Shown piece by piece: positions 1 through 64,000 of a DNA stretch of 64,000 bases. A program made the translations under genes and the position numbers. Location: the NCBI GenBank assembly GCA_050949345.1, contig JBMNFN010000001.1, forward strand, positions 1,571,602 to 1,635,601. Reading direction: 5' to 3'. Under the pieces are notes generated by a model. It saw only the letters and a list, made by a program, of their open reading frames with translations, did not search any database and was not told the DNA's origin. The DNA comes from Anaerolineae bacterium (GTDB taxonomy: Bacteria > Chloroflexota > Anaerolineae > UBA1429). Each line of letters begins with the position of its first letter. Position 1 is the stretch's first letter.

Positions 1-1
1 C

Positions 2-1348
2 ATCGCGCAGCTTGAGCCCCATGCCATCGGCCAGTTCCCGCAAAGCTGCCTCGGTCACTGCATGCTGAAAGCTCGGCAGCGCAGCCAGCACGGTGCGAGT
101 GCGTGCAAGGATCTCGCGCGCAGTGGCAGCATCGAGCTTGCGGGGCACCAGGTCCTCCGTGGGATACTCCAGGCTGTCCACCAAGGCAAAGCGCAGCATA
201 TCCACCGCGTCACCCAACAGGCGCAGCCGTTCCTTGATCAGCGGAGCAAAGGCCAGGACTCGGCCAAAATCGGCCTTGAACCCTGCCGCCCGCAGGATGG
301 GCAGCAGGCGGTTGGTGAGGTCGTTGTCTCCGAGGTTGCGGATATAGACCGCGTTCATGTGTTGCAACTTGTCATAGGAAAAGGCGCTCGGTGACTTGCT
401 GACCCGATCCAGATCAAAGTAGCGGATCAGCTTGTCGCGGGTAAAGAACTCGGTCTCTGAATCGTACGACCATCCCACCAGCGCCAAAAAGTTCACCATC
501 GCTTCGGGCAGGTAGCCCGCCTGACGGAACTCGTGGATAAAGGTCAACTGATCCTCCTGGCCGGGGCCGCGCTGGCGACGTTTGCTGAGCTTGCCCTTGC
601 CGGAAGGGTCCAGGATGGTGGGCAGGTGCACATGCTCGGGCATCTGCCAGCCAAAGGCATCGTACAGCAGTTGGTGCTTGGGCGCCGAAGCCAGCCACTC
701 GTCTCCGCGAAGGATGTGGGTCACGCCCATGAGGTGATCGTCCACCACCACGCCGAGGTGATAGGTGGGAAAACCATCGGACTTGAGCAGAACCAGGTCG
801 TCCAGCTCGCTGTTGTTGACGACGATCCGGCCACGCAAGCGGTCCTCAAAGGCGGTCTCGCCCTCCAGCGGGATGGCCAAACGCACCACCGGCGCCACTC
901 CCGCCGCCTCATAGTCCGCGATCTGTTGGCGCGTCAGATGCCGACAGTGTCGGTCATAGCCTGGCTTGACCCCCTGCGCGTGCTGCTGCTCGCGCAGCGC
1001 CGCCAGTCGCTCGGAGGAGCAGTAACAGCGATAGGCCTTGCCCTCTGCGATGAGCTGTTCAGCGTACTGCTGATAGAGGGCGATACGATCCGACTGATAG
1101 TAGGGGCCGCAGCTTCCGCCCACCTCGGGCCCTTCATCCCACATGCATCCCAGCCAGCGCAGGCTCTCGAGCAGAAAAGGCACCGCATCGGGATGATAGC
1201 GTGTGCGATCGGTATCTTCGATGCGCAGGATGAATTTGCCGCCATTGTGCCGGGCAAAGAGCCAATTATAAAGAGCCGTGCGCGCTCCACCCAAGTGAAA
1301 GTAGCCGGTAGGACTGGGGGCAAAGCGAACACGCACCTCTTGAGCCAT
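2..1348 (-). CDS. gltX: Glutamate--tRNA ligase (3' end runs off the window)
   Basis: Not in the ORF track; translated by hand from ATG at 1348: MAQEVRVRFAPSPTGYFHLGGARTALYNWLFARHNGGKFILRIEDTD. Has the HIGH-like HLGG and KMSKS-like KLSKR (~578-592) motifs; >440 aa, so too long for GluQ. Confidence 0.95.
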   Translation of the reverse strand, partial: MAQEVRVRFAPSPTGYFHLGGARTALYNWLFARHNGGKFILRIEDTDRTRYHPDAVPFLLESLRWLGCMWDEGPEVGGSCGPYYQSDRIALYQQYAEQLIAEGKAYRCYCSSERLAALREQQHAQGVKPGYDRHCRHLTRQQIADYEAAGVAPVVRLAIPLEGETAFEDRLRGRIVVNNSELDDLVLLKSDGFPTYHLGVVVDDHLMGVTHILRGDEWLASAPKHQLLYDAFGWQMPEHVHLPTILDPSGKGKLSKRRQRGPGQEDQLTFIHEFRQAGYLPEAMVNFLALVGWSYDSETEFFTRDKLIRYFDLDRVSKSPSAFSYDKLQHMNAVYIRNLGDNDLTNRLLPILRAAGFKADFGRVLAFAPLIKERLRLLGDAVDMLRFALVDSLEYPTEDLVPRKLDAATAREILARTRTVLAALPSFQHAVTEAALRELADGMGLKLRD

Positions 1349-1357
1349 GAAAACACC

Positions 1358-2473
1358 TCAATCTAGAACTAGTGGATCCTCGAGCCCCTTGCGACGCATC
1401 GCCACGCTCTGTGCGAGCCCAAGAGACATCATCGTGGTGACCAGCGAGCTGCCGCCATAGCTTACCATAGGGAGCGCCAAGCCGGTAACCGGCATCATGT
1501 TGGCGTTGACTCCCATGTTGATAAACACTTGAGCAAAGAGCACGATGGTGATGCCCGCCACCATCAGGCGCCCCATCCCATCGGGAGCCTGCTCCGCTAC
1601 CCGCACCAGCCGCATCAACAGCAGGAAAAAGAGCGCCACCAGCACAAAGGCCCCTACAAACCCGAACTCTTCACAGAGCACAGAGAAGATAAAGTCGGTG
1701 TGGCGCACGCGCAAAAAGCGCAGCTGGCTCTGGCTGCCCTGCAGGTAGCCCTTGCCCCACCAGCCTCCAGATCCGATGCTGATCAGGGCCTGCTTGATGT
1801 TGTAATCCGCCCCCAGCGGATCGCGGCCGGGATACAGAAACTCGGTGACGCGCTTGCGCATATAGTCTTCAACGGCGAACCATACCACCGGGACCGCGGC
1901 TGCACCGGCGCCGCCCAGCATGAGAAGGTGCCGCCAACGTACGCCCGCCACGAACACCATCCCCACCCAGGTGATGACCAGCAGAAGCACCATGCCCAGG
2001 TCAGACTGCAGGTACACCAGCGCCGACGGGATGGCCAGCACCACCATGGATTGCAGCAGGGGCAGAATGGTCTCCAGCTTGCGCTGCGACTCGCCCAGCA
2101 CCTCGGCCAGTACGACGATGACCAGGATCTTGCTCAGCTCGGAGGGCTGGATGCCAAAAATACCCACTTCCAACCAGGCGGATGTCCCGAATACCGGGCT
2201 GGCCACGATCAACGTGACCACCAGGATCGCCAGGGTGAACAGAAACACCCAACGGGCATGCGATACGAGAATCCGATAGTCGAACAGAGCCAGAACCAGA
2301 TAGAGCACCAGCCCCAGTGCGGCAAAGAGCATCTGTCGATAGAGCAGGTTGTCCGTCCAGTCAACGGCAGCGTCACCGATGGGTGGTTGATAGGCGCTGT
2401 TGATCATGACGAAACCGGTGCTGATGATGAACACCATCACCAAAAAGAGGATCCAATCAAAGCGCTTTAGCAT
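1358..2473 (-). CDS. rodA: Rod shape-determining SEDS protein RodA
   Basis: Multi-TM protein with IQPSE, LQSDLG, IGSGGWWGKG, HTDFIFS and P-x-VSYGGSS motifs; downstream of PBP2. Confidence 0.93.
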   Translation of the reverse strand: MLKRFDWILFLVMVFIISTGFVMINSAYQPPIGDAAVDWTDNLLYRQMLFAALGLVLYLVLALFDYRILVSHARWVFLFTLAILVVTLIVASPVFGTSAWLEVGIFGIQPSELSKILVIVVLAEVLGESQRKLETILPLLQSMVVLAIPSALVYLQSDLGMVLLLVITWVGMVFVAGVRWRHLLMLGGAGAAAVPVVWFAVEDYMRKRVTEFLYPGRDPLGADYNIKQALISIGSGGWWGKGYLQGSQSQLRFLRVRHTDFIFSVLCEEFGFVGAFVLVALFFLLLMRLVRVAEQAPDGMGRLMVAGITIVLFAQVFINMGVNANMMPVTGLALPMVSYGGSSLVTTMMSLGLAQSVAMRRKGLEDPLVLD

Positions 2474-2543
2474 GGATTCTGCTCACCATGTTCACGCCTG
2501 CGGGCGCGCGGATTAAGTGCCAATCATCTCGTTTCGGCTGCCC

Positions 2544-4451
2544 TCACTGGCGAAATGGCAGGCCAAAGTAGCTGCGCAGGATCTCTTCCGCCACGGGAAC
2601 AGCGTACTGAGATCCCTCTCCACCACCACGTAAAAAGACCACGAGAGCGATCTCGGGATTGTCATAGGGTGCAAAGGCTGTAAACCAGGCGTGGGTGGGC
2701 AGGTATCCCCACTTGTCCATGACCACATTTCCGTTGGCGTCGATCTCGGTGTACTCGGCTGTGCCCGTCTTGCCTGCCACCGCTACCTCGGGCATTTTGA
2801 GTCGATAGGCCGTACCGTCGGTTACAGTGCCGCGCATGCCCCGTCGCACCAGCTCGATGTACTCGGGATTGACTTCCAGCTGGCGGATCACCTCGGGCGT
2901 AAAGGGCTCGACCACATTGCCATCGATGTCGACCACATCGTACACCACCTGCGGGCGGTAGAGAGTGCCTCCGTTGGCGATGGCGGCCGTCGCATTGAGC
3001 ATCTGGAGTGGCGTCGCCAGCACATAGCCCTGGCCGATTGCGGCATTGTAGGTGTCGCCCGTAAACCAGCTTTCACTGTAGGTGAGGCGCTTCCATTGTT
3101 CGCTGGGCAACAAGCCCGCCACCTCGCCCGTCAGCTCGATCCCCGTAGGTTCACCGATACCAAACATGGCCGCATACGTGCCCAGACGATCGATACCGAG
3201 GCCACGAAAGTCCTCATAACCACCGGTGGCCTTGTAAAAGAAAATGTCGCACGATTCCGAGATGGCCGTCTGTACATTGATGCTGCCATGACCCCAGCGC
3301 GACCAGCAGTAAAAGCGCTGTGCCTGGCTCATGTCGTCCGGAAAGAACTTGTTGGGAACCAGCATGGTGCCTTGACAGTCCAGACGCGTAGAGGGCGTGA
3401 TGACCCCTTCCTGCAGAGCGCCACATGCGGGAATGATCTTGAAAATCGAGCCGGGGGGATACTGTCCACCGATGGCGTGATTGACAAGAGGGTGGCGCGG
3501 ATCGTTGCTCAGGGACGCCAGATCCTCGTAAGAGATTCCTGCCGCAAACAGATTATTGTCAAAGCCAGGCAACGAGACCATGGCCAGGATCTCGCCCGTC
3601 CGTGGATCCATGGCGATGGCCACACCGGTATCGGAATGCGCCCGCGCCATGCCGCGCGCCACGGCGGCCTCCACCTGCTGCTGGAACTCGGTGTCGATGG
3701 TCAAAATGACGCTGTTGCCGGGCACCGGGGGCTCTGAGGCGATGACTTGGACCTCACGCCCATCGATGTCTACCTCGACGTGTTTTTGACCCTTTTGGCC
3801 GGCCAGCTCGTTCTCCATGCTGCGTTCGATACCTGACATGCCGATGCTGTCGCTGGCCTCGTAACCCTGGTCGAGACGCGCCTCCAGATCGCTCTGGCCG
3901 ATGCGCCCCATATAGCCCACGATGTGCGCCATAAGCTGCGACATCAAGTACTCGCGCACCGGATCCACCGAGACGGATACCCCGGGCAGTGTGAGACTCT
4001 CTTCTTGAATGATAAAGGCGGCTTCGCGCTCCACCTCTTTGGCCAGCACCACCGGGACATAGCGACCGGTCGCCAGCGGTCCCGTCGTGTGAGCATCAAG
4101 AATGTCTGCGAGCCCTTCCCCTTCGGCGTTACGGAGCGGGATCCCCAACAGATAGGACAGTCGTTGCAACACCGCCTCGCGCTGCTGCTCCTCATCGGGG
4201 AGATCGCCTGGCACCACACTCACCGTAAAACGAGGCACATTTCGCACCAGCAGGCGGCCTTGCCGGTCATAGATCACGCCCCGTGGGGCACTGGTGGTGA
4301 TGATGCGAAAGCGGTTGTGGTCGGCGGCCTGCACATACTCCTGCGATGACACCACCTGCAGCGACCACAGGCGCATCACCACAGCCACCAGGCAGGCCAC
4401 AACCAGGGCCCGCAGCACCAACATCCGAAAGCGCAAATAACCCAGGTTCAT
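2544..4451 (-). CDS. mrdA: Penicillin-binding protein 2 (class B transpeptidase)
   Basis: N-terminal TM, APRGVIYDR, SxxK (PGSIFK), SxD (SCD), KTG (GKTGTAE); start moved to ATG 4451, just after the mreD stop. Confidence 0.93.
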   Translation of the reverse strand: MNLGYLRFRMLVLRALVVACLVAVVMRLWSLQVVSSQEYVQAADHNRFRIITTSAPRGVIYDRQGRLLVRNVPRFTVSVVPGDLPDEEQQREAVLQRLSYLLGIPLRNAEGEGLADILDAHTTGPLATGRYVPVVLAKEVEREAAFIIQEESLTLPGVSVSVDPVREYLMSQLMAHIVGYMGRIGQSDLEARLDQGYEASDSIGMSGIERSMENELAGQKGQKHVEVDIDGREVQVIASEPPVPGNSVILTIDTEFQQQVEAAVARGMARAHSDTGVAIAMDPRTGEILAMVSLPGFDNNLFAAGISYEDLASLSNDPRHPLVNHAIGGQYPPGSIFKIIPACGALQEGVITPSTRLDCQGTMLVPNKFFPDDMSQAQRFYCWSRWGHGSINVQTAISESCDIFFYKATGGYEDFRGLGIDRLGTYAAMFGIGEPTGIELTGEVAGLLPSEQWKRLTYSESWFTGDTYNAAIGQGYVLATPLQMLNATAAIANGGTLYRPQVVYDVVDIDGNVVEPFTPEVIRQLEVNPEYIELVRRGMRGTVTDGTAYRLKMPEVAVAGKTGTAEYTEIDANGNVVMDKWGYLPTHAWFTAFAPYDNPEIALVVFLRGGGEGSQYAVPVAEEILRSYFGLPFRQ

Positions 4452-4455
4452 GGCT

Positions 4456-4956
4456 CTAGAACTCGACTCGTTTGGGTTCAAGACGACGGGCCAACCACTT
4501 GGTTACCCCATACACCAGGGGCACCAGCAACAAGTGTGCCAGGACTGAGGGCATGGTGTTGGTACCCAGGGCTGCCCAGGGGATGGCACCATAGCCAGCC
4601 AGACGCAACACCAGTACATTGACCACATTCACCAGCAGCGTGGCCCCCGCAGCCACGATGAATTTCAGGTACCAGGCTCCCTGAAAGAGGTTCACCTCCC
4701 CCAGCGCCGCCAGCGATATGGCGACAGCCAGCGAGAGCGTCGCTGTGCCAAAAGGGCCCGCAGAGCTCACATCCAGCACCAGCCCGCCGATCACCCCAAT
4801 CATCAAGCCTTCGCCCAACCCACGGCACAGGACCCACGAGATGGCAAAGAGCAGCAGCAGATCGACGTGGGCACCAAACAAGGTGACATTGCGGATGACT
4901 GTGGTCTGCGCCAGGGACAGGAGCAGCGCAATGGGCGCAGCGATGTACAGGCCCAT
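4456..4956 (-). CDS. mreD: Rod shape-determining protein MreD
   Basis: 166-aa hydrophobic protein (DLLLL...GGLVLD) between mreC and mrdA. Confidence 0.85.
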   Translation of the reverse strand: MGLYIAAPIALLLSLAQTTVIRNVTLFGAHVDLLLLFAISWVLCRGLGEGLMIGVIGGLVLDVSSAGPFGTATLSLAVAISLAALGEVNLFQGAWYLKFIVAAGATLLVNVVNVLVLRLAGYGAIPWAALGTNTMPSVLAHLLLVPLVYGVTKWLARRLEPKRVEF

Positions 4957-4989
4957 CAGTCACACTCCCCGGGGCAGCTGCCCACGGCT

Positions 4990-5820
4990 TCAGGGTTCGT
5001 CCAGCAGCTCATCAGGCTCAAAATTCATCAGGATCAGCACGCTCTCCAGTTCGGCGAGGTTGGCAGCAGGGACAACTACGGCGCTGGTGTGCGCCTCAAT
5101 GTCGTTCTGCCGGACCTCAGCCACTTGGCCGATCACCAGTCGCCTTGGAAAATTCCCCCCTACTCCGGAGGTCAGCAACACATCGCCCACCACAATGGTT
5201 TCCCCACGGAGGACATACTCCAGTGACAGATCGGGCCCCAGAGTACCCTGCACAACCCCCGTAGCCCGCGATCGTTGCACATAGGCGTTGACGGCGGATT
5301 GAGAGTCGGTGAGCAGCATCACCTGCGAGGAGCCAGAGCTGACACGGCTGATGCGGCCCACCAGACCCGCCTCGGTGATCACCGGCATGCCCACCCGTAC
5401 GCCGTCGTTGCTGCCCCGGTCGATCACAAGGTAGTGGAGATACTGACTGGGATCACGCCCGAGGACCTCGGCTGCGATCAGCTGATAGTTGGGCACAATG
5501 CTCTTGAACTCGAGCTGGCGCCGGAGATCTTGGTTCTCGTGCTGGGCTTCTTCGAGGAGGGCGAGTCGACTCTGTGCCTCGGCCAACTGTTGCCGGAGGT
5601 CACGATTCTGCCGCACCAGCTCAGCACCTTGGCGGAGCGCCTCCAGCTGATCGGTTACAGGATCGAATACACGACCAAATACCAGCTGGAGTGGCGAAAC
5701 AATGCCGGTGAGGGCGTCGCGTATCGGGTTGGTGGCACCGGTACTGTCCAGCACCAGCCAGAGGAGCACTGTACCAAGCACCAGTGCGATGATCAAGGCG
5801 GTTCGATGCCCTGGCCTCAT
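4990..5820 (-). CDS. mreC: Rod shape-determining protein MreC
   Basis: TM and coiled coil, then IDRGSNDGV, GLVGRI, GDVLLTSGVGG. Confidence 0.92.
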   Translation of the reverse strand: MRPGHRTALIIALVLGTVLLWLVLDSTGATNPIRDALTGIVSPLQLVFGRVFDPVTDQLEALRQGAELVRQNRDLRQQLAEAQSRLALLEEAQHENQDLRRQLEFKSIVPNYQLIAAEVLGRDPSQYLHYLVIDRGSNDGVRVGMPVITEAGLVGRISRVSSGSSQVMLLTDSQSAVNAYVQRSRATGVVQGTLGPDLSLEYVLRGETIVVGDVLLTSGVGGNFPRRLVIGQVAEVRQNDIEAHTSAVVVPAANLAELESVLILMNFEPDELLDEP

Positions 5821-5841
5821 CTGCCGTGCACCGTGGCGGGC

Positions 5842-6921
5842 CTATACGTCCGAACGACGCGCCTGAGAAATCGTATCGCGTTGGGTACTCGCCAGCACCT
5901 TGCTGTACCGCGCCAAGTCATCCACGATGGCACCGGACCCGCGCACCACGCAGGCCACCGGGTCATCCGACCGATAGACCCGCATGTGGCACTCTTCAGA
6001 CAAGCGCTCCGGGAGGCCCTGCAGCTGAGAGCTGCCTCCTGCCAGCACAATGCCCTGCTCCATGAGGTCCGCCACCAGCTCGGGGGGCGTCTCATCCAGC
6101 GTAGCCCGCACCGCGTCCACAATGGTATCCACCGGTCCGGAGAGCGCCTCACGAATCTCGATGCTGCTCACCTCGGTGGCCTCGGGCAATCCGGTGATCA
6201 GGTTGCGCCCGCGTATGGTGACGGTCTGCTCTTCAGGGAGGGGGTAAGCAGAGCCGATGGCGATTTTGGTGCGCTCGGCCATGCGCTCACCAATAAGGAG
6301 GTTGTACTTTTGACGCGCGTACTGGATGATCTCTTCATCCATTTCGTCGCCGGCCACGCGAATGGACCGACTTACGACTATACCGCCCAGGGAGACCACT
6401 GCCACCTCGGTAGTGCCGCCTCCCAGGTCCACCACCATGCTGCCCACCGAATCGGCCACCGGCAGGCCAGCGCCGATAGCAGCCGCCATGGGCTCCTCAA
6501 CCAGATAGGCTTCGCGAGCACCGGCGCTCAGGGCGGCGTCACGCACCGCGCGCTTTTCCACCTCGGTACAACCGCTGGGGATACCCACCACGACCCTGGG
6601 ACGGGGGTGAAACCAGCGCGAACGATCATGCACCTTTTGGATAAAGTACCGCAGCATCTGCTCGGTAACATCAAAGTCAGAGATCACGCCATCACGCAGT
6701 GGGCGGATGGCGATGATGTTGCCCGGCGTGCGACCAACCATCTCTTTGGCCTCGGCACCAAAGGCCAAGGCGCGCCTGGTGGTCTTGTCGATGGCGACGA
6801 CAGAGGGCTCGTTGATGACAATGCCCTGCCCGTGGACCATCACCAGGGTGGTAGCGGTACCCAAGTCGATTCCGATATCGCGGGAAAAAAGGCCCAGCAG
6901 TGCGCTGAGAGGTTTGAACAA
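5842..6921 (-). CDS. mreB: Rod shape-determining actin-like protein MreB
   Basis: DIGIDLGT, EPSVVA, IRPLRDGVI, EEPMAAAIGAG, DLGGGTTE; TTG start at 6921 after AGGAAAGG. Confidence 0.96.
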   Translation of the reverse strand: MFKPLSALLGLFSRDIGIDLGTATTLVMVHGQGIVINEPSVVAIDKTTRRALAFGAEAKEMVGRTPGNIIAIRPLRDGVISDFDVTEQMLRYFIQKVHDRSRWFHPRPRVVVGIPSGCTEVEKRAVRDAALSAGAREAYLVEEPMAAAIGAGLPVADSVGSMVVDLGGGTTEVAVVSLGGIVVSRSIRVAGDEMDEEIIQYARQKYNLLIGERMAERTKIAIGSAYPLPEEQTVTIRGRNLITGLPEATEVSSIEIREALSGPVDTIVDAVRATLDETPPELVADLMEQGIVLAGGSSQLQGLPERLSEECHMRVYRSDDPVACVVRGSGAIVDDLARYSKVLASTQRDTISQARRSDV

Positions 6922-7100
6922 TGTGGTGCCTTTCCTGAAAGCAAACGGTATTCTGCGGCCAGTATAGCACATTACCCAATGTGGCAAAACCCCCCGTCAC
7001 TGGCTGGTTGTTACGAGCGGGCAGATCGATGCAACCTCTTGGAAGGCTGCGGGTTCACAGGTAACATAGAGTCACCAACCTGCTGCGAGGTGCACTGTTC

Positions 7101-7529
7101 ATGCCATACCAGGCGGCCCTGATTGTGTTTGCGTCCCTGTTGCTGCTCACCATTTTGCTCGCCTTTGTAACTCTGAATCGCTATTTTACGTACAAGGAGC
7201 GGGTGGCTCTGGCGCGCCTGGGCTACAGCGTGGCTGATCTGGCGGGAACCGGAGAGCCCAGCCGCAGCGGGAGCCGTGGCGTTTTGTGGGGTGGCGTGAT
7301 CACCATGATGAGCGGCTTTGCCCTGCTGTTGGGGCTGACTCCACTGGGCACTGGCGTGTGGCTCATCGCGGGCCTGTTGCCCATGTTTGTAGGGCTGGGC
7401 ATGCTCCTGATCTATTTCACCTCTGCAGGGTCCAACCGACAACGACACCATGCCCAGGCCGTCGCCGATGTGCCAGCGGCAGATGATGTTCCAGGGGAGG
7501 ACGCTGTTTCCGGCCAAGATAACGGCTAG
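7101..7529 (+). CDS. Small membrane protein (DUF6249-like), first gene of ECF operon
   Basis: Three TM segments and an ER-x-AL-x-R-x-G pattern; upstream of ECF sigma; preceded by GAGG. Confidence 0.6.
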   Translation: MPYQAALIVFASLLLLTILLAFVTLNRYFTYKERVALARLGYSVADLAGTGEPSRSGSRGVLWGGVITMMSGFALLLGLTPLGTGVWLIAGLLPMFVGLGMLLIYFTSAGSNRQRHHAQAVADVPAADDVPGEDAVSGQDNG

Positions 7530-7541
7530 GGAGCGACAGGC

Positions 7542-8132
7542 ATGCCCCTGCGTACCCGCCTGCAGCCGGGCGGCAGCGATCCGTTGGCCGAGCTGGTGGA
7601 GCGAGCCAAGCTTGGCGATGGTGATGCCCTCGGCCAGATCGTCCAGCGCACTCAGCAGTGGGTTTACAACCTGGGCTATCGGATTCTGCGAAACCGTCAG
7701 GAGGCGGAGGATCTGGCACAGGAGGTGTATGTGCGCGTGTGGCGCGCATTGCCGGGCTTTCGTGGTGACTCCAAGTTCACCACCTGGCTGCACAGCATCG
7801 CCACACACGCCTCGCTCAATCGGCTCCGCTCGCTGCGGCGCGAGTCCGTTGCCTGGGCTGACAGCGACGAGATGCTGGAGCACTTGCTCGACAGCCAGCA
7901 GGGCAGCGAGTCCGAGCCCTATGTCGAGTCACAAGACAAAGAGTTTATCTGGCAACAGGTTGACCGGTTGCCACGGAAATACGCGCTGGTGCTGACGCTG
8001 TTCTATCAGCATGAGTTGAGCTATCAAGAGATCACCGAGGTGCTCGGGCTGCCCTTGGGAACCGTCAAGGCACAGCTCAACCGCGCCAGGCTGGCGCTGG
8101 CAGACTGCCTGCGGGAGGCGAATGCAGAATGA
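7542..8132 (+). CDS. ECF RNA polymerase sigma factor (SigW/RpoE-like)
   Basis: AEDLAQEVYVRVW, SKFTTWL (region 2); LSYQEITEVLGLPLGTVKAQLNRAR (region 4). Confidence 0.93.
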   Translation: MPLRTRLQPGGSDPLAELVERAKLGDGDALGQIVQRTQQWVYNLGYRILRNRQEAEDLAQEVYVRVWRALPGFRGDSKFTTWLHSIATHASLNRLRSLRRESVAWADSDEMLEHLLDSQQGSESEPYVESQDKEFIWQQVDRLPRKYALVLTLFYQHELSYQEITEVLGLPLGTVKAQLNRARLALADCLREANAE

Positions 8133-8686
8133 GTGACAATCATCCCCGCCAAGTGTTGGCCGAGTACGTCGCCTCTGGCGAGCAGGACAGAGTGCTGGGA
8201 GAGCATTGGCAGCATGTGCGCGATTGCCCCATCTGCCAGCGCGACCTGCAACGTTTGCGCCGTGTTGAAGTGGCGCTGCGCCAGTGGCCCATGGTTTCGG
8301 TGCCTGCCATGCTCAACGAACGGCTGCTGGCGGCGGCACGCCTCCCACGATCATTGGAGGAGAATTATCCCCGCTGGACGATCTGGCTGCCCGCGGTAAC
8401 GGTGGTCATTGCCATCGCATTGGCGCTGCTGCTGGCCCCGGCATCTCTGCATGTCGCCCTCAACGCCCCCCCGCAGGCTGCCGAGCCCTCCCTGTCGTTC
8501 TTTGCCCTGGATCGTGAGGCTGGGCTGGCACTATGGATCGGCATGTGTGTGGCACTGGCGGGCATTGGCGTCACGATGGGCCTGGCGGACAGCCGCATGC
8601 CCGATCGAGAAGACCTGGATGTGCTGCGGACACGGGCAAGCCGCGCGGTGGAACACGCCTGGCGCGTGGCGACGCACTCGCGCTAG
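8129..8686 (+). CDS. Zinc-binding (ZAS) membrane anti-sigma factor
   Basis: HxxxCxxC (HVRDCPIC) plus two TM helices; overlaps the sigma stop (ATGA). Confidence 0.82.
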   Translation: MSDNHPRQVLAEYVASGEQDRVLGEHWQHVRDCPICQRDLQRLRRVEVALRQWPMVSVPAMLNERLLAAARLPRSLEENYPRWTIWLPAVTVVIAIALALLLAPASLHVALNAPPQAAEPSLSFFALDREAGLALWIGMCVALAGIGVTMGLADSRMPDREDLDVLRTRASRAVEHAWRVATHSR

Positions 8687-8719
8687 GCCTCGCTTTATGT
8701 CGCGCCACGCCGGGTAGAG

Positions 8720-8748
8720 TTGACATCCGTCTCTGGGCCCCCTATACT
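8720..8748 (+). promoter_or_regulatory. Sigma70-type promoter for the chelatase-like operon
   Basis: TTGACA(8720-8725)-17 nt-TATACT(8743-8748). Confidence 0.75.
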
Positions 8749-8788
8749 CGCATGTTTGAGTAGTCAGACACTGCGAGGTTTCTGAGAC

Positions 8789-9877
8789 ATGCCCGTATTC
8801 CCCTTTTCTGCAATCGTCGGCCAGGACCGCATGCGCCGGGCCTTGATTTTGAACGCCATCAGTCCCCAGATCGGTGGCGTACTGATCCGCGGTGAGCGGG
8901 GCACGGCCAAGTCTACCGCGGCGCGAGCCCTGGCCGCCCTCCTGCCGCCCATCCGCACTGTGGCCGATTGTCCCTTTCGGTGCGATCCTGATCGCGAAGA
9001 GTTCATGTGCGACAACTGTCGGGCGCGGGTAGCCGCTGGTCAGACTCTCCCTGTCGAGGTCAAGCAGACACGCTTTGTCGACTTGCCGGTGAGCGCTACC
9101 GAAGACCGCGTGGTAGGTACGCTGGACCTGGAGCGCGCCATCAAGCAGGGCGAGCGCCACTTTGAGCCAGGTGTGCTGGCATTCGCCAACCGTGGGCTAC
9201 TGTATGTGGATGAAGTAAACCTGCTCGATGACCACGTGGTCGACCTGCTGCTCGATTCTGCGGCGATGGGCGTCAATGTGGTCGAACGCGAGGGGATCTC
9301 GTTTTCGCATCCCTCCCGCTTTATCCTGGTGGGCACCATGAACCCTGAGGAGGGCGACCTGCGCCCCCAGTTGCTGGACCGCTTTGCGCTCTGCGTCGAT
9401 ATTCAGGGCATTCTCGATGCCGATTCACGCGTCGAGATCCTGCGGCGTCGCATCGGTTTTGAGCAGGACTATCAGTCCTTTTGCGATACCTGGTGTCAGG
9501 AGGAGAACCGGCTGACGGAGCGGATCATCCGCGCTCAGGAGCTGCTGCCATCTGTCACCTATGCAAACAATGATCTGTACGAAATCGCGCGCCTCACGGC
9601 AGAGATGGATGTCGATGGTCACCGCGCTGATCTGGTGATCCTCAAGACGGCACAGGCCCACGCTGCCTTTGAGGGACGTCCGTCCATTCGCGAAACGGAC
9701 ATCCTGCTGGCTGCCGAACTGGCCTTGCCGCATCGCCTGCGCCGCTCCCCCTTTGAAGATACCGCCGCCAAAATGAACAAGCTCTCTCAGCGCATCGAGC
9801 AGGCCCGGCAGGAGAGCGAGCGGGAAGAGACAGAGGCCGAGCGCGCCCAGGCTAAAAAAAAACTGACTCTGACCTGA
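8789..9877 (+). CDS. Mg/Co-chelatase ChlI/BchI-like AAA+ subunit (5' ORF of a frameshifted chlD-like gene)
   Basis: FPFSAIVGQD, GERGTAKST, LYVDEVNLL, GTMNPEEG, LRPQLLDRF; ends ...AKKKLTLT after an A9 tract. Confidence 0.9.
   Translation: MPVFPFSAIVGQDRMRRALILNAISPQIGGVLIRGERGTAKSTAARALAALLPPIRTVADCPFRCDPDREEFMCDNCRARVAAGQTLPVEVKQTRFVDLPVSATEDRVVGTLDLERAIKQGERHFEPGVLAFANRGLLYVDEVNLLDDHVVDLLLDSAAMGVNVVEREGISFSHPSRFILVGTMNPEEGDLRPQLLDRFALCVDIQGILDADSRVEILRRRIGFEQDYQSFCDTWCQEENRLTERIIRAQELLPSVTYANNDLYEIARLTAEMDVDGHRADLVILKTAQAHAAFEGRPSIRETDILLAAELALPHRLRRSPFEDTAAKMNKLSQRIEQARQESEREETEAERAQAKKKLTLT
9854..9862 (+). other. A9 slippery site, putative programmed -1 frameshift joining the AAA+ and vWA ORFs
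   Basis: GCT AAA AAA AAA CTG; the -1 frame is open from 9856 to 10818; 11-bp inverted repeat 9889-9899/9925-9935 downstream. Confidence 0.75.
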
Positions 9878-10818
9878 GCGACGAGCCAGCCCCTGCCACA
9901 GAGCAGGATCTGACGGCACCACCGGTGGCAGGGGCCAACACCGCTGAACGGCTGGAGCCCTCTGCTGACGATCCTACCCAGCAGGTGGGCGTGGGAGAGC
10001 CCTTTCAAATCCGCCGCCTGCCCGCCCCCTCGGACCGCATGTCGCGGCGCACTTCTGGCCGGCGCAGCTATACCATCAGCAAACGCAAACGGGGCCGGTA
10101 TGTGCGCGCCCGGGATGCACAGGGCCAGTACGATGATATCGCCATCGATGCCACCGTGCGCCAGGCGGCACCCCACCAGCTGGAGCGAGACCATGCCGGG
10201 ACCACCCTGGCCATCCGCGATGAGGACCTGCAACGCAAAGTGCGCGTACACAAGACGGGCAACCTGGTGGTCTTTGCAGTAGACGCCAGCTGGTCCATGG
10301 CCGCCGCCGAACGCATGCTGGCAACCAAAGGCGCCATTATGTCCTTGCTGGTGGACGCCTACCAAAAGCGTGACATGGTGGCCATGGTGTCCTTTCAGAA
10401 GGATCGCGCCTATCTGGTACTGCCCCCCACCTCCAGTGTAGAGCGGGCCAACAGCGCCCTGCAAGAGATCCCCGTAGGCGGCAAGACGCCCCTCGCCGCC
10501 GGGCTGTTGCTGTCCTACCAGGTGATCGAGCGTGAACTGAATCAAAACCCCGAGATTGCCCCGCTGCTGATCCTGCTCACCGATGGAGCCGGCAACGTCT
10601 CCCTCACGGGTGCGCCTCCCCGTGACGAGGCGCTGATGATCGCGGACATGTTCCACGACAAGCAGTTCCGCTCGGTGGTGATCAACACCGAACACGAATC
10701 CCTGGATCGCGGGCTCGCCCGAGAGCTGGCGGACCGGCTGGCCGGTCCCTGCTATTCGCTGGCGGACATTCGGGCGGACAATTTGTACGAGACGGTACGA
10801 CAGGAACTGGACCGATGA
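9856..10818 (+). CDS. Acidic/Pro linker plus vWA (integrin I) domain, C-terminal half of ChlD/BchD-like subunit (-1 frame)
   Basis: DIAIDATVR, MIDAS VDASWSM, DAYQKRD, GGKTPL, LTDG; no good RBS before the nominal GTG at 9925. Confidence 0.85.
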   Translation, partial: KKTDSDLSDEPAPATEQDLTAPPVAGANTAERLEPSADDPTQQVGVGEPFQIRRLPAPSDRMSRRTSGRRSYTISKRKRGRYVRARDAQGQYDDIAIDATVRQAAPHQLERDHAGTTLAIRDEDLQRKVRVHKTGNLVVFAVDASWSMAAAERMLATKGAIMSLLVDAYQKRDMVAMVSFQKDRAYLVLPPTSSVERANSALQEIPVGGKTPLAAGLLLSYQVIERELNQNPEIAPLLILLTDGAGNVSLTGAPPRDEALMIADMFHDKQFRSVVINTEHESLDRGLARELADRLAGPCYSLADIRADNLYETVRQELDR

Positions 10819-12272
10819 CGGACTCCTCCCTCCGCAAAGGGCGCCGTCAACAGTATGCGGCCGATGGCCTGCTGCTGCTGGTAACCGCCGTCTGGGGCGG
10901 CACCTTTGTGATGGTCAAGGATGCCGTCCAGGGATATCCGGTCTTTGCCTTTCTGGCGCTGCGCTTTGCGATCGGCCTGGCAGTGCTGTTGCTGATAGGG
11001 GGACGGCGTTTGCGGAACCTCTCGCGCGCCAACCTGGGCGCCGGCGCGCTGGCAGGGCTGTTTCTTCTGGCGGGCTATGCCTTTCAGACGCTGGGGCTGC
11101 AGTACACCAGTGCTTCACGGGCCGGCTTTATCACCGGGCTCAGCGTGGTGCTGGTGCCGCTGCTGGCGGCCCTTGTGGTACGAGAAAAGCCGGGCGGCGC
11201 CACCTGGGTCGGGGTGGCGCTGGCTACTGCCGGCCTGGCGTTGTTTACTTCCTCGGGCTCACTGGCCTTGAGCAAAGGGGACCTGTTGGTGCTGCTGGGA
11301 GCATTGGGCTTTGCAGGGCACATCATCACCGTCAGCGTCGCCTCTCCTCAGGCGGATCCCATCGCCCTCACCACGGTGCAACTGGCGGTGGTTGCGCTGG
11401 TCAGCAGCATCATCGCCGCTCTGGCGGACCAGTGGACGAGGCCTGGCCCCTACACCTGGTGGGCTGCGCTGTTCACCGGCGCCTTGGCCACCGCCATCGC
11501 CTTTGCCCTGCAGACCTCCATGCAGCGCTTTACGCCCGCCTCTCACACCGCCCTGATCTTTGCGGCCGAACCGGTATTCGCGGCAGTATTCGGTGTGCTC
11601 TTTGGGGACGATCAACTGACCACACGCCTGGTCACCGGCGGCCTGCTGATCCTTCTGGGTTCGCTGGTCAGCGACATCAGTTGGAGCCAGCGCACCGCCA
11701 CGATCCTCTCGCGCTTTCTGGCGCCTCACTATACCCTGGCCATGGGCCTAGCCCTGTTGGGCTTGAACGACCCCGATGGTTGGCGCCACGGCCTCAAGTG
11801 GGTAGCTTTTATAGGCCTGCTATCCCTGCTTCCCCTATTGGGTGTATTCACGTATGCTCTACGTAACGGCACCATCAGCGACTGGCACATCTCTGACAGA
11901 AAGCAGCGGCTGAAACCGTTGCTGGTTGCAGCGGGTCTACTGTTTGGCAGCCTGCCCGCGGTACTGCTCTACCTCTTTGAGGGGCCGTCCGTTCTCTTTA
12001 CTGCAGCGGTTGCCGCGCTGGGGCTGATCGTCGTCAACTTGATCATCACCGCCTTTTGGAAGATCAGTCAGCATGTGTCCGCTACGGCACTGGTGACAAC
12101 GCTGGTTGCCGCAAACTTGGGGCTTCCCTTGGCCTTGGGCCTCTTGCTCATCCCGTTGGTGGCTTGGGCGCGCATTCGGGTGGCGGCTCACACGCCCCTG
12201 CAGACAGTGGCGGGGGCAGCTACGGGTGCCACAGTGGCACTGATCACGCTGGCGGTGCTCGGCGTTCACTGA
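10815..12272 (+). CDS. EamA/DMT transporter fused to a C-terminal PAP2-like membrane domain
   Basis: WGGTF...GLQYTSASRAGFIT...EPVFA (two EamA repeats), then WKISQH...WARIRVAAHTPLQ. Confidence 0.75.
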   Translation: MTDSSLRKGRRQQYAADGLLLLVTAVWGGTFVMVKDAVQGYPVFAFLALRFAIGLAVLLLIGGRRLRNLSRANLGAGALAGLFLLAGYAFQTLGLQYTSASRAGFITGLSVVLVPLLAALVVREKPGGATWVGVALATAGLALFTSSGSLALSKGDLLVLLGALGFAGHIITVSVASPQADPIALTTVQLAVVALVSSIIAALADQWTRPGPYTWWAALFTGALATAIAFALQTSMQRFTPASHTALIFAAEPVFAAVFGVLFGDDQLTTRLVTGGLLILLGSLVSDISWSQRTATILSRFLAPHYTLAMGLALLGLNDPDGWRHGLKWVAFIGLLSLLPLLGVFTYALRNGTISDWHISDRKQRLKPLLVAAGLLFGSLPAVLLYLFEGPSVLFTAAVAALGLIVVNLIITAFWKISQHVSATALVTTLVAANLGLPLALGLLLIPLVAWARIRVAAHTPLQTVAGAATGATVALITLAVLGVH

Positions 12273-12361
12273 GGTTCAGCCTGAGCGCAGGTGGAACCAC
12301 GATCATTTGGCCGGCGTCCATTGGATGACTCGCCCATCGCTTTATTGTATGGAGGTGAACC

Positions 12362-14032
12362 ATGAAACACCCCGCTACTCCTCTCGCCCTGGCACTGATT
12401 GTCGTGATGCTCTTGGTCATTGCCTTACCGGGCATGGGCCAGCGCGCTGCAGCGGCAGGACCCGCAACGCCTACGGCGGTGCGCAGTCGCACCGTCACAC
12501 CCACTGTGGAGCCGAGCGCCACTGAGCCAGAGGAAGAGGCCGAACCCACCGAAACCCCCACTGATGAACCAACCGCCACACCGGTACCCACCGATGTGCC
12601 CACCGCTACACCAACAGCCACCCAAGGCGAGAGCACAGAAGACGAGGAGGGTATGGACACCATGTTGGAGGCTGGCCCAGCCACACAGCTGGAGCTGACC
12701 ATATACAGCCAGGGACTCGGACTGGTACGCCAGGTCCGATCCGCTGATCTGTCGCGCGGCCTCAACGAGCTCCGCATCAGCGAGATCCCCCGACGGATAC
12801 TGCCGGCCAGCGTGTTCATCACCCCGCTGGACAACCGCTCCGAGACGACACTGATCGAACAGCGGTTTGACTATGACGTGGTGAGCGCCGAGAACCTGTT
12901 AGGGCGTTATGTCGATCAAACGATCACGGTGCTGACAGTGCCAGGAGAGTCCATCACCGGGGTGTTGCTTGCCGCCGCCGATGATCTGGTGATCATGACC
13001 GACTGGGGTATCGAGATTGTTCGTGCACCCCAGGTGCAGCAGATCTCGCTGCCGGCACTGGCACAACCTCCGCTTACACGCCCCACCTTGACGTGGCTGC
13101 TCGATGCCCCCAGAGCCGGTACACACGAGTACCGCCTGTCGTACCTCACCGAGGGGCTCGCATGGCAGGCAGACTATGTCGCCATGCTGCAGGAGGGCGA
13201 ACAAGCTCTTGACCTTCAAAGCTGGGTCAGCATCCGAAATGACAGCGGAGCCCCCTTTGCGGACGCCAAACTCAAGCTCGTGGCTGGCGACCTTCATGTG
13301 GTAGACCAAGCCCCGATGTACGCACCGGCGGCTGCTGCCAGGCCTGAAGCCGAGGCCATGGCGATGGACGCCGACATAGCCCAGCGTGGCTTGATGGACT
13401 ATTACCTGTATGACATCGGACGACCCGTTTCGCTTAGCGATGCCCAGTCCAAGCAGCTCGAGTTCATGAGCGCACAGGACGTTGCCGTCGAGAAGCAGTA
13501 TATCCTGGAGATTACCGGTGCGATCTGGGTACGCCCTGGCGACGCCGTTACCGAGGGCAGTTACTGGGCCAATGACACGGGGGACGTCCGCACGGTGCTG
13601 CAGATCGTTAACGACCAGGAGCACGGGCTGGGCATGCCGCTCCCCAGCGGCACTGTACGCCTGTACAAAGAGGATGTGGACGGCAGTCCGCTCCTGGTGG
13701 GTGAAGACACCATCCGGCACACTCCGGAGGGCGCCGAGCTCGAACTGAACCTGGGTAGCGCCGTGGATCTCGCAGGGGAGCGCAAACAGACACGCTTTCG
13801 CCAGCTGGGCGAACGCTCCTTGGAGGAGACGATCCAGATCACCCTGCGCAACTACTCGGAAGAGGATCGGACGATTCAGGTGATCGAGCATCTCTTCCGG
13901 GCGCGCGATGCCGAGATCAAGGAGGCCTCGGCAGAGTACACCACCGAGGATGCCAACACCATTCGCTTTGCGGTTGATGTCGAGGCGGGCGGAGAGGCCA
14001 CCGTGACGTACACCGTTCTCTATCGCTGGTAA
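12362..14032 (+). CDS. Secreted DUF4139-family protein with Pro/Thr/Glu-rich linker
   Basis: Signal peptide, PT-rich low-complexity segment, LTIYSQGLGLVR, SYLTEGLAWQADY, LGMPLPSGTVRLY. Confidence 0.75.
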   Translation: MKHPATPLALALIVVMLLVIALPGMGQRAAAAGPATPTAVRSRTVTPTVEPSATEPEEEAEPTETPTDEPTATPVPTDVPTATPTATQGESTEDEEGMDTMLEAGPATQLELTIYSQGLGLVRQVRSADLSRGLNELRISEIPRRILPASVFITPLDNRSETTLIEQRFDYDVVSAENLLGRYVDQTITVLTVPGESITGVLLAAADDLVIMTDWGIEIVRAPQVQQISLPALAQPPLTRPTLTWLLDAPRAGTHEYRLSYLTEGLAWQADYVAMLQEGEQALDLQSWVSIRNDSGAPFADAKLKLVAGDLHVVDQAPMYAPAAAARPEAEAMAMDADIAQRGLMDYYLYDIGRPVSLSDAQSKQLEFMSAQDVAVEKQYILEITGAIWVRPGDAVTEGSYWANDTGDVRTVLQIVNDQEHGLGMPLPSGTVRLYKEDVDGSPLLVGEDTIRHTPEGAELELNLGSAVDLAGERKQTRFRQLGERSLEETIQITLRNYSEEDRTIQVIEHLFRARDAEIKEASAEYTTEDANTIRFAVDVEAGGEATVTYTVLYRW

Positions 14033-14045
14033 GCACTGTAACCAA

Positions 14046-14081
14046 AACGGGGGGTGCTCATGGCCATGAGCACCCCCCGTT
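14046..14081. terminator. Perfect 36-bp palindrome between convergent genes, probable terminator hairpin
   Basis: AACGGGGGGTGCTCATGG|CCATGAGCACCCCCCGTT; followed by TT on the minus strand. Confidence 0.75.
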
Positions 14082-14092
14082 CATTTCCAGTC

Positions 14093-15799
14093 CTAGCTGA
14101 GGATGGATCCCCCCACAAACTCGCGCAGCAGCGAGTTGCTCGGCACCAGCGCTGCGTCCAGAGGCTGCACCCAATGCAGCAGATTCAGCAGGCGTTCGGC
14201 CTCTGTAACCTCAGGCTCGGTGTGCGATACCCGTAACAGAAGCCTCTCCACAAAGGGCTTGAGCACAGCGATCTCGTACGCCAACGCCGAATTGAACATG
14301 ACATCGGCGTTCTCCTGATAGGGAAAGATGTAGCGCTCTTCGCCCTGGCGCACGCTGGGCCAACGACGCAAGGTCTCCACGGCCGAGATCCCACGGGTGG
14401 CATCGTCGCGCACCATGCGGCGGAGCAGGCGGTTATCCGTGGTACTGACCCGGTTGTGGCGATCCAGATTGAGCTGCGTCAAGGCTGAAACGTACACGCG
14501 AAAGATGCGTTCCTCGGGGATGCCCACCAACAACTCGGGATTGAGGCCATGAATTCCCTCAATCAGCACCAGCGCACCGGGCGAGAGCTGCACCTCCCGA
14601 TCGGGGATGCCCCGCCCCTCGATAAAGTCAAAGCGTGGGATCGTCACCCTTTCGCCGCGCATCAAGGCCTGCACCTGCTGGTTGAACAGCTCCAGGTTGA
14701 CCGCCTCGAGAGCCTCAAAGTCATAGGTGCCATCGGCGTTGACCGGTGTATCGGCGCGATCCACAAAATAGTCATCCAGGCCCAGCGCCAGCTGCTTGCG
14801 ACTGTTGACCAACAGCTGCACGCCCAGGCGGCGCACAAAAGTACTCTTGCCGGATGAAGAGGGCCCTGCGATCAGCACCACCTGTACCGTGTCGCGGGCG
14901 AGAATGGCATCAGCGATGCGCGAGATCTGCTTTTCCTGCAGCGCCTCAGAAACCAGCACCGCCCGAGCCCCCTCGCCCCGCTGGATGACCTGATTGAGCG
15001 CACCCACATCCTCTATGCCCAGAATATCGAGCCAACTCCCGTACTCGCGAAACACCCCCATGAGCTTGGGATAACGTGTGTGGGACTCGAGCGGCAGCTG
15101 GTGCGCCGGTACCTCTGCCCGCAGGATGAACCCCGGAGGGCTTGATTCCAGCGTCAACGGCCCCAACCGACCGGTAGTGGGCAGCAAGGGACCGTACAGA
15201 CAATCCACGGTACCTCGCAGAGCGTGTACCGTGATCTGTTCCTGCTCGTGGCCGCTCAGCAAGCGTACCTTGTCATCGTATCCCTGGGCTGCAAAGACCT
15301 CCACGGCGCGGGCCACCGGCAGCCTCTCGGCTGAAATCGGCAGATCCTGCTGGATGATCTGCTGCATGCGATCGCTCAGTGCATCCAGCTCCTCCTGGTT
15401 CAGCGTGGGGCGGCCGGTCACTTTACAAAAAAAGCCATCCAGCGTCACCGAGTGGTCGATGGTGGTGCGCGCCTCGGGATACAACTCACGCATCGCCACG
15501 AGCAAGACCAGGTGCGCAGTGCGCTGATAGATACGCAGCCCATTGCTGGTAAAAGTCGTGATCGGAGACACCTCCGTATCGCGCACAATGGGCTTGCCCA
15601 GCTCGACGATGTGCCCGTCGATCAGTCCCGCCACAATTTCTCTATTACCCGGCGCAGCCGCCTCGGTAAAGTCTTTCAACGGTGTGCCTACGGGTCCTCC
15701 AAAGGTGCGCCCATCGGGGAACCGAACATGCACATCGCTGCGAGGCTGGACTGCCGAGACGGGCAGCGCATGGACCGGCAAAGCTGAACAGCCCGTCAT
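14093..15799 (-). CDS. Uridine kinase/PRK-family nucleoside kinase with N-terminal ThrRS-like (TGS/editing) domain
   Basis: IAGPSSSGKST, LDDYF, IEGIHGLN, RRMVRD, FPYQENAD; N-terminal GLRIYQRT resembles ThrRS N1/N2. Confidence 0.85.
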   Translation of the reverse strand: MTGCSALPVHALPVSAVQPRSDVHVRFPDGRTFGGPVGTPLKDFTEAAAPGNREIVAGLIDGHIVELGKPIVRDTEVSPITTFTSNGLRIYQRTAHLVLLVAMRELYPEARTTIDHSVTLDGFFCKVTGRPTLNQEELDALSDRMQQIIQQDLPISAERLPVARAVEVFAAQGYDDKVRLLSGHEQEQITVHALRGTVDCLYGPLLPTTGRLGPLTLESSPPGFILRAEVPAHQLPLESHTRYPKLMGVFREYGSWLDILGIEDVGALNQVIQRGEGARAVLVSEALQEKQISRIADAILARDTVQVVLIAGPSSSGKSTFVRRLGVQLLVNSRKQLALGLDDYFVDRADTPVNADGTYDFEALEAVNLELFNQQVQALMRGERVTIPRFDFIEGRGIPDREVQLSPGALVLIEGIHGLNPELLVGIPEERIFRVYVSALTQLNLDRHNRVSTTDNRLLRRMVRDDATRGISAVETLRRWPSVRQGEERYIFPYQENADVMFNSALAYEIAVLKPFVERLLLRVSHTEPEVTEAERLLNLLHWVQPLDAALVPSNSLLREFVGGSILS

Positions 15800-16446
15800 C
15801 GCGACTGCCCATAGCCCGTCTTGTACTGACGGTGCGCTCTTTCAACCTCCTCCGGAGGAATCTCTTGCAGATCTCCCAGTTGCTGGGCGTAAAACACCGT
15901 GCGGGCCACATCTTCCACCATCACCGCCGCCTTGACCGCGGCCTCGACCGAGGGCCCAATGGTGAACACACCGTGGCTTTCGATCAGGATGGCCGGACTG
16001 GACCCGATCGAACGCACCAGCTCCTCGCCAATGGCCTCACCGCCGATCTGACAGTAGCCTCCAAGTGGGATGGGCCCGCCGAACTCGTCCGCCATGGCCG
16101 TCAGAAACACGGGAATGGGGCGCCTTGCCGCGGCAAAGGCGGTGGCAAAGGTAGAGTGGGTGTGCACCATGCCAAAGACATCAGGACGGTGGCGATAGAC
16201 ATAGAGGTGCGTCGCCGCATCCACCGAGGGCTTGAGAGTGCCTCGGATGACGCGCCCATCCAGGTCGATGATGACCATATCCTCCGGGCGCATGTCCTCG
16301 TAGCGAACGCCACTGGGCTTGATGACCACGTACCCGCTGGCAGGATCACGTCCGCTGACATTTCCGCTGGTCCACGTTACCAACCCCGCCTTGGGGAGCA
16401 TGCAGTTACCTTCATACACCTGCTGACGAAGTGTATCGAGAGACAT
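15796..16446 (-). CDS. araD: L-ribulose-5-phosphate 4-epimerase (class II aldolase family)
   Basis: WTSGNVS, IKPSGV, PSVDAATH, HTHS, SHGVFTIG, C-terminal YGQ. Confidence 0.85.
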   Translation of the reverse strand: MSLDTLRQQVYEGNCMLPKAGLVTWTSGNVSGRDPASGYVVIKPSGVRYEDMRPEDMVIIDLDGRVIRGTLKPSVDAATHLYVYRHRPDVFGMVHTHSTFATAFAAARRPIPVFLTAMADEFGGPIPLGGYCQIGGEAIGEELVRSIGSSPAILIESHGVFTIGPSVEAAVKAAVMVEDVARTVFYAQQLGDLQEIPPEEVERAHRQYKTGYGQSR

Positions 16447-16600
16447 GGAGCCTCCTTTTCTCGCTGTTGAATGCTGATTATCACTGCCGGCTGCCCTCTG
16501 TCAATCAACGCCGGGCAGCCCTTGAATTGCCCGATCCACCGTCGTATAGTCCAAGGGTATGATATGCTTCGCAGGGCAGTTGTGGAAGGAGAGTACAGCC

Positions 16601-17707
16601 ATGACTAACGCAACCGCAGCTCCGGAACGCCGTCGCTTTCCCGCCCCAACGCCAAACGACACCCTAGTGTCGCCAGTAGTGGAGGGGCGCAGTATCACCT
16701 TTCGGCTGTATGCACCCGAGGCGCACACGGTGGCCTTGCGCGGAGACCTGGTGGAAGGAGAGCCCCGAGGGGGTTTTCAGCGGGACCAACAGGGGATCTG
16801 GACGCTGACCCTGCAGGATGTTACCCCGGGTACCTATCGCTATCAGTACGTGGTCGATCAGGCTATTGTGCCCGATCCGCGTAACCCGATGATAAGCCCC
16901 ACGCACACCACGGTGATGAACCTGGTACGGGTAACAGCGCCAGAGACGCTCTCTGAAGATACCACGGACGTGCCTCACGGGAGCATCGCCTCGGTATGGT
17001 ACCCATCCCCCGTTTTTGGTGGCCACCGCCGCATGCAGGTGTACACGCCGCCAAAGACTCTGCGGACCAGCGGCGAGCTGCCGGTCCTTTACCTGCTGCA
17101 TGGTGGTGGCGATTGCGACGCATCCTGGAGCACGGTGGGACGGGCTGGGTTCATCCTGGACAACCTCATTGCCACCGGCAGTGCCGTGCCCATGCTGATT
17201 GTGATGCCTTCGGGCCATGCCCCCGGCCTGCGCACCGGACCAGCGGGCTCGCCGGCCATGACGGCCAACCCCGCCAACGATCCCTTTACAGCCGATCTGC
17301 TGCAAGGGGTGATGCCCTGGGTGGAGGCGAATCTGGGGGCGGCTGCCTGCCCGGAGCGCCGTGCGCTGGCAGGACTATCCATGGGCGGTGTGCAGGCGGG
17401 CAATATCGGCATTGTGCACAGCCATCTCTTCCGTTACCTGGGCATTTTCAGCTCGGGGTGGTTCCCTGAGGTGCGTGCCGAGTTTGAAAGCACCCAGGGT
17501 GAGGCCATGCGCGCTGCGGCAGAGCGCTATCACCTGGTGTGGGTGGCCTGGGGCAGTACCGACATCGCGCGGCCCAATTCGCTGGCCATGCTCGAGATGT
17601 TCGACCGTCACGGCATCCGGTACACTGCCAGGGAGACCGGCGGGGGGCACACCTGGGCCAACTGGCGCGACTATTTGCGCGACATGGCGCCACTGTTGTT
17701 TCGATAG
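16601..17707 (+). CDS. CBM48-like domain plus alpha/beta-hydrolase esterase (CE1-like)
   Basis: FRLYAPEA...YQYVVD...DPRNP, PVLYLLHG, GLSMGG nucleophile, GGHTW; ATG 16601 after AAGGAG. Confidence 0.85.
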   Translation: MTNATAAPERRRFPAPTPNDTLVSPVVEGRSITFRLYAPEAHTVALRGDLVEGEPRGGFQRDQQGIWTLTLQDVTPGTYRYQYVVDQAIVPDPRNPMISPTHTTVMNLVRVTAPETLSEDTTDVPHGSIASVWYPSPVFGGHRRMQVYTPPKTLRTSGELPVLYLLHGGGDCDASWSTVGRAGFILDNLIATGSAVPMLIVMPSGHAPGLRTGPAGSPAMTANPANDPFTADLLQGVMPWVEANLGAAACPERRALAGLSMGGVQAGNIGIVHSHLFRYLGIFSSGWFPEVRAEFESTQGEAMRAAAERYHLVWVAWGSTDIARPNSLAMLEMFDRHGIRYTARETGGGHTWANWRDYLRDMAPLLFR

Positions 17708-17763
17708 CACCCGTGGGGTGGAACAGAGCCAGGCGTAGCTTATTTCACTAGAGGGAGATCACT

Positions 17764-18648
17764 GTGACCGAGATCAAAGGTATTGTCGTTCCGTTGGTTA
17801 CGCCCTTTAACGCGGACGAGAGCGTCGACGAGGGTGCACTGCGCACCATCGTGGACTATCTCATTGAGGCGGGGGTGCATGGCCTGTTTCCCTCCGGGAG
17901 CCAGGGCGAGCTGTACGCCCTGAGCGGTGATGAGAAGAAACGGGTGATGGAGGTCGTCATCGAGCAGGCCAATGGCAGGGCCTTTGTGATGCCCAGCACC
18001 GGCGCTGTCACCACCCGCGAGAGCATCGAATTGACCCAGTATGCTCAAAGCGTCGGGGCGGACGCCGTCTCTGTGATTACGCCGTACTTTATCCAGCCCT
18101 CGGCGGATGAGCAGATCGAGCATATGACGCGCATATCGAATTCGGTATCGATTCCTGTGCTGGCCTACAACAACCCCGGCCGCACACACGTCTCCTTCTC
18201 GCCGGCCATGGCGGCGGCAGTTGCACAGTGCGCCCCAAACTTTGTGGGCATCAAGGATTCCAGCGGGGATCTGACCAACACCTTTGATTACATGCAGCGC
18301 TGCCCCTCGGGCTTTCGCGTTTTTGTGGGCCGCGATACGTTGATCCATGTGGCGCTGTGCGCAGGTTGCGTTGGCGCAGTGGCCGCCACGGCCAACGTGG
18401 CACCCGAGCTGGTGGTGGGCATCTATAACGCTTACCAGCAGGGTGACCTGGCCCTGTCGCTGGAGCTGCAGCACCGCCTGGATCCCCTGCGGCACGCCTT
18501 TAGCCTGGGCTCGTTCCCTGTGGTGGTCAAGGACGCGATGGAGCTGCTGGGGCTGCCCGCCGGCAGGGCCCGTGCACCGATCAAGTCGCTGGAGGGCGCC
18601 CCCCGGGAGCAGCTGATCGCTATCCTCAAGGGGATGGGCAAGCTGTAG
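17764..18648 (+). CDS. Dihydrodipicolinate synthase/NAL-family aldolase
   Basis: LVTPF, GSQGE, ITPYF, YNNPGRT, GIKDSSGD. Confidence 0.85.
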   Translation: MTEIKGIVVPLVTPFNADESVDEGALRTIVDYLIEAGVHGLFPSGSQGELYALSGDEKKRVMEVVIEQANGRAFVMPSTGAVTTRESIELTQYAQSVGADAVSVITPYFIQPSADEQIEHMTRISNSVSIPVLAYNNPGRTHVSFSPAMAAAVAQCAPNFVGIKDSSGDLTNTFDYMQRCPSGFRVFVGRDTLIHVALCAGCVGAVAATANVAPELVVGIYNAYQQGDLALSLELQHRLDPLRHAFSLGSFPVVVKDAMELLGLPAGRARAPIKSLEGAPREQLIAILKGMGKL

Positions 18649-18703
18649 GCAGAGAAACGGTTGCCAGCCCTCCGGCTGGCCTCAGGACAGTGGATGGCGA
18701 GCC

Positions 18704-19927
18704 ATGGCCGAGATACGCATTGAGAATGTAACGGTTCGCTTTGCGCGCCAGACTTTTGCCGCACGGCCCAGTGCGGGCCTGGTACGGCGTGGCTATGCTG
18801 GCTATGAGGATCGCGCCTACGTGGAGCGTGTCGTCGCCAACGCAGAGGGGGTGGCCCACACCGGTGGCGCCATCACCGCGCTGGACGACGTCACGCTCCA
18901 TATCGCCGATGGTGAAACCGTCACCGTGATCGGGCCTTCCGGATGCGGCAAGAGCACGCTGTTGCGGGTCATTGCGGGATTGGAGCCACCCAACTCGGGG
19001 CGAGTGCTCTATGACGGACGCGATATGGCAGGGGTGCCGCCGGGCCAGCGAGGCATCGGCATGGTTTTCCAGTCCTATGCGCTCTACCCGCACATGGAGG
19101 GTCAGGGCAACCTTGGTTTCTTTTTCAAGATCCACCGCCGCCCCAGCGAAGAGATGATGGAGCGCATCCGCATCACCTCCGAAATCATGGGTCTGGGCTT
19201 CGATGAGCTGCTCCCCCGCCGCCCAAGGACCCTCTCGGGTGGCCAGCAGCAGCGGGTGGCCATTGGCCGGTGTATCGTCCGCGATCCGACCCTCTTTTTG
19301 TTCGACGAGCCACTCTCCAACCTGGATGCCCGCCTTCGCGCCCAAACGCGGGTCGAGATAAAACGCCTGCTGCGCCGCTTTGCCATCACGTCGGTGTACG
19401 TGACCCACGATCAAACGGAGGCCACGGCCCTGGGGGATCGCATCGTGGTCATGTCCGAGGGGCGCGTGGTACAGGTGGGCACCTTTCGGGAGCTTTGGGA
19501 CAATCCCGTCAATACCTTTGTGGCTGGCTTTGTGGGCATGCCTCCGATGAACCTGATTGAGGGCTGCCACCTCTCTGGAGGCAGGTTGCTGGGGCCCGCC
19601 GGCGCTGTGACCTGTCCCAGCCTGACCAGGGGGCTCCCCGAGGGACAGTCACTGACCTGCGGCTATCGCAGCACAGAGGCGCAGTTCTTGCCCGCGGCGC
19701 CCTCGCCGGAAACAGAGGGACTGGTGCTCTCTGGCATTGTGCGATCCATTCAGCCTGATCTGACGCGGCAGGAACAGACGCTCTATCTGGAGGTAGGCGA
19801 TCGGTTGCTCAGCGTCACGGTGCCCGCCAACGTGGCCCTGACGGTCGGGGAAACGGCGTCAGCGCTGATACCGCCTCAATCGCTGTACCTCTTTGACGGC
19901 GATACGGGCCTGCGGATTCTGCCGTAA
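18704..19927 (+). CDS. MalK/MsmX-type sugar ABC transporter ATPase
   Basis: GPSGCGKST, VFQSYALYPH, LSGGQQQR, FDEPLSNLD, YVTHDQ, C-terminal TOBE-like region. Confidence 0.9.
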   Translation: MAEIRIENVTVRFARQTFAARPSAGLVRRGYAGYEDRAYVERVVANAEGVAHTGGAITALDDVTLHIADGETVTVIGPSGCGKSTLLRVIAGLEPPNSGRVLYDGRDMAGVPPGQRGIGMVFQSYALYPHMEGQGNLGFFFKIHRRPSEEMMERIRITSEIMGLGFDELLPRRPRTLSGGQQQRVAIGRCIVRDPTLFLFDEPLSNLDARLRAQTRVEIKRLLRRFAITSVYVTHDQTEATALGDRIVVMSEGRVVQVGTFRELWDNPVNTFVAGFVGMPPMNLIEGCHLSGGRLLGPAGAVTCPSLTRGLPEGQSLTCGYRSTEAQFLPAAPSPETEGLVLSGIVRSIQPDLTRQEQTLYLEVGDRLLSVTVPANVALTVGETASALIPPQSLYLFDGDTGLRILP

Positions 19928-19940
19928 CCGCTGACGGAGG

Positions 19941-21251
19941 TCACTCTCCAGCGTTCTGCTCCACCGCCCGTGCCACCGCCCGGCCTCTGTCCACGTCTAC
20001 GCGGCTCAGCAGCAGCGCCCCCACCACAAAAAAGATGATCAGCGAGACGATGGCCCAGCGGCTGGTGCCCGCCAGCGATGCCGTGAGCCCAAAGAGCAAG
20101 GGCCCTGCTATGCCGGCAAACTTGGAGCTGATGTCATAAAAGCCAAAGAACTCGGCGGAACGGTTACGCGGGCACATGGAGCCAAAGAGTGAGCGGCTCA
20201 GCGCCTGGCTGCCGCCCTGTACCGTGCCGACCATCCCAGCCAGCACCCAAAAGTGCCAGGGGGCACTCATGAAATAGCCGAGAATCGAGATGATGGTATA
20301 GACACCCAGCGCCACATAGATGGCAGATTTGGCGCCCACCCGCCCGGCCAACCGTCCAAAGAGCAGAGTCATGGGAAACGCCACCACCTGTGTCAGCAGC
20401 AGGGCACCTGCCAGATCCACGGTGCCGATGCCGATCTCGGCGCCGTAAATGGTGGCCATACGGATGATGGTTCCGATACCATCGGCATACAGCCAGAATG
20501 CCAGCAGGAACTTGAAGAGCTCCCCGTACTGCCTGATCTCGCGAAAAGTCTCACCCACCCGCTGGAAGGCTGTGCGCACCACACTCCTTCGCTCAGCGGT
20601 TACGGCGGCGCCGGCGGGCTCCGGGACGTTGCGAAAGATGGGTATCGCAAACACTACCCACCAAACCGCTACGCTGAGAAAGGAGGCACGCACTGCGACA
20701 CTGGAATCAGCAAACCCAAACCAGGCAGGCTTCATGTACCAGATCAGGTTGATGAGCAGCAGGATGCCGCCGCCCAGATACCCCAACGCAAACCCCTTTG
20801 CCGAGACCCTGTCGATCTCGTCCTGCCGGGCCACGTGCGGCAAGAGCGAGTCATAGAACACGTTGGCTCCGGCATTGCCAATGCTGGCGAGCACATAGAA
20901 CACCACCGCCTGCAGCCAGTCGCCACGCTGAACCAGATAGAGGCAACCGGTAAAGAGGATGGCCAACACCAGGAAACCGCCCATGTAACGTTTCTTGCGA
21001 CCGGAATAGTCAGCGGCGGCCCCCATGATCGGCCCGATGAGTGCCGTAAACAGCATCGAGATGGAAACGGCGTATCCCCAGATGGCGCTGGCTTTGGAGG
21101 GCTCCAGGCTGGCTGCCGCCACAGTAGAAAAGTAGGGCGGCAGGAGCGCTGCCATGATCGTGGTAGCAAAGGCCGAGTTTGCCCAGTCGTACAGACACCA
21201 GGAGTTGATGGCCCGTCGGTGCAGGCGGTCAGACTCTGTTCGTGCGGCCAT
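19941..21251 (-). CDS. MFS transporter, UMF1/Atg22-like family
   Basis: WCLYDWANSAF, FYDSLLP, GYLGG, GGSQALSRS; ATG 21251 after GGAGG. Confidence 0.85.
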   Translation of the reverse strand: MAARTESDRLHRRAINSWCLYDWANSAFATTIMAALLPPYFSTVAAASLEPSKASAIWGYAVSISMLFTALIGPIMGAAADYSGRKKRYMGGFLVLAILFTGCLYLVQRGDWLQAVVFYVLASIGNAGANVFYDSLLPHVARQDEIDRVSAKGFALGYLGGGILLLINLIWYMKPAWFGFADSSVAVRASFLSVAVWWVVFAIPIFRNVPEPAGAAVTAERRSVVRTAFQRVGETFREIRQYGELFKFLLAFWLYADGIGTIIRMATIYGAEIGIGTVDLAGALLLTQVVAFPMTLLFGRLAGRVGAKSAIYVALGVYTIISILGYFMSAPWHFWVLAGMVGTVQGGSQALSRSLFGSMCPRNRSAEFFGFYDISSKFAGIAGPLLFGLTASLAGTSRWAIVSLIIFFVVGALLLSRVDVDRGRAVARAVEQNAGE

Positions 21252-21403
21252 GTGCACCTCCCAACCGGACTAGGTGGTTCTTGGCGGATTCTAACAGGGC
21301 ACGGTGTTCTGTCAACGAGCATGGCCACTTTGGCCCTGCCCGCCGGGGCCGATATAATCGCTGGCAAGGTTCAGTCGCCATTCTGGCGTGTCACAGGAGT
21401 AAC

Positions 21404-22297
21404 ATGCGGGAGAGACCTGCCCACGGGGTCGGGCTGCTTTCGGCTGGCATCATTGCCATCACCCTGTCCATCGTTGTATATGTGCTGGTGCGCACCCTGG
21501 TGAACCAGCCCATCGGGCTGGGCATGGCCCTCACTGCCTTTCTGCTGGTGGTAGCGCTTGTGTTTCTGGGCCGTACCCTGTTTCGGGTTGGCGAGATGCT
21601 CAGCCTTTTGTACACCGTCGACAGAAACGGCATCTCTATCCGAACCATGTTCTCGCGGCAGACCATTCCCCACAGCGCCATACTCCGCATCGAAGAGAGC
21701 GCCGTGACCACTGGCGATGTCCCTCTGCACGGCATGTCCTGGCCGGGTTATATGCGCGGGAGCGCCACCGTAGAGCCCTACGGTAACCTTTCTGTGTGGG
21801 CCACCGAGCCCCTGGAGCGACAGCTGGTGCTGGTGGGCGAGGAGATTTCTTTTGGCATCTCGCCCAGTAACCACCAGCGGTTCGTAGAGGCATGCGAGGC
21901 TCGACGCAACCTGGGGCCGCTCACAGAACCTGCCCTCGAGCTGGCTCCGGCGGGCATTGCGACCTGGCCGGTATGGCGCGATCGCTCCGTCTGGCTGGGC
22001 GCCCTGGTGGGCGCCATACTGGATGCAGGTCTCGCTACGCTGACCCTGGCGCGCTATCGCGCCCTGCCCACCATCATCCCCCTGCACTGGAATGCGCTGG
22101 GGCAGCCCGACCGTCTGGCGGCCAAGAGCGGCGTGTTTGCCATCCCGGCCATCGGGGCTGGTGTGCTGCTCCTCAGCCTGGCGGTGGGCATGGCGGTACA
22201 CAGTCGCGAACGCATGGGAGCCCGCCTCATGGTGTGGGGTTCCATCGGGGTGCAGGTGGCGCTGTGGGCTGCCGCCTGGCAGATCCTCATCCCATGA
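21404..22297 (+). CDS. Membrane protein with bacterial PH domain and DUF1648-like domain
   Basis: TM pairs, soluble PH-like segment, LPTIIPLHWNALGQPD; ATG 21404 after AGGAG. Confidence 0.7.
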   Translation: MRERPAHGVGLLSAGIIAITLSIVVYVLVRTLVNQPIGLGMALTAFLLVVALVFLGRTLFRVGEMLSLLYTVDRNGISIRTMFSRQTIPHSAILRIEESAVTTGDVPLHGMSWPGYMRGSATVEPYGNLSVWATEPLERQLVLVGEEISFGISPSNHQRFVEACEARRNLGPLTEPALELAPAGIATWPVWRDRSVWLGALVGAILDAGLATLTLARYRALPTIIPLHWNALGQPDRLAAKSGVFAIPAIGAGVLLLSLAVGMAVHSRERMGARLMVWGSIGVQVALWAAAWQILIP

Positions 22298-23130
22298 TGG
22301 GATACGCCGACATGCTGGTGGGGAGCCTGTTGGCAGGGGGCCTGGCGCTGCTGGCCCACCGCTATCGGCTGCTTACCGTGGGCGGATGTGCCGCGCTGTT
22401 GGTGGCGGTAGTGGCAGTCTGGGCACTGGCGGGTTGGGTGTACGGGGTACCGCTGGTGGTGTCGCTCCTGTTGAGCGGTTTGGCGTGTCGCCATGCCTGG
22501 GCCACCAAGGCACTGCTTTTGGGCCCCTCCTCTCCGGGCGCAATAGGAGCCCTTTCGGTGCTGGCGCGCCTCGCCTGGCCGATGATGCTGGCAGGCTTTA
22601 CAAGCCAGGGGGCGCTCCCGAGGATGGCGGCTTTTGCCGGCACACTGGCAGTTGTCTGGGCGGATGTGTGGGCGACCGAGCTCGGCATGCTCAGCAGAGA
22701 TCGCCCCCGCCTGCTGGCCAGCGGGCGACCGGCGATCCCGGGCACGCCTGGCGCCGTGTCCCCGTTGGGGCTGGTCGCTGCCCTGGGCGCTTCGGGGCTC
22801 AACGGATTCCTCCTGTTGCTCTGCGCCAACGCACAGGCGGCACAGGCCGGACTGGCACTGTCACGCACGGTGCAGTGGCTGCCGCTGGCCAGCACGGCCG
22901 GAGGTATGACCGGTGTGCTGACGGACTCGCTGCTGGGGGGTATGGCCCAAGCCCTCTACCATTGTGAAGAATGCCAAACCTGGTCAGAGACGAGTGTGCA
23001 CACCTGCGGCAGGCCTGCCACGCAGGTGCGCGGCTGGGCCTGGATGACCAATGATGCGGTGAATGCGGTGAGCGGATTGGTGGGAGCCAGTGTGGCCCTG
23101 GGCACCATCAGAGTTCTGTCGCTGCTGTAG
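22294..23130 (+). CDS. DUF92/TMEM19-family membrane protein with Zn-ribbon insert
   Basis: ADVWATELG, PGTPGAVSPLG, DSLLG, CEEC...HTC, NDAVN; ATG overlaps the upstream stop. Confidence 0.75.
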   Translation: MMGYADMLVGSLLAGGLALLAHRYRLLTVGGCAALLVAVVAVWALAGWVYGVPLVVSLLLSGLACRHAWATKALLLGPSSPGAIGALSVLARLAWPMMLAGFTSQGALPRMAAFAGTLAVVWADVWATELGMLSRDRPRLLASGRPAIPGTPGAVSPLGLVAALGASGLNGFLLLLCANAQAAQAGLALSRTVQWLPLASTAGGMTGVLTDSLLGGMAQALYHCEECQTWSETSVHTCGRPATQVRGWAWMTNDAVNAVSGLVGASVALGTIRVLSLL

Positions 23131-23242
23131 GCTCTCTCGCGGGATTGGTGGGCAAGTACCTTGCGCATTCTAACAGCGGGTGGTACAATCGCAGCGGTCT
23201 TGCCAGTTGTGTGCGATACGACCAGACGGAGGGAACCGGCTC

Positions 23243-23881
23243 ATGGACTACAAAGAGACCATCTTCAAGGGCATTCTCGAGGGCGACATGCCCGCCGTGG
23301 AAGAGGCGACGCAAGCCGCGCTGGCTTCGGGCATGGAGCCGGGTGAGATCCTCAACCAGGCCATGATCCCGGCGATGGATGAGGTGGGGCGCTTGTTTGA
23401 GGAGAACGAGTACTATGTACCCGAGCTCTTGATCGCCGCTCGCGCCATGAAAGCTGGTCTGGGGCTCCTCCGGCCTCATCTCGTGGCAACCGGCATCGAA
23501 CCCAAGGGCCGCGTTGCCCTGGGTACGGTAAAGGGTGATCTGCATGACATCGGCAAGAACCTTGTGGGCATTATGCTCGAAGGTGCCGGTTTCGAAGTGA
23601 TCGACCTGGGCGTGGATGTGAGCCCCGAGCAGTTTGTCTCCGCAGTGGCCGATCAGGGCGCCGACGTGATCGGATTGTCGGCCCTGCTCACCACCACCAT
23701 GCCCAGCATGCAGCGCACCATTGACGCGCTAAAGGAAGCCAGCCTGCGCGATCAGGTCAAGGTGATTATCGGCGGCGCGCCCGTAACGCAGCGTTACGCG
23801 GACGAAATCGGCGCCGACGGCTACAGCCGCGATGCCGCCGCCGCTGCACGTCTCGTCAAGCAGCTCCTGAACGTAGACTAG
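23243..23881 (+). CDS. Corrinoid (cobalamin-binding) protein of the methyltransferase MtaC/MttC family
   Basis: GTVKGDLHDIGKNLV (DxHxxG), DLGVDV, SALLTTT, IGGAP. Confidence 0.92.
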   Translation: MDYKETIFKGILEGDMPAVEEATQAALASGMEPGEILNQAMIPAMDEVGRLFEENEYYVPELLIAARAMKAGLGLLRPHLVATGIEPKGRVALGTVKGDLHDIGKNLVGIMLEGAGFEVIDLGVDVSPEQFVSAVADQGADVIGLSALLTTTMPSMQRTIDALKEASLRDQVKVIIGGAPVTQRYADEIGADGYSRDAAAAARLVKQLLNVD

Positions 23882-24040
23882 TTTTCGGGGCACCGGCCAC
23901 CAGCCGGTACTGGCGCAGCCCTGTGCCATAGGAACGGCCGATGTTCATGCCGCCCGCCTGCCCGGCTGGTTGTTGCTGAGAGCATCGGCCGTATTGTCCT
24001 TGATATCTGTTGCTGCCCCCCGTTTCCAGTGTGAGGTACC

Positions 24041-25078
24041 ATGTCAGATCGGATCGTATCGCCGGGCCTGCTGGGTGAAGAGAGCCCGGCAGATACCAGC
24101 CTGCGCCCCCGCAACCTCAGCGAGTACATCGGCCAGAGCCGAGTGGTAGAAAACCTGCAGATTGCGCTCCGCGCGGCGCAGGGCCGTGGCGAGCCGCTGG
24201 ACCACGTGCTGTTGTATGGCCCCCCCGGACTGGGCAAGACCACGCTGGCCTATGTCATCGCCGCAGAGATGGGCGTCAACGTCAAAGTCACCTCCGGCCC
24301 TGTGGTCGAGCGCCCCGGTGATCTCGCTGCCATACTCACCAACCTGCGCGAGGGTGACATTCTCTTTGTGGACGAAGTCCACCGCCTGAGCCGCACGGTG
24401 GAGGAGGTCCTCTACCCTGCCATGGAGGACTTTTGTCTCGATCTGATGATCGGCAAAGGCCCGGCTGCGCGCAGCATCCGCTTGAATCTGCCCCGATTTA
24501 CCCTGATCGGCGCCACGACGCGTATGGCGTTGCTTACCTCGCCATTGCGAGACCGTTTTGGGGTGGTATATCGCCTCGACTTTTACGACATCGAGGCCAT
24601 GCGCGATATTGTTCATCGCTCGGCAACCATCCTCGGCATCCCCATCGATGAGGCGGGAGCCGACGAGGTGGCTTCCCGTGCGCGTGGCACGCCGCGCGTC
24701 GCCAACCGGCTGCTGCGCCGCGTGCGCGACTATGCCGAGGTCAAGGGCACAGGGGTTATCGATCGTGCCACGGCAAGCGCAGCCCTGGCCATGTTGCAGG
24801 TGGACGCCCTCGGGCTGGACGAGTCTGACCGCCGTGTGCTGCACACCCTGATCGACAAGTTCGATGGCGGCCCGGTGGGCCTCGACACACTGGCGGCGGC
24901 CCTGAACGAGGACGCAGATACGATCATGGACGTGTATGAGCCCTACCTGATCCAACTGGGCTTTTTGGAGCGTACCCCTCGCGGACGGATGACCACGCGG
25001 CATGCCTACAGCCACCTGGGGCTCACCGCCCCCAGGCCCGAGGCCAAACCCGACTCTGGGCAGGAGCGCTTGTTCTGA
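24041..25078 (+). CDS. ruvB: Holliday junction branch migration helicase RuvB
   Basis: [48 protein letters not shown]. Confidence 0.97.
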
Positions 25079-25884
25079 TGGCGGTTACGGTGTTCGATCA
25101 GGGGGGCCAGAGGCTGTCGCCCTGCAGCGAGGAACGCGCCACACAGCTGGTCGCGAGTGGCACGGCCCAATGGTCCGCCAAGGGTACCGCGATCCGGCTG
25201 CAGCGTGCGGTGCCTCTACCGCATCGGCAGGTACCGCCCAAGCACCCCTTGGCCGATCGACGCACCTTGCTGCACATCTGTTGCGGTCCATGTGCCACAT
25301 CGGCGGTGCCAATCCTCCGTGCAGCAGGCGCCCGCCTGACGGGCTACTGGTTCAATCCCAATATTCACCCGCAAGCCGAGTACCAGCGACGCCGTGACAA
25401 CCTGGCACGATATGCTGCCCTGGTGGACCTGCCGATTATCTGGCACCCAACTTTTTCACCACGGGCCTGGGTACAGTGTCTGGGCGGCACACCAAGTGCC
25501 CCCGAGCGCTGCCTTGCCTGTTACAGGCTGCGCCTTGAGGCGACCGCGCGGGTCGCAGCGGAAGGGGACTTTGAGGCCTTTACGACCACGCTGCTGACCA
25601 GTCCCTATCAGGACATCGACGCCCTGGGCAGGATCGGAGAAGAGCTGGCGGCAGCCTATGGCGTTCCCTTTTACTGGGAGAACATGCGCCGGGGATATCG
25701 CGGTCAGGCTGAACAGTGTGCCGCGCTGGGGTTGTATCGGCAGCGTTACTGTGGTTGCGCCTATTCAGCGCGCGAGGCAAAAGGGGCGACAGCGGCGGGC
25801 AAGCGCACAGAGCACCCTGCCCTCGTCCCAGCGGCATCGCATAACGGCGCAACTACTGACTTGGTCGCTGACCGACCATGTTAA
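25078..25884 (+). CDS. queH: Epoxyqueuosine reductase QueH with N-terminal PLMP/RRXRR-like extension
   Basis: LLHICCGPC, NPNIHP, RCLACY, FTTTL, YRQRYCGC; adjacent to queA. Confidence 0.88.
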   Translation: MAVTVFDQGGQRLSPCSEERATQLVASGTAQWSAKGTAIRLQRAVPLPHRQVPPKHPLADRRTLLHICCGPCATSAVPILRAAGARLTGYWFNPNIHPQAEYQRRRDNLARYAALVDLPIIWHPTFSPRAWVQCLGGTPSAPERCLACYRLRLEATARVAAEGDFEAFTTTLLTSPYQDIDALGRIGEELAAAYGVPFYWENMRRGYRGQAEQCAALGLYRQRYCGCAYSAREAKGATAAGKRTEHPALVPAASHNGATTDLVADRPC

Positions 25885-26903
25885 CCGCCGATTTTGACTA
25901 TGTCCTGCCGCCCGATCGGATCGCCCAGGAGCCTGTAGAACCGCGGGATTCTTCGCGACTCCTGGTGCTCGATCGTTCTTCGGGCGCTATCCAGCACAGC
26001 GTCTTTCGCAACTTGCTGGATTATCTGCACGCGGGAGACCTGCTGGTCGCCAACATCACCCGGGTGCTGCCGGCGCGCATGTATGCCCACAAGGTTCCCT
26101 CGGGCGGACAGGTTGAGTTGCTGCTGCTGTCGCGCCTCGATGATCTGCGCTGGCGGGCGCTGGTCACCGGTCGCCGGGCGTTGCCAGGGCAACAGCTGAC
26201 CATCGGCGAAGGACCCGACGCGCTGGGGGCGGTGGTGGAGGAGGTGACCGCTGACGGCGGTCGCGTGATACGCTTTGCAGCTCCGCCAGAGCCCCACTTG
26301 AAACGCCTCGGGGAGATGCCGTTGCCTCCCTACATCCACACACGGCTGGCAGATCAGGAGCGATACCAGACGGTCTATGCACAGGCGAGTGGGTCGGCAG
26401 CTGCTCCCACCGCCGGGCTGCACTTTACTCCAGAGCTGCTGGCTGCCCTTCAGGGGGCGGACATCGAGTGGGCGCAGGTGGTGCTCCACATCGGTTTGGA
26501 CACCTTTCGCCCGGTGAGTGCCGAGCGCGTGGAGGACCATCAGATTCACACCGAATATTGTGAGCTGGATGCCACTGCCGCCGCCCAATTGAACCGGGCC
26601 CGCCGGGAAGGCCGCCGCATCATCGCTGTGGGCACTACATCTGTCCGGGTTCTGGAAACCATGGCGCAGCAGGCAGAGGACGAGATCGCCCCGTTTGCCG
26701 GCAACACGTCCCTGTTCATCTATCCCGGGTACCGTTTCCGGCTGGTGGACGGGCTGATTACCAATTTTCATCTCCCCAAGTCCTCGTTGCTGATGCTGGT
26801 GTCAGCCTTTGCGGGGGTGGAACACATCCGGCGCGCCTATGCCACCGCTATCGACTCTGGCTATCGTTTTTTCAGCTTTGGCGACAGCATGTTGATCATC
26901 TGA
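25878..26903 (+). CDS. queA: S-adenosylmethionine:tRNA ribosyltransferase-isomerase
   Basis: DFDYVLP..IAQEP, PLPPYI, YQTVYA, SAAAPTAGLHF, VGTTSVR, TNFHLPKSSL, YRFFSFGD. Confidence 0.97.
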   Translation: MLTADFDYVLPPDRIAQEPVEPRDSSRLLVLDRSSGAIQHSVFRNLLDYLHAGDLLVANITRVLPARMYAHKVPSGGQVELLLLSRLDDLRWRALVTGRRALPGQQLTIGEGPDALGAVVEEVTADGGRVIRFAAPPEPHLKRLGEMPLPPYIHTRLADQERYQTVYAQASGSAAAPTAGLHFTPELLAALQGADIEWAQVVLHIGLDTFRPVSAERVEDHQIHTEYCELDATAAAQLNRARREGRRIIAVGTTSVRVLETMAQQAEDEIAPFAGNTSLFIYPGYRFRLVDGLITNFHLPKSSLLMLVSAFAGVEHIRRAYATAIDSGYRFFSFGDSMLII

Positions 26904-26988
26904 CCAGCCAGCTGCCTGGTGGCTGGCGACACAACGCGTTGTGCTCACCGCTCAGCGGTGATACTATCGGAAGCGTCACACCCTCTGC

Positions 26989-29900
26989 ATGGGCAACCAG
27001 GCTATGGACAATGACTATCCTCTCATAACCCGCAAGATCCAGATACCGGATCGCTCCGGCACCCTGTTGCGCCGCGAGCGGCTGGTGGGGTTCCTGCACC
27101 GCAACACCAACCATCGATTGGTGCTGATCACCGCGGGGGCGGGCTATGGCAAGACCTCGCTGCTCATCGACTATGCCCACGATGCAGACCTGCCGGTGTG
27201 CTGGTACAGCCTGGACGGCAGCGATGGGCATGTGTTTACCTTTATCGAGTACCTGGTGGCTTCGTTGCGCCGCCGCTTTCCCGCTTTTGGAGACTCGGTA
27301 CTGCGTGCCTTGCGCGAGTTTACCGGCCCACCCGAAGACATAGAGCCCTTCATTCGGCTGCTGCTGGATGAGATGCAGCGCTCGATCCATGACTATTTCG
27401 TCCTCATCCTGGATGACTACCAGGAGGTTCTCGAGAGCGAGCCGGTGAACGCCCTGGTGGACGGCCTGCTGCGCTATCTCCCAGAGAATGGCCACATCAT
27501 CATCGCCTCGCGTGCCATACCCCGACGCCTTACTCTCACCAGACTGGCCGCCCGCGAGGATATCGTGGGACTGGGAGTGAGCCAGCTCAAGTTCACCCGA
27601 TCCGAAATCGAACAGATCCTGCAGCTGCGGGGCCTGACCGACCTGTCGCCCGAGCAACTGGATGCACTGTCACAGCGCTCCGAGGGCTGGATCACCGCCA
27701 TTCTGCTGGCCGCCCAAACCCAATGGTCGGATACGATTCAACGGATCGTGGCCCTCTCGGGCTCGCTGGATACGGTTTTTGAGTACCTGGCGCGGGAGGT
27801 GCTGGCGCAGCAGCCCGAGTCCGTGCAGCACTTTATGCTCGCCAGCTCTATCCTGGAACAGATGAGCCCTCCACTGTGCGATGGTCTGCTGCAGACCACG
27901 GATTCGGCGCGTACCCTGCGCATGCTGTCTGAGCAGGGCCTGTTTACCTATGAAATCAGTAACGCTGCCGGTTGGTATCAGTACCACCAATTGTTCCGCG
28001 AGTTTCTGAGGGCGAAACTGGAAGCAGAACACCCGGCAGAGTATCGAGAGCTTTGGTTGCGGCATGCGCGCATGATGGCCAACCAGGGTAACTGGGCACG
28101 GGCCATCGACGGATACATTTCCGGTGCGGCCTTTGTCGATGCTGCCGGAGCCATCGAAATCGTTGCGCAGGATTATTTTGACACGGGACGCTCTGCCACA
28201 CTGCTGGGTTGGATCGAGCGGCTGCCCAACTCTGTGGTCATGAGACACCCGCGCCTGCTGCTGATCGGTGCCCAGATCCACACCGAGGCGGGTGCCTATG
28301 AGCGGGCAGAGGCGCTGCTCGAGCCGGCCTATTGTGTCTATCGCGAACGGTCCAGCAATATCGGCACCGCCCGGGTCCTCGTGCAGCGCGCCATCGTGCA
28401 ACGACTGCAGGAACGTTACCGTGAGGCCATTGTCAGCTTTGACGAGGTGTTGCGAACCGTCAGCTTTCGACAGGATCCCTCCTCGGTGGTCAAAGCCCAT
28501 CACAACCTGGGTATCTGCTACCAGATACTGGGGGACACCGACCGCGGACGCCAGGAGATGCGCACAGCACTGGATCTGGCCCAATCGCAGGGCGATATTC
28601 AAAGTGCCGCCTATGTGGCGCACGACCTGGGTAACAGCTACTACCTTGAGGGCTCAATCGATGAGGCCCGTCGTTACATGCATCAGGCACTGTTTCACTG
28701 GCGCAAGGTGGGCAATCCCAGCGATCTGGCGCTGACGCTCCAAGGGCTGGGTGTGCTGCATCACCATCTGGGCGAATACACAGAAGCGCAAAACCGCTTT
28801 GAGGAGAGCCTGGAAAAGGCGCGCAGCGTGGAGAACCGCAGGCTGGAGGCGTACGCCCTCTTGAACAGCGGCGATCTGGAGCGAGACCGTGGCCGTTACC
28901 AGCAAGCCCTGCGGTTCTATGCCGAGGCGATGCAGACCGCTTCTGCAGTGAGGCAAAGTGGACTGATGCTGTACATTCTCGCATCGCAGGGTGAGACCTA
29001 CCGCCTGCAGCATCGCACAACAATGGCACGCCAAACCCTGGCCGAAGCGCTTGACCACAGCGTCAGGCAGGGCTTGGAGGAGCCGATCGGGCTCTGCCAT
29101 TTGGCCTTTGGAGCCCTGTCGCTGCAGGAAGGTGCGCTTGGCCAGGCTGCGGAGCACCTGCAGGCAGCACTGGAGCTGCTCATGCGATCCGGCTCGCAAA
29201 GAGACCTGGGCAGGGTGCACATTCAACGTGCGCTGCTGGGCCACCTGCGCAATGATCGAGGCAGTGTGCTGGCCGAACTCTTTCGAGCCGGAGAGATTGC
29301 TTTTCACCTGGGCACGGAGCAATTCATCGTCGCCGAGGGCGCCCATGCCTTGCCGCTGCTGCCTTATATGAGTGAGTCACGCATCGCCGGTCTCGACCCC
29401 ACCAGCATCCGCGCACAAATTGAAGAACTGTTCCCTTCTGTGGTGATGCTGCCACACCCTCGCCGTGAGCGTCCCAACGTCCAGCTGGAGCTGCTGGGGC
29501 TCGATCGGGCGCGCATTCTGTATCAAGGACAGGACGTGCACGACTTTGACTCGGCAGTGGCGCGGACACTGGCCTTTTTGATGGCCGAACATCCCGGGGG
29601 ACTGCACAAGGAACGTATTGTGGACCTGCTGTGGCCAGACACCTCGCAGGCGAGAGCCGAGAGCCTGTTTCACTCGACCCTTTACCGGCTTCGCAAAGCG
29701 CTGGACAAGCAGGTGGTGGTGGCGCAGGGGAGCATCTATCAGCTCAATCCAAACCTCACCTACCGGTACGACGTAGCGGACTTTGAACAGCTGGCACACA
29801 AGGGCCTCCAGGAGGGGTACAGCGCGCACTATGCCCGCATGAACGCGATCGATCTGTACCAGTCGGACTATCTCGAAGCCTGCGACCACCCCTGGTGCAA

Positions 29901-30216
29901 CGATCTGCGCAACACACTGCAGCATCTGATGATCCAGCTGTTGATCAAAGAGGCCGAGTACCTGGCTGAGGCTGACCAGGTGCTCCACGCCGAGACGCTG
30001 TACGTGCGGGTGCTGGCGCTCGATGAATTTGAGGAGCGCGCCCATCGGGGTGTCATGTGGTGCCGTGCTCGCCTGGGAGACCTGGCTGGCGCAGGACGCC
30101 AATTCCGCGAGTGTAACCGCATCACCTCATCAGAGCTCGGCGTGTCTCCCCAACCCGATACGCTTCGCCTCAACGCCCTGATCCAGGAGGGCGAGGTGCC
30201 CGTCAAACCGATCTGA
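26989..30216 (+). CDS. MalT-like STAND ATPase-TPR-winged-helix-BTAD transcriptional regulator
   Basis: Walker A AGAGYGKT, Walker B LILDDY, SEGW, YQYHQLFREFL, many TPR-like repeats, LLWPD...STLYRLRKAL (OmpR-type wHTH), YDVADF...LY..DYL...W...ELGVSP (BTAD). Confidence 0.9.
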   Translation: MGNQAMDNDYPLITRKIQIPDRSGTLLRRERLVGFLHRNTNHRLVLITAGAGYGKTSLLIDYAHDADLPVCWYSLDGSDGHVFTFIEYLVASLRRRFPAFGDSVLRALREFTGPPEDIEPFIRLLLDEMQRSIHDYFVLILDDYQEVLESEPVNALVDGLLRYLPENGHIIIASRAIPRRLTLTRLAAREDIVGLGVSQLKFTRSEIEQILQLRGLTDLSPEQLDALSQRSEGWITAILLAAQTQWSDTIQRIVALSGSLDTVFEYLAREVLAQQPESVQHFMLASSILEQMSPPLCDGLLQTTDSARTLRMLSEQGLFTYEISNAAGWYQYHQLFREFLRAKLEAEHPAEYRELWLRHARMMANQGNWARAIDGYISGAAFVDAAGAIEIVAQDYFDTGRSATLLGWIERLPNSVVMRHPRLLLIGAQIHTEAGAYERAEALLEPAYCVYRERSSNIGTARVLVQRAIVQRLQERYREAIVSFDEVLRTVSFRQDPSSVVKAHHNLGICYQILGDTDRGRQEMRTALDLAQSQGDIQSAAYVAHDLGNSYYLEGSIDEARRYMHQALFHWRKVGNPSDLALTLQGLGVLHHHLGEYTEAQNRFEESLEKARSVENRRLEAYALLNSGDLERDRGRYQQALRFYAEAMQTASAVRQSGLMLYILASQGETYRLQHRTTMARQTLAEALDHSVRQGLEEPIGLCHLAFGALSLQEGALGQAAEHLQAALELLMRSGSQRDLGRVHIQRALLGHLRNDRGSVLAELFRAGEIAFHLGTEQFIVAEGAHALPLLPYMSESRIAGLDPTSIRAQIEELFPSVVMLPHPRRERPNVQLELLGLDRARILYQGQDVHDFDSAVARTLAFLMAEHPGGLHKERIVDLLWPDTSQARAESLFHSTLYRLRKALDKQVVVAQGSIYQLNPNLTYRYDVADFEQLAHKGLQEGYSAHYARMNAIDLYQSDYLEACDHPWCNDLRNTLQHLMIQLLIKEAEYLAEADQVLHAETLYVRVLALDEFEERAHRGVMWCRARLGDLAGAGRQFRECNRITSSELGVSPQPDTLRLNALIQEGEVPVKPI

Positions 30217-30262
30217 CATCGGTGGGAGCCATCGTATTCCATTCTCTCCCTTCCTGTGGTGC

Positions 30263-30283
30263 TTTCGTCAGTATTTCGTCAGT
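30263..30283 (+). promoter_or_regulatory. 10-bp direct repeat with 11-bp period, candidate SARP/BTAD-type operator
   Basis: TTTCGTCAGT-A-TTTCGTCAGT, followed 9 nt later by -10-like CACAAT (30293-30298). Confidence 0.55.
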
Positions 30284-30536
30284 CCTTTGGTACACAATAT
30301 CTCCACATGCATATGGAGCCCGATCGATCCGTGGGCAGATGAGTTCCCTGCGGACCAGCTTTACTCTCCTCAGATTGACACGGGATTCGCCTCACCCCCC
30401 CATGCCGGCGGGTGCACGTCAAGAGGAACGCGCTGCGGCCCGATTTCGCAACTCGCAACATTCGTGCCATTATGGAAGCGTTGGTTGGTACGGGCGGATG
30501 TCTGGTACCGTACCGCAATTTGCAGGAGTCGGGGTA

Positions 30537-30680
30537 ATGAAAAAGCTCTACTTTCGCGTGATGTACGTGCTCCTGGCCGTTGGAGCCCTTGTGATTGCCG
30601 GTGGCGCCCCCATTCCGTGGAGTGGAACCGGTGGCGGCACCAGTACCGTCGTTGAGGCCCTGCGGCTGCTGATCCCATAG
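30537..30680 (+). CDS. 47-aa signal-peptide-like precursor peptide
   Basis: AGGAG (30524-30528) 8 nt before ATG; MKKLYFRVMYVLLAVGALVIAGGAPIPWSGTGGGTSTVVEALRLLIP has a basic N-region, hydrophobic core and AGGA-PIPW. Confidence 0.75.
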   Translation: MKKLYFRVMYVLLAVGALVIAGGAPIPWSGTGGGTSTVVEALRLLIP

Positions 30681-30758
30681 GCCCCCCTGCTTTATGACGG
30701 TAAGGTCACCGGGCATCGAGTGGCCACCCACAGGCTGTAGCGCTCCCACCCCAACACC

Positions 30759-31340
30759 ATGATCCTGTTGCTGTTGGCGAGCGTGGCGGTGGTGGTTGCG
30801 CTGCTCACCGGTGGCAGGCTGTCGGGCCTTGCAGCGCCAGGCTTGCGCGTTGGCTGGCTTGCCTTTGTTGCGTTGGCCTTGCAGGTGTGCGCGGTGTACG
30901 CCCAGCAGCCAAGTTGGCTTCCCAGAACACTGCTGGTGGCATCCCATGTGATGCTGCTGGCAGTGGTCTTTTTCAACACCCGTGTTCCGGGTGCCCCATT
31001 GATTGGGGCGGGGTTGCTGGCTAATGCGGCCGCGATGCTGGCCAATGGCGGGTACATGCCAGTAACACCCGACGCCGTAGCCCGTGCCGGCCTGGAATCC
31101 TTGATCACCACCACCGACAGTGGCGTACGGATCCTCGGCTCCAAGGATATCGTCCTCAGCGCAGCAGAGACGCGCCTTGCCATACTGACAGACACTCTCG
31201 TCATGCGGTGGCCAACGGGCACCGTGCTCAGTATTGGCGATGTGCTGCTGGCCCTGGGGGTGTGCTGGTTCCTCATTGCTGCCCTGCATGGCGGCAGCAG
31301 TGGTCAGCCGACGGAGCAGAAGGAACAAGCCCCTCTCTGA
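30759..31340 (+). CDS. DUF5317-like membrane protein, putative aspartic intramembrane peptidase
   Basis: About 5 TM segments; GGRL, LQ, N, GLLAN...ANGGYMPV, LxxLTD and SIGD motifs recognised from memory of DUF5317. Confidence 0.72.
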   Translation: MILLLLASVAVVVALLTGGRLSGLAAPGLRVGWLAFVALALQVCAVYAQQPSWLPRTLLVASHVMLLAVVFFNTRVPGAPLIGAGLLANAAAMLANGGYMPVTPDAVARAGLESLITTTDSGVRILGSKDIVLSAAETRLAILTDTLVMRWPTGTVLSIGDVLLALGVCWFLIAALHGGSSGQPTEQKEQAPL

Positions 31341-31643
31341 TCCATCCACTGCTGCAGGATCCGCTTGGCACCGCCATTGTGGATCTCGCATTGCAGCAGG
31401 CACTCTTGGAGTTCGCCGTGCTGCGGGCCATCCACGCCACAGCGCTCCAGGGGCTGGCCTCATCGGTCCTCAAGCGGGTCATCAGCAAAGATCTGCCTGC
31501 CCTGCGGCCACGGTTGGCCTTGGACGGTGTGCGCCACTGAGGAGCGTTGGCCCGCAACAAGCCACGTTGCGCTGGCGGGCGCCCGTCCAGAGCACGGTTT
31601 GGAGCGTGGCAACGCAGCAGCTAGACTGTGCGCTACGGAAGGG

Positions 31644-32237
31644 GTGGACATGCTGGTCGCAACACACAATTTGGGCAAGTTGCGGGAATTTCGCTCGCTG
31701 CTGGCAGGGCTGGACCAGGACGTGCTCGGGCTGGAGGATGCGCGGATCTCTGTGGAGGTCGTAGAGGACGGCACAACCTTTGCCGAAAATGCCCTCCTCA
31801 AGGCACGCACCATCGCCCGCCTCTCTGGGGTGGTGACGCTGGCAGACGACTCGGGCCTGGAAGTAGATGCACTGCACTCAAGGCCAGGGGTGTATTCAGC
31901 GCGCTATGGGGGTCCGCAGGCCAGCGACAGGGACCGCTGCCTGCTGATCCTGCAGGAGCTGAGTGATGCTCCCGAGCAACTCCGGCGGGCACGCTTCCGC
32001 TGCGCCCTCGCCGTGGTCTGGCCGGACGGCCGCACCGCCCTGACCACGGGGACATGCGAGGGCCAGATCAGCAGGGAGCTGCGCGGCACCGATGGCTTTG
32101 GATACGATCCCATCTTTTACGTACCAGAGCACGGTTGCACCATGGCCCAGCTGCCTCAGGAGGAAAAAAACAGGATCAGCCACCGTGCGCGGGCCGCGCA
32201 AGCGATGGTGACCCTGTTGCGACGTCTGTCCCTCTGA
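31644..32237 (+). CDS. rdgB: Non-canonical purine NTP pyrophosphatase (HAM1/RdgB)
   Basis: ATHNLGKLRE, EDGTTFAENALLKA, ADDSGL, PGVYSARY, GFGYDPIF, KNRISHR; real start ~31644/31650 rather than 31365. Confidence 0.95.
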   Translation: MDMLVATHNLGKLREFRSLLAGLDQDVLGLEDARISVEVVEDGTTFAENALLKARTIARLSGVVTLADDSGLEVDALHSRPGVYSARYGGPQASDRDRCLLILQELSDAPEQLRRARFRCALAVVWPDGRTALTTGTCEGQISRELRGTDGFGYDPIFYVPEHGCTMAQLPQEEKNRISHRARAAQAMVTLLRRLSL

Positions 32238-32264
32238 GTGGCGCCGGCTCCCAGCGACGGGCCG

Positions 32265-32912
32265 CTACTGCGTTTCCCGGATGTCGACGATGGTCGCCTC
32301 CAGACCCTCGATAATGTGCTCCACCTGCTCGCGTTGAATGCCCTGGATCTTGATCACCAGGTCGCGATTGGTCGGATCATCGCCCCAAAAGGTGCTGAGC
32401 GCGACGATATCCGCTCCTGTTGCAGTGATGGCCGCCGAAAGCTTGGCCAAAACGCCCCGTCGATCGGCCACTTTGAGGGTGACGCGCAATCCCCAATCGC
32501 GCGCCCCCAGGAGCTCGATGAACACCTTAAAGAGGTCGCTCTCGGTGATCATGCCCACCAGCACACCATCCCGCATCACGGGAAGTCCACCGATGTTGTG
32601 ATCGGCCATGATGCGCGCCGCCTCTTCCAGAGCCGTGTCCTCGCTCACGGTTACGACGTCGCGGGTCATCAGGCTGTCCACCGTAATGCGCGATACCAGA
32701 TAGTTGAGCTCGTACACGCTCAGGCTGGTGGCCGGTGAGGGAGAGGCGTAGAGCAGGTCTTTTTCGAGGACGATGCCGACCAGACGGTCCTCTCGATCGA
32801 CTACTGGGAGACGCCGGACCTTGGCATCACGCATGACGCGTAACGCGTCAGCCAGCGACAGGTCCGGGCGGATCGTGATGGGATGGCGTGACATGCGATC
32901 TTTGACGAGCAT
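32265..32912 (-). CDS. CBS-pair plus ACT domain protein (AcuB-like)
   Basis: MLVKDRMS, RRLPVV, ASPSPATSLSVYE, GGLPV, ITESD, C-terminal DRRGVLA (ACT). Confidence 0.88.
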   Translation of the reverse strand: MLVKDRMSRHPITIRPDLSLADALRVMRDAKVRRLPVVDREDRLVGIVLEKDLLYASPSPATSLSVYELNYLVSRITVDSLMTRDVVTVSEDTALEEAARIMADHNIGGLPVMRDGVLVGMITESDLFKVFIELLGARDWGLRVTLKVADRRGVLAKLSAAITATGADIVALSTFWGDDPTNRDLVIKIQGIQREQVEHIIEGLEATIVDIRETQ

Positions 32913-32998
32913 CGAAATCTCTCCTGCGAGTGCTGCCCGCCGCACGGGGGGCACCGAAACGACACAACTGGCGTGCCCTGCCCAGCTTGGATGGGTGA

Positions 32999-33087
32999 AT
33001 TATACCCGCAGCGCGGCTGGCTGTCGAGCCCTGCCCACAAACGAGCCGCGAGAGGAGATTGACACACCAGGCGGCGTGTGCCATACT
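32999..33087. promoter_or_regulatory. Divergent sigma70-type promoter pair
   Basis: Minus strand TCGACA(33027-33022)-17-TATAAT(33004-32999); plus strand TTGACA(33059-33064)-17-CATACT(33082-33087). Confidence 0.6.
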
Positions 33088-33107
33088 CGCCACTCAGGAG
33101 GTCGGGT

Positions 33108-33659
33108 GTGAAGGTAGAGGTGCCCCTACAAACTGCTCACAGGTTGCTGGCGGGCCGGCCGGTGTGCCTGCTGACGACGCGCTACCGGGGGCAGAACAAT
33201 GTCATGACTCTCTCCTGGAGCTGCCCCGTCAGCCTCGAACCCCCACTCCTCGCGCTGGTTGTGCATCCCTCCCGATACACCCATGGGCTGCTGGAGAGGG
33301 CCCAGGAGTGCGTGCTCAACATCCCCGCTCGCCCCATGGGCGAACAGATCAAAGATTGGGGAACGCGCTCCGGCGCAGATCTTGACAAGCTGGATGCCTC
33401 CAGCCTGGATATGTCAGAAGGACGGCGGGTGGGCGCCCTGTGGATCGATGCCTGCCTCGCGCATCTGGAGTGCGCCGTGGTCGACCGCTTCAGTCCCGGT
33501 GACCATTCCATATTTGTCGCGCAGGTGGTAGGCGCATGGGCAGAGGAGGATGCCTTTGCCGGCACCTGGTCGGTGCAGAGCCAGGTGGAGGATCTGTTAC
33601 CCCTCGCACATCTTGGCGGTTCCCGTTTCGCCATGTTTGGCTCCGAGATCATGCTGTGA
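33108..33659 (+). CDS. Flavin reductase-like (FMN-binding split barrel) protein
   Basis: NVMTLSW, PVSLEPP, LNIP, GTRSG..LDK, AHLEC, GDHSIF; GTG 33108 after AGGAG. Confidence 0.85.
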   Translation: MKVEVPLQTAHRLLAGRPVCLLTTRYRGQNNVMTLSWSCPVSLEPPLLALVVHPSRYTHGLLERAQECVLNIPARPMGEQIKDWGTRSGADLDKLDASSLDMSEGRRVGALWIDACLAHLECAVVDRFSPGDHSIFVAQVVGAWAEEDAFAGTWSVQSQVEDLLPLAHLGGSRFAMFGSEIML

Positions 33660-33730
33660 TGCCCAGGCGCCTTGGCTGTTCACCAGCATCGCCAGGACGG
33701 GCAGAGAACCGGTAAAAAGGGGTGTTTGCC

Positions 33731-34246
33731 TTGAGCCCGATCTTGACCGCAGACGCCTTTGACATCGTCACCCACAGTCCGGCACAGACCTATGCCATCG
33801 GACGGCGCCTGGGCCAGCTGCTGCAGGAGGGTGACGTCGTATGCCTGGAAGGGGATCTGGGAACGGGCAAGACCTGCCTGACACAGGGCATCGGTGCCGG
33901 CCTGCAAGTAACCGGCGTCATCAACAGCCCGACGTTTGTGTTCGTCAACGAGTACGCCCCTTCAGGCTCTGGTCCCTGCCTGTACCATGTCGATCTTTAC
34001 AGAGTGGGCAGCTATCTGGAGATCATGGGTCTCGGGCTGGAAGACTATATCTATGGGAATGGCGTGACCGTCATCGAGTGGGCCGATCGAGCCCGAGAGT
34101 ACATCCCTCCCGAGCGCTTGTGGATCAAACTGGGCTATACCGACCACATGAAGCGCTCTCTCTTTTTAGAGGCGACGGGTACGCACTATATCGAGGTGGT
34201 CAACACGCTCAAGCGTGATGTTTATGGCGCGCCAACGAGCGATTGA
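33731..34246 (+). CDS. tsaE: tRNA threonylcarbamoyladenosine biosynthesis ATPase TsaE
   Basis: LEGDLGTGKT, SPTF, YHVDLYR, IEWAD. Confidence 0.93.
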   Translation: MSPILTADAFDIVTHSPAQTYAIGRRLGQLLQEGDVVCLEGDLGTGKTCLTQGIGAGLQVTGVINSPTFVFVNEYAPSGSGPCLYHVDLYRVGSYLEIMGLGLEDYIYGNGVTVIEWADRAREYIPPERLWIKLGYTDHMKRSLFLEATGTHYIEVVNTLKRDVYGAPTSD

Positions 34247-34258
34247 CGAGGAGCGGCC

Positions 34259-34936
34259 ATGATTTTGGCGATCGACACCGCAACCCGCACCGCCAGCATT
34301 GCGCTGTACGATGCGTCCGGCATCCTGGCAGAGGAGACCTGGCACTCTCAGAACCGGCACTCGGTTGAGCTCATGCCAGCCATCCAGCGTCTTGCAGAGC
34401 GACAGGGCGTCAAGTTAGGTGACCTCAGCGCAGTGGCCGTAGCGCTGGGACCGGGTTCTTTTACCGGGCTGCGTATCGGCCTCAGCGCAGCCAAAGGTCT
34501 GTGTCTCGCCCTCGACATCCCGCTGATCGGCATACCCACGTTGATGATCGCTGCCTATGCCGCAGGTGACCCGGGATGCCCTCTGTACGCCATCGCCGAG
34601 GCGGGCCGCGGCAGGATCTGCGTGGGCGCCTTCCGCTATGTGGACGGAGTGCCCGAGCTCCAGGGCGAGATAGAGCTGCATCGCTCTGCCGAGTGGACGC
34701 CCGACCTCTCTGACTATGCCCTGGTCACCGGTGAGCTGGACGGACAGCTGGTTGATCGGCTCAACGCACTGGAGGGCGCCGAACGCCTTTCCCTCGTCTC
34801 GCCTGCCGGCAGTCTGCGCCGCGCAGGGTACCTGGCAGAACTGGCCTGGGACCGGCTCGCCAGTGGCAGCGTTGATGATCTCGATACCCTCCAGCCGATG
34901 TACGTGCAGCAGCCCTTGACGGGCTCGGGCAGCTGA
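34259..34936 (+). CDS. tsaB: tRNA threonylcarbamoyladenosine biosynthesis protein TsaB
   Basis: ILAIDTAT, HSVEL, GPGSFTGLRIG. Confidence 0.94.
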   Translation: MILAIDTATRTASIALYDASGILAEETWHSQNRHSVELMPAIQRLAERQGVKLGDLSAVAVALGPGSFTGLRIGLSAAKGLCLALDIPLIGIPTLMIAAYAAGDPGCPLYAIAEAGRGRICVGAFRYVDGVPELQGEIELHRSAEWTPDLSDYALVTGELDGQLVDRLNALEGAERLSLVSPAGSLRRAGYLAELAWDRLASGSVDDLDTLQPMYVQQPLTGSGS

Positions 34937-34942
34937 CCATCC

Positions 34943-35581
34943 ATGGATCTGAGCGGCCTGCCCTATGTGCTCCTTCCCATGCAGCTGGAGGACATTGAAA
35001 CCGTAGCGGCGATCGAAGCAAGTATCTTCAAGACCCCCTGGTCGGCAGAGATGTTCCGGCAGGAGGTCACCAACCACCCCGCTGCCCAGTACCTCACGCT
35101 CCACTATACCGAGCGCCAAGCCCTGGAGGAGCGTTTTCCGGTGCGGCCTTGGAGCCTGCCACACGACCACTCCCTTATCGGCTATGGCGGCTTGTGGCAG
35201 ATTCTTCAGCAGGGACACGTCTCCACCATCGCGGTGAGGCCCATCTGGCGCTCGCGAGGGCTGGGCGAGGTGCTGTTTGCCGCTCTGGTAGAACGCGCCG
35301 TTCTGGCAGGGTGCAGCGAGGTGACCCTGGAGGTGCGGCTGAGCAACAGGCCGGCGCAGGGCCTGTACGCCAAATACGGGTTCGAGGTGGTGGGCCGACG
35401 ACCGCACTATTATCCGGATAACCGTGAGGACGCCTGGATTATGTCCACCCCTCCCATCCAAACACCCCAGTACGGTGCGATGCTGGCCGAACGCGTGAAC
35501 AGGCTGCGACAACGCCTGCTGAGCGAACCGCAGAGTGTGCCTGCGGCAGCAGCCAACGATGTCAGGGAGGTGCCGGCTTGA
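34943..35581 (+). CDS. rimI: Ribosomal-protein-alanine N-acetyltransferase RimI
   Basis: IE...F..PWS, HVSTIAV, RSRGLG, LEVRLSN, LYAKYGF, YY.DN.EDAWIM; follows tsaB. Confidence 0.88.
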   Translation: MDLSGLPYVLLPMQLEDIETVAAIEASIFKTPWSAEMFRQEVTNHPAAQYLTLHYTERQALEERFPVRPWSLPHDHSLIGYGGLWQILQQGHVSTIAVRPIWRSRGLGEVLFAALVERAVLAGCSEVTLEVRLSNRPAQGLYAKYGFEVVGRRPHYYPDNREDAWIMSTPPIQTPQYGAMLAERVNRLRQRLLSEPQSVPAAAANDVREVPA

Positions 35582-36399
35582 GCGCCAAAGAATCCGCCCT
35601 GGCGCGTCCGCGTATTCTGGTGACTAACGATGATGGCGTGGCCGCAACAGGTTTGCGCGCGCTGGCGGCCGCCCTCCGGCAGATCGCACAGGTCGACATT
35701 GTCGCACCGGACCACAATTGGTCCGCTTCGGGGCATTCGAAAACCATGGACCGGCCCCTCTATGTGCGTGCCACGACCCTCGCCGATGGATCCCCAGCCA
35801 CCATGACCAGCGGCTCGCCCTCGGACTGTGTTGCCATGGCGTTGCTGGGCCTGCTGCCCAGCCGGCCGGATCTGGTGGTTTCCGGCATCAATCAGGGCGC
35901 CAACCTGAGCACGGACCTGGTGTATTCTGGCACTGTCGCTGCCGCGCGGGAGGCGGTGTTTGCCGGCGTGCCCGCCATCGCCGTGTCTTTGAACAGCGTC
36001 TCCAGCGATGAGTACGGTCCTGCCGCTGCCTTTTGTGTGTGCCTGGCGCAACAACTGCTGGCCCAGCGCTGGGAGAAACCGGCGTTCCTGAACGTCAACG
36101 TTCCGGCGTTGCCGGCGAGCGCCATCCGCGGGGTGCAGGTTACGCGGCTCGGTACGCGGGTATATCGTGATGCGCTGGTGGCCCGTGAGGATCCGCGAGG
36201 CCGGCCGTACTACTGGATCGGCGGGGAGCCCCCAACAGGAATCGCTGAGCCTGGCACGGACTTTGGCGCGCTCAATGAGGGCTATATCTCGGTTACGCCG
36301 GTATCCACCGACCTGACCGACTACCAGCGTGTGGACGTGATGGCGCCCTGGGCCGAGATCCTGGGGAGCACGCTGGCTGGAGCTCAAGGGCAGGCGTAA
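35578..36399 (+). CDS. surE: 5'/3'-nucleotidase SurE
   Basis: ILVTNDDG, GSPSDCV, DLVVSGINQGAN, YSGTVAAA, DPRGRPYYW. Confidence 0.95.
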   Translation: MSAKESALARPRILVTNDDGVAATGLRALAAALRQIAQVDIVAPDHNWSASGHSKTMDRPLYVRATTLADGSPATMTSGSPSDCVAMALLGLLPSRPDLVVSGINQGANLSTDLVYSGTVAAAREAVFAGVPAIAVSLNSVSSDEYGPAAAFCVCLAQQLLAQRWEKPAFLNVNVPALPASAIRGVQVTRLGTRVYRDALVAREDPRGRPYYWIGGEPPTGIAEPGTDFGALNEGYISVTPVSTDLTDYQRVDVMAPWAEILGSTLAGAQGQA

Positions 36400-36428
36400 C
36401 AGGCCTGCCGCACTGCCCTCGGTACAGA

Positions 36429-36632
36429 TCAGCCCCCCATGGTAGGCACGTTACCGCACAGCCGCACCAGCGACACCACCAGTGCCAGCGCCAGGGCGAC
36501 ATAGAACCACACCTGTGACATCCGGCGAGGATCGCGCCGTTTCTCGGGGGTCGGCTTGGGCAGCGGCTTGTCACAGCGCCAGCAGACCTTGCGATCCTCG
36601 GGGTTGTAGACACCGCAGTTGGGGCAGTCCAT
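36429..36632 (-). CDS. Small zinc-ribbon membrane protein
   Basis: MDCPNCG...N...CWRC followed by one TM helix; ATG 36632 after GGAGGAG. Confidence 0.75.
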   Translation of the reverse strand: MDCPNCGVYNPEDRKVCWRCDKPLPKPTPEKRRDPRRMSQVWFYVALALALVVSLVRLCGNVPTMGG

Positions 36633-36740
36633 GGTAGTTCCACTCCTCCGGGTCGGTCTCGACGAATTATAGCCTTCCCACTGCCCTCCGCGCAAGGCTA
36701 CGCCCCACAACAGTCCCATTGGCAGGGGCTCGCCCCGCTA

Positions 36741-36749
36741 TGCTATAAT
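36741..36749 (+). promoter_or_regulatory. Extended -10 element upstream of the DUF151-dnaB operon
   Basis: TGCTATAAT. Confidence 0.5.
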
Positions 36750-36784
36750 CTCCCTCACAGTGCTCAGCATGAGGACCATTGCGG

Positions 36785-37285
36785 ATGATCGAGTTAGAGG
36801 TGTACTCTATTCTGTACAGCCTGCTCTCGCGGCATCGAATGATGCTCCTGAAAGAGACCCATGGCGAGCGATTCCTGCCCATCTCTATTGGCCAACATGA
36901 ATCGGAAGCCATCGCGATGCACCTTCAGGGAGTGGTGGCACCGCGCCCGCTCACGCATGACCTGCTCCGATCTGTGATCACAGAACTCAAGGGGCGGCTG
37001 GACTATGTGCTGGTGAGCGCGCTGGATGGCGGTACCTTTCATGCCCGGCTGGCCGTCATGCAGGGAGAGGCCTTGACCCTGATCGACTCCAGGCCCAGCG
37101 ACGCGGTGGCTTTGGCGGTACGGATGGGTGCCCCCATCTATGCCGAGCCCGAGGTCCTCGCCAAGGCGGGCATTGTGCCCTCTCCCGATATCAGCACGCC
37201 CGCCGATGAGTCTCTGGACGGGTTGGATGTGTTCCGCGACTTTGTCGATACCCTTGATCTGGGCGATAACGAGCCCAAAGAGTAG
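36785..37285 (+). CDS. Bifunctional nuclease family protein (DUF151)
   Basis: LPISIG..E..AI, RPLTHDL, IDSRPSDAVALA. Confidence 0.9.
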   Translation: MIELEVYSILYSLLSRHRMMLLKETHGERFLPISIGQHESEAIAMHLQGVVAPRPLTHDLLRSVITELKGRLDYVLVSALDGGTFHARLAVMQGEALTLIDSRPSDAVALAVRMGAPIYAEPEVLAKAGIVPSPDISTPADESLDGLDVFRDFVDTLDLGDNEPKE

Positions 37286-37291
37286 CAGCCC

Positions 37292-38659
37292 ATGGCAGAT
37301 CGCCTTCCCCCACAAAACATAGAGGCAGAACAGTCGGTTCTCGGCAGCCTGCTGATCGACCCGGATGCAGTGATCAAGGTCGCCAGTTTCCTGCAGCCAG
37401 AGGACTTTTATCGAGAAACGCATCAGATCATTTATGCGACGATTCTCGGCCTGCACGAGCGCAGGCTCCCTGCAGACTATGTGACCCTGGTGGACGACCT
37501 GACACGGCAGGGGAACCTGGAGCTCGTCGGTGGAGCAAGCTATCTGGTATCGCTGATCAGCAACGTGCCCACCTCGATCCACGTGGAGCACTATGCGCAC
37601 ATTGTGGAACGCAGTGCGGTGATGCGCCGGCTGATTGCCGCAGCCGGAGAGATCGCCTCGCTGGCCTATCGAGACCAGGGTGACATCGACCAGGTCATCG
37701 ATCAGGCGGAGCAGATCCTGTTCGAGGTGTCGCATCGACGGGTCAGCAAATCGCTGGTGCCCATCAAAGAGGTTGTGCGCGAGTACTATGAGCGGATCGA
37801 ATTCCTGGTGGAGCATCAGGACGAAACCATGGGTGTGCCCACCGGCCTGATCGATCTTGACCGCCTGATGGGCGGCCTCCAGCCGTCAGACCTGATCATT
37901 ATTGCCTCGCGGCCAGGAGTGGGTAAAAGCAGCCTGGCGTTGACCATGGCTTCCAATGCCGCCCTGCGCGCCGATGCGGTGGTTGCGATCTTTACCATGG
38001 AGATGCCCGCAGAGCAGCTGGTGCAGCGCATGATCTCGTCGCGCACGGGCATCGATGCGCAAAACCTGCGGCTGGGGCACATCGCAGATACCCAGTGGGA
38101 TCAGATCACGCAGGCGAGCAGTGTGCTGTCAGAAGCATCCATCTTTATCGACGACACGCCATCGCCCACCCCCACCGAGATCCGCACCAAAACCCGCAGG
38201 CTGGCTGCAGAGTACGATCTGGACCTGATCATCATCGACTATCTGCAGCTGATGCAGGCTGGCTCACGCCCCAGCGAGAACCGTGTGCAAGAGATCTCTT
38301 ACATCTCCCGTGCCCTCAAGGGACTGGCACGCGAGCTCAATGTGCCAGTGGTTGCCCTCTCCCAGCTCTCTCGTGCCGTGGAGAGCCGCCAGGACAAGCG
38401 CCCCATCCTCTCGGACCTGCGCGAGAGTGGCTCCATTGAGCAGGACGCGGATGTGGTCATGTTCATCTATCGTGACGAGATGTACAACGAGAACTCGGAT
38501 CGTGCCAATATCGCGGATCTGATCGTGGCCAAACATCGAAACGGACCGCTGGCTACCGTCTCGCTGCACTTTGATTCCCACACTACCCAGTTCTCCAACC
38601 TGGATCTGCACGCGCTGGACGCAGACTTTTTCGGGTCCGATGACCCGATGCCGCTGTGA
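37292..38659 (+). CDS. dnaB: Replicative DNA helicase
   Basis: [54 protein letters not shown]; no intein. Confidence 0.97.
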
Positions 38660-39357
38660 GCACCTTTGCGGGCTTTCCGGACGGCAAGACGCGCCTGACG
38701 CCGATTCCGGATCTCTTTTTTACGCGCCTGCTGGTCGACATCGACGACCTGGACGAGCTCAAGGTGCTCTGCTTTATGTTCTACTATCTCAACCAGCAGG
38801 TGGGCTATCCGCGCTACATGACCATGACCGAGCTGGCGTCTGAAGGCATGCTGCTCTCGGCGCTGCAGCACGGTGACGACGAGCCGGTGGCCTTGCTGGT
38901 AGAGCGCCTGCATGCTGCGGTGGAGCGGTGCGTGGCGCGAGGTTCGCTGCTGAGCCTGCACGTGGACGAGGGCGAGAGTGAGACGGTATATGTACTGGCC
39001 AACACAGCGCTGGGGCGCGCGGCGGTGCGCGAGGTGATGGATGGCGAGCTTGTTCTGGAACGCCCCGGAGCGCCCAGCGAGCCCCATGTGGAACGACAGC
39101 GGCCCACCATCTTTAGCCTGTACGAGCAGAACATCGGCCTGCTCTCACCGCTGCTGGCAGAGCAGCTGCTGGAAGCAGAGCGGGATTATCCGGCCGTGTG
39201 GATTGAGGATGCTTTTCGCATTGCGGTAGAACAGAACGCGCGCAATTGGCGCTATGTGGAGGCCATCCTCCGCCGGTGGGCCGAGGAGGGCCGTGATGAC
39301 ACCGGCCCCAGCGGTGAACATAGCCGACGCCGACGACGACCTGGCCAGCGCATGTAA
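38656..39357 (+). CDS. DnaD-domain replication protein
   Basis: N-terminal IP..FF..LL..I.DL.ELKV; C-terminal YEQNIG.L.P...[14 protein letters not shown]. Confidence 0.85.
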
Positions 39358-39378
39358 TGGGTGTCTTGAGCGGAGTTA

Positions 39379-40728
39379 GTGACCATGTCAGATGATCCAA
39401 ACCAGTTGCCCTCCACCCCGGTCTGCGAGGTGTGCGGCGGCGTGGGGTATGTGCGCGTACAGGTGCCCGTGGGTCACCCCCTGTTCGGCAAGGCGGTCCC
39501 CTGCGTCTGCAAACGCCAGGAGCTGCGTGAGCGCCGCCTGGCCCGTCTTCGAGAGGACAGCAACCTCGCACATTTGCGCAACATGCGTTTCGACACCTTT
39601 ACCATCAGCCCCGATGTCTCTACCGAGGTATTTACCAGCCTGCACGAGGCGCTTTCACAGGCGGCCAAGTTCGCCGCCTCGCCCCAGGGATGGCTGCTGT
39701 TTACAGGCGACTATGGCAGCGGCAAAACACACCTGGCGGCAGCGATCGCCAATGAGCGCATCGAGCAGGGTCAGAGCGCATTATTCGTGGTGGTGCCCGA
39801 CCTGTTGGACTATTTGCGCAGCGCCTATGCCCCCAACAGCCCCTCCACTTACAATGAACGCTTTGAACAGATCAGGTCTATCCCGCTGCTGATTCTGGAT
39901 GACCTGGGCACGCAGAACTCGACGCCCTGGGCGGCGGAAAAGCTGTACCAGATCCTCAACTATCGCTATAACGCCGAGCTGCCTACCGTCATCACCACCA
40001 ACCAAAACCTGACGGATATGGAGCCGCGCCTGGCATCGCGGCTCAGAGACAGGCGCCTGGTGACAGAGATTCCGATCTATGCCACAGATGCGCGCACGCT
40101 GGGCAATGAGTCCTTTGGCAGCCTCAAGGACTATGGGAACTATAATTTCGACAGCTTTTCGCTGCGTGAAGGCGAGTTGGAGCGCTCAGAGGCGCAGGCA
40201 CTGGCCCATACGGTGCAGCTGCTCCGCGCCTGGGCGGAGGATCCGAGCAAGTGGATCCTGCTGCGCGGCAGCTACGGGGTGGGCAAGACGCATCTGGCTG
40301 CTGCGGCGGCCAACCGCATCGCGACCAAGGGCATGAGCGTCCTCCTGGTGGTGGTGGCGGACCTCCTGGACCATCTGCGCGCCACCTATCACCCCAACAG
40401 CCCCGTGTCATACGACCAGCGCTTTAACGAGGTGCGGCGCGCCAGGGTACTGGTGCTCGATGACCTGGGAGCACAGAATGCCACGCCCTGGGCAGAGGAG
40501 AAACTCTTTCAGATTCTCAACCACCGCTATGTGAGTCGCCTGGCGACCATTTTCACAGTCTCTACTGATGGTTGGGAGAACCTCGATCCCCGCTTGCGCA
40601 GCAGGATGATGGACGCCGACGTGTGCACGATCATCGACATCAATACGCCCACCTATCGCGGAGCGGTCGCCCCCAAGGCTCCCCCACGGCGCACATCGCG
40701 TCAACGGCGAGACCGCCCGTCCTCATGA
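39379..40728 (+). CDS. DnaC/IstB-like helicase loader with Zn finger and two tandem AAA+ domains
   Basis: CEVC...CVC; GDYGSGKTHLA/LILDDLG and GSYGVGKTHLA/LVLDDLG. Confidence 0.88.
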   Translation: MTMSDDPNQLPSTPVCEVCGGVGYVRVQVPVGHPLFGKAVPCVCKRQELRERRLARLREDSNLAHLRNMRFDTFTISPDVSTEVFTSLHEALSQAAKFAASPQGWLLFTGDYGSGKTHLAAAIANERIEQGQSALFVVVPDLLDYLRSAYAPNSPSTYNERFEQIRSIPLLILDDLGTQNSTPWAAEKLYQILNYRYNAELPTVITTNQNLTDMEPRLASRLRDRRLVTEIPIYATDARTLGNESFGSLKDYGNYNFDSFSLREGELERSEAQALAHTVQLLRAWAEDPSKWILLRGSYGVGKTHLAAAAANRIATKGMSVLLVVVADLLDHLRATYHPNSPVSYDQRFNEVRRARVLVLDDLGAQNATPWAEEKLFQILNHRYVSRLATIFTVSTDGWENLDPRLRSRMMDADVCTIIDINTPTYRGAVAPKAPPRRTSRQRRDRPSS

Positions 40729-40780
40729 GAGCAACCCTGGTGACTACGCTGCCCCTTTTCCAGCGACGGCATGTCCTTCC

Positions 40781-42490
40781 ATGACGGACCCCACCCGCAG
40801 TCGCCTCGCTCGGGTGTTGACCGTCGCAGTGGTGCTCTTGCTGTGTGTCAGTGCAATACTGTGGAACGCTCCACTGCGCATCCGCCAGGCGATGGCGGCA
40901 GTCACCGGTGAAGAGGATTTGTGGCAACAGGTGCGGGGCATGGGCGCGTGGCTGCTACTGCAAGCCAAACCGGCACCCGGCACCGCCCCTTTTACCCCCA
41001 TGCGGCACGCCGGCCTCTCGCCCTATGGCATCAACACCTTCCTGGAGCAGGAAGCGGACCCCGAGGTGGTCGAGCATTCACTGTCGCTGATTGCTTCCAG
41101 CGGCTTTGGGTGGATTCGCCAAGAGTTCCCCTGGGAGGACATCGAGATCGCTGGCAAAGGGGACTTTTGGGACCATCGCTGGAACCAGAGCGCCTGGACC
41201 AAGTACGACCGCATCGTCGAGCTTGCGAACAAGCACAACATCGAGATCATCGCGCGGCTGGATAATCCTCCCGCCTGGTCCCGTGCGGTGGGGAACGCGC
41301 CCGGCTGGACGATGGCCCCGCCCGACGACCCGGACGACTATGGGGATTTTGTGTATGCGGTAGTGTCCCGCTACCGCGGGCGCGTCCGTTATTATCAGAT
41401 CTGGAATGAACCCAACATCTACCCCGAATGGGGAGATCAAGCGGTGAGCCCGGAGGCCTACACACAGCTTCTGCAGGTAGCCTATCGCCGCGCCAAGGAG
41501 GCCGATCCTGACTGCGTGGTCATCGCCGCCGGCCTGGCACAAACTACGGAGAACGGCCCGCGCAACCTCAGTGACCTGGTGTTTCTGGAGCGCATGTACG
41601 CCGCCGGCGCCAGGGGCAGTTTCGATGTGATGGGAGCGATGGTCTATGGCCTGTGGACCGGCCCTTTGGACCGACGCACCAGCGCCGACCGAACGAATTT
41701 CAGCCGGGCCCAGCTGCTGCGTGCGATCATGGTGGCCAACGGCGATGCCGACGTGCCCATCTGGGCCACAGAGGTCGGCTGGAACGCCCTGCCAGAGGAC
41801 TTTGCGGGCAGGGCCACCTATGGCCGGGTATCGGAAGAGAGACAGGCACTGTATGCCGTGCAGGCTTATGAGCGTGCCTCGTGCCAGTGGCCCTGGATGG
41901 GGGTGATGAACTACTGGTTCTTCCGTCGCCCATCCGAGGCAGAGCGAGATCAAGCCTGGTACTATTTCCGCATGGTCGAGCCCGACTGGCGGGAACTGCC
42001 GGTGCACGCCGCCCTGCAGGAGCTGGCACTGCGTGAACCTCTGGTACACCTGGGCTATCACCAGGAGGACCACTATGCCCTGCGCTACGCCGGGCCCTGG
42101 CAGGCCGCCCCTTCCGAGCGGGCCACCTTTGGTGAGCTGAGGCGGGCCGAGCCAGGGGCCGAGTTGAGCCTGCGCTTTTATGGGACCGACGTGGAGCTGG
42201 TGGTTCCCGAGGAACAGCAGAGAAACGCCCTGGTGTACCTGGACGGTCGGCTGGTACGGCGGACGGGAACCGGCACCGCACCGGTCACCGGAGCCACCAC
42301 CTGGCGCATTGCCTCCCGTCTCACCGATGGCGAACATCGGCTGCGGCTGATTGTCCAGCAGCCCCTGACGCTGGATGGGGTGATCATCCGGCGCCGGTCG
42401 CCCTGGCCAGCCAGGTTGCTGCCCATGGCAGTGGCGGCGCTGGCCGGACTCGGCTGCACAGGGCTCCTGCGGAGGCGCAGCTCATCATGA
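40781..42490 (+). CDS. Membrane-anchored clan GH-A glycoside hydrolase (GH5/GH39-like)
   Basis: N-terminal TM, WIRQEFPW, QIWNEPN (acid/base), IWATEVGW (nucleophile), beta-sandwich domain, C-terminal TM with basic tail. Confidence 0.8.
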   Translation: MTDPTRSRLARVLTVAVVLLLCVSAILWNAPLRIRQAMAAVTGEEDLWQQVRGMGAWLLLQAKPAPGTAPFTPMRHAGLSPYGINTFLEQEADPEVVEHSLSLIASSGFGWIRQEFPWEDIEIAGKGDFWDHRWNQSAWTKYDRIVELANKHNIEIIARLDNPPAWSRAVGNAPGWTMAPPDDPDDYGDFVYAVVSRYRGRVRYYQIWNEPNIYPEWGDQAVSPEAYTQLLQVAYRRAKEADPDCVVIAAGLAQTTENGPRNLSDLVFLERMYAAGARGSFDVMGAMVYGLWTGPLDRRTSADRTNFSRAQLLRAIMVANGDADVPIWATEVGWNALPEDFAGRATYGRVSEERQALYAVQAYERASCQWPWMGVMNYWFFRRPSEAERDQAWYYFRMVEPDWRELPVHAALQELALREPLVHLGYHQEDHYALRYAGPWQAAPSERATFGELRRAEPGAELSLRFYGTDVELVVPEEQQRNALVYLDGRLVRRTGTGTAPVTGATTWRIASRLTDGEHRLRLIVQQPLTLDGVIIRRRSPWPARLLPMAVAALAGLGCTGLLRRRSSS

Positions 42491-44445
42491 CGCGTTGTTC
42501 TCGCCTGTCGAGGATCGCTCTGGTGATGGTGGTGCTGCTGGCACTCGGCCTGAGGCTGTACCGCCTCGATGCACAGAGCCTCTGGAACGATGAGGGGACC
42601 ACCGTGGCACTGGTGCAGCGGGACATACCTACCATTCTCCAGAACGCCTCCGACGACATCCATCCGCCTCTGTACTATATCGTGCTGCACTATTGGGTCG
42701 CCATGCTGGGCACCAGTGAAGCGGCTGCGCGGGGGCTCTCGGTACTCACCGGAACGCTGGTGGTGCTGGGCACCTGGCTGCTGGGCAAGCGCTTTCTCCC
42801 ACCGTGGGGAGCTCTGCTGGCAGCGGGTCTGGCGGCCACCAGCCCTCTGCAGGTCTATTACTCACAAGAAGCGCGGATGTACATTCTGGCCACGCTGCTG
42901 GCATTGTGGCTGGTGGCCGCCTCCCACAGACTGCTGGAAGCCTGGGAGGGACAGAACAGCGGCCAGGCTTGGCAGGTGGCGACGGTCCCCCTGGCAGGCA
43001 CAGCCCTGCTCTATACACACTACTTTAGCGCTACTGTCCTGCTGGCGGTGAACGTTGCCTTTCTTTACTGGGCGTGGACGAAGTGGCGTGCCCAAGGCAG
43101 CCTTCCCTGGCGCCGGCTGGGTATCTGGACCGGGTTGATGCTGCTGATCATCGCCGCCTATCTGCCCTGGGTACTGCGGGCGTGGCACACGGTGGCCCAT
43201 TGGCCAGCGGTGAGCGCCCCCGCGACGCTGCCCCACATGTTGAGCCAGGTGATGATCGCCCTGACGCTGGGTATCACTACCCCTTCAGGCAGACTGAGCA
43301 CCTCCATCGCCGCACTTGCGTCGGGGCTCGCCATCGCAGGAACGGTTGCCCTCGTGCAACACCGCTCAGAGCCGCACCGCCGCCACTGGCCAGTGGCGAT
43401 GCTGGTACTCTGGTTGACCGTGCCGGTATTGGCGATGGTGCTGGGATCGCTCTATCGTCCCATGCTCAACGTCAAGTTTCTCCTGCCAGTTACTCCAGCC
43501 GTGCACCTCCTGCTGGCAGCAGGGCTCACGGCGCCTCTGAGAAGTGCCGCCACCGGCAGCCGCCACCAGTTCTGGCGACCGATTCTGGCTGCTGCGATGG
43601 CACTCATCATCCTGGCAGGCGCCACGCGCTCGCTGCAGGGCTTGTACCACGACCCACGTTACGCCCGCGACGACTATCGTGGGATTGTGAACTATATCCG
43701 CGACCATGCCGGGCCCCATGCCGCCATTCTGATCAATGCCCCCTCACAAATTGAGACCATTGACTATTACCACAACCCGCCCCCGCCCATGTACCCCCTC
43801 GCCCGCCAGCGCCCCCTGGACGTGGGCACGACGCTGGCAGAGCTCGAACAGATCGTTCACGACCACGACGAGCTGTACGGCATTTTCTGGGCGACCGCTG
43901 ACAGCGACCCGGAGGGGATCATCGAGGGGTGGCTGGCCGAACACACTTTCAAGACCATGGACCGTTGGTATGGCAATCTGCGGCTGGTGGCCTACGCCGT
44001 ACCTCCGCCGGAGGCAGAGCTGGAGATGATTCCTGTCGAGTCACGATTCGGCGATGCCATATCTCTGGTCGGATACAACATCTTTCCCCGCCTGCCAATG
44101 GCGGGGACCACGCTCCAGCTGACCCTGGATTGGATGTCGGCAAGCATCGTGGACCGGCGCTATACCGTTTTTGCCCAGCTGCTGGACGCCGATGGCAGAG
44201 TGGCAGCCCAGTTCGACTCAGAGCCCGCAGGGGGCACCCAACCCACCAGCCTCTGGAAACCGGGAGTGACAGTACGGGATCGACGGGGGATACCTGTCCC
44301 GCCAGACACCTCTGCAGGGGAATATACACTCATCGTCGGCCTGTATGACGGGACCACGGGTGAGCGGTTGCCACTGTCGGTGGGCGGATCAGCGGCAGGC
44401 GATGCGCTGGTGCTGCAAAGCGTTACGATATCAGCACAGGAATAG
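42487..44445 (+). CDS. GT-C fold membrane glycosyltransferase (PMT/ArnT-like)
   Basis: LRLYRL..QSLWNDE, DIHPPLYY, YYSQEARMY, LYTHYF; C-terminal extracellular Ig-like domain. Confidence 0.82.
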   Translation: MTRCSRLSRIALVMVVLLALGLRLYRLDAQSLWNDEGTTVALVQRDIPTILQNASDDIHPPLYYIVLHYWVAMLGTSEAAARGLSVLTGTLVVLGTWLLGKRFLPPWGALLAAGLAATSPLQVYYSQEARMYILATLLALWLVAASHRLLEAWEGQNSGQAWQVATVPLAGTALLYTHYFSATVLLAVNVAFLYWAWTKWRAQGSLPWRRLGIWTGLMLLIIAAYLPWVLRAWHTVAHWPAVSAPATLPHMLSQVMIALTLGITTPSGRLSTSIAALASGLAIAGTVALVQHRSEPHRRHWPVAMLVLWLTVPVLAMVLGSLYRPMLNVKFLLPVTPAVHLLLAAGLTAPLRSAATGSRHQFWRPILAAAMALIILAGATRSLQGLYHDPRYARDDYRGIVNYIRDHAGPHAAILINAPSQIETIDYYHNPPPPMYPLARQRPLDVGTTLAELEQIVHDHDELYGIFWATADSDPEGIIEGWLAEHTFKTMDRWYGNLRLVAYAVPPPEAELEMIPVESRFGDAISLVGYNIFPRLPMAGTTLQLTLDWMSASIVDRRYTVFAQLLDADGRVAAQFDSEPAGGTQPTSLWKPGVTVRDRRGIPVPPDTSAGEYTLIVGLYDGTTGERLPLSVGGSAAGDALVLQSVTISAQE

Positions 44446-44478
44446 CCGGGCAGCGAGCCGGCGCGGGGGACGAGAACA

Positions 44479-44514
44479 AAAAGAGCGCGGTGCCTGTTGG
44501 CACCGCGCTCTTTT
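44479..44514. terminator. Bidirectional rho-independent terminator
   Basis: AAAAGAGCGCGGTGCC-TGTT-GGCACCGCGCTCTTTT between convergent genes. Confidence 0.88.
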
Positions 44515-44524
44515 ATCTCAGAGG

Positions 44525-45943
44525 CTAATCGCGCACAAAGCGCTCCACAGGCTCGCCAGCCGCGTCCACGATGTCGATGATCATCGGCATCTGGCCCACA
44601 GCGTGGGTAGAGCAAGAGAGGCAGGGGTCGTAGGCGCGAATGGCGGCTTCAACCCGGTTCAGCATGCCCTCGGTGACGCCGTTACCATCCACAAACTCTT
44701 TGGCAACCGAATCTACCGCGTTGCTCATGGCCCAGTTGTTGTTCCCAGTGGCGACGATCAGGTTGACGCGGGTGATGACCCCGTTCTCGTCGGTGTGATA
44801 GTCGTGCCACAGGGTGCCACGGGGCGCCTCGATGGTGCCCACACCATGCCCGGTGATCTGGATGCGCGTGTTGAGGATGTCCTCCGAGAGGATGTCCTCA
44901 TCCTCGCACAGCACGCGGATCTCTTCCAGGCCGTACAGCGCCTCGATCAGGCGCGCATAGTGATAGTACAGCGTTGCCTGCACGGGCCCTTCGGCAAGAG
45001 CCTTGAAGGACTTGAGCTCTTCGTTGGCCAGAGGCGTGGTGATTCGGTCGGCGATGTTCAGCCGAGCCAACGGCGCGACACGGTACACGCCATTGGGCCA
45101 ACCCATCGGCTTGTAGTAGGGGTACTTGAGATACGTCCAGTCGGCCGAGCGCTCTTCGACATAGTCGAGATAGTCGGCCGGGTCGAATTCAGTGACGAGG
45201 TTGCCTTGGGCATCGATGAGGCGCATGTTGCCGTCATACAGCTCCAGCGCACCATCGTTGGTCATGCCCATGTACATGCTGGGAAAGTTGGCGAAACGGC
45301 TCACGACATCCTGATTGGCGCTGAGCCACTCTTTGGCGACGCCCAGGCCGAGCTGAGCGATCCCGATCATCTCCTCGTTCTCGGCGAGGATGGCATCGCG
45401 GGATGCCTCCGAGAGCGGCGCACTCACACCACCGGGCACGGCCCAGTTCATGTGAATCTTGCGTCCGCTGAGGTGCCGGATCACTTCCTGGCCGTACTTG
45501 CGCAGGCGAATGGCCTTGAGCGCCAGATCGGGATTCACCTCGAGCAGACCGGTGACGTTGCGGATCATCGGATCTGCATCAAAGCCAAACAGCAGGTCCG
45601 GCGATGCCAGATGGAAAAAGTGCAACGCATGCGACTGCACAATCTGCCCCATGTGGAGCAGCTTGCGCAGCAGGGTCGCCGGACGCGGAGGCTCCACGCC
45701 GGCCACCGCATCGCAAGCCTTGGCGGCCGCCAGGTGATGGCTCACCGGGCAGATGCCACAGATGCGCGGCGTAATAGAGGGCATCTCAAAGTACAGCCTG
45801 CCCTCGGAGAACTTTTCAAAGCCGCGAAACTGGTCTATGTGCAGATAGGTTTCAGCAACCTTGTTGTTGTCATCCAAGTGGATGGTTACCCGCGCGTGAC
45901 CTTCTACACGTGTCACGGGATCAATTGTGATCTTTTGACCCAT
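44525..45943 (-). CDS. hoxH: [NiFe]-hydrogenase large subunit, group 3 (HoxH/HydL-like)
   Basis: PVTRVEGH, L1 [19 protein letters not shown]2 [11 protein letters not shown] plus a cleavable C-terminal tail. Confidence 0.92.
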
Positions 45944-45985
45944 GCTGTCGTCTCCTATTGTCTAATACCTGTAATGACTATCAAC

Positions 45986-46531
45986 TCAGCCGTACCGGAG
46001 CAGATCTTCGGTCCACGCGGGCTCGCGTCCGGAAGCCAGCTCGGTAACCACATAGGCAATGGCCTTGGCTGATGGCGGGCAACCGGGGATGTAATAATCC
46101 ACCTTGACCACCTCGCGCAGCGGCCTGACCTTGGGATACAGCTTGGCGATCTCGGGCGAGCGGGGCACAGCCTGGTTCGGCGCTGTGCTGTCCGTTTCGA
46201 CATAGGCGTGCCTGAGCACGTCCTCTACGTTGAAAAAGTTCCTCATGGTGCAGATGCCACCAAACACCGAGCAATCGCCCATGGATACCAGGATGCGGAC
46301 GCGCTCGCGCATGCGACGCGCAACCTCTTCCTGATGATCGTTGGAGACCGAGCCGGTGAGAATACCCACGTCAGCACCTTCGATGGGAGGGTGCTTGAGA
46401 TCCGTGATGGGCGATGAAAGTAGCTGGACGCTGCCAAAGAGGGTCGCCAAGCCCTCATCAATGTCCAATAGAGACATATGACAGCCGGAGCACACGTCCA
46501 GCCAGTCTGTGCAGAGCGTAACCTTTGCCAT
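45986..46531 (-). CDS. hoxY: [NiFe]-hydrogenase small subunit (HoxY/HydS-like)
   Basis: WLDVCSGCHMS, GDCSVFGG, PGCPP; single-cluster short form; ATG 46531 after GGAGG. Confidence 0.9.
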   Translation of the reverse strand: MAKVTLCTDWLDVCSGCHMSLLDIDEGLATLFGSVQLLSSPITDLKHPPIEGADVGILTGSVSNDHQEEVARRMRERVRILVSMGDCSVFGGICTMRNFFNVEDVLRHAYVETDSTAPNQAVPRSPEIAKLYPKVRPLREVVKVDYYIPGCPPSAKAIAYVVTELASGREPAWTEDLLRYG

Positions 46532-46598
46532 GTATACCTCCCGAGTCCGGTTCCGCCGGGTGTCAAACTCTGCCCGGCGGGACCGATTCGTTATTGCT

Positions 46599-48293
46599 CT
46601 ATCGGACAGCTTCCGCCAACTGCGCCACCGTGTCCTGCAGCGAGCCCACACGGGTGTGCATGGCCGCCGCCACGGGCGACAGAACCCCGTCAACGCTCAC
46701 TGTGGTGCCACTCTTCTCGAGCGAAGTGGGCATGGGCAGGATGACATCCGCCACGCCGTCCCACGGGGCTGCATAGCTGGCCAGCACCACCACAAAGGCA
46801 CCCTTCTTCAGAGCGTCCAGCAGGCACTGGTCGACATTAGCAGTCTCGCCAGCAGCCACCACGTACACATCGGCTGCCTGACCGGCAAAGGCCTCGGCAT
46901 AGCCGGCCTCCACCAGTCCGCGACCATTGCCTCCGGGAGCAAAGCTCAGCAGGCGAGCCTGCGGGGCAGCTGCCACCAGGCCATTGGCCGCCTCCAGGCC
47001 CTCGGGCCCGGCGATCACCAACGGATGCTCGGCTGCCTGGATCAGTTTGGCAGCCTCTGCCAGGTCATCACAGCAGAGCTGGCGTGCGGCCCACTTGGCC
47101 ATGCCTTCGCCAGCGTTGCCCACCAGCACCAGGCGCGCACCGCGTTTGCGAACGCCGCGCTTGACGGCCATACCCGCCACCTGATAGTCCTCCGCCAGGT
47201 CGATGCCTACGGCGACATACAGATCGGCGCGATCCAAGTCAGCAACCGTTGCGGTATTGCCAGCGGGCGGCAGGGCGTACATATAGTATTTGTTGCCCTT
47301 GACGGCATCGGCCAGGGCCTTGCCTTCTTCCACCGTCACAAAGCCCGAGGCGATGGTTGCGACCTTGTCGCCGGCGGCAGCCAGCTTGCCGGAGACCAGT
47401 TCCAGCGCAGCGTTCGGATCTGCGGCTACCCACTCACCATTCTGCTTTACCAACGGTTTGCGAACCCGATCACGGCGGTCATGCAGGGGATCAAAGCGTC
47501 CACGCACGCAGAGGAGTCCGTTGTTAGGCTTGGCCTCCCAGTCGCCCTCGACACGGATCACCCGCCCGTCGCGCACCACCAGCTCCTCCCCGCAACCGAC
47601 GGGGCAAGCCATACAAGTGCTCTTGACCCGCTCGATCTGGGCAGTAGCGCCCATATACGCCGAGGCACGATCCATCAGGGCACCGGTGGGGCACACCTGC
47701 AGGCAGGTGCCGCACGAAATACAGCTGGACTCGCCAAAGGGCACGCCCAGGTCCGCAATGATCATCGTGTCCGCGCCACGGTTCCTCATCCCCAGCGTAC
47801 CGTTGCCCACGAGCTCGTCACACACGCGAACGCAGCGACGGCACAGGATGCACCGGTTGTGGTCCATCGCAAAAAACTCGCGTGAGGCGTCCACCTCGAA
47901 CTTGGGCATGGGGCGCTCAAAAGCCCAGTGATCCAGCTCATAGTCATAGGCCAGATTCTGCAGCTCGCAGCTGCCGCTCATCTGACAGAACATGCAAAAG
48001 TGGTTGCGCTCAGAGAACAAGAGCTGCAACACAAACTGACGGGCACCGACGACCTTTTCCGACCGGGTCTGTACCACCATCCCCTCGAAAACGGGGAAGG
48101 TGCATGCCGGTTGCAGTGTGCGCTGCTTTTCGATCTCCACCAGGCACATCCGGCAGGCACCGATCGGCTCGATCGCGGGGTGATCGCATAGGGTGGGGAT
48201 ATTTACCCCTGCTCTCCTGGCCGCCTCGAGCACCGTACTGTTTGACGGCACCGAAATCTCGATGCCATCAATTGTAACGCGTACATCGGGCAT
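46599..48293 (-). CDS. HoxU/HydA-like Fe-S subunit with NuoG/FdhA-like C-terminal domain
   Basis: IPTLC..GACRMC..C ([2Fe-2S]), HFCMFC, CILCRRC, CISCGTC..CP, CMACPVGC...LC; no H-cluster motifs. Confidence 0.85.
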   Translation of the reverse strand: MPDVRVTIDGIEISVPSNSTVLEAARRAGVNIPTLCDHPAIEPIGACRMCLVEIEKQRTLQPACTFPVFEGMVVQTRSEKVVGARQFVLQLLFSERNHFCMFCQMSGSCELQNLAYDYELDHWAFERPMPKFEVDASREFFAMDHNRCILCRRCVRVCDELVGNGTLGMRNRGADTMIIADLGVPFGESSCISCGTCLQVCPTGALMDRASAYMGATAQIERVKSTCMACPVGCGEELVVRDGRVIRVEGDWEAKPNNGLLCVRGRFDPLHDRRDRVRKPLVKQNGEWVAADPNAALELVSGKLAAAGDKVATIASGFVTVEEGKALADAVKGNKYYMYALPPAGNTATVADLDRADLYVAVGIDLAEDYQVAGMAVKRGVRKRGARLVLVGNAGEGMAKWAARQLCCDDLAEAAKLIQAAEHPLVIAGPEGLEAANGLVAAAPQARLLSFAPGGNGRGLVEAGYAEAFAGQAADVYVVAAGETANVDQCLLDALKKGAFVVVLASYAAPWDGVADVILPMPTSLEKSGTTVSVDGVLSPVAAAMHTRVGSLQDTVAQLAEAVR

Positions 48294-48348
48294 GTTCCCT
48301 CTCCTCCTCTTCTAGCGTCCCGACCGACGTAATGTGCATCACGCTCAA

Positions 48349-48879
48349 TCACCTGCCCGCAGGCATCAACCCGCGTTCGGCAACCAGCTGCAGCAGCTTG
48401 TCCACCGCACGCTCCGCCAATGCCTCCGTCTCGGGTGACAATGTCCACCCAAAGTCGAAATCGTGCCCCTGCACGGAAAGCAGGTACGCTTGGGGCTTTT
48501 GCCCATAGAGCTGATCTGCCAGTGCAATCACCGTGCCGGGCCGCAGGTGGTGGCCCACCATACCGCCCTCAACGGCCGACTCTACCGACTGCCAGCTGAG
48601 TGGGTCCCAACCTGCCTCGGGCACATGGGCATCCACAAACACCACCGTCTCATACTCGGCGGCGAGTTCTGCCAACTCTGGAGCCAGCTGGTGCAGAAAA
48701 AGCACCTTGAGCCCCGGCTCCGGATCCAGCTCATCATCGCCACCGATCTCGTCCTCACCCAGCCCCAGCCTTTCCAACAGCCTCACCAGGATGTGGGCGG
48801 CGACGCCATCATCACGACGGCTGTCGTTTCCGTATCCCACAATCAGGAGAGACTGTGCCATCACCGACGACGCCATCAC
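48349..48879 (-). CDS. Hydrogenase maturation protease (HoxW-like)
   Basis: IVGYGN..R.DDG, HQLAPE, FVDA, GHH. Confidence 0.88.
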   Translation of the reverse strand: MMASSVMAQSLLIVGYGNDSRRDDGVAAHILVRLLERLGLGEDEIGGDDELDPEPGLKVLFLHQLAPELAELAAEYETVVFVDAHVPEAGWDPLSWQSVESAVEGGMVGHHLRPGTVIALADQLYGQKPQAYLLSVQGHDFDFGWTLSPETEALAERAVDKLLQLVAERGLMPAGR

Positions 48880-48961
48880 AGCGCTGCTCCCCCAGCCGTT
48901 CCATACCGGCTAGAGTGCGCCAACGTCGTACGAGATGCAGCCGGGACGGCCTGTTGCATGA

Positions 48962-50818
48962 TCACTTGCCAAAGGTCCCAACACGAATCAGTTCGGTAGG
49001 AACCTCAATCGTCTCGCCCGAGAGCCGCACAACCGAGTCAAAGGGGCAGACTTCCTGGCAGGTTCCACACTTGATACAACCGTCCTGATTGATGATGTGA
49101 ATCATCCGACGATCGCCTTCGATCACCTGCACCGGGCAGGATCGCTTGCAGATGCCGCAACCCCGGCAGGCATTGGGATCGATGTAGAAGGACGTGAGCG
49201 CTACACACTGTTTGGCAGGGCACCGCTTTTCCAGCACGTGCGCCTCAAACTCGTCCCTGAAATAGCGCAGGGCGCTGAGAATGGGCCCAGGGGTCAGCTG
49301 ACCCAGCGCGCAGAGCGAGTTCTGGTCCATCCCGCGGGCAATCTCTTCGATGGTGGCGATGTCCTCCATCGTGCCGTTACCCTCGGTGATGCGGGTGAGC
49401 AGCTCGAGCATGCGCATGCCACCCACGCGGCAGGGTACACACTTGCCGCACGATTCGGCGGTAGCAAAGGTCAAAAAGTACTTGCAGAACTCGACCATGC
49501 AGGTGTCTTCGTCCACCACGATCATACCGCCCGAGCCCATCACGGCGCCAGCGGCGCGAAGGGAATCAAAGTCCACATTGAGGTCGAGCCTGGAGGCGGG
49601 CAGACAGCCACCCAGGGGGCCACCGGTCTGCACGGCCTTGAACTCTTTGCCGTTGGGCACGCCGCCACCGATGTCATAAATGATCTCGCGCAGCGTGATG
49701 CCCATGGGCACTTCGATCAGGCCGGTGTTGTTCACCTTGCCCGTCAGAGCAAAGATCGCCGTGCCGGGGCTCTTTTCCGTGCCGATGGCGGCGAACCAGG
49801 CGGCGCCGTTGCGGATGATGGCCGGCACGTTGGCATAGCTCTTGACGTTGTTCACGTTGGTGGGCTTGTCCCACAAGCCCTGGTTAGCAGGGAACGGCGG
49901 GCGCGGCCGAGGCTCACCGCGGCGGCCCTCGATGGAGGCGATCAACGCCGTCTCCTCACCGCACACAAAGGCGCCAGCGCCCTCTTTGACTTTGAGCTGA
50001 AAGTCAAAGCCGCTGCCAAAGATGTCCTTGCCCATGAGGCCGTACTCGGTGGCCTGCTTGATGGCCAACTGCAGGCGCTCGATGGCCAAGGGGTACTCGG
50101 CGCGGCAGTATACATAGCCTTCGTGCGAACCGACGGCATAGCCGCAGATCATCATGCCTTCGATAACAGCATGGGGATCGCCCTCGAGGATGGAGCGGTC
50201 CATAAAGGCACCGGGGTCGCCCTCGTCAGCGTTGCACACCACATACTTGATGTCGCCGGCGGCGCGGGCGGTAAAATCCCACTTGAGGCCGGTGAGAAAG
50301 CCTGCGCCACCGCGGCCGCGCAGGCCCGAAGCCTTCATTTCGGCGATGACTTCCTGAGGGGTCATCTCGGTGAGTACTTTGCCCAGCGCCTCGTACCCCC
50401 CACGGGCGATGTACTCATCGATGCTCTCGGGATCGATCACGCCGCAGTTGCGCAGCGTGATACGCTGCTGCTTGGAATAAAAGGGAATGTCCTCGTAGAG
50501 GGGAACCGCCTGTTGTGTGTCAGGTGCCTCGTAAACCAGTCGGCTTACGACACGGCCCTTGACCAGCGTCTCTTCGACGAGCTCCTCTACATCCTCGGCG
50601 TGCACCTGGCAGTAAAAGATGCCCTCCGGATACACGATCACCACAGGGCCCATGGCGCAAAAGCCACGACATCCAGTCTCGACGACCCGGACCTCATCCT
50701 GCAGCCCGCGTCGCTCGATCTCGGCCCTCATCGCCTCCAGTGTGCTTTGCGAGCCCGATGACGTACAACCGGTGCCAGCGCATACCAGGACATTCGCCCG
50801 GTACAACGGATCCAACAT
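48962..50818 (-). CDS. NuoF/HoxF/HydB-like FMN- and NAD(H)-binding subunit
   Basis: N-terminal thioredoxin-like [2Fe-2S], SGLRGRGGAGF, CNADEGDPGAFMDR, GAGAFVCGEET, ESCGKCVPCR, C-terminal 2x[4Fe-4S]. Confidence 0.92.
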   Translation of the reverse strand: MLDPLYRANVLVCAGTGCTSSGSQSTLEAMRAEIERRGLQDEVRVVETGCRGFCAMGPVVIVYPEGIFYCQVHAEDVEELVEETLVKGRVVSRLVYEAPDTQQAVPLYEDIPFYSKQQRITLRNCGVIDPESIDEYIARGGYEALGKVLTEMTPQEVIAEMKASGLRGRGGAGFLTGLKWDFTARAAGDIKYVVCNADEGDPGAFMDRSILEGDPHAVIEGMMICGYAVGSHEGYVYCRAEYPLAIERLQLAIKQATEYGLMGKDIFGSGFDFQLKVKEGAGAFVCGEETALIASIEGRRGEPRPRPPFPANQGLWDKPTNVNNVKSYANVPAIIRNGAAWFAAIGTEKSPGTAIFALTGKVNNTGLIEVPMGITLREIIYDIGGGVPNGKEFKAVQTGGPLGGCLPASRLDLNVDFDSLRAAGAVMGSGGMIVVDEDTCMVEFCKYFLTFATAESCGKCVPCRVGGMRMLELLTRITEGNGTMEDIATIEEIARGMDQNSLCALGQLTPGPILSALRYFRDEFEAHVLEKRCPAKQCVALTSFYIDPNACRGCGICKRSCPVQVIEGDRRMIHIINQDGCIKCGTCQEVCPFDSVVRLSGETIEVPTELIRVGTFGK

Positions 50819-50884
50819 CTCTTGCCCTCCTGGCCTAAATGGGTTGGAAACTTGTGGCGGCCTCATCGGCAGCCGGAAAACACC

Positions 50885-51259
50885 TTACGCGTCCTGCAGG
50901 CGGCCGACAACCCACTCCTCGACAACCTGCCCCTTCTTGAGGTGCTCGTCGATCAGCCTGGGCACCATGTCGGGCGTGACGTTTCCATAGGTCACTCGCG
51001 GCTTGCCAGCCTGCACGATATCGACCAAGGGCTCACGAGCGCACATGCCAATACACCCAACGGTGGTGATGTGGGCCTCGATATCGCGCTTTCGGATCTC
51101 TTCCATGATGGCATGCATGGTGTCACGGGCACCGGCAGCGATGCCGCAGGTTCCCATACCGACGATGATGGTCGTACCCGTGTCGCGACGGGTACTGATG
51201 TCCTTGTCCACCCGCTCCCGCAGGCTGCGCAGTGCTTCCAGCGATTTGATCTGTGCCAT
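50885..51259 (-). CDS. Thioredoxin-like [2Fe-2S] ferredoxin (HydD/HndB-like)
   Basis: VGMGTCGIAAGA, VGCIGMC..EP. Confidence 0.87.
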   Translation of the reverse strand: MAQIKSLEALRSLRERVDKDISTRRDTGTTIIVGMGTCGIAAGARDTMHAIMEEIRKRDIEAHITTVGCIGMCAREPLVDIVQAGKPRVTYGNVTPDMVPRLIDEHLKKGQVVEEWVVGRLQDA

Positions 51260-51298
51260 TGAATATCTCCTTATGACTGCCTTGTCTGACGACGGTGC

Positions 51299-51856
51299 TC
51301 AGGCCTCAACCTGCCCGTAAAGCTCTTTGTACCCTTCGCGTAGATACTCTACCAACCAATCGCGCACGGCGGGGTGTCCAAAGGGGACATCGCCCAGGAC
51401 CTCCCGCAGCTCTGCCGTATCCAGCACCAGTTCGCGCTCGTCAATCCGGTGCACATAGTGCAGGTCCCAGTTATCCCGATCACTCAGCAAAGCGCCCATC
51501 AGCGCCGAGATCATGTCACCCAGCGGGGCACGATCGATGTGGTCACGCTGAAAGCGCGCCACCACGGTGGTGCCCTTGCCAGGCTCTGACTCGAGACTGA
51601 AGCTGCCAGCGCAACGCTCGGCGGCCGCCTTGGTCAAGGGCAACCCCAACCCCACGTGGCGTGTGGTGCGCGTCGTATAGTAGGGATCGACCGCCCTCGC
51701 GCGGGTCTCGGCATCCATACCGCGCCCATCATCCGCCACCACGATGGTGAGGGTGTTGGCGACCGTGTCCTCGAGGATGCTCACCTCCAGCCGATGCGCC
51801 CCGGCTGCGAGTGAGTTCTCCATCAGGTCCAGCACGTGCAGGGAGAGCTCGCGCAC
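51299..51856 (-). CDS. Stand-alone GHKL/HATPase protein of hydrogenase operons
   Basis: ELSLHVLD..ENS, DDGRGM, DPYYTTRTTR.VGLG, HIDRAPLG. Confidence 0.85.
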   Translation of the reverse strand: MRELSLHVLDLMENSLAAGAHRLEVSILEDTVANTLTIVVADDGRGMDAETRARAVDPYYTTRTTRHVGLGLPLTKAAAERCAGSFSLESEPGKGTTVVARFQRDHIDRAPLGDMISALMGALLSDRDNWDLHYVHRIDERELVLDTAELREVLGDVPFGHPAVRDWLVEYLREGYKELYGQVEA

Positions 51857-52347
51857 TATTCCAGTTCGCGGACGAGCTTCTGAATCTTTTCAGGAACCAG
51901 CCGACCGACCACATGTCCGTCGATCACGGCCATGGGCGCCAGGGCACAGGAGCCGAGGCAATACACCACCTCAACGGTGACGCGATAGTCAGGGGTGGTT
52001 TCACCGGCCTTGATGCCCAGCTCCTCTTCCAGCGTGGTCACCAGGCGGGGCGCCCCCTTGACGTGGCACGCGGTGCCATCGCAAATGTTCACAATGTGAC
52101 GGCCACGCCGCTGCAGATAGAACTGTGAATAAAAGGTCGCAACGCCATAGATCTGCGCCAGCGAGAAACCTGTCCGCTCCGAGATGACGTTGAGCGCCTC
52201 TTCCGGCAGGTAGCCGTAGGCCGCCTGAGTTCTCTGCAGTATCGGGATGATCGCGCCCTCCACGCCACCATACTCGTTCAGAATCTCTTCCAGCGCCCCC
52301 GGATCGAACGTATCGTTGCTCGCGACCTTGGTCTCCTCAAGCACCAC
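51856..52347 (-). CDS. NuoE/HoxE/HydC-like [2Fe-2S] subunit
   Basis: YGVATFY, ICDGTACHVKG, CLGSCALAP. Confidence 0.92.
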   Translation of the reverse strand: MVLEETKVASNDTFDPGALEEILNEYGGVEGAIIPILQRTQAAYGYLPEEALNVISERTGFSLAQIYGVATFYSQFYLQRRGRHIVNICDGTACHVKGAPRLVTTLEEELGIKAGETTPDYRVTVEVVYCLGSCALAPMAVIDGHVVGRLVPEKIQKLVRELE

Positions 52348-52350
52348 GTC

Positions 52351-53136
52351 TCATCCTCCCCACTGAGCTATTCTCTCGTCAGCACCCTCGATCACACACA
52401 CCTGGCGCCCGCCTTCTCCTCGCAGCGCCCTTGCAAGCTCTGCGACGGTGCGGCTGGCCATTGTGGCCTGGGTGCGCACCGTCATGTCAGACAGCTGGTG
52501 CGCATCGCTTGAAGCGATCAGTGGCCAGTGATTCAGGTTGGCATACGCCTTGCGAAAACTCGCAGCCGATTGCCTCCTGCTGATCTCCAGTCCGCCCAGT
52601 GCCAGGTCCTCAGGCACAAAGCCCAAGTTAGCCAGCAGGCTGTAAGAGGGCCGGTCAACGTGAGCAGCAATCGCCAGCCCTTGCAGCTCCTGCACCCCGG
52701 CCACAACATCCTCCACCGACATGTCGGTGGAGGTCAAAAGCAAGCGCTCATTGTCGCAGATGTACTCTCCTGTCGAATCCACGACAAACTGTGCCCCGAA
52801 CACCTCTGGGCGGTTGGGCACTGCTGGCAAACTGTTATACACCCTCGCCTGCCATGCGCAAATCTGCTCCGCCGTGTCAAAGAGACACAGCATATGAACC
52901 TCTTCGCGCGTCTGGACCTCCATCCCTGCAATCACTTTGAGCACGGTGCCCTGCGCAGCTTGCTGCACTGCACGCACGTTCTCTGCGGTGTTATGGTCCG
53001 TAATCGCAATCATGTCCAGCCCCAACTCGATGGCGCGCTCCACGATAAAGGGGGGGATCATCTCGACCTCGGCACAGGGAGAGACCACAGTGTGAATGTG
53101 CAGATCCATCTTGAAGGGGATCAGGTCGCTGGGCAT
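52351..53136 (-). CDS. PHP-domain phosphoesterase
   Basis: DLHIHT..SPC, AITDHN, GMEVQTREEVH, AHVDR, SSDAH. Confidence 0.88.
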   Translation of the reverse strand: MPSDLIPFKMDLHIHTVVSPCAEVEMIPPFIVERAIELGLDMIAITDHNTAENVRAVQQAAQGTVLKVIAGMEVQTREEVHMLCLFDTAEQICAWQARVYNSLPAVPNRPEVFGAQFVVDSTGEYICDNERLLLTSTDMSVEDVVAGVQELQGLAIAAHVDRPSYSLLANLGFVPEDLALGGLEISRRQSAASFRKAYANLNHWPLIASSDAHQLSDMTVRTQATMASRTVAELARALRGEGGRQVCVIEGADERIAQWGG

Positions 53137-53159
53137 GTCCGTTGCCGCCTCGCTACCAG

Positions 53160-53519
53160 TCAGCCGCCATTCTCCGAGCCGGCCACGCCTATCCCCTGAG
53201 CAAAGAGCTGGCCAACCACCCCAAAGGTGCCCTGGCCAGAGAGCAAGATGGGAATTCCCCTCTCATTGGCACGCTCGATGGTGGCGTCATCGGGCCTGGC
53301 CCCCTCTGTGATGACGATACAGGCCAATCCCAGCAAGTCACCTACTGCCACGACGTTCTGATGGGCCTGAAGCGTCACCCACACGTCGCCAGCATGGGCA
53401 CCGGCCATCACGCAACTCAGCATGTCCGAGGCGTATCCCCCCGTGATCTCCCTCTCCATGCCCTCTGTAGCCGAAAGGACCTCCAAGCCAAGGCTCCGGA
53501 CGATATCTCCTACGTTCAC
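53160..53519 (-). CDS. DRTGG-domain protein
   Basis: GGYASDMLSCVM, VWVTLQ.H.NVVAV. Confidence 0.85.
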   Translation of the reverse strand: MNVGDIVRSLGLEVLSATEGMEREITGGYASDMLSCVMAGAHAGDVWVTLQAHQNVVAVGDLLGLACIVITEGARPDDATIERANERGIPILLSGQGTFGVVGQLFAQGIGVAGSENGG

Positions 53520-54484
53520 TGGTCACTCCCGGTTGATAGATCGAATACCATCTCCAGCCGCGTCCCCTGCCCCACCACCGACGTGAGGTTCATCTGGTCG
53601 GTACAGGCGCGAATGTTGTACAACCCCATGCCAGCACCAAAACCCAACTCGCGGATCCAGTCCGGGGCGGTGGAATAACCTGCCTCAACTGCCTGCTCGA
53701 CATCGGGAATTCCGGGCCCGTTGTCGATGGCCACCACCTTGACCTGGTCGGGTCGCGCTTCCACGATGATCTCTCCGCCGGTGGTATGGATCATGAGATT
53801 GGTCTCGGCCTCATAGGTGGCCACCGAGATCCGCCTGAGGACCTGCGGATGGGCGCCGAGCCGCTCCAAAGCCCGCTTGACCTTGCTGGATGCCTCGCCG
53901 CCGTGCATGAAATCCTGAGCCACCACGCTGTACTGCAACAACAGCGTAGTGTTCTCTGACTCGATATCCTGAAAGATATGACTGGCCCGGTACCGACGGA
54001 TCTCTTCCGAATGCCAGAGCTCCTCCAGACGCTTGAGCAAGCCACGCACCACGTCACCCTGGGTAAGCATGCCCACCAGCTGCCCCTGGTCGTTGATCAC
54101 AGGGAAGCGGCCGTAACCGAATCGAGCAAAGAGCGATACCGCACCGGCCAGAGAGTCATCAGCGCGCACTGCCTGAACATGGCGCGTCATCTTTTCCCGG
54201 ATCGGGTGATCCGCCTCTCCATGCTCCAGAGCTTTGATCAGGCTGGCCACACTGATCATGCCCACCATGGCACCGTTCTCCACGATGGGCACACCCGAGA
54301 TGCGGTTCGTGCGCAGTACTTCTTTGAGCTCGATCATGGTCTGGTCCGGGGCGCAGGTGATCACATCACGGGTCATCACCTGGTCAACTTTGAGCTCATA
54401 GACCAGTTCCTGCACTTTGGTCAGGCGCGCATGCGGTCCCCCTGCGGTGCCGGTCGACCTGTTTTCGCTCTGCTCATCTGCCAT
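53516..54484 (-). CDS. CBS-pair fused to RsbT-like anti-sigma Ser/Thr kinase (HATPase)
   Basis: ISGVPIV and GRFPV CBS motifs; YEAETN..IH, DNGPGI, GYST, GFGAGMGL; ATG 54484. Confidence 0.85.
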   Translation of the reverse strand: MADEQSENRSTGTAGGPHARLTKVQELVYELKVDQVMTRDVITCAPDQTMIELKEVLRTNRISGVPIVENGAMVGMISVASLIKALEHGEADHPIREKMTRHVQAVRADDSLAGAVSLFARFGYGRFPVINDQGQLVGMLTQGDVVRGLLKRLEELWHSEEIRRYRASHIFQDIESENTTLLLQYSVVAQDFMHGGEASSKVKRALERLGAHPQVLRRISVATYEAETNLMIHTTGGEIIVEARPDQVKVVAIDNGPGIPDVEQAVEAGYSTAPDWIRELGFGAGMGLYNIRACTDQMNLTSVVGQGTRLEMVFDLSTGSDQ

Positions 54485-54512
54485 GGTTTTACCAGCTCTT
54501 TGCTGCAGCCCT

Positions 54513-54899
54513 TTAACTGGCCCCAGAATGCTCCGCCTCGTCGGACAAACTAAATAGTCCGCAACTTGGCAGCCCCTGGGCGTACAACAGGCCACAAGTC
54601 TCGTACATGGTGAAACGTGAAGTGAGCAGGGGAATTCCCATCATCTCGGCCAGCCGAATGGTCTCCGGTGGAGGCGTCTTGCCTCGCACAAAGACGATGG
54701 CCTTGATCCCTGCCATTTCACTGGTTCGAACCACTTGCGGATTCGTAAGGCCAGTCATGAGAAGCGTGCCCGAATGCGTAAAGGCCAACACATCGCTCAT
54801 CAGATCCGCACCACAGGCCATTTCTACCTCGATGTCAAGGTCGGCGCCTGCGCTGAGAACCTGGCCATCAATAACCCCAAGGATCTTTTGCAGTTTCAA
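54513..54899 (-). CDS. DRTGG-domain protein
   Basis: GADLMSDVLA, TGLTNPQVVRT, VFVRGK. Confidence 0.85.
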   Translation of the reverse strand: MKLQKILGVIDGQVLSAGADLDIEVEMACGADLMSDVLAFTHSGTLLMTGLTNPQVVRTSEMAGIKAIVFVRGKTPPPETIRLAEMMGIPLLTSRFTMYETCGLLYAQGLPSCGLFSLSDEAEHSGAS

Positions 54900-54936
54900 C
54901 TCGCCACGTCCATTGGAGCGTGCCCCCCCTGCGACA

Positions 54937-54954
54937 TTGTGAATTATATCACTA
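54937..54954 (-). promoter_or_regulatory. Extended -10 promoter of the hydrogenase operon overlapped by a Rex-like operator
   Basis: Plus strand TTGTGAATTATATCACTA versus Rex consensus TTGTGAA-N4-TTCACAA; minus strand reads TGATATAAT (54951-54943). Confidence 0.6.
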
Positions 54955-55018
54955 TCTCACGATACGTCGAACCGCCCACATCGTTCCCTCTATGTTCAAG
55001 GTGTGGCAGACGTGCCCG

Positions 55019-57580
55019 TCAGGCCCACCTTACCAAACCAGGCAAATGCTCCGTGTGCAGATTCGCGTGGCGCGGCAGCACACGCACGGTATAGCCGTTC
55101 AGGCCGGTAGCATCAAAGCGTGTCTGCAGCTCGTAGCGGTGCGCGCCATCCTGCTCCTGCCTGACGTATTGCATCTCTTCCGCACGCGAATCGGTGATGT
55201 CGCCGCTGGCATCGGCCACACCCAGACAAACCTGCACCGTGACGTCATCCGGCTGTAGAGCGCCAAGCCGCACGTGCGCCGTAAACGATACCTCTTCTCG
55301 CACCGTGACGCCATCTCGCGCAGTGGAGTTGATATCGACAATGGCGATCTGTGGCCACTCGGCGACGACGCGATTCAGCCAACTGGCCAGCTCGCGCACC
55401 GCGGCGGCATTATCTGCCCGCAGGCGCTGGCTGCGTTCGATAGCCGGCCGATACATCTCGCCCGAGTACTCTTGCAGCATCCGTTCGGTATTGAAACGAG
55501 GCCCCACGCTGGCCATGGAGCGCTTGGCCTTTTGCAGCCAGCCATGGGGGATACCATTGGTGCCGTGATCGTAAAACAGAGGGACGATGTCCTTTTCCAG
55601 CAGATCATAGAGCGCCTCAGCCTCAACCTGGTCGCCATAGGCTTCGTCGCGATAGGACTCACCGTTGCCGATGCGCCACCCGATCTCGGAGGAGTAGCCC
55701 TCCCACCACCACCCATCAAAGGAACTGACATGGATGGCCCCGTTCATGCAGGCCTTCATGCCACTGGTGCCACTGGCCTCCTGCCCCCAGCGAGGGGTGT
55801 TCAACCACACGTCGGCCCCCTGCACCAGATACCGCGCTACGGCCATGTCATAGTCTTCGATAAAGACGATGCGGTTCCGCAGATCCGGACGACGCATGGT
55901 ATGGATCAGCGACCGAATCAGCTCCTTGGCCGGAGAGTCTTCAGGATGCGCCTTGCCGGCGAATACAATCTGCACAGGCTTGCCCGGAGCATTCAGAATG
56001 CGCGAAAGGCGCTCTGGATCCTGGAACAACAAGAGAGCACGCTTGTAGGTGGCAAAGCGTCGCGCAAAGGCGATGGTCAAGGCGTCCGGCTCTAACACGT
56101 TGCGCACATTGTCCACTTCGGTTTGGCTGGCCCCGCGGCGCTGCATTTGCATCACCACCCGTTCGCGCGCCATGCTCACCAGGCGCTCGCGCCCCCTTTG
56201 GTGGGCCTGCCACAGCTCACCATCGGGGATGCGCTCAACGCGCTGCCACAGGCCAGTATCCGCCGGATTATCCAGCCAACGAGGGCCAATGTACCGCAGC
56301 AGAAGATTGGAGATGTCCTCCGAAACCCATGTGCGGGGGTGAACACCGTTGGTTACGGCGGTGATGGGCACCTCGGCAACGGGCGTTTCTGGCCACAGGT
56401 TCTGCCACATGCGACGGGCCACCTGGCCGTGCAGCTGGCTGACGCCATTGGCCCTGGCAGAGAGGGACAGAGCCAGCACCGCCATGGAAAAGGGCGTGTC
56501 TGCGGGGCTCTCAGGGGCCCTGCCCAAAGCCATAAAGTCATCGCGCCCGATCCCCAACTCTTGCATCAGAGAGCCGAGATAACGATCGATCAAGTAGGGA
56601 GGAAAGAGGTCAATGCCAGCGGGCACAGGGGTGTGAGTGGTGAACACAGAGCCGGCCGCGGCCAGCAACCTGGCCTCATCCAGGCTCAACTGCTGCTCCT
56701 GCATCATGGTGCGGATGCGTTCCAGCCCCAGAAAGGCCGAATGTCCCTCGTTCATGTGGCACACGGCGGGCTCGATACCCAGCGCCGCCAATACCCGCAG
56801 GCCACCGATGCCCAGCACCAGCTCTTGACGAATGCGCATGTCGAGATCGCCCGAGTACAGCTTGCTGGTGATCTGACGATCCTCAGGCCAGTTGGTCGGG
56901 ATATTGGTATCCAGCATGTAAAGAGGCACTCGGCCCACCTGGATGCGCCAGGCTTGGACAAAGACCTCTCGGTCAGGAAAGCGCAGGGAGATCATCAATG
57001 GTGCGCCCGTCGCATCTCGCTCCAGCTGCACAGGCATGTTGTGAAAGTCGTTGGCCGGATAGAGCTCCTGCTGCCAGCCATCGGCATTCAAATACTGCCT
57101 GAAATACCCTTCCTGATACAACAGGCCGACGCCCACCAGGGGCATAGCCAGATCGCTGGCCGTCTTCATGTGGTCCCCGGAGAGGACGCCCAGACCGCCA
57201 GAGTAGATCGGCAACGCCTCTGAGAGCCCATACTCCATGGAAAAGTAGGCTACACAGGGGGGCTTGTCCCCCTGAAAGGCCGGTACCTCCCAGCGGATAG
57301 GCACAGACATGTAATCGCAAAGATCACGATGTACCCGATCCATGTGGGAGAGAAAGCCCTCATCCTGGCTCAGCTCGTCCAGACGCTGCTGGCTGATGCG
57401 CCCGATGGTGCTGACGGGGTTATGGCGCACTTCTTCGAACAGGTCCGCATCCAGACGTCGAAACAGGTCCACAGCGTCGCGGTTCCACGACCACCAGAGA
57501 TTATTCGCAATCTCCAGGAGGGGCGCCAGGCGAGGCGGCACCGCAGGCACAATGTTGATGGTGCGATAGGATCGAAGCAT
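55019..57580 (-). CDS. glgP: Alpha-glucan (glycogen/maltodextrin) phosphorylase
   Basis: NLWWSW, YSGGLG.L.GD, HMNEGH, FTTHTPVPAG, ARRFATYKR, EASGTSGMK (PLP lysine). Confidence 0.95.
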   Translation of the reverse strand: MLRSYRTINIVPAVPPRLAPLLEIANNLWWSWNRDAVDLFRRLDADLFEEVRHNPVSTIGRISQQRLDELSQDEGFLSHMDRVHRDLCDYMSVPIRWEVPAFQGDKPPCVAYFSMEYGLSEALPIYSGGLGVLSGDHMKTASDLAMPLVGVGLLYQEGYFRQYLNADGWQQELYPANDFHNMPVQLERDATGAPLMISLRFPDREVFVQAWRIQVGRVPLYMLDTNIPTNWPEDRQITSKLYSGDLDMRIRQELVLGIGGLRVLAALGIEPAVCHMNEGHSAFLGLERIRTMMQEQQLSLDEARLLAAAGSVFTTHTPVPAGIDLFPPYLIDRYLGSLMQELGIGRDDFMALGRAPESPADTPFSMAVLALSLSARANGVSQLHGQVARRMWQNLWPETPVAEVPITAVTNGVHPRTWVSEDISNLLLRYIGPRWLDNPADTGLWQRVERIPDGELWQAHQRGRERLVSMARERVVMQMQRRGASQTEVDNVRNVLEPDALTIAFARRFATYKRALLLFQDPERLSRILNAPGKPVQIVFAGKAHPEDSPAKELIRSLIHTMRRPDLRNRIVFIEDYDMAVARYLVQGADVWLNTPRWGQEASGTSGMKACMNGAIHVSSFDGWWWEGYSSEIGWRIGNGESYRDEAYGDQVEAEALYDLLEKDIVPLFYDHGTNGIPHGWLQKAKRSMASVGPRFNTERMLQEYSGEMYRPAIERSQRLRADNAAAVRELASWLNRVVAEWPQIAIVDINSTARDGVTVREEVSFTAHVRLGALQPDDVTVQVCLGVADASGDITDSRAEEMQYVRQEQDGAHRYELQTRFDATGLNGYTVRVLPRHANLHTEHLPGLVRWA

Positions 57581-57607
57581 TCACCACTCCCCGGTATGTT
57601 GCCGGGC

Positions 57608-57636
57608 ATTATAGCGGGGCAGCAGGGTTGTATCAA
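57608..57636 (-). promoter_or_regulatory. Sigma70-type promoter for glgP
   Basis: Minus strand TTGATA(57636-57631)-17-TATAAT(57613-57608). Confidence 0.65.
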
Positions 57637-57686
57637 CTCGCCGCCCCGCAGGCTCTATCGTCAGCCGAACCCGGCCGCCGTCCAAA

Positions 57687-58394
57687 TCAGGTAGTTTCCA
57701 TCTCGGCGGCAAAACTCTTCCACACAGCATCGGCCTCGGCCTGGGTCATGAGACCCGCCGCCTGCAACACGCGGGCAAGCACGAGAGGTTCCGGGGCCGC
57801 CCCCTCAAAGAAGGTGTCTTCGTTGATGACCGTGCGCGGCACGCCCTGCACCCGATACTTGTTCCCCATCTGTGGGAACTCGACGGATTCGATCATGTCA
57901 GCGGTAATCAGCTCACTTGCCATGGCCAGCATGTGCGCCGCAGATACGGCAGCAGGGCAGTATGGGCAGGTGGGCGTCACGAATACCTGCATGTGGATCG
58001 GCTCGGTAAGCCCCTTGAGCTTTTCCAGAGTTTCCTCAGAGAGGCCGTGCTCCTGGCGGGATACCGCGATGATATCCTCAATGAGTGTGTTGAACTCGTA
58101 CCCGGAGGGGATGCCGTAGAAGCGGATGCCATAGTCCCGCTCGCCCATCACCACCGTGGCGGGGATGCGCTTGATGCCGTACTGCTTGGCCACCTCGCCG
58201 TCAGTAATAAAGTTGTAGACCTTCAGGGTGATCTTGTCCGAGAGCTCGGCGACTTCTTTGAGCAGCTGCTGCGTCTCTCGACAGAACTGGCAGGCCAGCG
58301 TTTGCGTAAAGAGCAGGAGCCTGACCGGTCCCTCGAGCGTATGGTTCAGGTGATTCTGCAGAAACTCGCGATCTTTGTTGCTCAGCATTGCCAT
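57687..58394 (-). CDS. Protein disulfide oxidoreductase (two thioredoxin folds, PDO/AhpF N-terminal-like)
   Basis: CQFC and CPYC motifs, GIPSGYEF, VQGVP. Confidence 0.9.
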   Translation of the reverse strand: MAMLSNKDREFLQNHLNHTLEGPVRLLLFTQTLACQFCRETQQLLKEVAELSDKITLKVYNFITDGEVAKQYGIKRIPATVVMGERDYGIRFYGIPSGYEFNTLIEDIIAVSRQEHGLSEETLEKLKGLTEPIHMQVFVTPTCPYCPAAVSAAHMLAMASELITADMIESVEFPQMGNKYRVQGVPRTVINEDTFFEGAAPEPLVLARVLQAAGLMTQAEADAVWKSFAAEMETT

Positions 58395-58405
58395 TGCGAT
58401 GTCTC

Positions 58406-60139
58406 CTAGCGCTCGATGGCGGCTGCCCTGGTGTTGATGTCATAAAAGATCTGAGGATCGAACTTGGGTCTTCGATCATAAGTGTACAGACCGTTGACCT
58501 CTTGTTCGATGTCGTACAGCTGCGTGTAGCAAAAGGCACACATGTTGGGATGGTCCAGCAGCGCATCGGTGAGCGCCTTGTAACGCTGGATAAAGGCCTC
58601 CGGAGAGGTTGGGCGTCCGGATACGCCGCCATAGCCCCAACCTACTTCATCTTGCTGCCCCGGGTTCCACCAGATGCCGCCATACTCGCTCACAAAGTAG
58701 GGCTGGCCCGCATAGGGCGCGTCGCGATCGGGGCGGTTCCTGAAGGGCTCGCCGCCTGAGGCAAAGGCTGCAAAAGCCGCCGTAAAGGTCTCGGGGTTTT
58801 GATCATAGTTGTGGATGTCGTAGATGTCGGTCTCGACGTGCTGATAACCCGAAGTGTCGATGACCGGCCGCGACTGGTCCGCTGCTTTCGTGGCCCGGTA
58901 GACACCGCGGATGACGCCGGCATCCTGGTCAACCTGGGTCTCATTAAAGGGACACCAGCCGACGATGGAAGGATGGCTATAGTCGCGCTCCATCGCCTCC
59001 AGCCACTGTGGTAAGAACACCTCCAGGGCACGGGTGTTGCTGACGTCGAGCCCCCAGTTGGGGAACTCGTCCCAAACCAGATAGCCGAGCCGGTCCGCCC
59101 AGTACAAAAAGCGCGGCTCAAAGAGTTTCTGGTGCAGCCTGGCACCATTAAAGCCAAGGCCTTGAGAGATCAGGATGTCGTTCTGCAGCGCCTGGTCGTC
59201 AGGGGCGGTATAGATGCCATCGGGATAGTAACCCTGATCCAGCACGAGGCGTTGATACAGGGGCTGGTTGTTCAGGAGAATGGCGCGATCCGCCAGCGCT
59301 ACGCTGCGCATGCCAAAGTAGCTGTGTGCCTCATCACGCCAGCCGTTCTCTCCCTCCAGCACCAGATCGAGGTCATACAGAGTGGGACTGGCAGGAGACC
59401 AGAGCTGGGGATCGGGCACGGGCAGCACCATGGTGGCCCGATCTCCCATCCAACGCACCTCACCGCGGGAAACTACGTCACCACCCAGCGTTGCCACGGC
59501 CTGCAAACGTCCCGTTTGCCGCGAGCCTCCCAGTGCCACCTCAATGAGCAGTTGCTGGTTTTCGGGCAGGGGCGTCAGACGAAGAGTCTTGAGAAAAGTC
59601 TCGGGAACGGGCTCCAACCAGACGGTCTGCCAGATACCGGTTGTACGGGTATAGTGACAGCGCCGAGAGGTATAGTCGGGGCACTGCTTTCCCGAGAGCA
59701 CCCAGGGCGAGCGCGTATCGTCCTGCGCATGGATCACGACCACATTCTGGTCACGATGGAGCGCTTCCGTAATATCCATCTGGAAGGGGGTATAGCCCCC
59801 ACGATGAGTGCCCACCAGCTGCCCGTTGACCCAGACCATGGTGTCGTGGTCGCTGGCCCCCACGTGCAGCAGCACCCGACCGGCCTCCCAGTCGGGGCGG
59901 ATGGTGAACTCGCGTCGGTACCACACACCGGCATGAAAGTCTACGTTTCCGATACCCGAGAGGCTGCTCTCGGGGCAAAAGGGCACCAGGATCTCGCCGC
60001 TCAACCGATCAGCGTTCACCAGTCCACGGGCGATGCCGCTCAGCCCGGGATCGAACTCAAACTCCCACACGCCGTTCAGGTTCATCCAGCGGGGACGTTC
60101 CATCTGGGGGCGAGGGTATTCAGGTCGGGGAATCTGCAT
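58406..60139 (-). CDS. Glycoside hydrolase family 2
   Basis: PRPEYPRPQ, LNGVWEF, TGIWQTVWLE, LDQGY, HPSIVGW..FNE, SEYGG. Confidence 0.9.
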   Translation of the reverse strand: MQIPRPEYPRPQMERPRWMNLNGVWEFEFDPGLSGIARGLVNADRLSGEILVPFCPESSLSGIGNVDFHAGVWYRREFTIRPDWEAGRVLLHVGASDHDTMVWVNGQLVGTHRGGYTPFQMDITEALHRDQNVVVIHAQDDTRSPWVLSGKQCPDYTSRRCHYTRTTGIWQTVWLEPVPETFLKTLRLTPLPENQQLLIEVALGGSRQTGRLQAVATLGGDVVSRGEVRWMGDRATMVLPVPDPQLWSPASPTLYDLDLVLEGENGWRDEAHSYFGMRSVALADRAILLNNQPLYQRLVLDQGYYPDGIYTAPDDQALQNDILISQGLGFNGARLHQKLFEPRFLYWADRLGYLVWDEFPNWGLDVSNTRALEVFLPQWLEAMERDYSHPSIVGWCPFNETQVDQDAGVIRGVYRATKAADQSRPVIDTSGYQHVETDIYDIHNYDQNPETFTAAFAAFASGGEPFRNRPDRDAPYAGQPYFVSEYGGIWWNPGQQDEVGWGYGGVSGRPTSPEAFIQRYKALTDALLDHPNMCAFCYTQLYDIEQEVNGLYTYDRRPKFDPQIFYDINTRAAAIER

Positions 60140-60168
60140 GTCGCCTCCTGTGCAGGTCAGTTTGACGC

Positions 60169-60244
60169 ATTGTAGACGCGCGAGACAACAGCGTCAATCG
60201 CCAGCCCCGGAGCGATTGACACCGCTCCACTGGGCCGCTATACT
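60169..60244. promoter_or_regulatory. Divergent sigma70-type promoter pair (GH2 / HAD)
   Basis: Minus strand TTGACG(60197-60192)-17-TACAAT(60174-60169); plus strand TTGACA(60216-60221)-17-TATACT(60239-60244). Confidence 0.72.
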
Positions 60245-60373
60245 TGTACCTACCGATTCGATCATTTTGGGGTTTTTTCTGGTTTTCTGTTACTACTTGG
60301 CAGGGGCAGCCCCCGCTGGCGACCGACGCTGCCAGCGACGGTGGATGGTCCCTGAGGAAATGAGCATACTGTA

Positions 60374-61003
60374 ATGTCCGTCAAGGCAGTTGTTTTTGAC
60401 TGTGGAGGCGTGGTCCTTCGCGACAGTGACCTGGAGCGCTATCGCCGCTGGGAGCGGCGCCTTGGTCTGGAAACCGATACGCTCAAGGCCCGTCTGTACC
60501 AGGGGCCCATATGGAGCGACGCAGAGCTGGGCAAGATCACCGAGGCGGCTTTTTGGTCCGCTACCGGCGAGGTGCTGGGGTTGACGGAGCAAGAAGCGCA
60601 GGCGCTGGGTGAGGATGCCTGGGCCAGCTGGTCGGTTGACCCAGAGGTGCTGGAGCTGATCAAGCGGCTCTGCCAGCGGTATCGCGTGGCCATGCTCAGC
60701 AATGCCACCGACATTCTAGAGCAGCGACTGCGGGACAACTATGCCGTCAACCAGTACTTTGATCCGATCATTAACTCGGCAGTGATCGGCATCGCCAAGC
60801 CTGATCCTGCCATTTATCGCCACTTGTTGGATCGCCTGGCGCTCGAGGCGGGCCAGGTGCTGTTCATCGACGACAAAGCCGAGAACATCGCGGCTGCGGC
60901 CGCCCTCGGGATGCACGTCATCTGGTACGTGAGCTCTGCCGAGCTGGAGCGGCAGCTGACGCCCTACCTGGGTTTGGACGTTTCCTCTTCCACCACGGAC
61001 TGA
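60374..61003 (+). CDS. HAD-superfamily hydrolase (YihX-like)
   Basis: VFDCGGV, LSN, KPD..IY, FIDD. Confidence 0.9.
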   Translation: MSVKAVVFDCGGVVLRDSDLERYRRWERRLGLETDTLKARLYQGPIWSDAELGKITEAAFWSATGEVLGLTEQEAQALGEDAWASWSVDPEVLELIKRLCQRYRVAMLSNATDILEQRLRDNYAVNQYFDPIINSAVIGIAKPDPAIYRHLLDRLALEAGQVLFIDDKAENIAAAAALGMHVIWYVSSAELERQLTPYLGLDVSSSTTD

Positions 61004-61086
61004 CCGCGATCGGAGCGAAGCATGGAAAGCAGACGTTAGATCATCTGTATGGCCTGATTCTCTACCATACTCTTGACGGGAGCGCC

Positions 61087-62766
61087 ATGCTGCATGTTTC
61101 TGATATCTCCAAGCGCTATGGCGACACGCTGCTTTTTGAGCATGTCAACTTTACCATCAACCGCAACGACCACATCGCGCTGATTGGCCCCAACGGAAGT
61201 GGCAAATCTACCCTGTTGCGCATCCTTATTGGCCAGGAGCAGCCCGACAGCGGCAGCGTACGCTATGATATCCCCACCGAGCGGATCGGCTACCTTCCCC
61301 AGGGCCTCCTTCTGCAGGATGACCTGTTGGTAAGCGACCTGCTGCTGGATCCGTCCCGCAGCCAAGAGGCCTGGCTGGCCGAATTGCAACGTCTCGCAGA
61401 GACCCTGGCCGTAGCAGCGGTCCACCAGCGGCCGGCTCTGGAACAGGCGTACGCGGCGGCACTGGAACAATTGTCCAACCCAGCCGTACTTGAAGCCCAC
61501 CAGGTCGACACCATTCTGTCCGGTTTGGGGTTATCGGATATAGCCCAGAACACACCCGTAGGTACGTTAAGCGGGGGACAAAAGACGCGCCTGGGGATGG
61601 CACGCCTGCTGCTGACACAACCGGACATTCTGCTGCTGGACGAGCCCACCAATCATCTTGACATCACGGCTTTGGAGTGGCTGGAGGGTTATCTCGCCAC
61701 CTATCGTGGCGCTACCTTGATCGTCTCACATGACCGTGCCTTTTTGGAGCGCACCTCCAGCACCAGCTTTGTTCTGGGGAACGAACAGCGCACGCTGTCC
61801 GTCTATCCAGGGAGCTACTCGGACTATGTGCTGGCGCGCGAGCGGGAAGAGGCGCAACACTGGCAGAGGTACAACGAGCAACAGGAACGCATCGGCCGGC
61901 TGGAGAGCGCCATTCAGCAATGGAAGGGGCAGGCCAGCCGCATCGAGGGCGAGACGATCAACTTTCACTACCGCAAGCGGGCGAAAAAGGTGGCCCGGCT
62001 GGCCGTCATCCGACAGCGACGGCTCGAACGCCTGCTCAATTCGGAGGAAAGGTTGGACAAGCCCGTTCAAGGATGGCAGGTTCACCTGGAATTTGGCGAG
62101 ACGCAACCCAGCGGACAGGATGTGCTCACTGTGGAGGGACTCGCCAAGTCCTTTGGTGACCGGGTTCTCTTTCAGAACGTGAACCTCCAGCTGCAGCGTG
62201 GTGAGCGTATCGTGCTGGTGGGCCCCAACGGCGCCGGCAAGACGACCTTTTTTCGTTTGATCGTTGGGGATCAGGCGCCTTCCGCCGGCTCCCTGCGGCT
62301 GGGCGCCGGGGTGCGACTGGGTTACTTTGGCCAGGAGCAGGAGACGCTGGAACCCGAGGCGACGCCTCTCGAACTGGTGCAACAACGCGCTGGCCTGGCC
62401 GAAACCGAGGCGCGCAACTTTTTGCACTTTTATCTCTTTGCCGGCGATGATGTGTTCACACCCATCGGGCAGTTGAGCTATGGTGAGCGGGCCCGTCTGG
62501 CGCTGGGCATGTTGGTTCTGGAAGGATGCAATCTGCTCCTCCTGGATGAACCGGTTAACCACTTGGACATCCCTTCCCGGGAGCGATTCGAACAGGCGCT
62601 GGAGCATTACGAGGGCACGGTACTGATGATCGTCCACGATAGGTACCTCATCGAGCGCTTTGCCACAGGTATCTGGGGTCTGGCGCGGGGCACCATCCGG
62701 CGCTACCCGGACCTGCGGCAGGCTCTGGCAGCTGCCGCACCTGCCCACCCTGTTGAGGACGCCTGA
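61087..62766 (+). CDS. ABC-F family ribosome-associated ATPase
   Basis: Two NBDs (GPNGSGKST/LSGGQ/LLLDEPTN; GPNGAGKTT/LSYGE/LLLDEPVN), helical linker, no TM. Confidence 0.92.
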   Translation: MLHVSDISKRYGDTLLFEHVNFTINRNDHIALIGPNGSGKSTLLRILIGQEQPDSGSVRYDIPTERIGYLPQGLLLQDDLLVSDLLLDPSRSQEAWLAELQRLAETLAVAAVHQRPALEQAYAAALEQLSNPAVLEAHQVDTILSGLGLSDIAQNTPVGTLSGGQKTRLGMARLLLTQPDILLLDEPTNHLDITALEWLEGYLATYRGATLIVSHDRAFLERTSSTSFVLGNEQRTLSVYPGSYSDYVLAREREEAQHWQRYNEQQERIGRLESAIQQWKGQASRIEGETINFHYRKRAKKVARLAVIRQRRLERLLNSEERLDKPVQGWQVHLEFGETQPSGQDVLTVEGLAKSFGDRVLFQNVNLQLQRGERIVLVGPNGAGKTTFFRLIVGDQAPSAGSLRLGAGVRLGYFGQEQETLEPEATPLELVQQRAGLAETEARNFLHFYLFAGDDVFTPIGQLSYGERARLALGMLVLEGCNLLLLDEPVNHLDIPSRERFEQALEHYEGTVLMIVHDRYLIERFATGIWGLARGTIRRYPDLRQALAAAAPAHPVEDA

Positions 62767-62792
62767 TCTCTTGCGAGACGAGGAGTAGATCG

Positions 62793-64000
62793 ATGCGAAG
62801 GGCACCGGACGACATTCCTTCACCTTGGATCCTGGAGCCAGAGGTAGAGGAGCTCGACACCCGCGCCATGATCCTGCGCGGCGTTGCGATCGGACTCGCA
62901 GCCGCCATCCTGATCCTCGCAGTGCTGGCAACCAGCAGCATTGCCGTCTATGCGCACTTTGCTCGAGACCTGCCCTCTCCCCAGGAGTTGTACGAGCGCA
63001 CGGCCACTTTCAAGACCACCCGCCTCTATGACCGCAACGGCATGCTGCTGTACGAGATTATCGATCCACTGGGTGGCCGCCGCGTGGTGGTTCCATACAA
63101 AGAGTTTCCTGCCGACTTGGTGAACGCCGCTGTGGCCACCGAAGACAAGACTTTTTTCTCCAATCCGGGCGTCAACCCCGTCTCCATCGTCAAAGCGCTG
63201 GTGCAGAACCTGCGCGAAGGAGAGATTGTTCGGGGGGCCAGCACCATCACCCAACAGGTGGTGAAAAAGGTCTTTTTGTCTCCCGAGCAGACCTACTCCC
63301 GCAAGATCAAAGAGGCGATCCTCGCTACCGAACTCACCCGTCGCTATACCAAGGAAGAGATCCTGCAGGTGTATCTGAATGAATCGTACCTGGGGAACCT
63401 GTCGTATGGTGTGGGCGCGGCCTCTGAGACCTACTTTGGGAAACCCGTGAGCCAGCTCGCACTGCCAGAGAGCGCCCTGCTGGTGGGACTCTTGCAGGCC
63501 CCTTCGCTCTATGATCCCTACGTAAACCCGGATGCAGCCCTCGACCGCCGTGAGATTGTGCTACGCCTGATGCTGGCAGAGGGATACATCACGCTGGAAC
63601 AGTTCGAGAGCGCCTCCACGGCGCCGCTAGGGGTTGTGCCCCGCGAACCTCAGGAGCAGCGCGAGGCACCGCACTGGGTGGACTATGTGCGCACCCAGCT
63701 GGAGGCCGAATTTGGCGCAGAGACGCTCTATCGGGGAGGGTACAACGTGTACACCACCCTGGATCTCAACCTGCAGCACATAGCAGAACAGTCTGCGCGG
63801 GGACACATCGACGAGTTGCGCGCCCGCAACGCCCATAATGCCGCATTGGTGGCCATCGATCCCTCCAACGGCGATATTCTCGCCATGCTGGGCAGCGTGG
63901 ACTTTGACAGTCAAGAGTTCGGGGGTCAGGTCAACGTCGCCACCCAGCCACGCCAGCCCGGCTCAACCATCAAGCCCATCGCTTACCTGGCTGCCTTTGA
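62793..64000 (+). CDS. Class A penicillin-binding protein (transglycosylase/transpeptidase), 3' end runs off the window
   Basis: Not in the ORF track; translated by hand from ATG 62793: TM anchor, LYDRNG, ATEDKTF, GASTITQQ, RKIKE, KEEILQVYLN, RQPGSTIKP. Confidence 0.92.
   Translation, partial: MRRAPDDIPSPWILEPEVEELDTRAMILRGVAIGLAAAILILAVLATSSIAVYAHFARDLPSPQELYERTATFKTTRLYDRNGMLLYEIIDPLGGRRVVVPYKEFPADLVNAAVATEDKTFFSNPGVNPVSIVKALVQNLREGEIVRGASTITQQVVKKVFLSPEQTYSRKIKEAILATELTRRYTKEEILQVYLNESYLGNLSYGVGAASETYFGKPVSQLALPESALLVGLLQAPSLYDPYVNPDAALDRREIVLRLMLAEGYITLEQFESASTAPLGVVPREPQEQREAPHWVDYVRTQLEAEFGAETLYRGGYNVYTTLDLNLQHIAEQSARGHIDELRARNAHNAALVAIDPSNGDILAMLGSVDFDSQEFGGQVNVATQPRQPGSTIKPIAYLAAF

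Follow-up and report, generated by a model that had tools for sequence, protein, structure and literature searches.

A conserved STAND-SARP regulator, phased operator, pre-peptide and DUF5317 membrane protein form a candidate peptide-signalling module in Chloroflexota

What do four co-oriented elements lodged between two housekeeping genes of an Anaerolineae bacterium do together, and could they constitute a peptide-signalling system? Within the 64,000-nucleotide stretch of DNA analysed (the window), the plus strand carries in order a 1075-residue regulator (26989-30216), a 320-nt gap holding one direct repeat (30217-30536), a 47-codon pre-peptide gene (30537-30680) and a 193-residue DUF5317 membrane protein (30759-31340). 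The original prediction had described this cassette as lying between queA and rdgB; all four parts were found where it had placed them, and family searches matched both flanks, with queA at 25878-26903 and a Ham1/rdgB domain on the other side from about 31650. Because the same order recurs in relatives and the perfect repeat is unique genome-wide, the peptide ORF and the repeat are more than chance occurrences. Regulator, promoter, peptide and DUF5317 protein are a conserved self-contained unit in Chloroflexota. We tentatively read this unit as a self-contained, positively regulated peptide-signalling loop, a proposal whose chances we place a little short of even. The peptide-signalling character that had been predicted is partly supported, with respect to the conserved small ORF, the synteny with signalling proteins and the phased operator, but not with respect to the label of peptidase attached to the membrane protein.

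The regulator is built from a MalT-like STAND NTPase (approximately residues 12-377), TPR sensor repeats (approximately 420-790) and a C-terminal SARP module of winged helix and BTAD (approximately 840-1065). The NCBIfam MalT model aligns with residues 12-535 (E 2.3e-75) and the PDB structure of MalT (8bob) with residues 12-377 (E 1.5e-35), and the translation contains a Walker A sequence (GAGYGKT) and an hhhhDD motif; these matches assign the protein to the MalT-like STAND NTPase clade. It is not a MalT equivalog, since it scores 254 bits against a cut-off of 537, aligns only in part and ends in BTAD. Pfam matches include TPR_12 (E 1.3e-26), TPR_MalT and BTAD (residues 928-1065, E 3.2e-11, 44.2 bits against a cut-off of 22.1). 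Trans_reg_C is absent from the Pfam matches at E <= 0.01, so that the winged helix rests on alignment with the SARP module of AfsR in the PDB (residues 863-1065) and with the BagI/FevR SARP model (residues 874-1066); by these alignments the C-terminus is classed as a SARP module, an OmpR-type winged helix followed by BTAD. A role as an RRNPP receptor was rejected on the grounds that only generic TPR families are matched (Pfam, NCBIfam, PDB) and that the protein is 1075 residues long. It is encoded in single copy, with no paralogue in the 2.76-Mb genome.

The gap downstream contains a SARP-type box, two copies of TTTCGTCAGT on the plus strand (30263-30272 and 30274-30283) in which the heptamer CGTCAGT recurs with an 11-nt phase. 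Direct repeats of heptamers in this phase beside a promoter characterize SARP targets, making 30263-30283 a putative binding site for the regulator. Relatives carry the same kind of box at the same place in the module, and the phased operator that had been proposed is real and lineage-specific. The common type (GT[GCA]AG, 11-nt phase) is present in 14 of 29 regulator-to-DUF5317 gaps, compared with 0.4% of shuffles, and at least 11 of the remaining 15 gaps hold lineage-specific repeats with a phase of 10-12 nt. The perfect pattern CGTSAGT-N4-CGTSAGT has one match in the 2.76-Mb genome, inside the module, and a single genome-wide box match again lies inside the module in four of five relatives' genomes. 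In five genomes, then, no second phased repeat of this kind occurs, which suggests that the activator acts on a single target.

The hexamer CACAAT (30293-30298, plus strand) sits 9 nt past the last heptamer, and TATACT or TATGAT is found at the same distance in relatives, consistent with a -10 element at this position; a consensus promoter scan gave no call at CACAAT. Transcription from here would produce a 5' leader of about 240 nt (30299-30536, plus strand), unusually long for this type of module, that opens with an 18-nt palindrome (30301-30318) and ends with an AGGAG ribosome site (30524-30528) 8 nt before the peptide ATG. The leader has no match in Rfam, and no similarity was found between it and the leaders of relatives. 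Such a length between operator and peptide gene is unaccounted for and speaks against a signalling loop.

The pre-peptide frame is nested within a longer open frame and encodes a product with MKK as its basic N-terminus, followed by a single hydrophobic helix, the A-x-G-A-P junction at residues 21-25 and a 22-residue tail beginning IPWSGTGGG, with no Cys in the window's peptide. Across 23 distinct orthologous peptide genes the identities at the first, second and third codon positions are 0.64, 0.77 and 0.42, and this greatest divergence at third positions indicates that the frame is coding. Together with the ribosome-binding site and the tandem arrays in relatives it identifies the peptide as a real gene. 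Tandem copies are frequent (up to six in relatives, one in the window), one relatives' array having a period of 174, 4.8 copies and 98% matches. Conservation is concentrated in the part from helix to junction (pairwise identity of 0.49, versus 0.22 for the tail); the G and P of the junction are unchanged in 26 sequences, and the tail is hypervariable in sequence, spans 5-22 residues across lineages and ends in C-x-x-C in some of them. Public data hold 151 unnamed protein clusters for the peptide, and one metatranscriptome contig spanning 30510-30760 provides a weak hint. A conserved gene for a small pro-peptide, of the kind that defines RRNPP-style loci and with a putative secretion signal read from the sequence, adjoins the regulator gene.

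The membrane protein matches PF17248 (DUF5317) over residues 29-172 (E 3.7e-30, 105.4 bits against a cut-off of 25) and has five helices, with the N-terminus probably outside and the C-terminus inside. The charge bias of the loops places outside the membrane a 62-residue loop that contains the invariant, Asp-bearing elements NGGxMP (96-101), D145 and S-x-G-D161. An enzymatic role is possible given the invariance of D145 and D161. The peptidase function originally predicted found no support: no protease family was matched in Pfam or NCBIfam, no solved relative was found (Foldseek against the PDB gave no match at E <= 0.001, the best being 0.77, and a DUF5317 profile gave none among PDB sequences at E <= 10), and there is no similarity to AgrB. 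Candidates rejected for want of similarity in sequence or fold comprise AgrB-type and other membrane peptidases (A8, A24, S26, CAAX, rhomboid). The Atlas offered no other named family, and across the Pfam, NCBIfam, Atlas and PDB searches DUF5317 resembles no peptidase, transporter or receptor of known function, an observation that weighs against the signalling loop. The protein is no less likely to be a receptor than a peptidase: DUF5317 also occurs as the N-terminal membrane domain of PAS-GAF-GGDEF proteins, a use that suggests a sensor or receptor domain no less than an enzyme.

A conserved small ORF beside DUF5317 homologues, which the original prediction called for, is present in 14 of 16 close-relative loci, in 11 of 29 loci sampled across the phylum and in 31 of 80 public loci. 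In the 80 public loci the peptide lies directly upstream in 31, the regulator is present in 28, and the two occur together in 27; three of the four peptide loci lacking a regulator end within 400 nt upstream. The order regulator-peptide-DUF5317 is kept in 12 of the 16 relatives' loci, with regulator orthologues 40-70% identical, and in five of those 12 the retrieved sequence did not show the queA and rdgB flanks. Within the genus the module passes on vertically and keeps a stable housekeeping location. In a DUF5317 tree of 107 leaves, one split (support 0.945) places all 44 regulator- or peptide-linked proteins on a side of 50 leaves. Many DUF5317 genes (49 of the 80 public loci) have neither peptide nor regulator, and DUF5317 is also fused to MFS_3 transporters, both of which count against a signalling loop.

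Synteny with signalling proteins, whose absence, like that of a conserved small ORF, would have refuted the prediction, was likewise recovered, in the form of STAND-BTAD regulators (28 of 80), the PAS-GAF-GGDEF fusions and HD-GYP proteins, the last being 13 of 23 other same-strand upstream neighbours, of membrane type, with 4 of the 23 matching MASE9. Upstream of nine of the 13 HD-GYP neighbours lies a small ORF of a second helix-plus-tail class, whose tail does not vary but is conserved (K-W). Both peptide classes share a G-A-x3-aromatic core, in agreement with the [AS]G[AG]xxxW pattern put forward earlier. Such interchangeable signalling partners favour the signalling loop, and in other phyla the peptide/DUF5317 core appears to be wired to c-di-GMP enzymes in place of the STAND activator.

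How might the parts act together? In the proposed loop the activated STAND-SARP protein would bind the phased heptamers at 30263-30283 through its C-terminal winged helix and BTAD, as its architecture and the conservation of the box suggest, and would then recruit RNA polymerase to the promoter just downstream; AfsR-type SARPs recruit RNA polymerase to the promoter beside their binding site. This promoter, the only target detectable from the unique site, would drive the pre-peptide and DUF5317 genes, presumably as one transcript. The pre-peptide would insert with its basic N-terminus inside and the A-x-G-A-P junction and short tail outside, and a short Gly/aromatic-rich peptide is probably released, since the junction is compatible with the -3/-1 rule for signal-peptidase cleavage. 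The conserved DUF5317 loop (NGGxMP, D145, SxGD161) would face the same outer side as the tail, and the pairing of the two genes suggests that DUF5317 acts on the peptide as a receptor or as a processing or export factor. Finally, the signal would return to the TPR sensor of the regulator, closing an autoinduction loop. That the only detectable target is the module itself, with no downstream output gene visible, counts against such a loop; a single target is odd for quorum sensing, and an effector module fits it equally well.

An inducible membrane complex with no signal is a possible explanation, though one we consider doubtful. Here an uncleaved single-pass peptide and DUF5317 would together sense or act on the envelope or membrane state, and a cytoplasmic ligand unrelated to the pair would trigger the STAND regulator to turn both on, much as maltotriose triggers MalT. 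The regulator's single target, the peptide/DUF5317 pair itself, favours this arrangement, as do the retention of the G-A-x3-aromatic core in both peptide classes and the conserved K-W tail of the second class, which suits a structural partner in the membrane better than a diffusible signal. The use of DUF5317 as N-terminal membrane domain of PAS-GAF-GGDEF and MFS_3 proteins points the same way, and, according to the available text of the preprint that named MASE9, ligand binding by MASE9 is probably within the membrane (10.1101/2021.11.05.467447). However, five to six near-identical tandem peptide genes per single DUF5317 gene argue against a 1:1 subunit, the tail past the junction is hypervariable (5-22 residues, some with C-x-x-C ends), and the invariant A-x-G-A-P junction is shaped like a cleavage site.

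SARPs are classically cluster-situated activators, as for antibiotic clusters, and the peptide could instead be a bacteriocin- or RiPP-type end product (antimicrobial, metal-binding or surface-active), with DUF5317 as leader peptidase, exporter partner or immunity protein and the STAND-SARP protein as pathway-specific activator. Products of this type typically have tandem precursors in which a conserved leader is joined to a variable core, and the DUF5317-MFS_3 fusions recall peptidase-containing exporters. Moreover, DUF5317 is immediately followed, in eight loci of the regulator type, by a gene that matches the Os1348 family of NHLP-clan precursors (E 5e-15 to 3e-08, above the family cut-off in three of the eight), and the available text of PMC7726476 presents Os1348 as the precursor in a bacteriocin-like cluster. 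Nevertheless we judge a secreted product improbable: the module has no conserved gene for a modification enzyme, an ABC exporter or immunity, an Os1348-family gene was not found in the window's genome, Gly-rich tails of 5-12 residues are very short for an antimicrobial, and the HD-GYP and GGDEF contexts fit a bacteriocin poorly. Anti-phage defence, in which the regulator would be an Avs-like STAND NTPase sensing through its TPR repeats and the membrane protein and peptide would be abortive-infection effectors, is very unlikely indeed. Defence systems often contain STAND NTPases that have TPR sensors, and a generic PADLOC TPR model matches at E 1.1e-13, but none of the three proteins matches any defence-specific PADLOC family, the regulator carries at its C-terminus a SARP module for DNA binding, matched by a promoter box, rather than a nuclease or protease effector, and within the genus the module is passed on vertically in a stable housekeeping location.

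The peptide-signalling loop may also have a wider form, in which a pre-peptide of about 30-50 residues (helix, G-A-x3-aromatic core, short tail) and the five-helix DUF5317 protein would make up the core of a hitherto unrecognised bacterial communication system shared by several phyla, acting as ligand and receptor or as precursor and maturase, with interchangeable outputs: a single-target STAND-SARP activator in Chloroflexota, and HD-GYP and GGDEF enzymes of c-di-GMP turnover in Thermotogota, Bipolaricaulota, Caldisericota and others. We regard this extension as speculative, with the balance tilted against it. If correct, Chloroflexota would gain their first case of peptide signalling encoded by genes, and a peptide signal would be directly linked to c-di-GMP.

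Compared with known systems, the unit resembles the RRNPP loci of Bacillota (SHP/Rgg, PapR/PlcR, Phr/Rap, AimP/AimR) in that the gene for a 20-50-residue pro-peptide (basic N-terminus, hydrophobic stretch, short C-terminal mature part) adjoins that of a cytoplasmic TPR-type regulator and autoinduction is expected. It differs in its phylum, in its dedicated DUF5317 membrane protein and in its regulator, a 1075-residue STAND NTPase with C-terminal SARP module as opposed to an HTH-TPR protein of 250-500 residues; the available main text of the RRNPP_detector paper (PMC10075063) has no mention of Chloroflex, BTAD or SARP. As in AgrD/AgrB, a small membrane-associated precursor adjoins a small polytopic membrane protein under autoregulation, but no module protein matches the AgrB family in Pfam, and AgrD consists of an N-terminal amphipathic leader, thiolactone core and C-terminal recognition tail, whereas the precursor here comprises a signal-anchor helix, the A-x-G-A-P junction and a tail, free of Cys in the window. 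The link to MASE9-HD-GYP and other membrane-anchored c-di-GMP enzymes is one of position and of domain use, DUF5317 in other phyla directly following a membrane HD-GYP gene or forming the N-terminal membrane domain of a PAS-GAF-GGDEF protein; the window's module differs from such membrane-anchored systems in having no c-di-GMP enzyme, and neither DUF5317 nor the small partner ORF is mentioned in the available text of the HD-GYP preprint (10.1101/2021.11.05.467447).

The N-terminal NTPase and arm of the regulator are homologous to those of E. coli MalT, and ligand-triggered oligomerization is presumed to underlie activation, although the LuxR-type HTH of MalT is replaced by the SARP module and the sensor consists of TPR repeats. 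Like AfsR-type SARPs, the protein combines NTPase and TPR with a winged helix and BTAD (homologous to AfsR residues 63-282), and heptamer repeats in 11-nt phase stand at a fixed distance upstream of the -10. In AfsR, however, the SARP module is N-terminal, whereas here the NTPase comes first, followed by TPR and SARP, and the target is a peptide operon instead of an antibiotic cluster.

The original prediction described a co-oriented cassette between queA and Ham1/rdgB, and this arrangement is confirmed as described. On the plus strand queA (25878-26903) is followed by a 1075-aa regulator ORF (26989-30216), a 320-nt gap (30217-30536), a 47-codon peptide ORF (30537-30680) and a 193-aa ORF (30759-31340) matching DUF5317 (E 3.7e-30), with the Ham1 domain of rdgB starting at ~31650 on the same strand. 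On the 5' side ruvB, queH and queA form a tight co-oriented block (24041-26903; queH and queA overlap by 7 nt) that also flanks the module in the three same-genus loci reaching that far and in one same-family genome. On the 3' side ~310 nt (31341-31652) separate the DUF5317 stop from the likely rdgB start, and a longer rdgB ORF from 31365 adds 96 residues ahead of the Ham1 domain. No terminator-like site was found in 31341-31652, so read-through from DUF5317 into rdgB is possible; the two genes are also neighbours in L002 and L003, relatives' loci that contain no peptide ORF.

The 47-codon ORF is a gene. A homologous small ORF lies immediately 5' of DUF5317 in 14 of 16 loci from same-genus, same-family and same-class genomes; of the two exceptions, one locus breaks off 41 nt upstream and the other has an HD-GYP gene in that position. 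Mean pairwise nucleotide identity at codon positions 1, 2 and 3 is 0.64, 0.77 and 0.42 (23 distinct orthologous genes, 253 pairs), and the divergence at the third position is a signature of purifying selection on the protein. The motif AGGAG is positioned 8 nt 5' of the ATG. A profile of 26 peptide sequences recovers 151 protein clusters (E ≤ 0.001) among 5.8 billion sequences, none with a Pfam domain and with "hypothetical protein" as the sole name given. One 251-nt metatranscriptome contig, identical to the window, runs from 30510 to 30760 exactly and hints weakly at expression of the peptide region, since strand and ends cannot be read from contigs and such libraries can contain DNA; the contig came from one of four runs, and the three empty runs are not evidence of absence. 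The matching RNA library and the relatives (judged by record titles) derive from digester, bioreactor, groundwater and other environmental samples.

In the alignment the peptides share a basic N-terminus (M-K/R-K), a helix of ~20 hydrophobic residues and an A-x-G-A-P junction in which G and P are invariant and both A residues at least 90% conserved, usually with an aromatic residue three positions after G-A. With A at -3 and G at -1 the junction presumably satisfies the signal-peptidase cleavage rule. Beyond the junction the tail extends for 5-22 residues and is far less conserved (pairwise identity 0.22 versus 0.49 for helix to junction). Most relatives' peptides end right behind the Gly run, the window's genus carries 10-13 extra tail residues (locus L054 stops earlier), and tails of other lineages end in C-x-x-C or T-G-W. 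Peptide genes also occur in tandem: six copies in one same-genus genome, five of them intact and near-identical (period 174, 4.8 copies, 98% matches), three in a second genome and two in five further loci. The last array copy is degenerate in two same-genus genomes (L067:5809-5922 and L068:5794-5922), with an altered A-x-G-A-P junction and a helix broken by charged or Pro residues, and may be either decaying or a variant in its own right.

The gap between regulator and peptide contains the sequence TTTCGTCAGT twice (30263-30272 and 30274-30283), 11 nt apart. All 12 printed gaps of relatives contain two to four CGTGAGT-type heptamers in 11-nt phase, which end 9 nt ahead of a TATACT or TATGAT hexamer; at the same 9-nt distance the window has CACAAT (30293-30298), which on the strength of this conserved spacing we propose as the putative -10 element. 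Scanning for consensus promoters gave no sigma-70-like site 5' of the peptide gene. Phased GT[GCA]AG occurs in 14 of 29 regulator-to-DUF5317 gaps versus 0.4% of shuffled gaps, and at least 11 of the remaining 15 have different repeats with a 10-12-nt phase in the same place, as expected if the box and the DNA-binding domain diverge together by lineage. The window box is the sole perfect match in its genome, with one one-mismatch match elsewhere; the reversed pattern, used as a control, gave 4 matches at the same setting. In four of five relatives' genomes the pattern is found exactly once, always between regulator and peptide, and the fifth has a diverged box. Since the box is unique in these genomes, the peptide and DUF5317 genes seem to be all that the activator targets. 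From operator to peptide ATG the window has ~250 nt, against ~200 nt in one genome of the same genus and, in most relatives, 50-100 nt. The leader (30299-30536) begins with an 18-nt palindrome (30301-30318) immediately after the proposed -10; its comparison with same-genus loci showed no nucleotide similarity except in the peptide gene, no decayed peptide copy was found within it, and Rfam gave no match at E ≤ 1 over 30100-30900.

Regulator residues 1-377 are homologous to the MalT NTPase (PDB 8bob, E 1.5e-35), TPR repeats occupy the middle of the protein (TPR_12, E 1.3e-26), and residues 863-1065 are homologous to the AfsR SARP module (BTAD, E 3.2e-11), AfsR-RNA polymerase entries being among the PDB matches. 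These homologies identify a MalT-like STAND activator in which the LuxR-type helix-turn-helix has been swapped for a C-terminal SARP module. SARPs target heptamer direct repeats with an 11-nt phase beside promoters. No paralogue of the regulator was found in the 2.76-Mb genome.

The AlphaFold model of DUF5317 (pLDDT 90.9) consists of five helices, with a 62-residue loop containing a small sheet between helices 4 and 5. Nine residues are invariant in a 41-sequence alignment (N73, G85, N89, M100, P101, D145, G160, D161, G167), and the family motifs are NGGxMP, L-x-D and S-x-G-D. Net charges of +2.6 for loop 1, +1.3 for loop 3 and -1.2 for the long loop suggest, by the positive-inside rule, that the N-terminus and conserved loop are outside and the C-terminus inside, and the junction and tail of the peptide would be on the same outer face as this loop. 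Foldseek comparison of the model with the PDB returned nothing at E ≤ 0.001 (best E 0.77), a profile search of PDB sequences nothing at E ≤ 10, and two Atlas searches only DUF5317 clusters with no other named family nearby. With no solved relative and no other named family in the Atlas, nothing apart from two invariant aspartates supports the "peptidase" label of the original prediction. When DUF5317 (alignment A1) and the peptide (A3) were co-folded, the scores were 0.25 and 0.27, under the mark of 0.32, and they weigh neither way on binding.

The order regulator, peptide(s), DUF5317 is kept in 12 of the 16 relatives' loci, and in five of those 12 queA and rdgB were not found within the fetched stretch, indicating that the module moves as a block. 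In a phylum sample of 151 Chloroflexota genomes 48 carry DUF5317; 29 of its loci were read and 11 of these have a small ORF directly upstream, with the end of a homologous regulator gene visible further upstream on that strand in nine of the 11. The one-genome-per-species scan yielded 483 DUF5317 relatives, and among the best 80 loci a peptide ORF is present in 31 (29 by HMM and two, L085 and L108, by eye), a regulator in 28 and both in 27, the peptide-positive counts leaning toward the motif since the HMM was built from motif-filtered sequences. The predicted conserved small ORF beside DUF5317 homologues thus recurs in all three samples, which overlap, eight of the 80 public loci being contigs fetched before (L067-L073 and L097 are L052, L051, L053, L065, L062, L055, L066 and L060, respectively). 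All peptide or regulator loci of the public sample carry Chloroflexota titles (Anaerolineae, Chloroflexia and others). Of the four peptide loci lacking a regulator, three end <400 nt upstream and L079 is truly without one in 3.9 kb. Among 107 DUF5317 sequences placed in a tree, one split (support 0.945) puts every one of the 44 regulator- or peptide-linked members on its 50-leaf side, where three of the other six leaves are at contig ends; because the context labels derive from neighbourhood and are shared among relatives, this single clade indicates co-inheritance and not independent association. Given the overlap and shared descent, the counts reflect a single old subfamily passed on vertically rather than many independent events.

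Outside this subfamily DUF5317 keeps other company. Several domains in the phylum sample follow an MFS gene or are fused N-terminally to MFS_3 transporters (L022, L024 and L028, ~670 aa), and two public loci encode ~925-aa fusions of an N-terminal DUF5317 to PAS-GAF-GAF-GGDEF (L100:1277-4060 and L111:1557-4325). In the 48 public loci with neither peptide nor regulator, 23 same-strand upstream neighbours were scanned: 13 are membrane HD-GYP proteins and two GGDEF-EAL-GAF proteins, with a MASE9 match in four of the 23; together with the regulator at 28 of 80 loci, these bear out the expected synteny with signalling proteins elsewhere. A second class of small ORFs lies upstream of nine of the 13 HD-GYP genes (L111, L117, L122, L130, L132, L133, L137, L141 and L145, the last with two copies), two of the other four loci ending at a contig edge, and downstream of DUF5317 in L124-L126. 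These ORFs of 30-55 codons start with M-K-W, continue with a basic stretch and one helix, and end in [AS]-G-A, 1-3 residues, K-W and a further 1-2 residues; their titles include Bipolaricaulota, Thermotogae, Caldisericota and Anaerolineae, and several loci have the order peptide, HD-GYP, DUF5317. The pairing of a small helix-plus-tail protein with DUF5317 reaches far beyond the window's module, and it always comes with a signalling or transport protein as partner. These partner contexts speak for the pair acting in signalling, and for DUF5317 itself they point to a receptor or sensor domain no less than to an enzyme.

The module may be an autoinducing peptide loop, a reading that we hold tentatively and place a little short of even. 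The regulator would very probably bind the phased box and drive the peptide and DUF5317 genes, and the peptide would probably be inserted or exported with its tail outside. At the outer face DUF5317 and the peptide would in all likelihood act together as a functional pair, in which DUF5317 could conceivably serve as receptor, a role we regard as credible but doubtful, and would be unlikely to serve as maturase or export factor. The signal might then return to the TPR sensor of the regulator, a step about which we are nearly evenly divided, leaning against. The main weakness of such a loop is that the module itself is the only visible output. An inducible membrane complex working without any signal is a rather unlikely explanation.

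The case for a regulated, secreted bacteriocin- or RiPP-type product draws on the ORF directly 3' of DUF5317 (gap -24 to 129 nt) in eight other, regulator-type loci. Its 90-166-aa product matches the Os1348 family, RiPP-like precursors of the NHLP clan (E 5e-15 to 3e-08, with three of the eight over the cut-off). These ORFs are L077:5065-5364, L081:1571-1849, L082:6568-6849, L083:6603-6875, L084:6547-6999, L089:5206-5481, L091:6749-7120 and L096:6699-7199 ("Os" refers to Pseudomonas sp. Os17; Os1348 is described in PMC7726476). Two of the eight proteins end in G-[AV]-P-x-W...C, recalling the small peptides. However, the window's genome yielded no gene of the Os1348 family, and we consider a product of this type improbable here. 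Anti-phage defence is set lowest, as very improbable indeed, because a PADLOC scan gave only a generic TPR match.

Full-text search of the literature found no mention of DUF5317 or PF17248, and neither RRNPP systems in Chloroflexi nor the combination of BTAD, STAND, small peptide and Chloroflexota gave anything relevant among the matches listed; supplementary tables may hold more. Term searches of the main texts of the RRNPP_detector paper (PMC10075063) and the HD-GYP/MASE9 preprint (10.1101/2021.11.05.467447) found no mention of these parts. The analysis provides the first functional context for DUF5317, a family of Chloroflexota and several other phyla, and brings together at least 151 clusters as a small-protein family that has no name. 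Having a single target and a readable operator, the STAND-SARP activator also offers a clean model of what switches on regulators of this kind, and the circuit is directly testable since only three genes and ~300 nt of DNA are needed. If the loop carries a signal, gene-encoded peptide communication would reach beyond Bacillota into Chloroflexota.

The regulator is not MalT, scoring below the NCBIfam cut-off (E 2.3e-75; 254 bits, cut-off 537) and carrying another DNA-binding domain, and it shares the DNA-binding logic of SARPs with the domain order inverted. As in RRNPP systems a pro-peptide gene adjoins a TPR regulator gene, but the module is not a member of that group, given the lack of receptor homology, the different architecture, the extra membrane protein and the different phylum. 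Nor is it Agr, and there is a substantial chance that the module is more than a variant of known systems.
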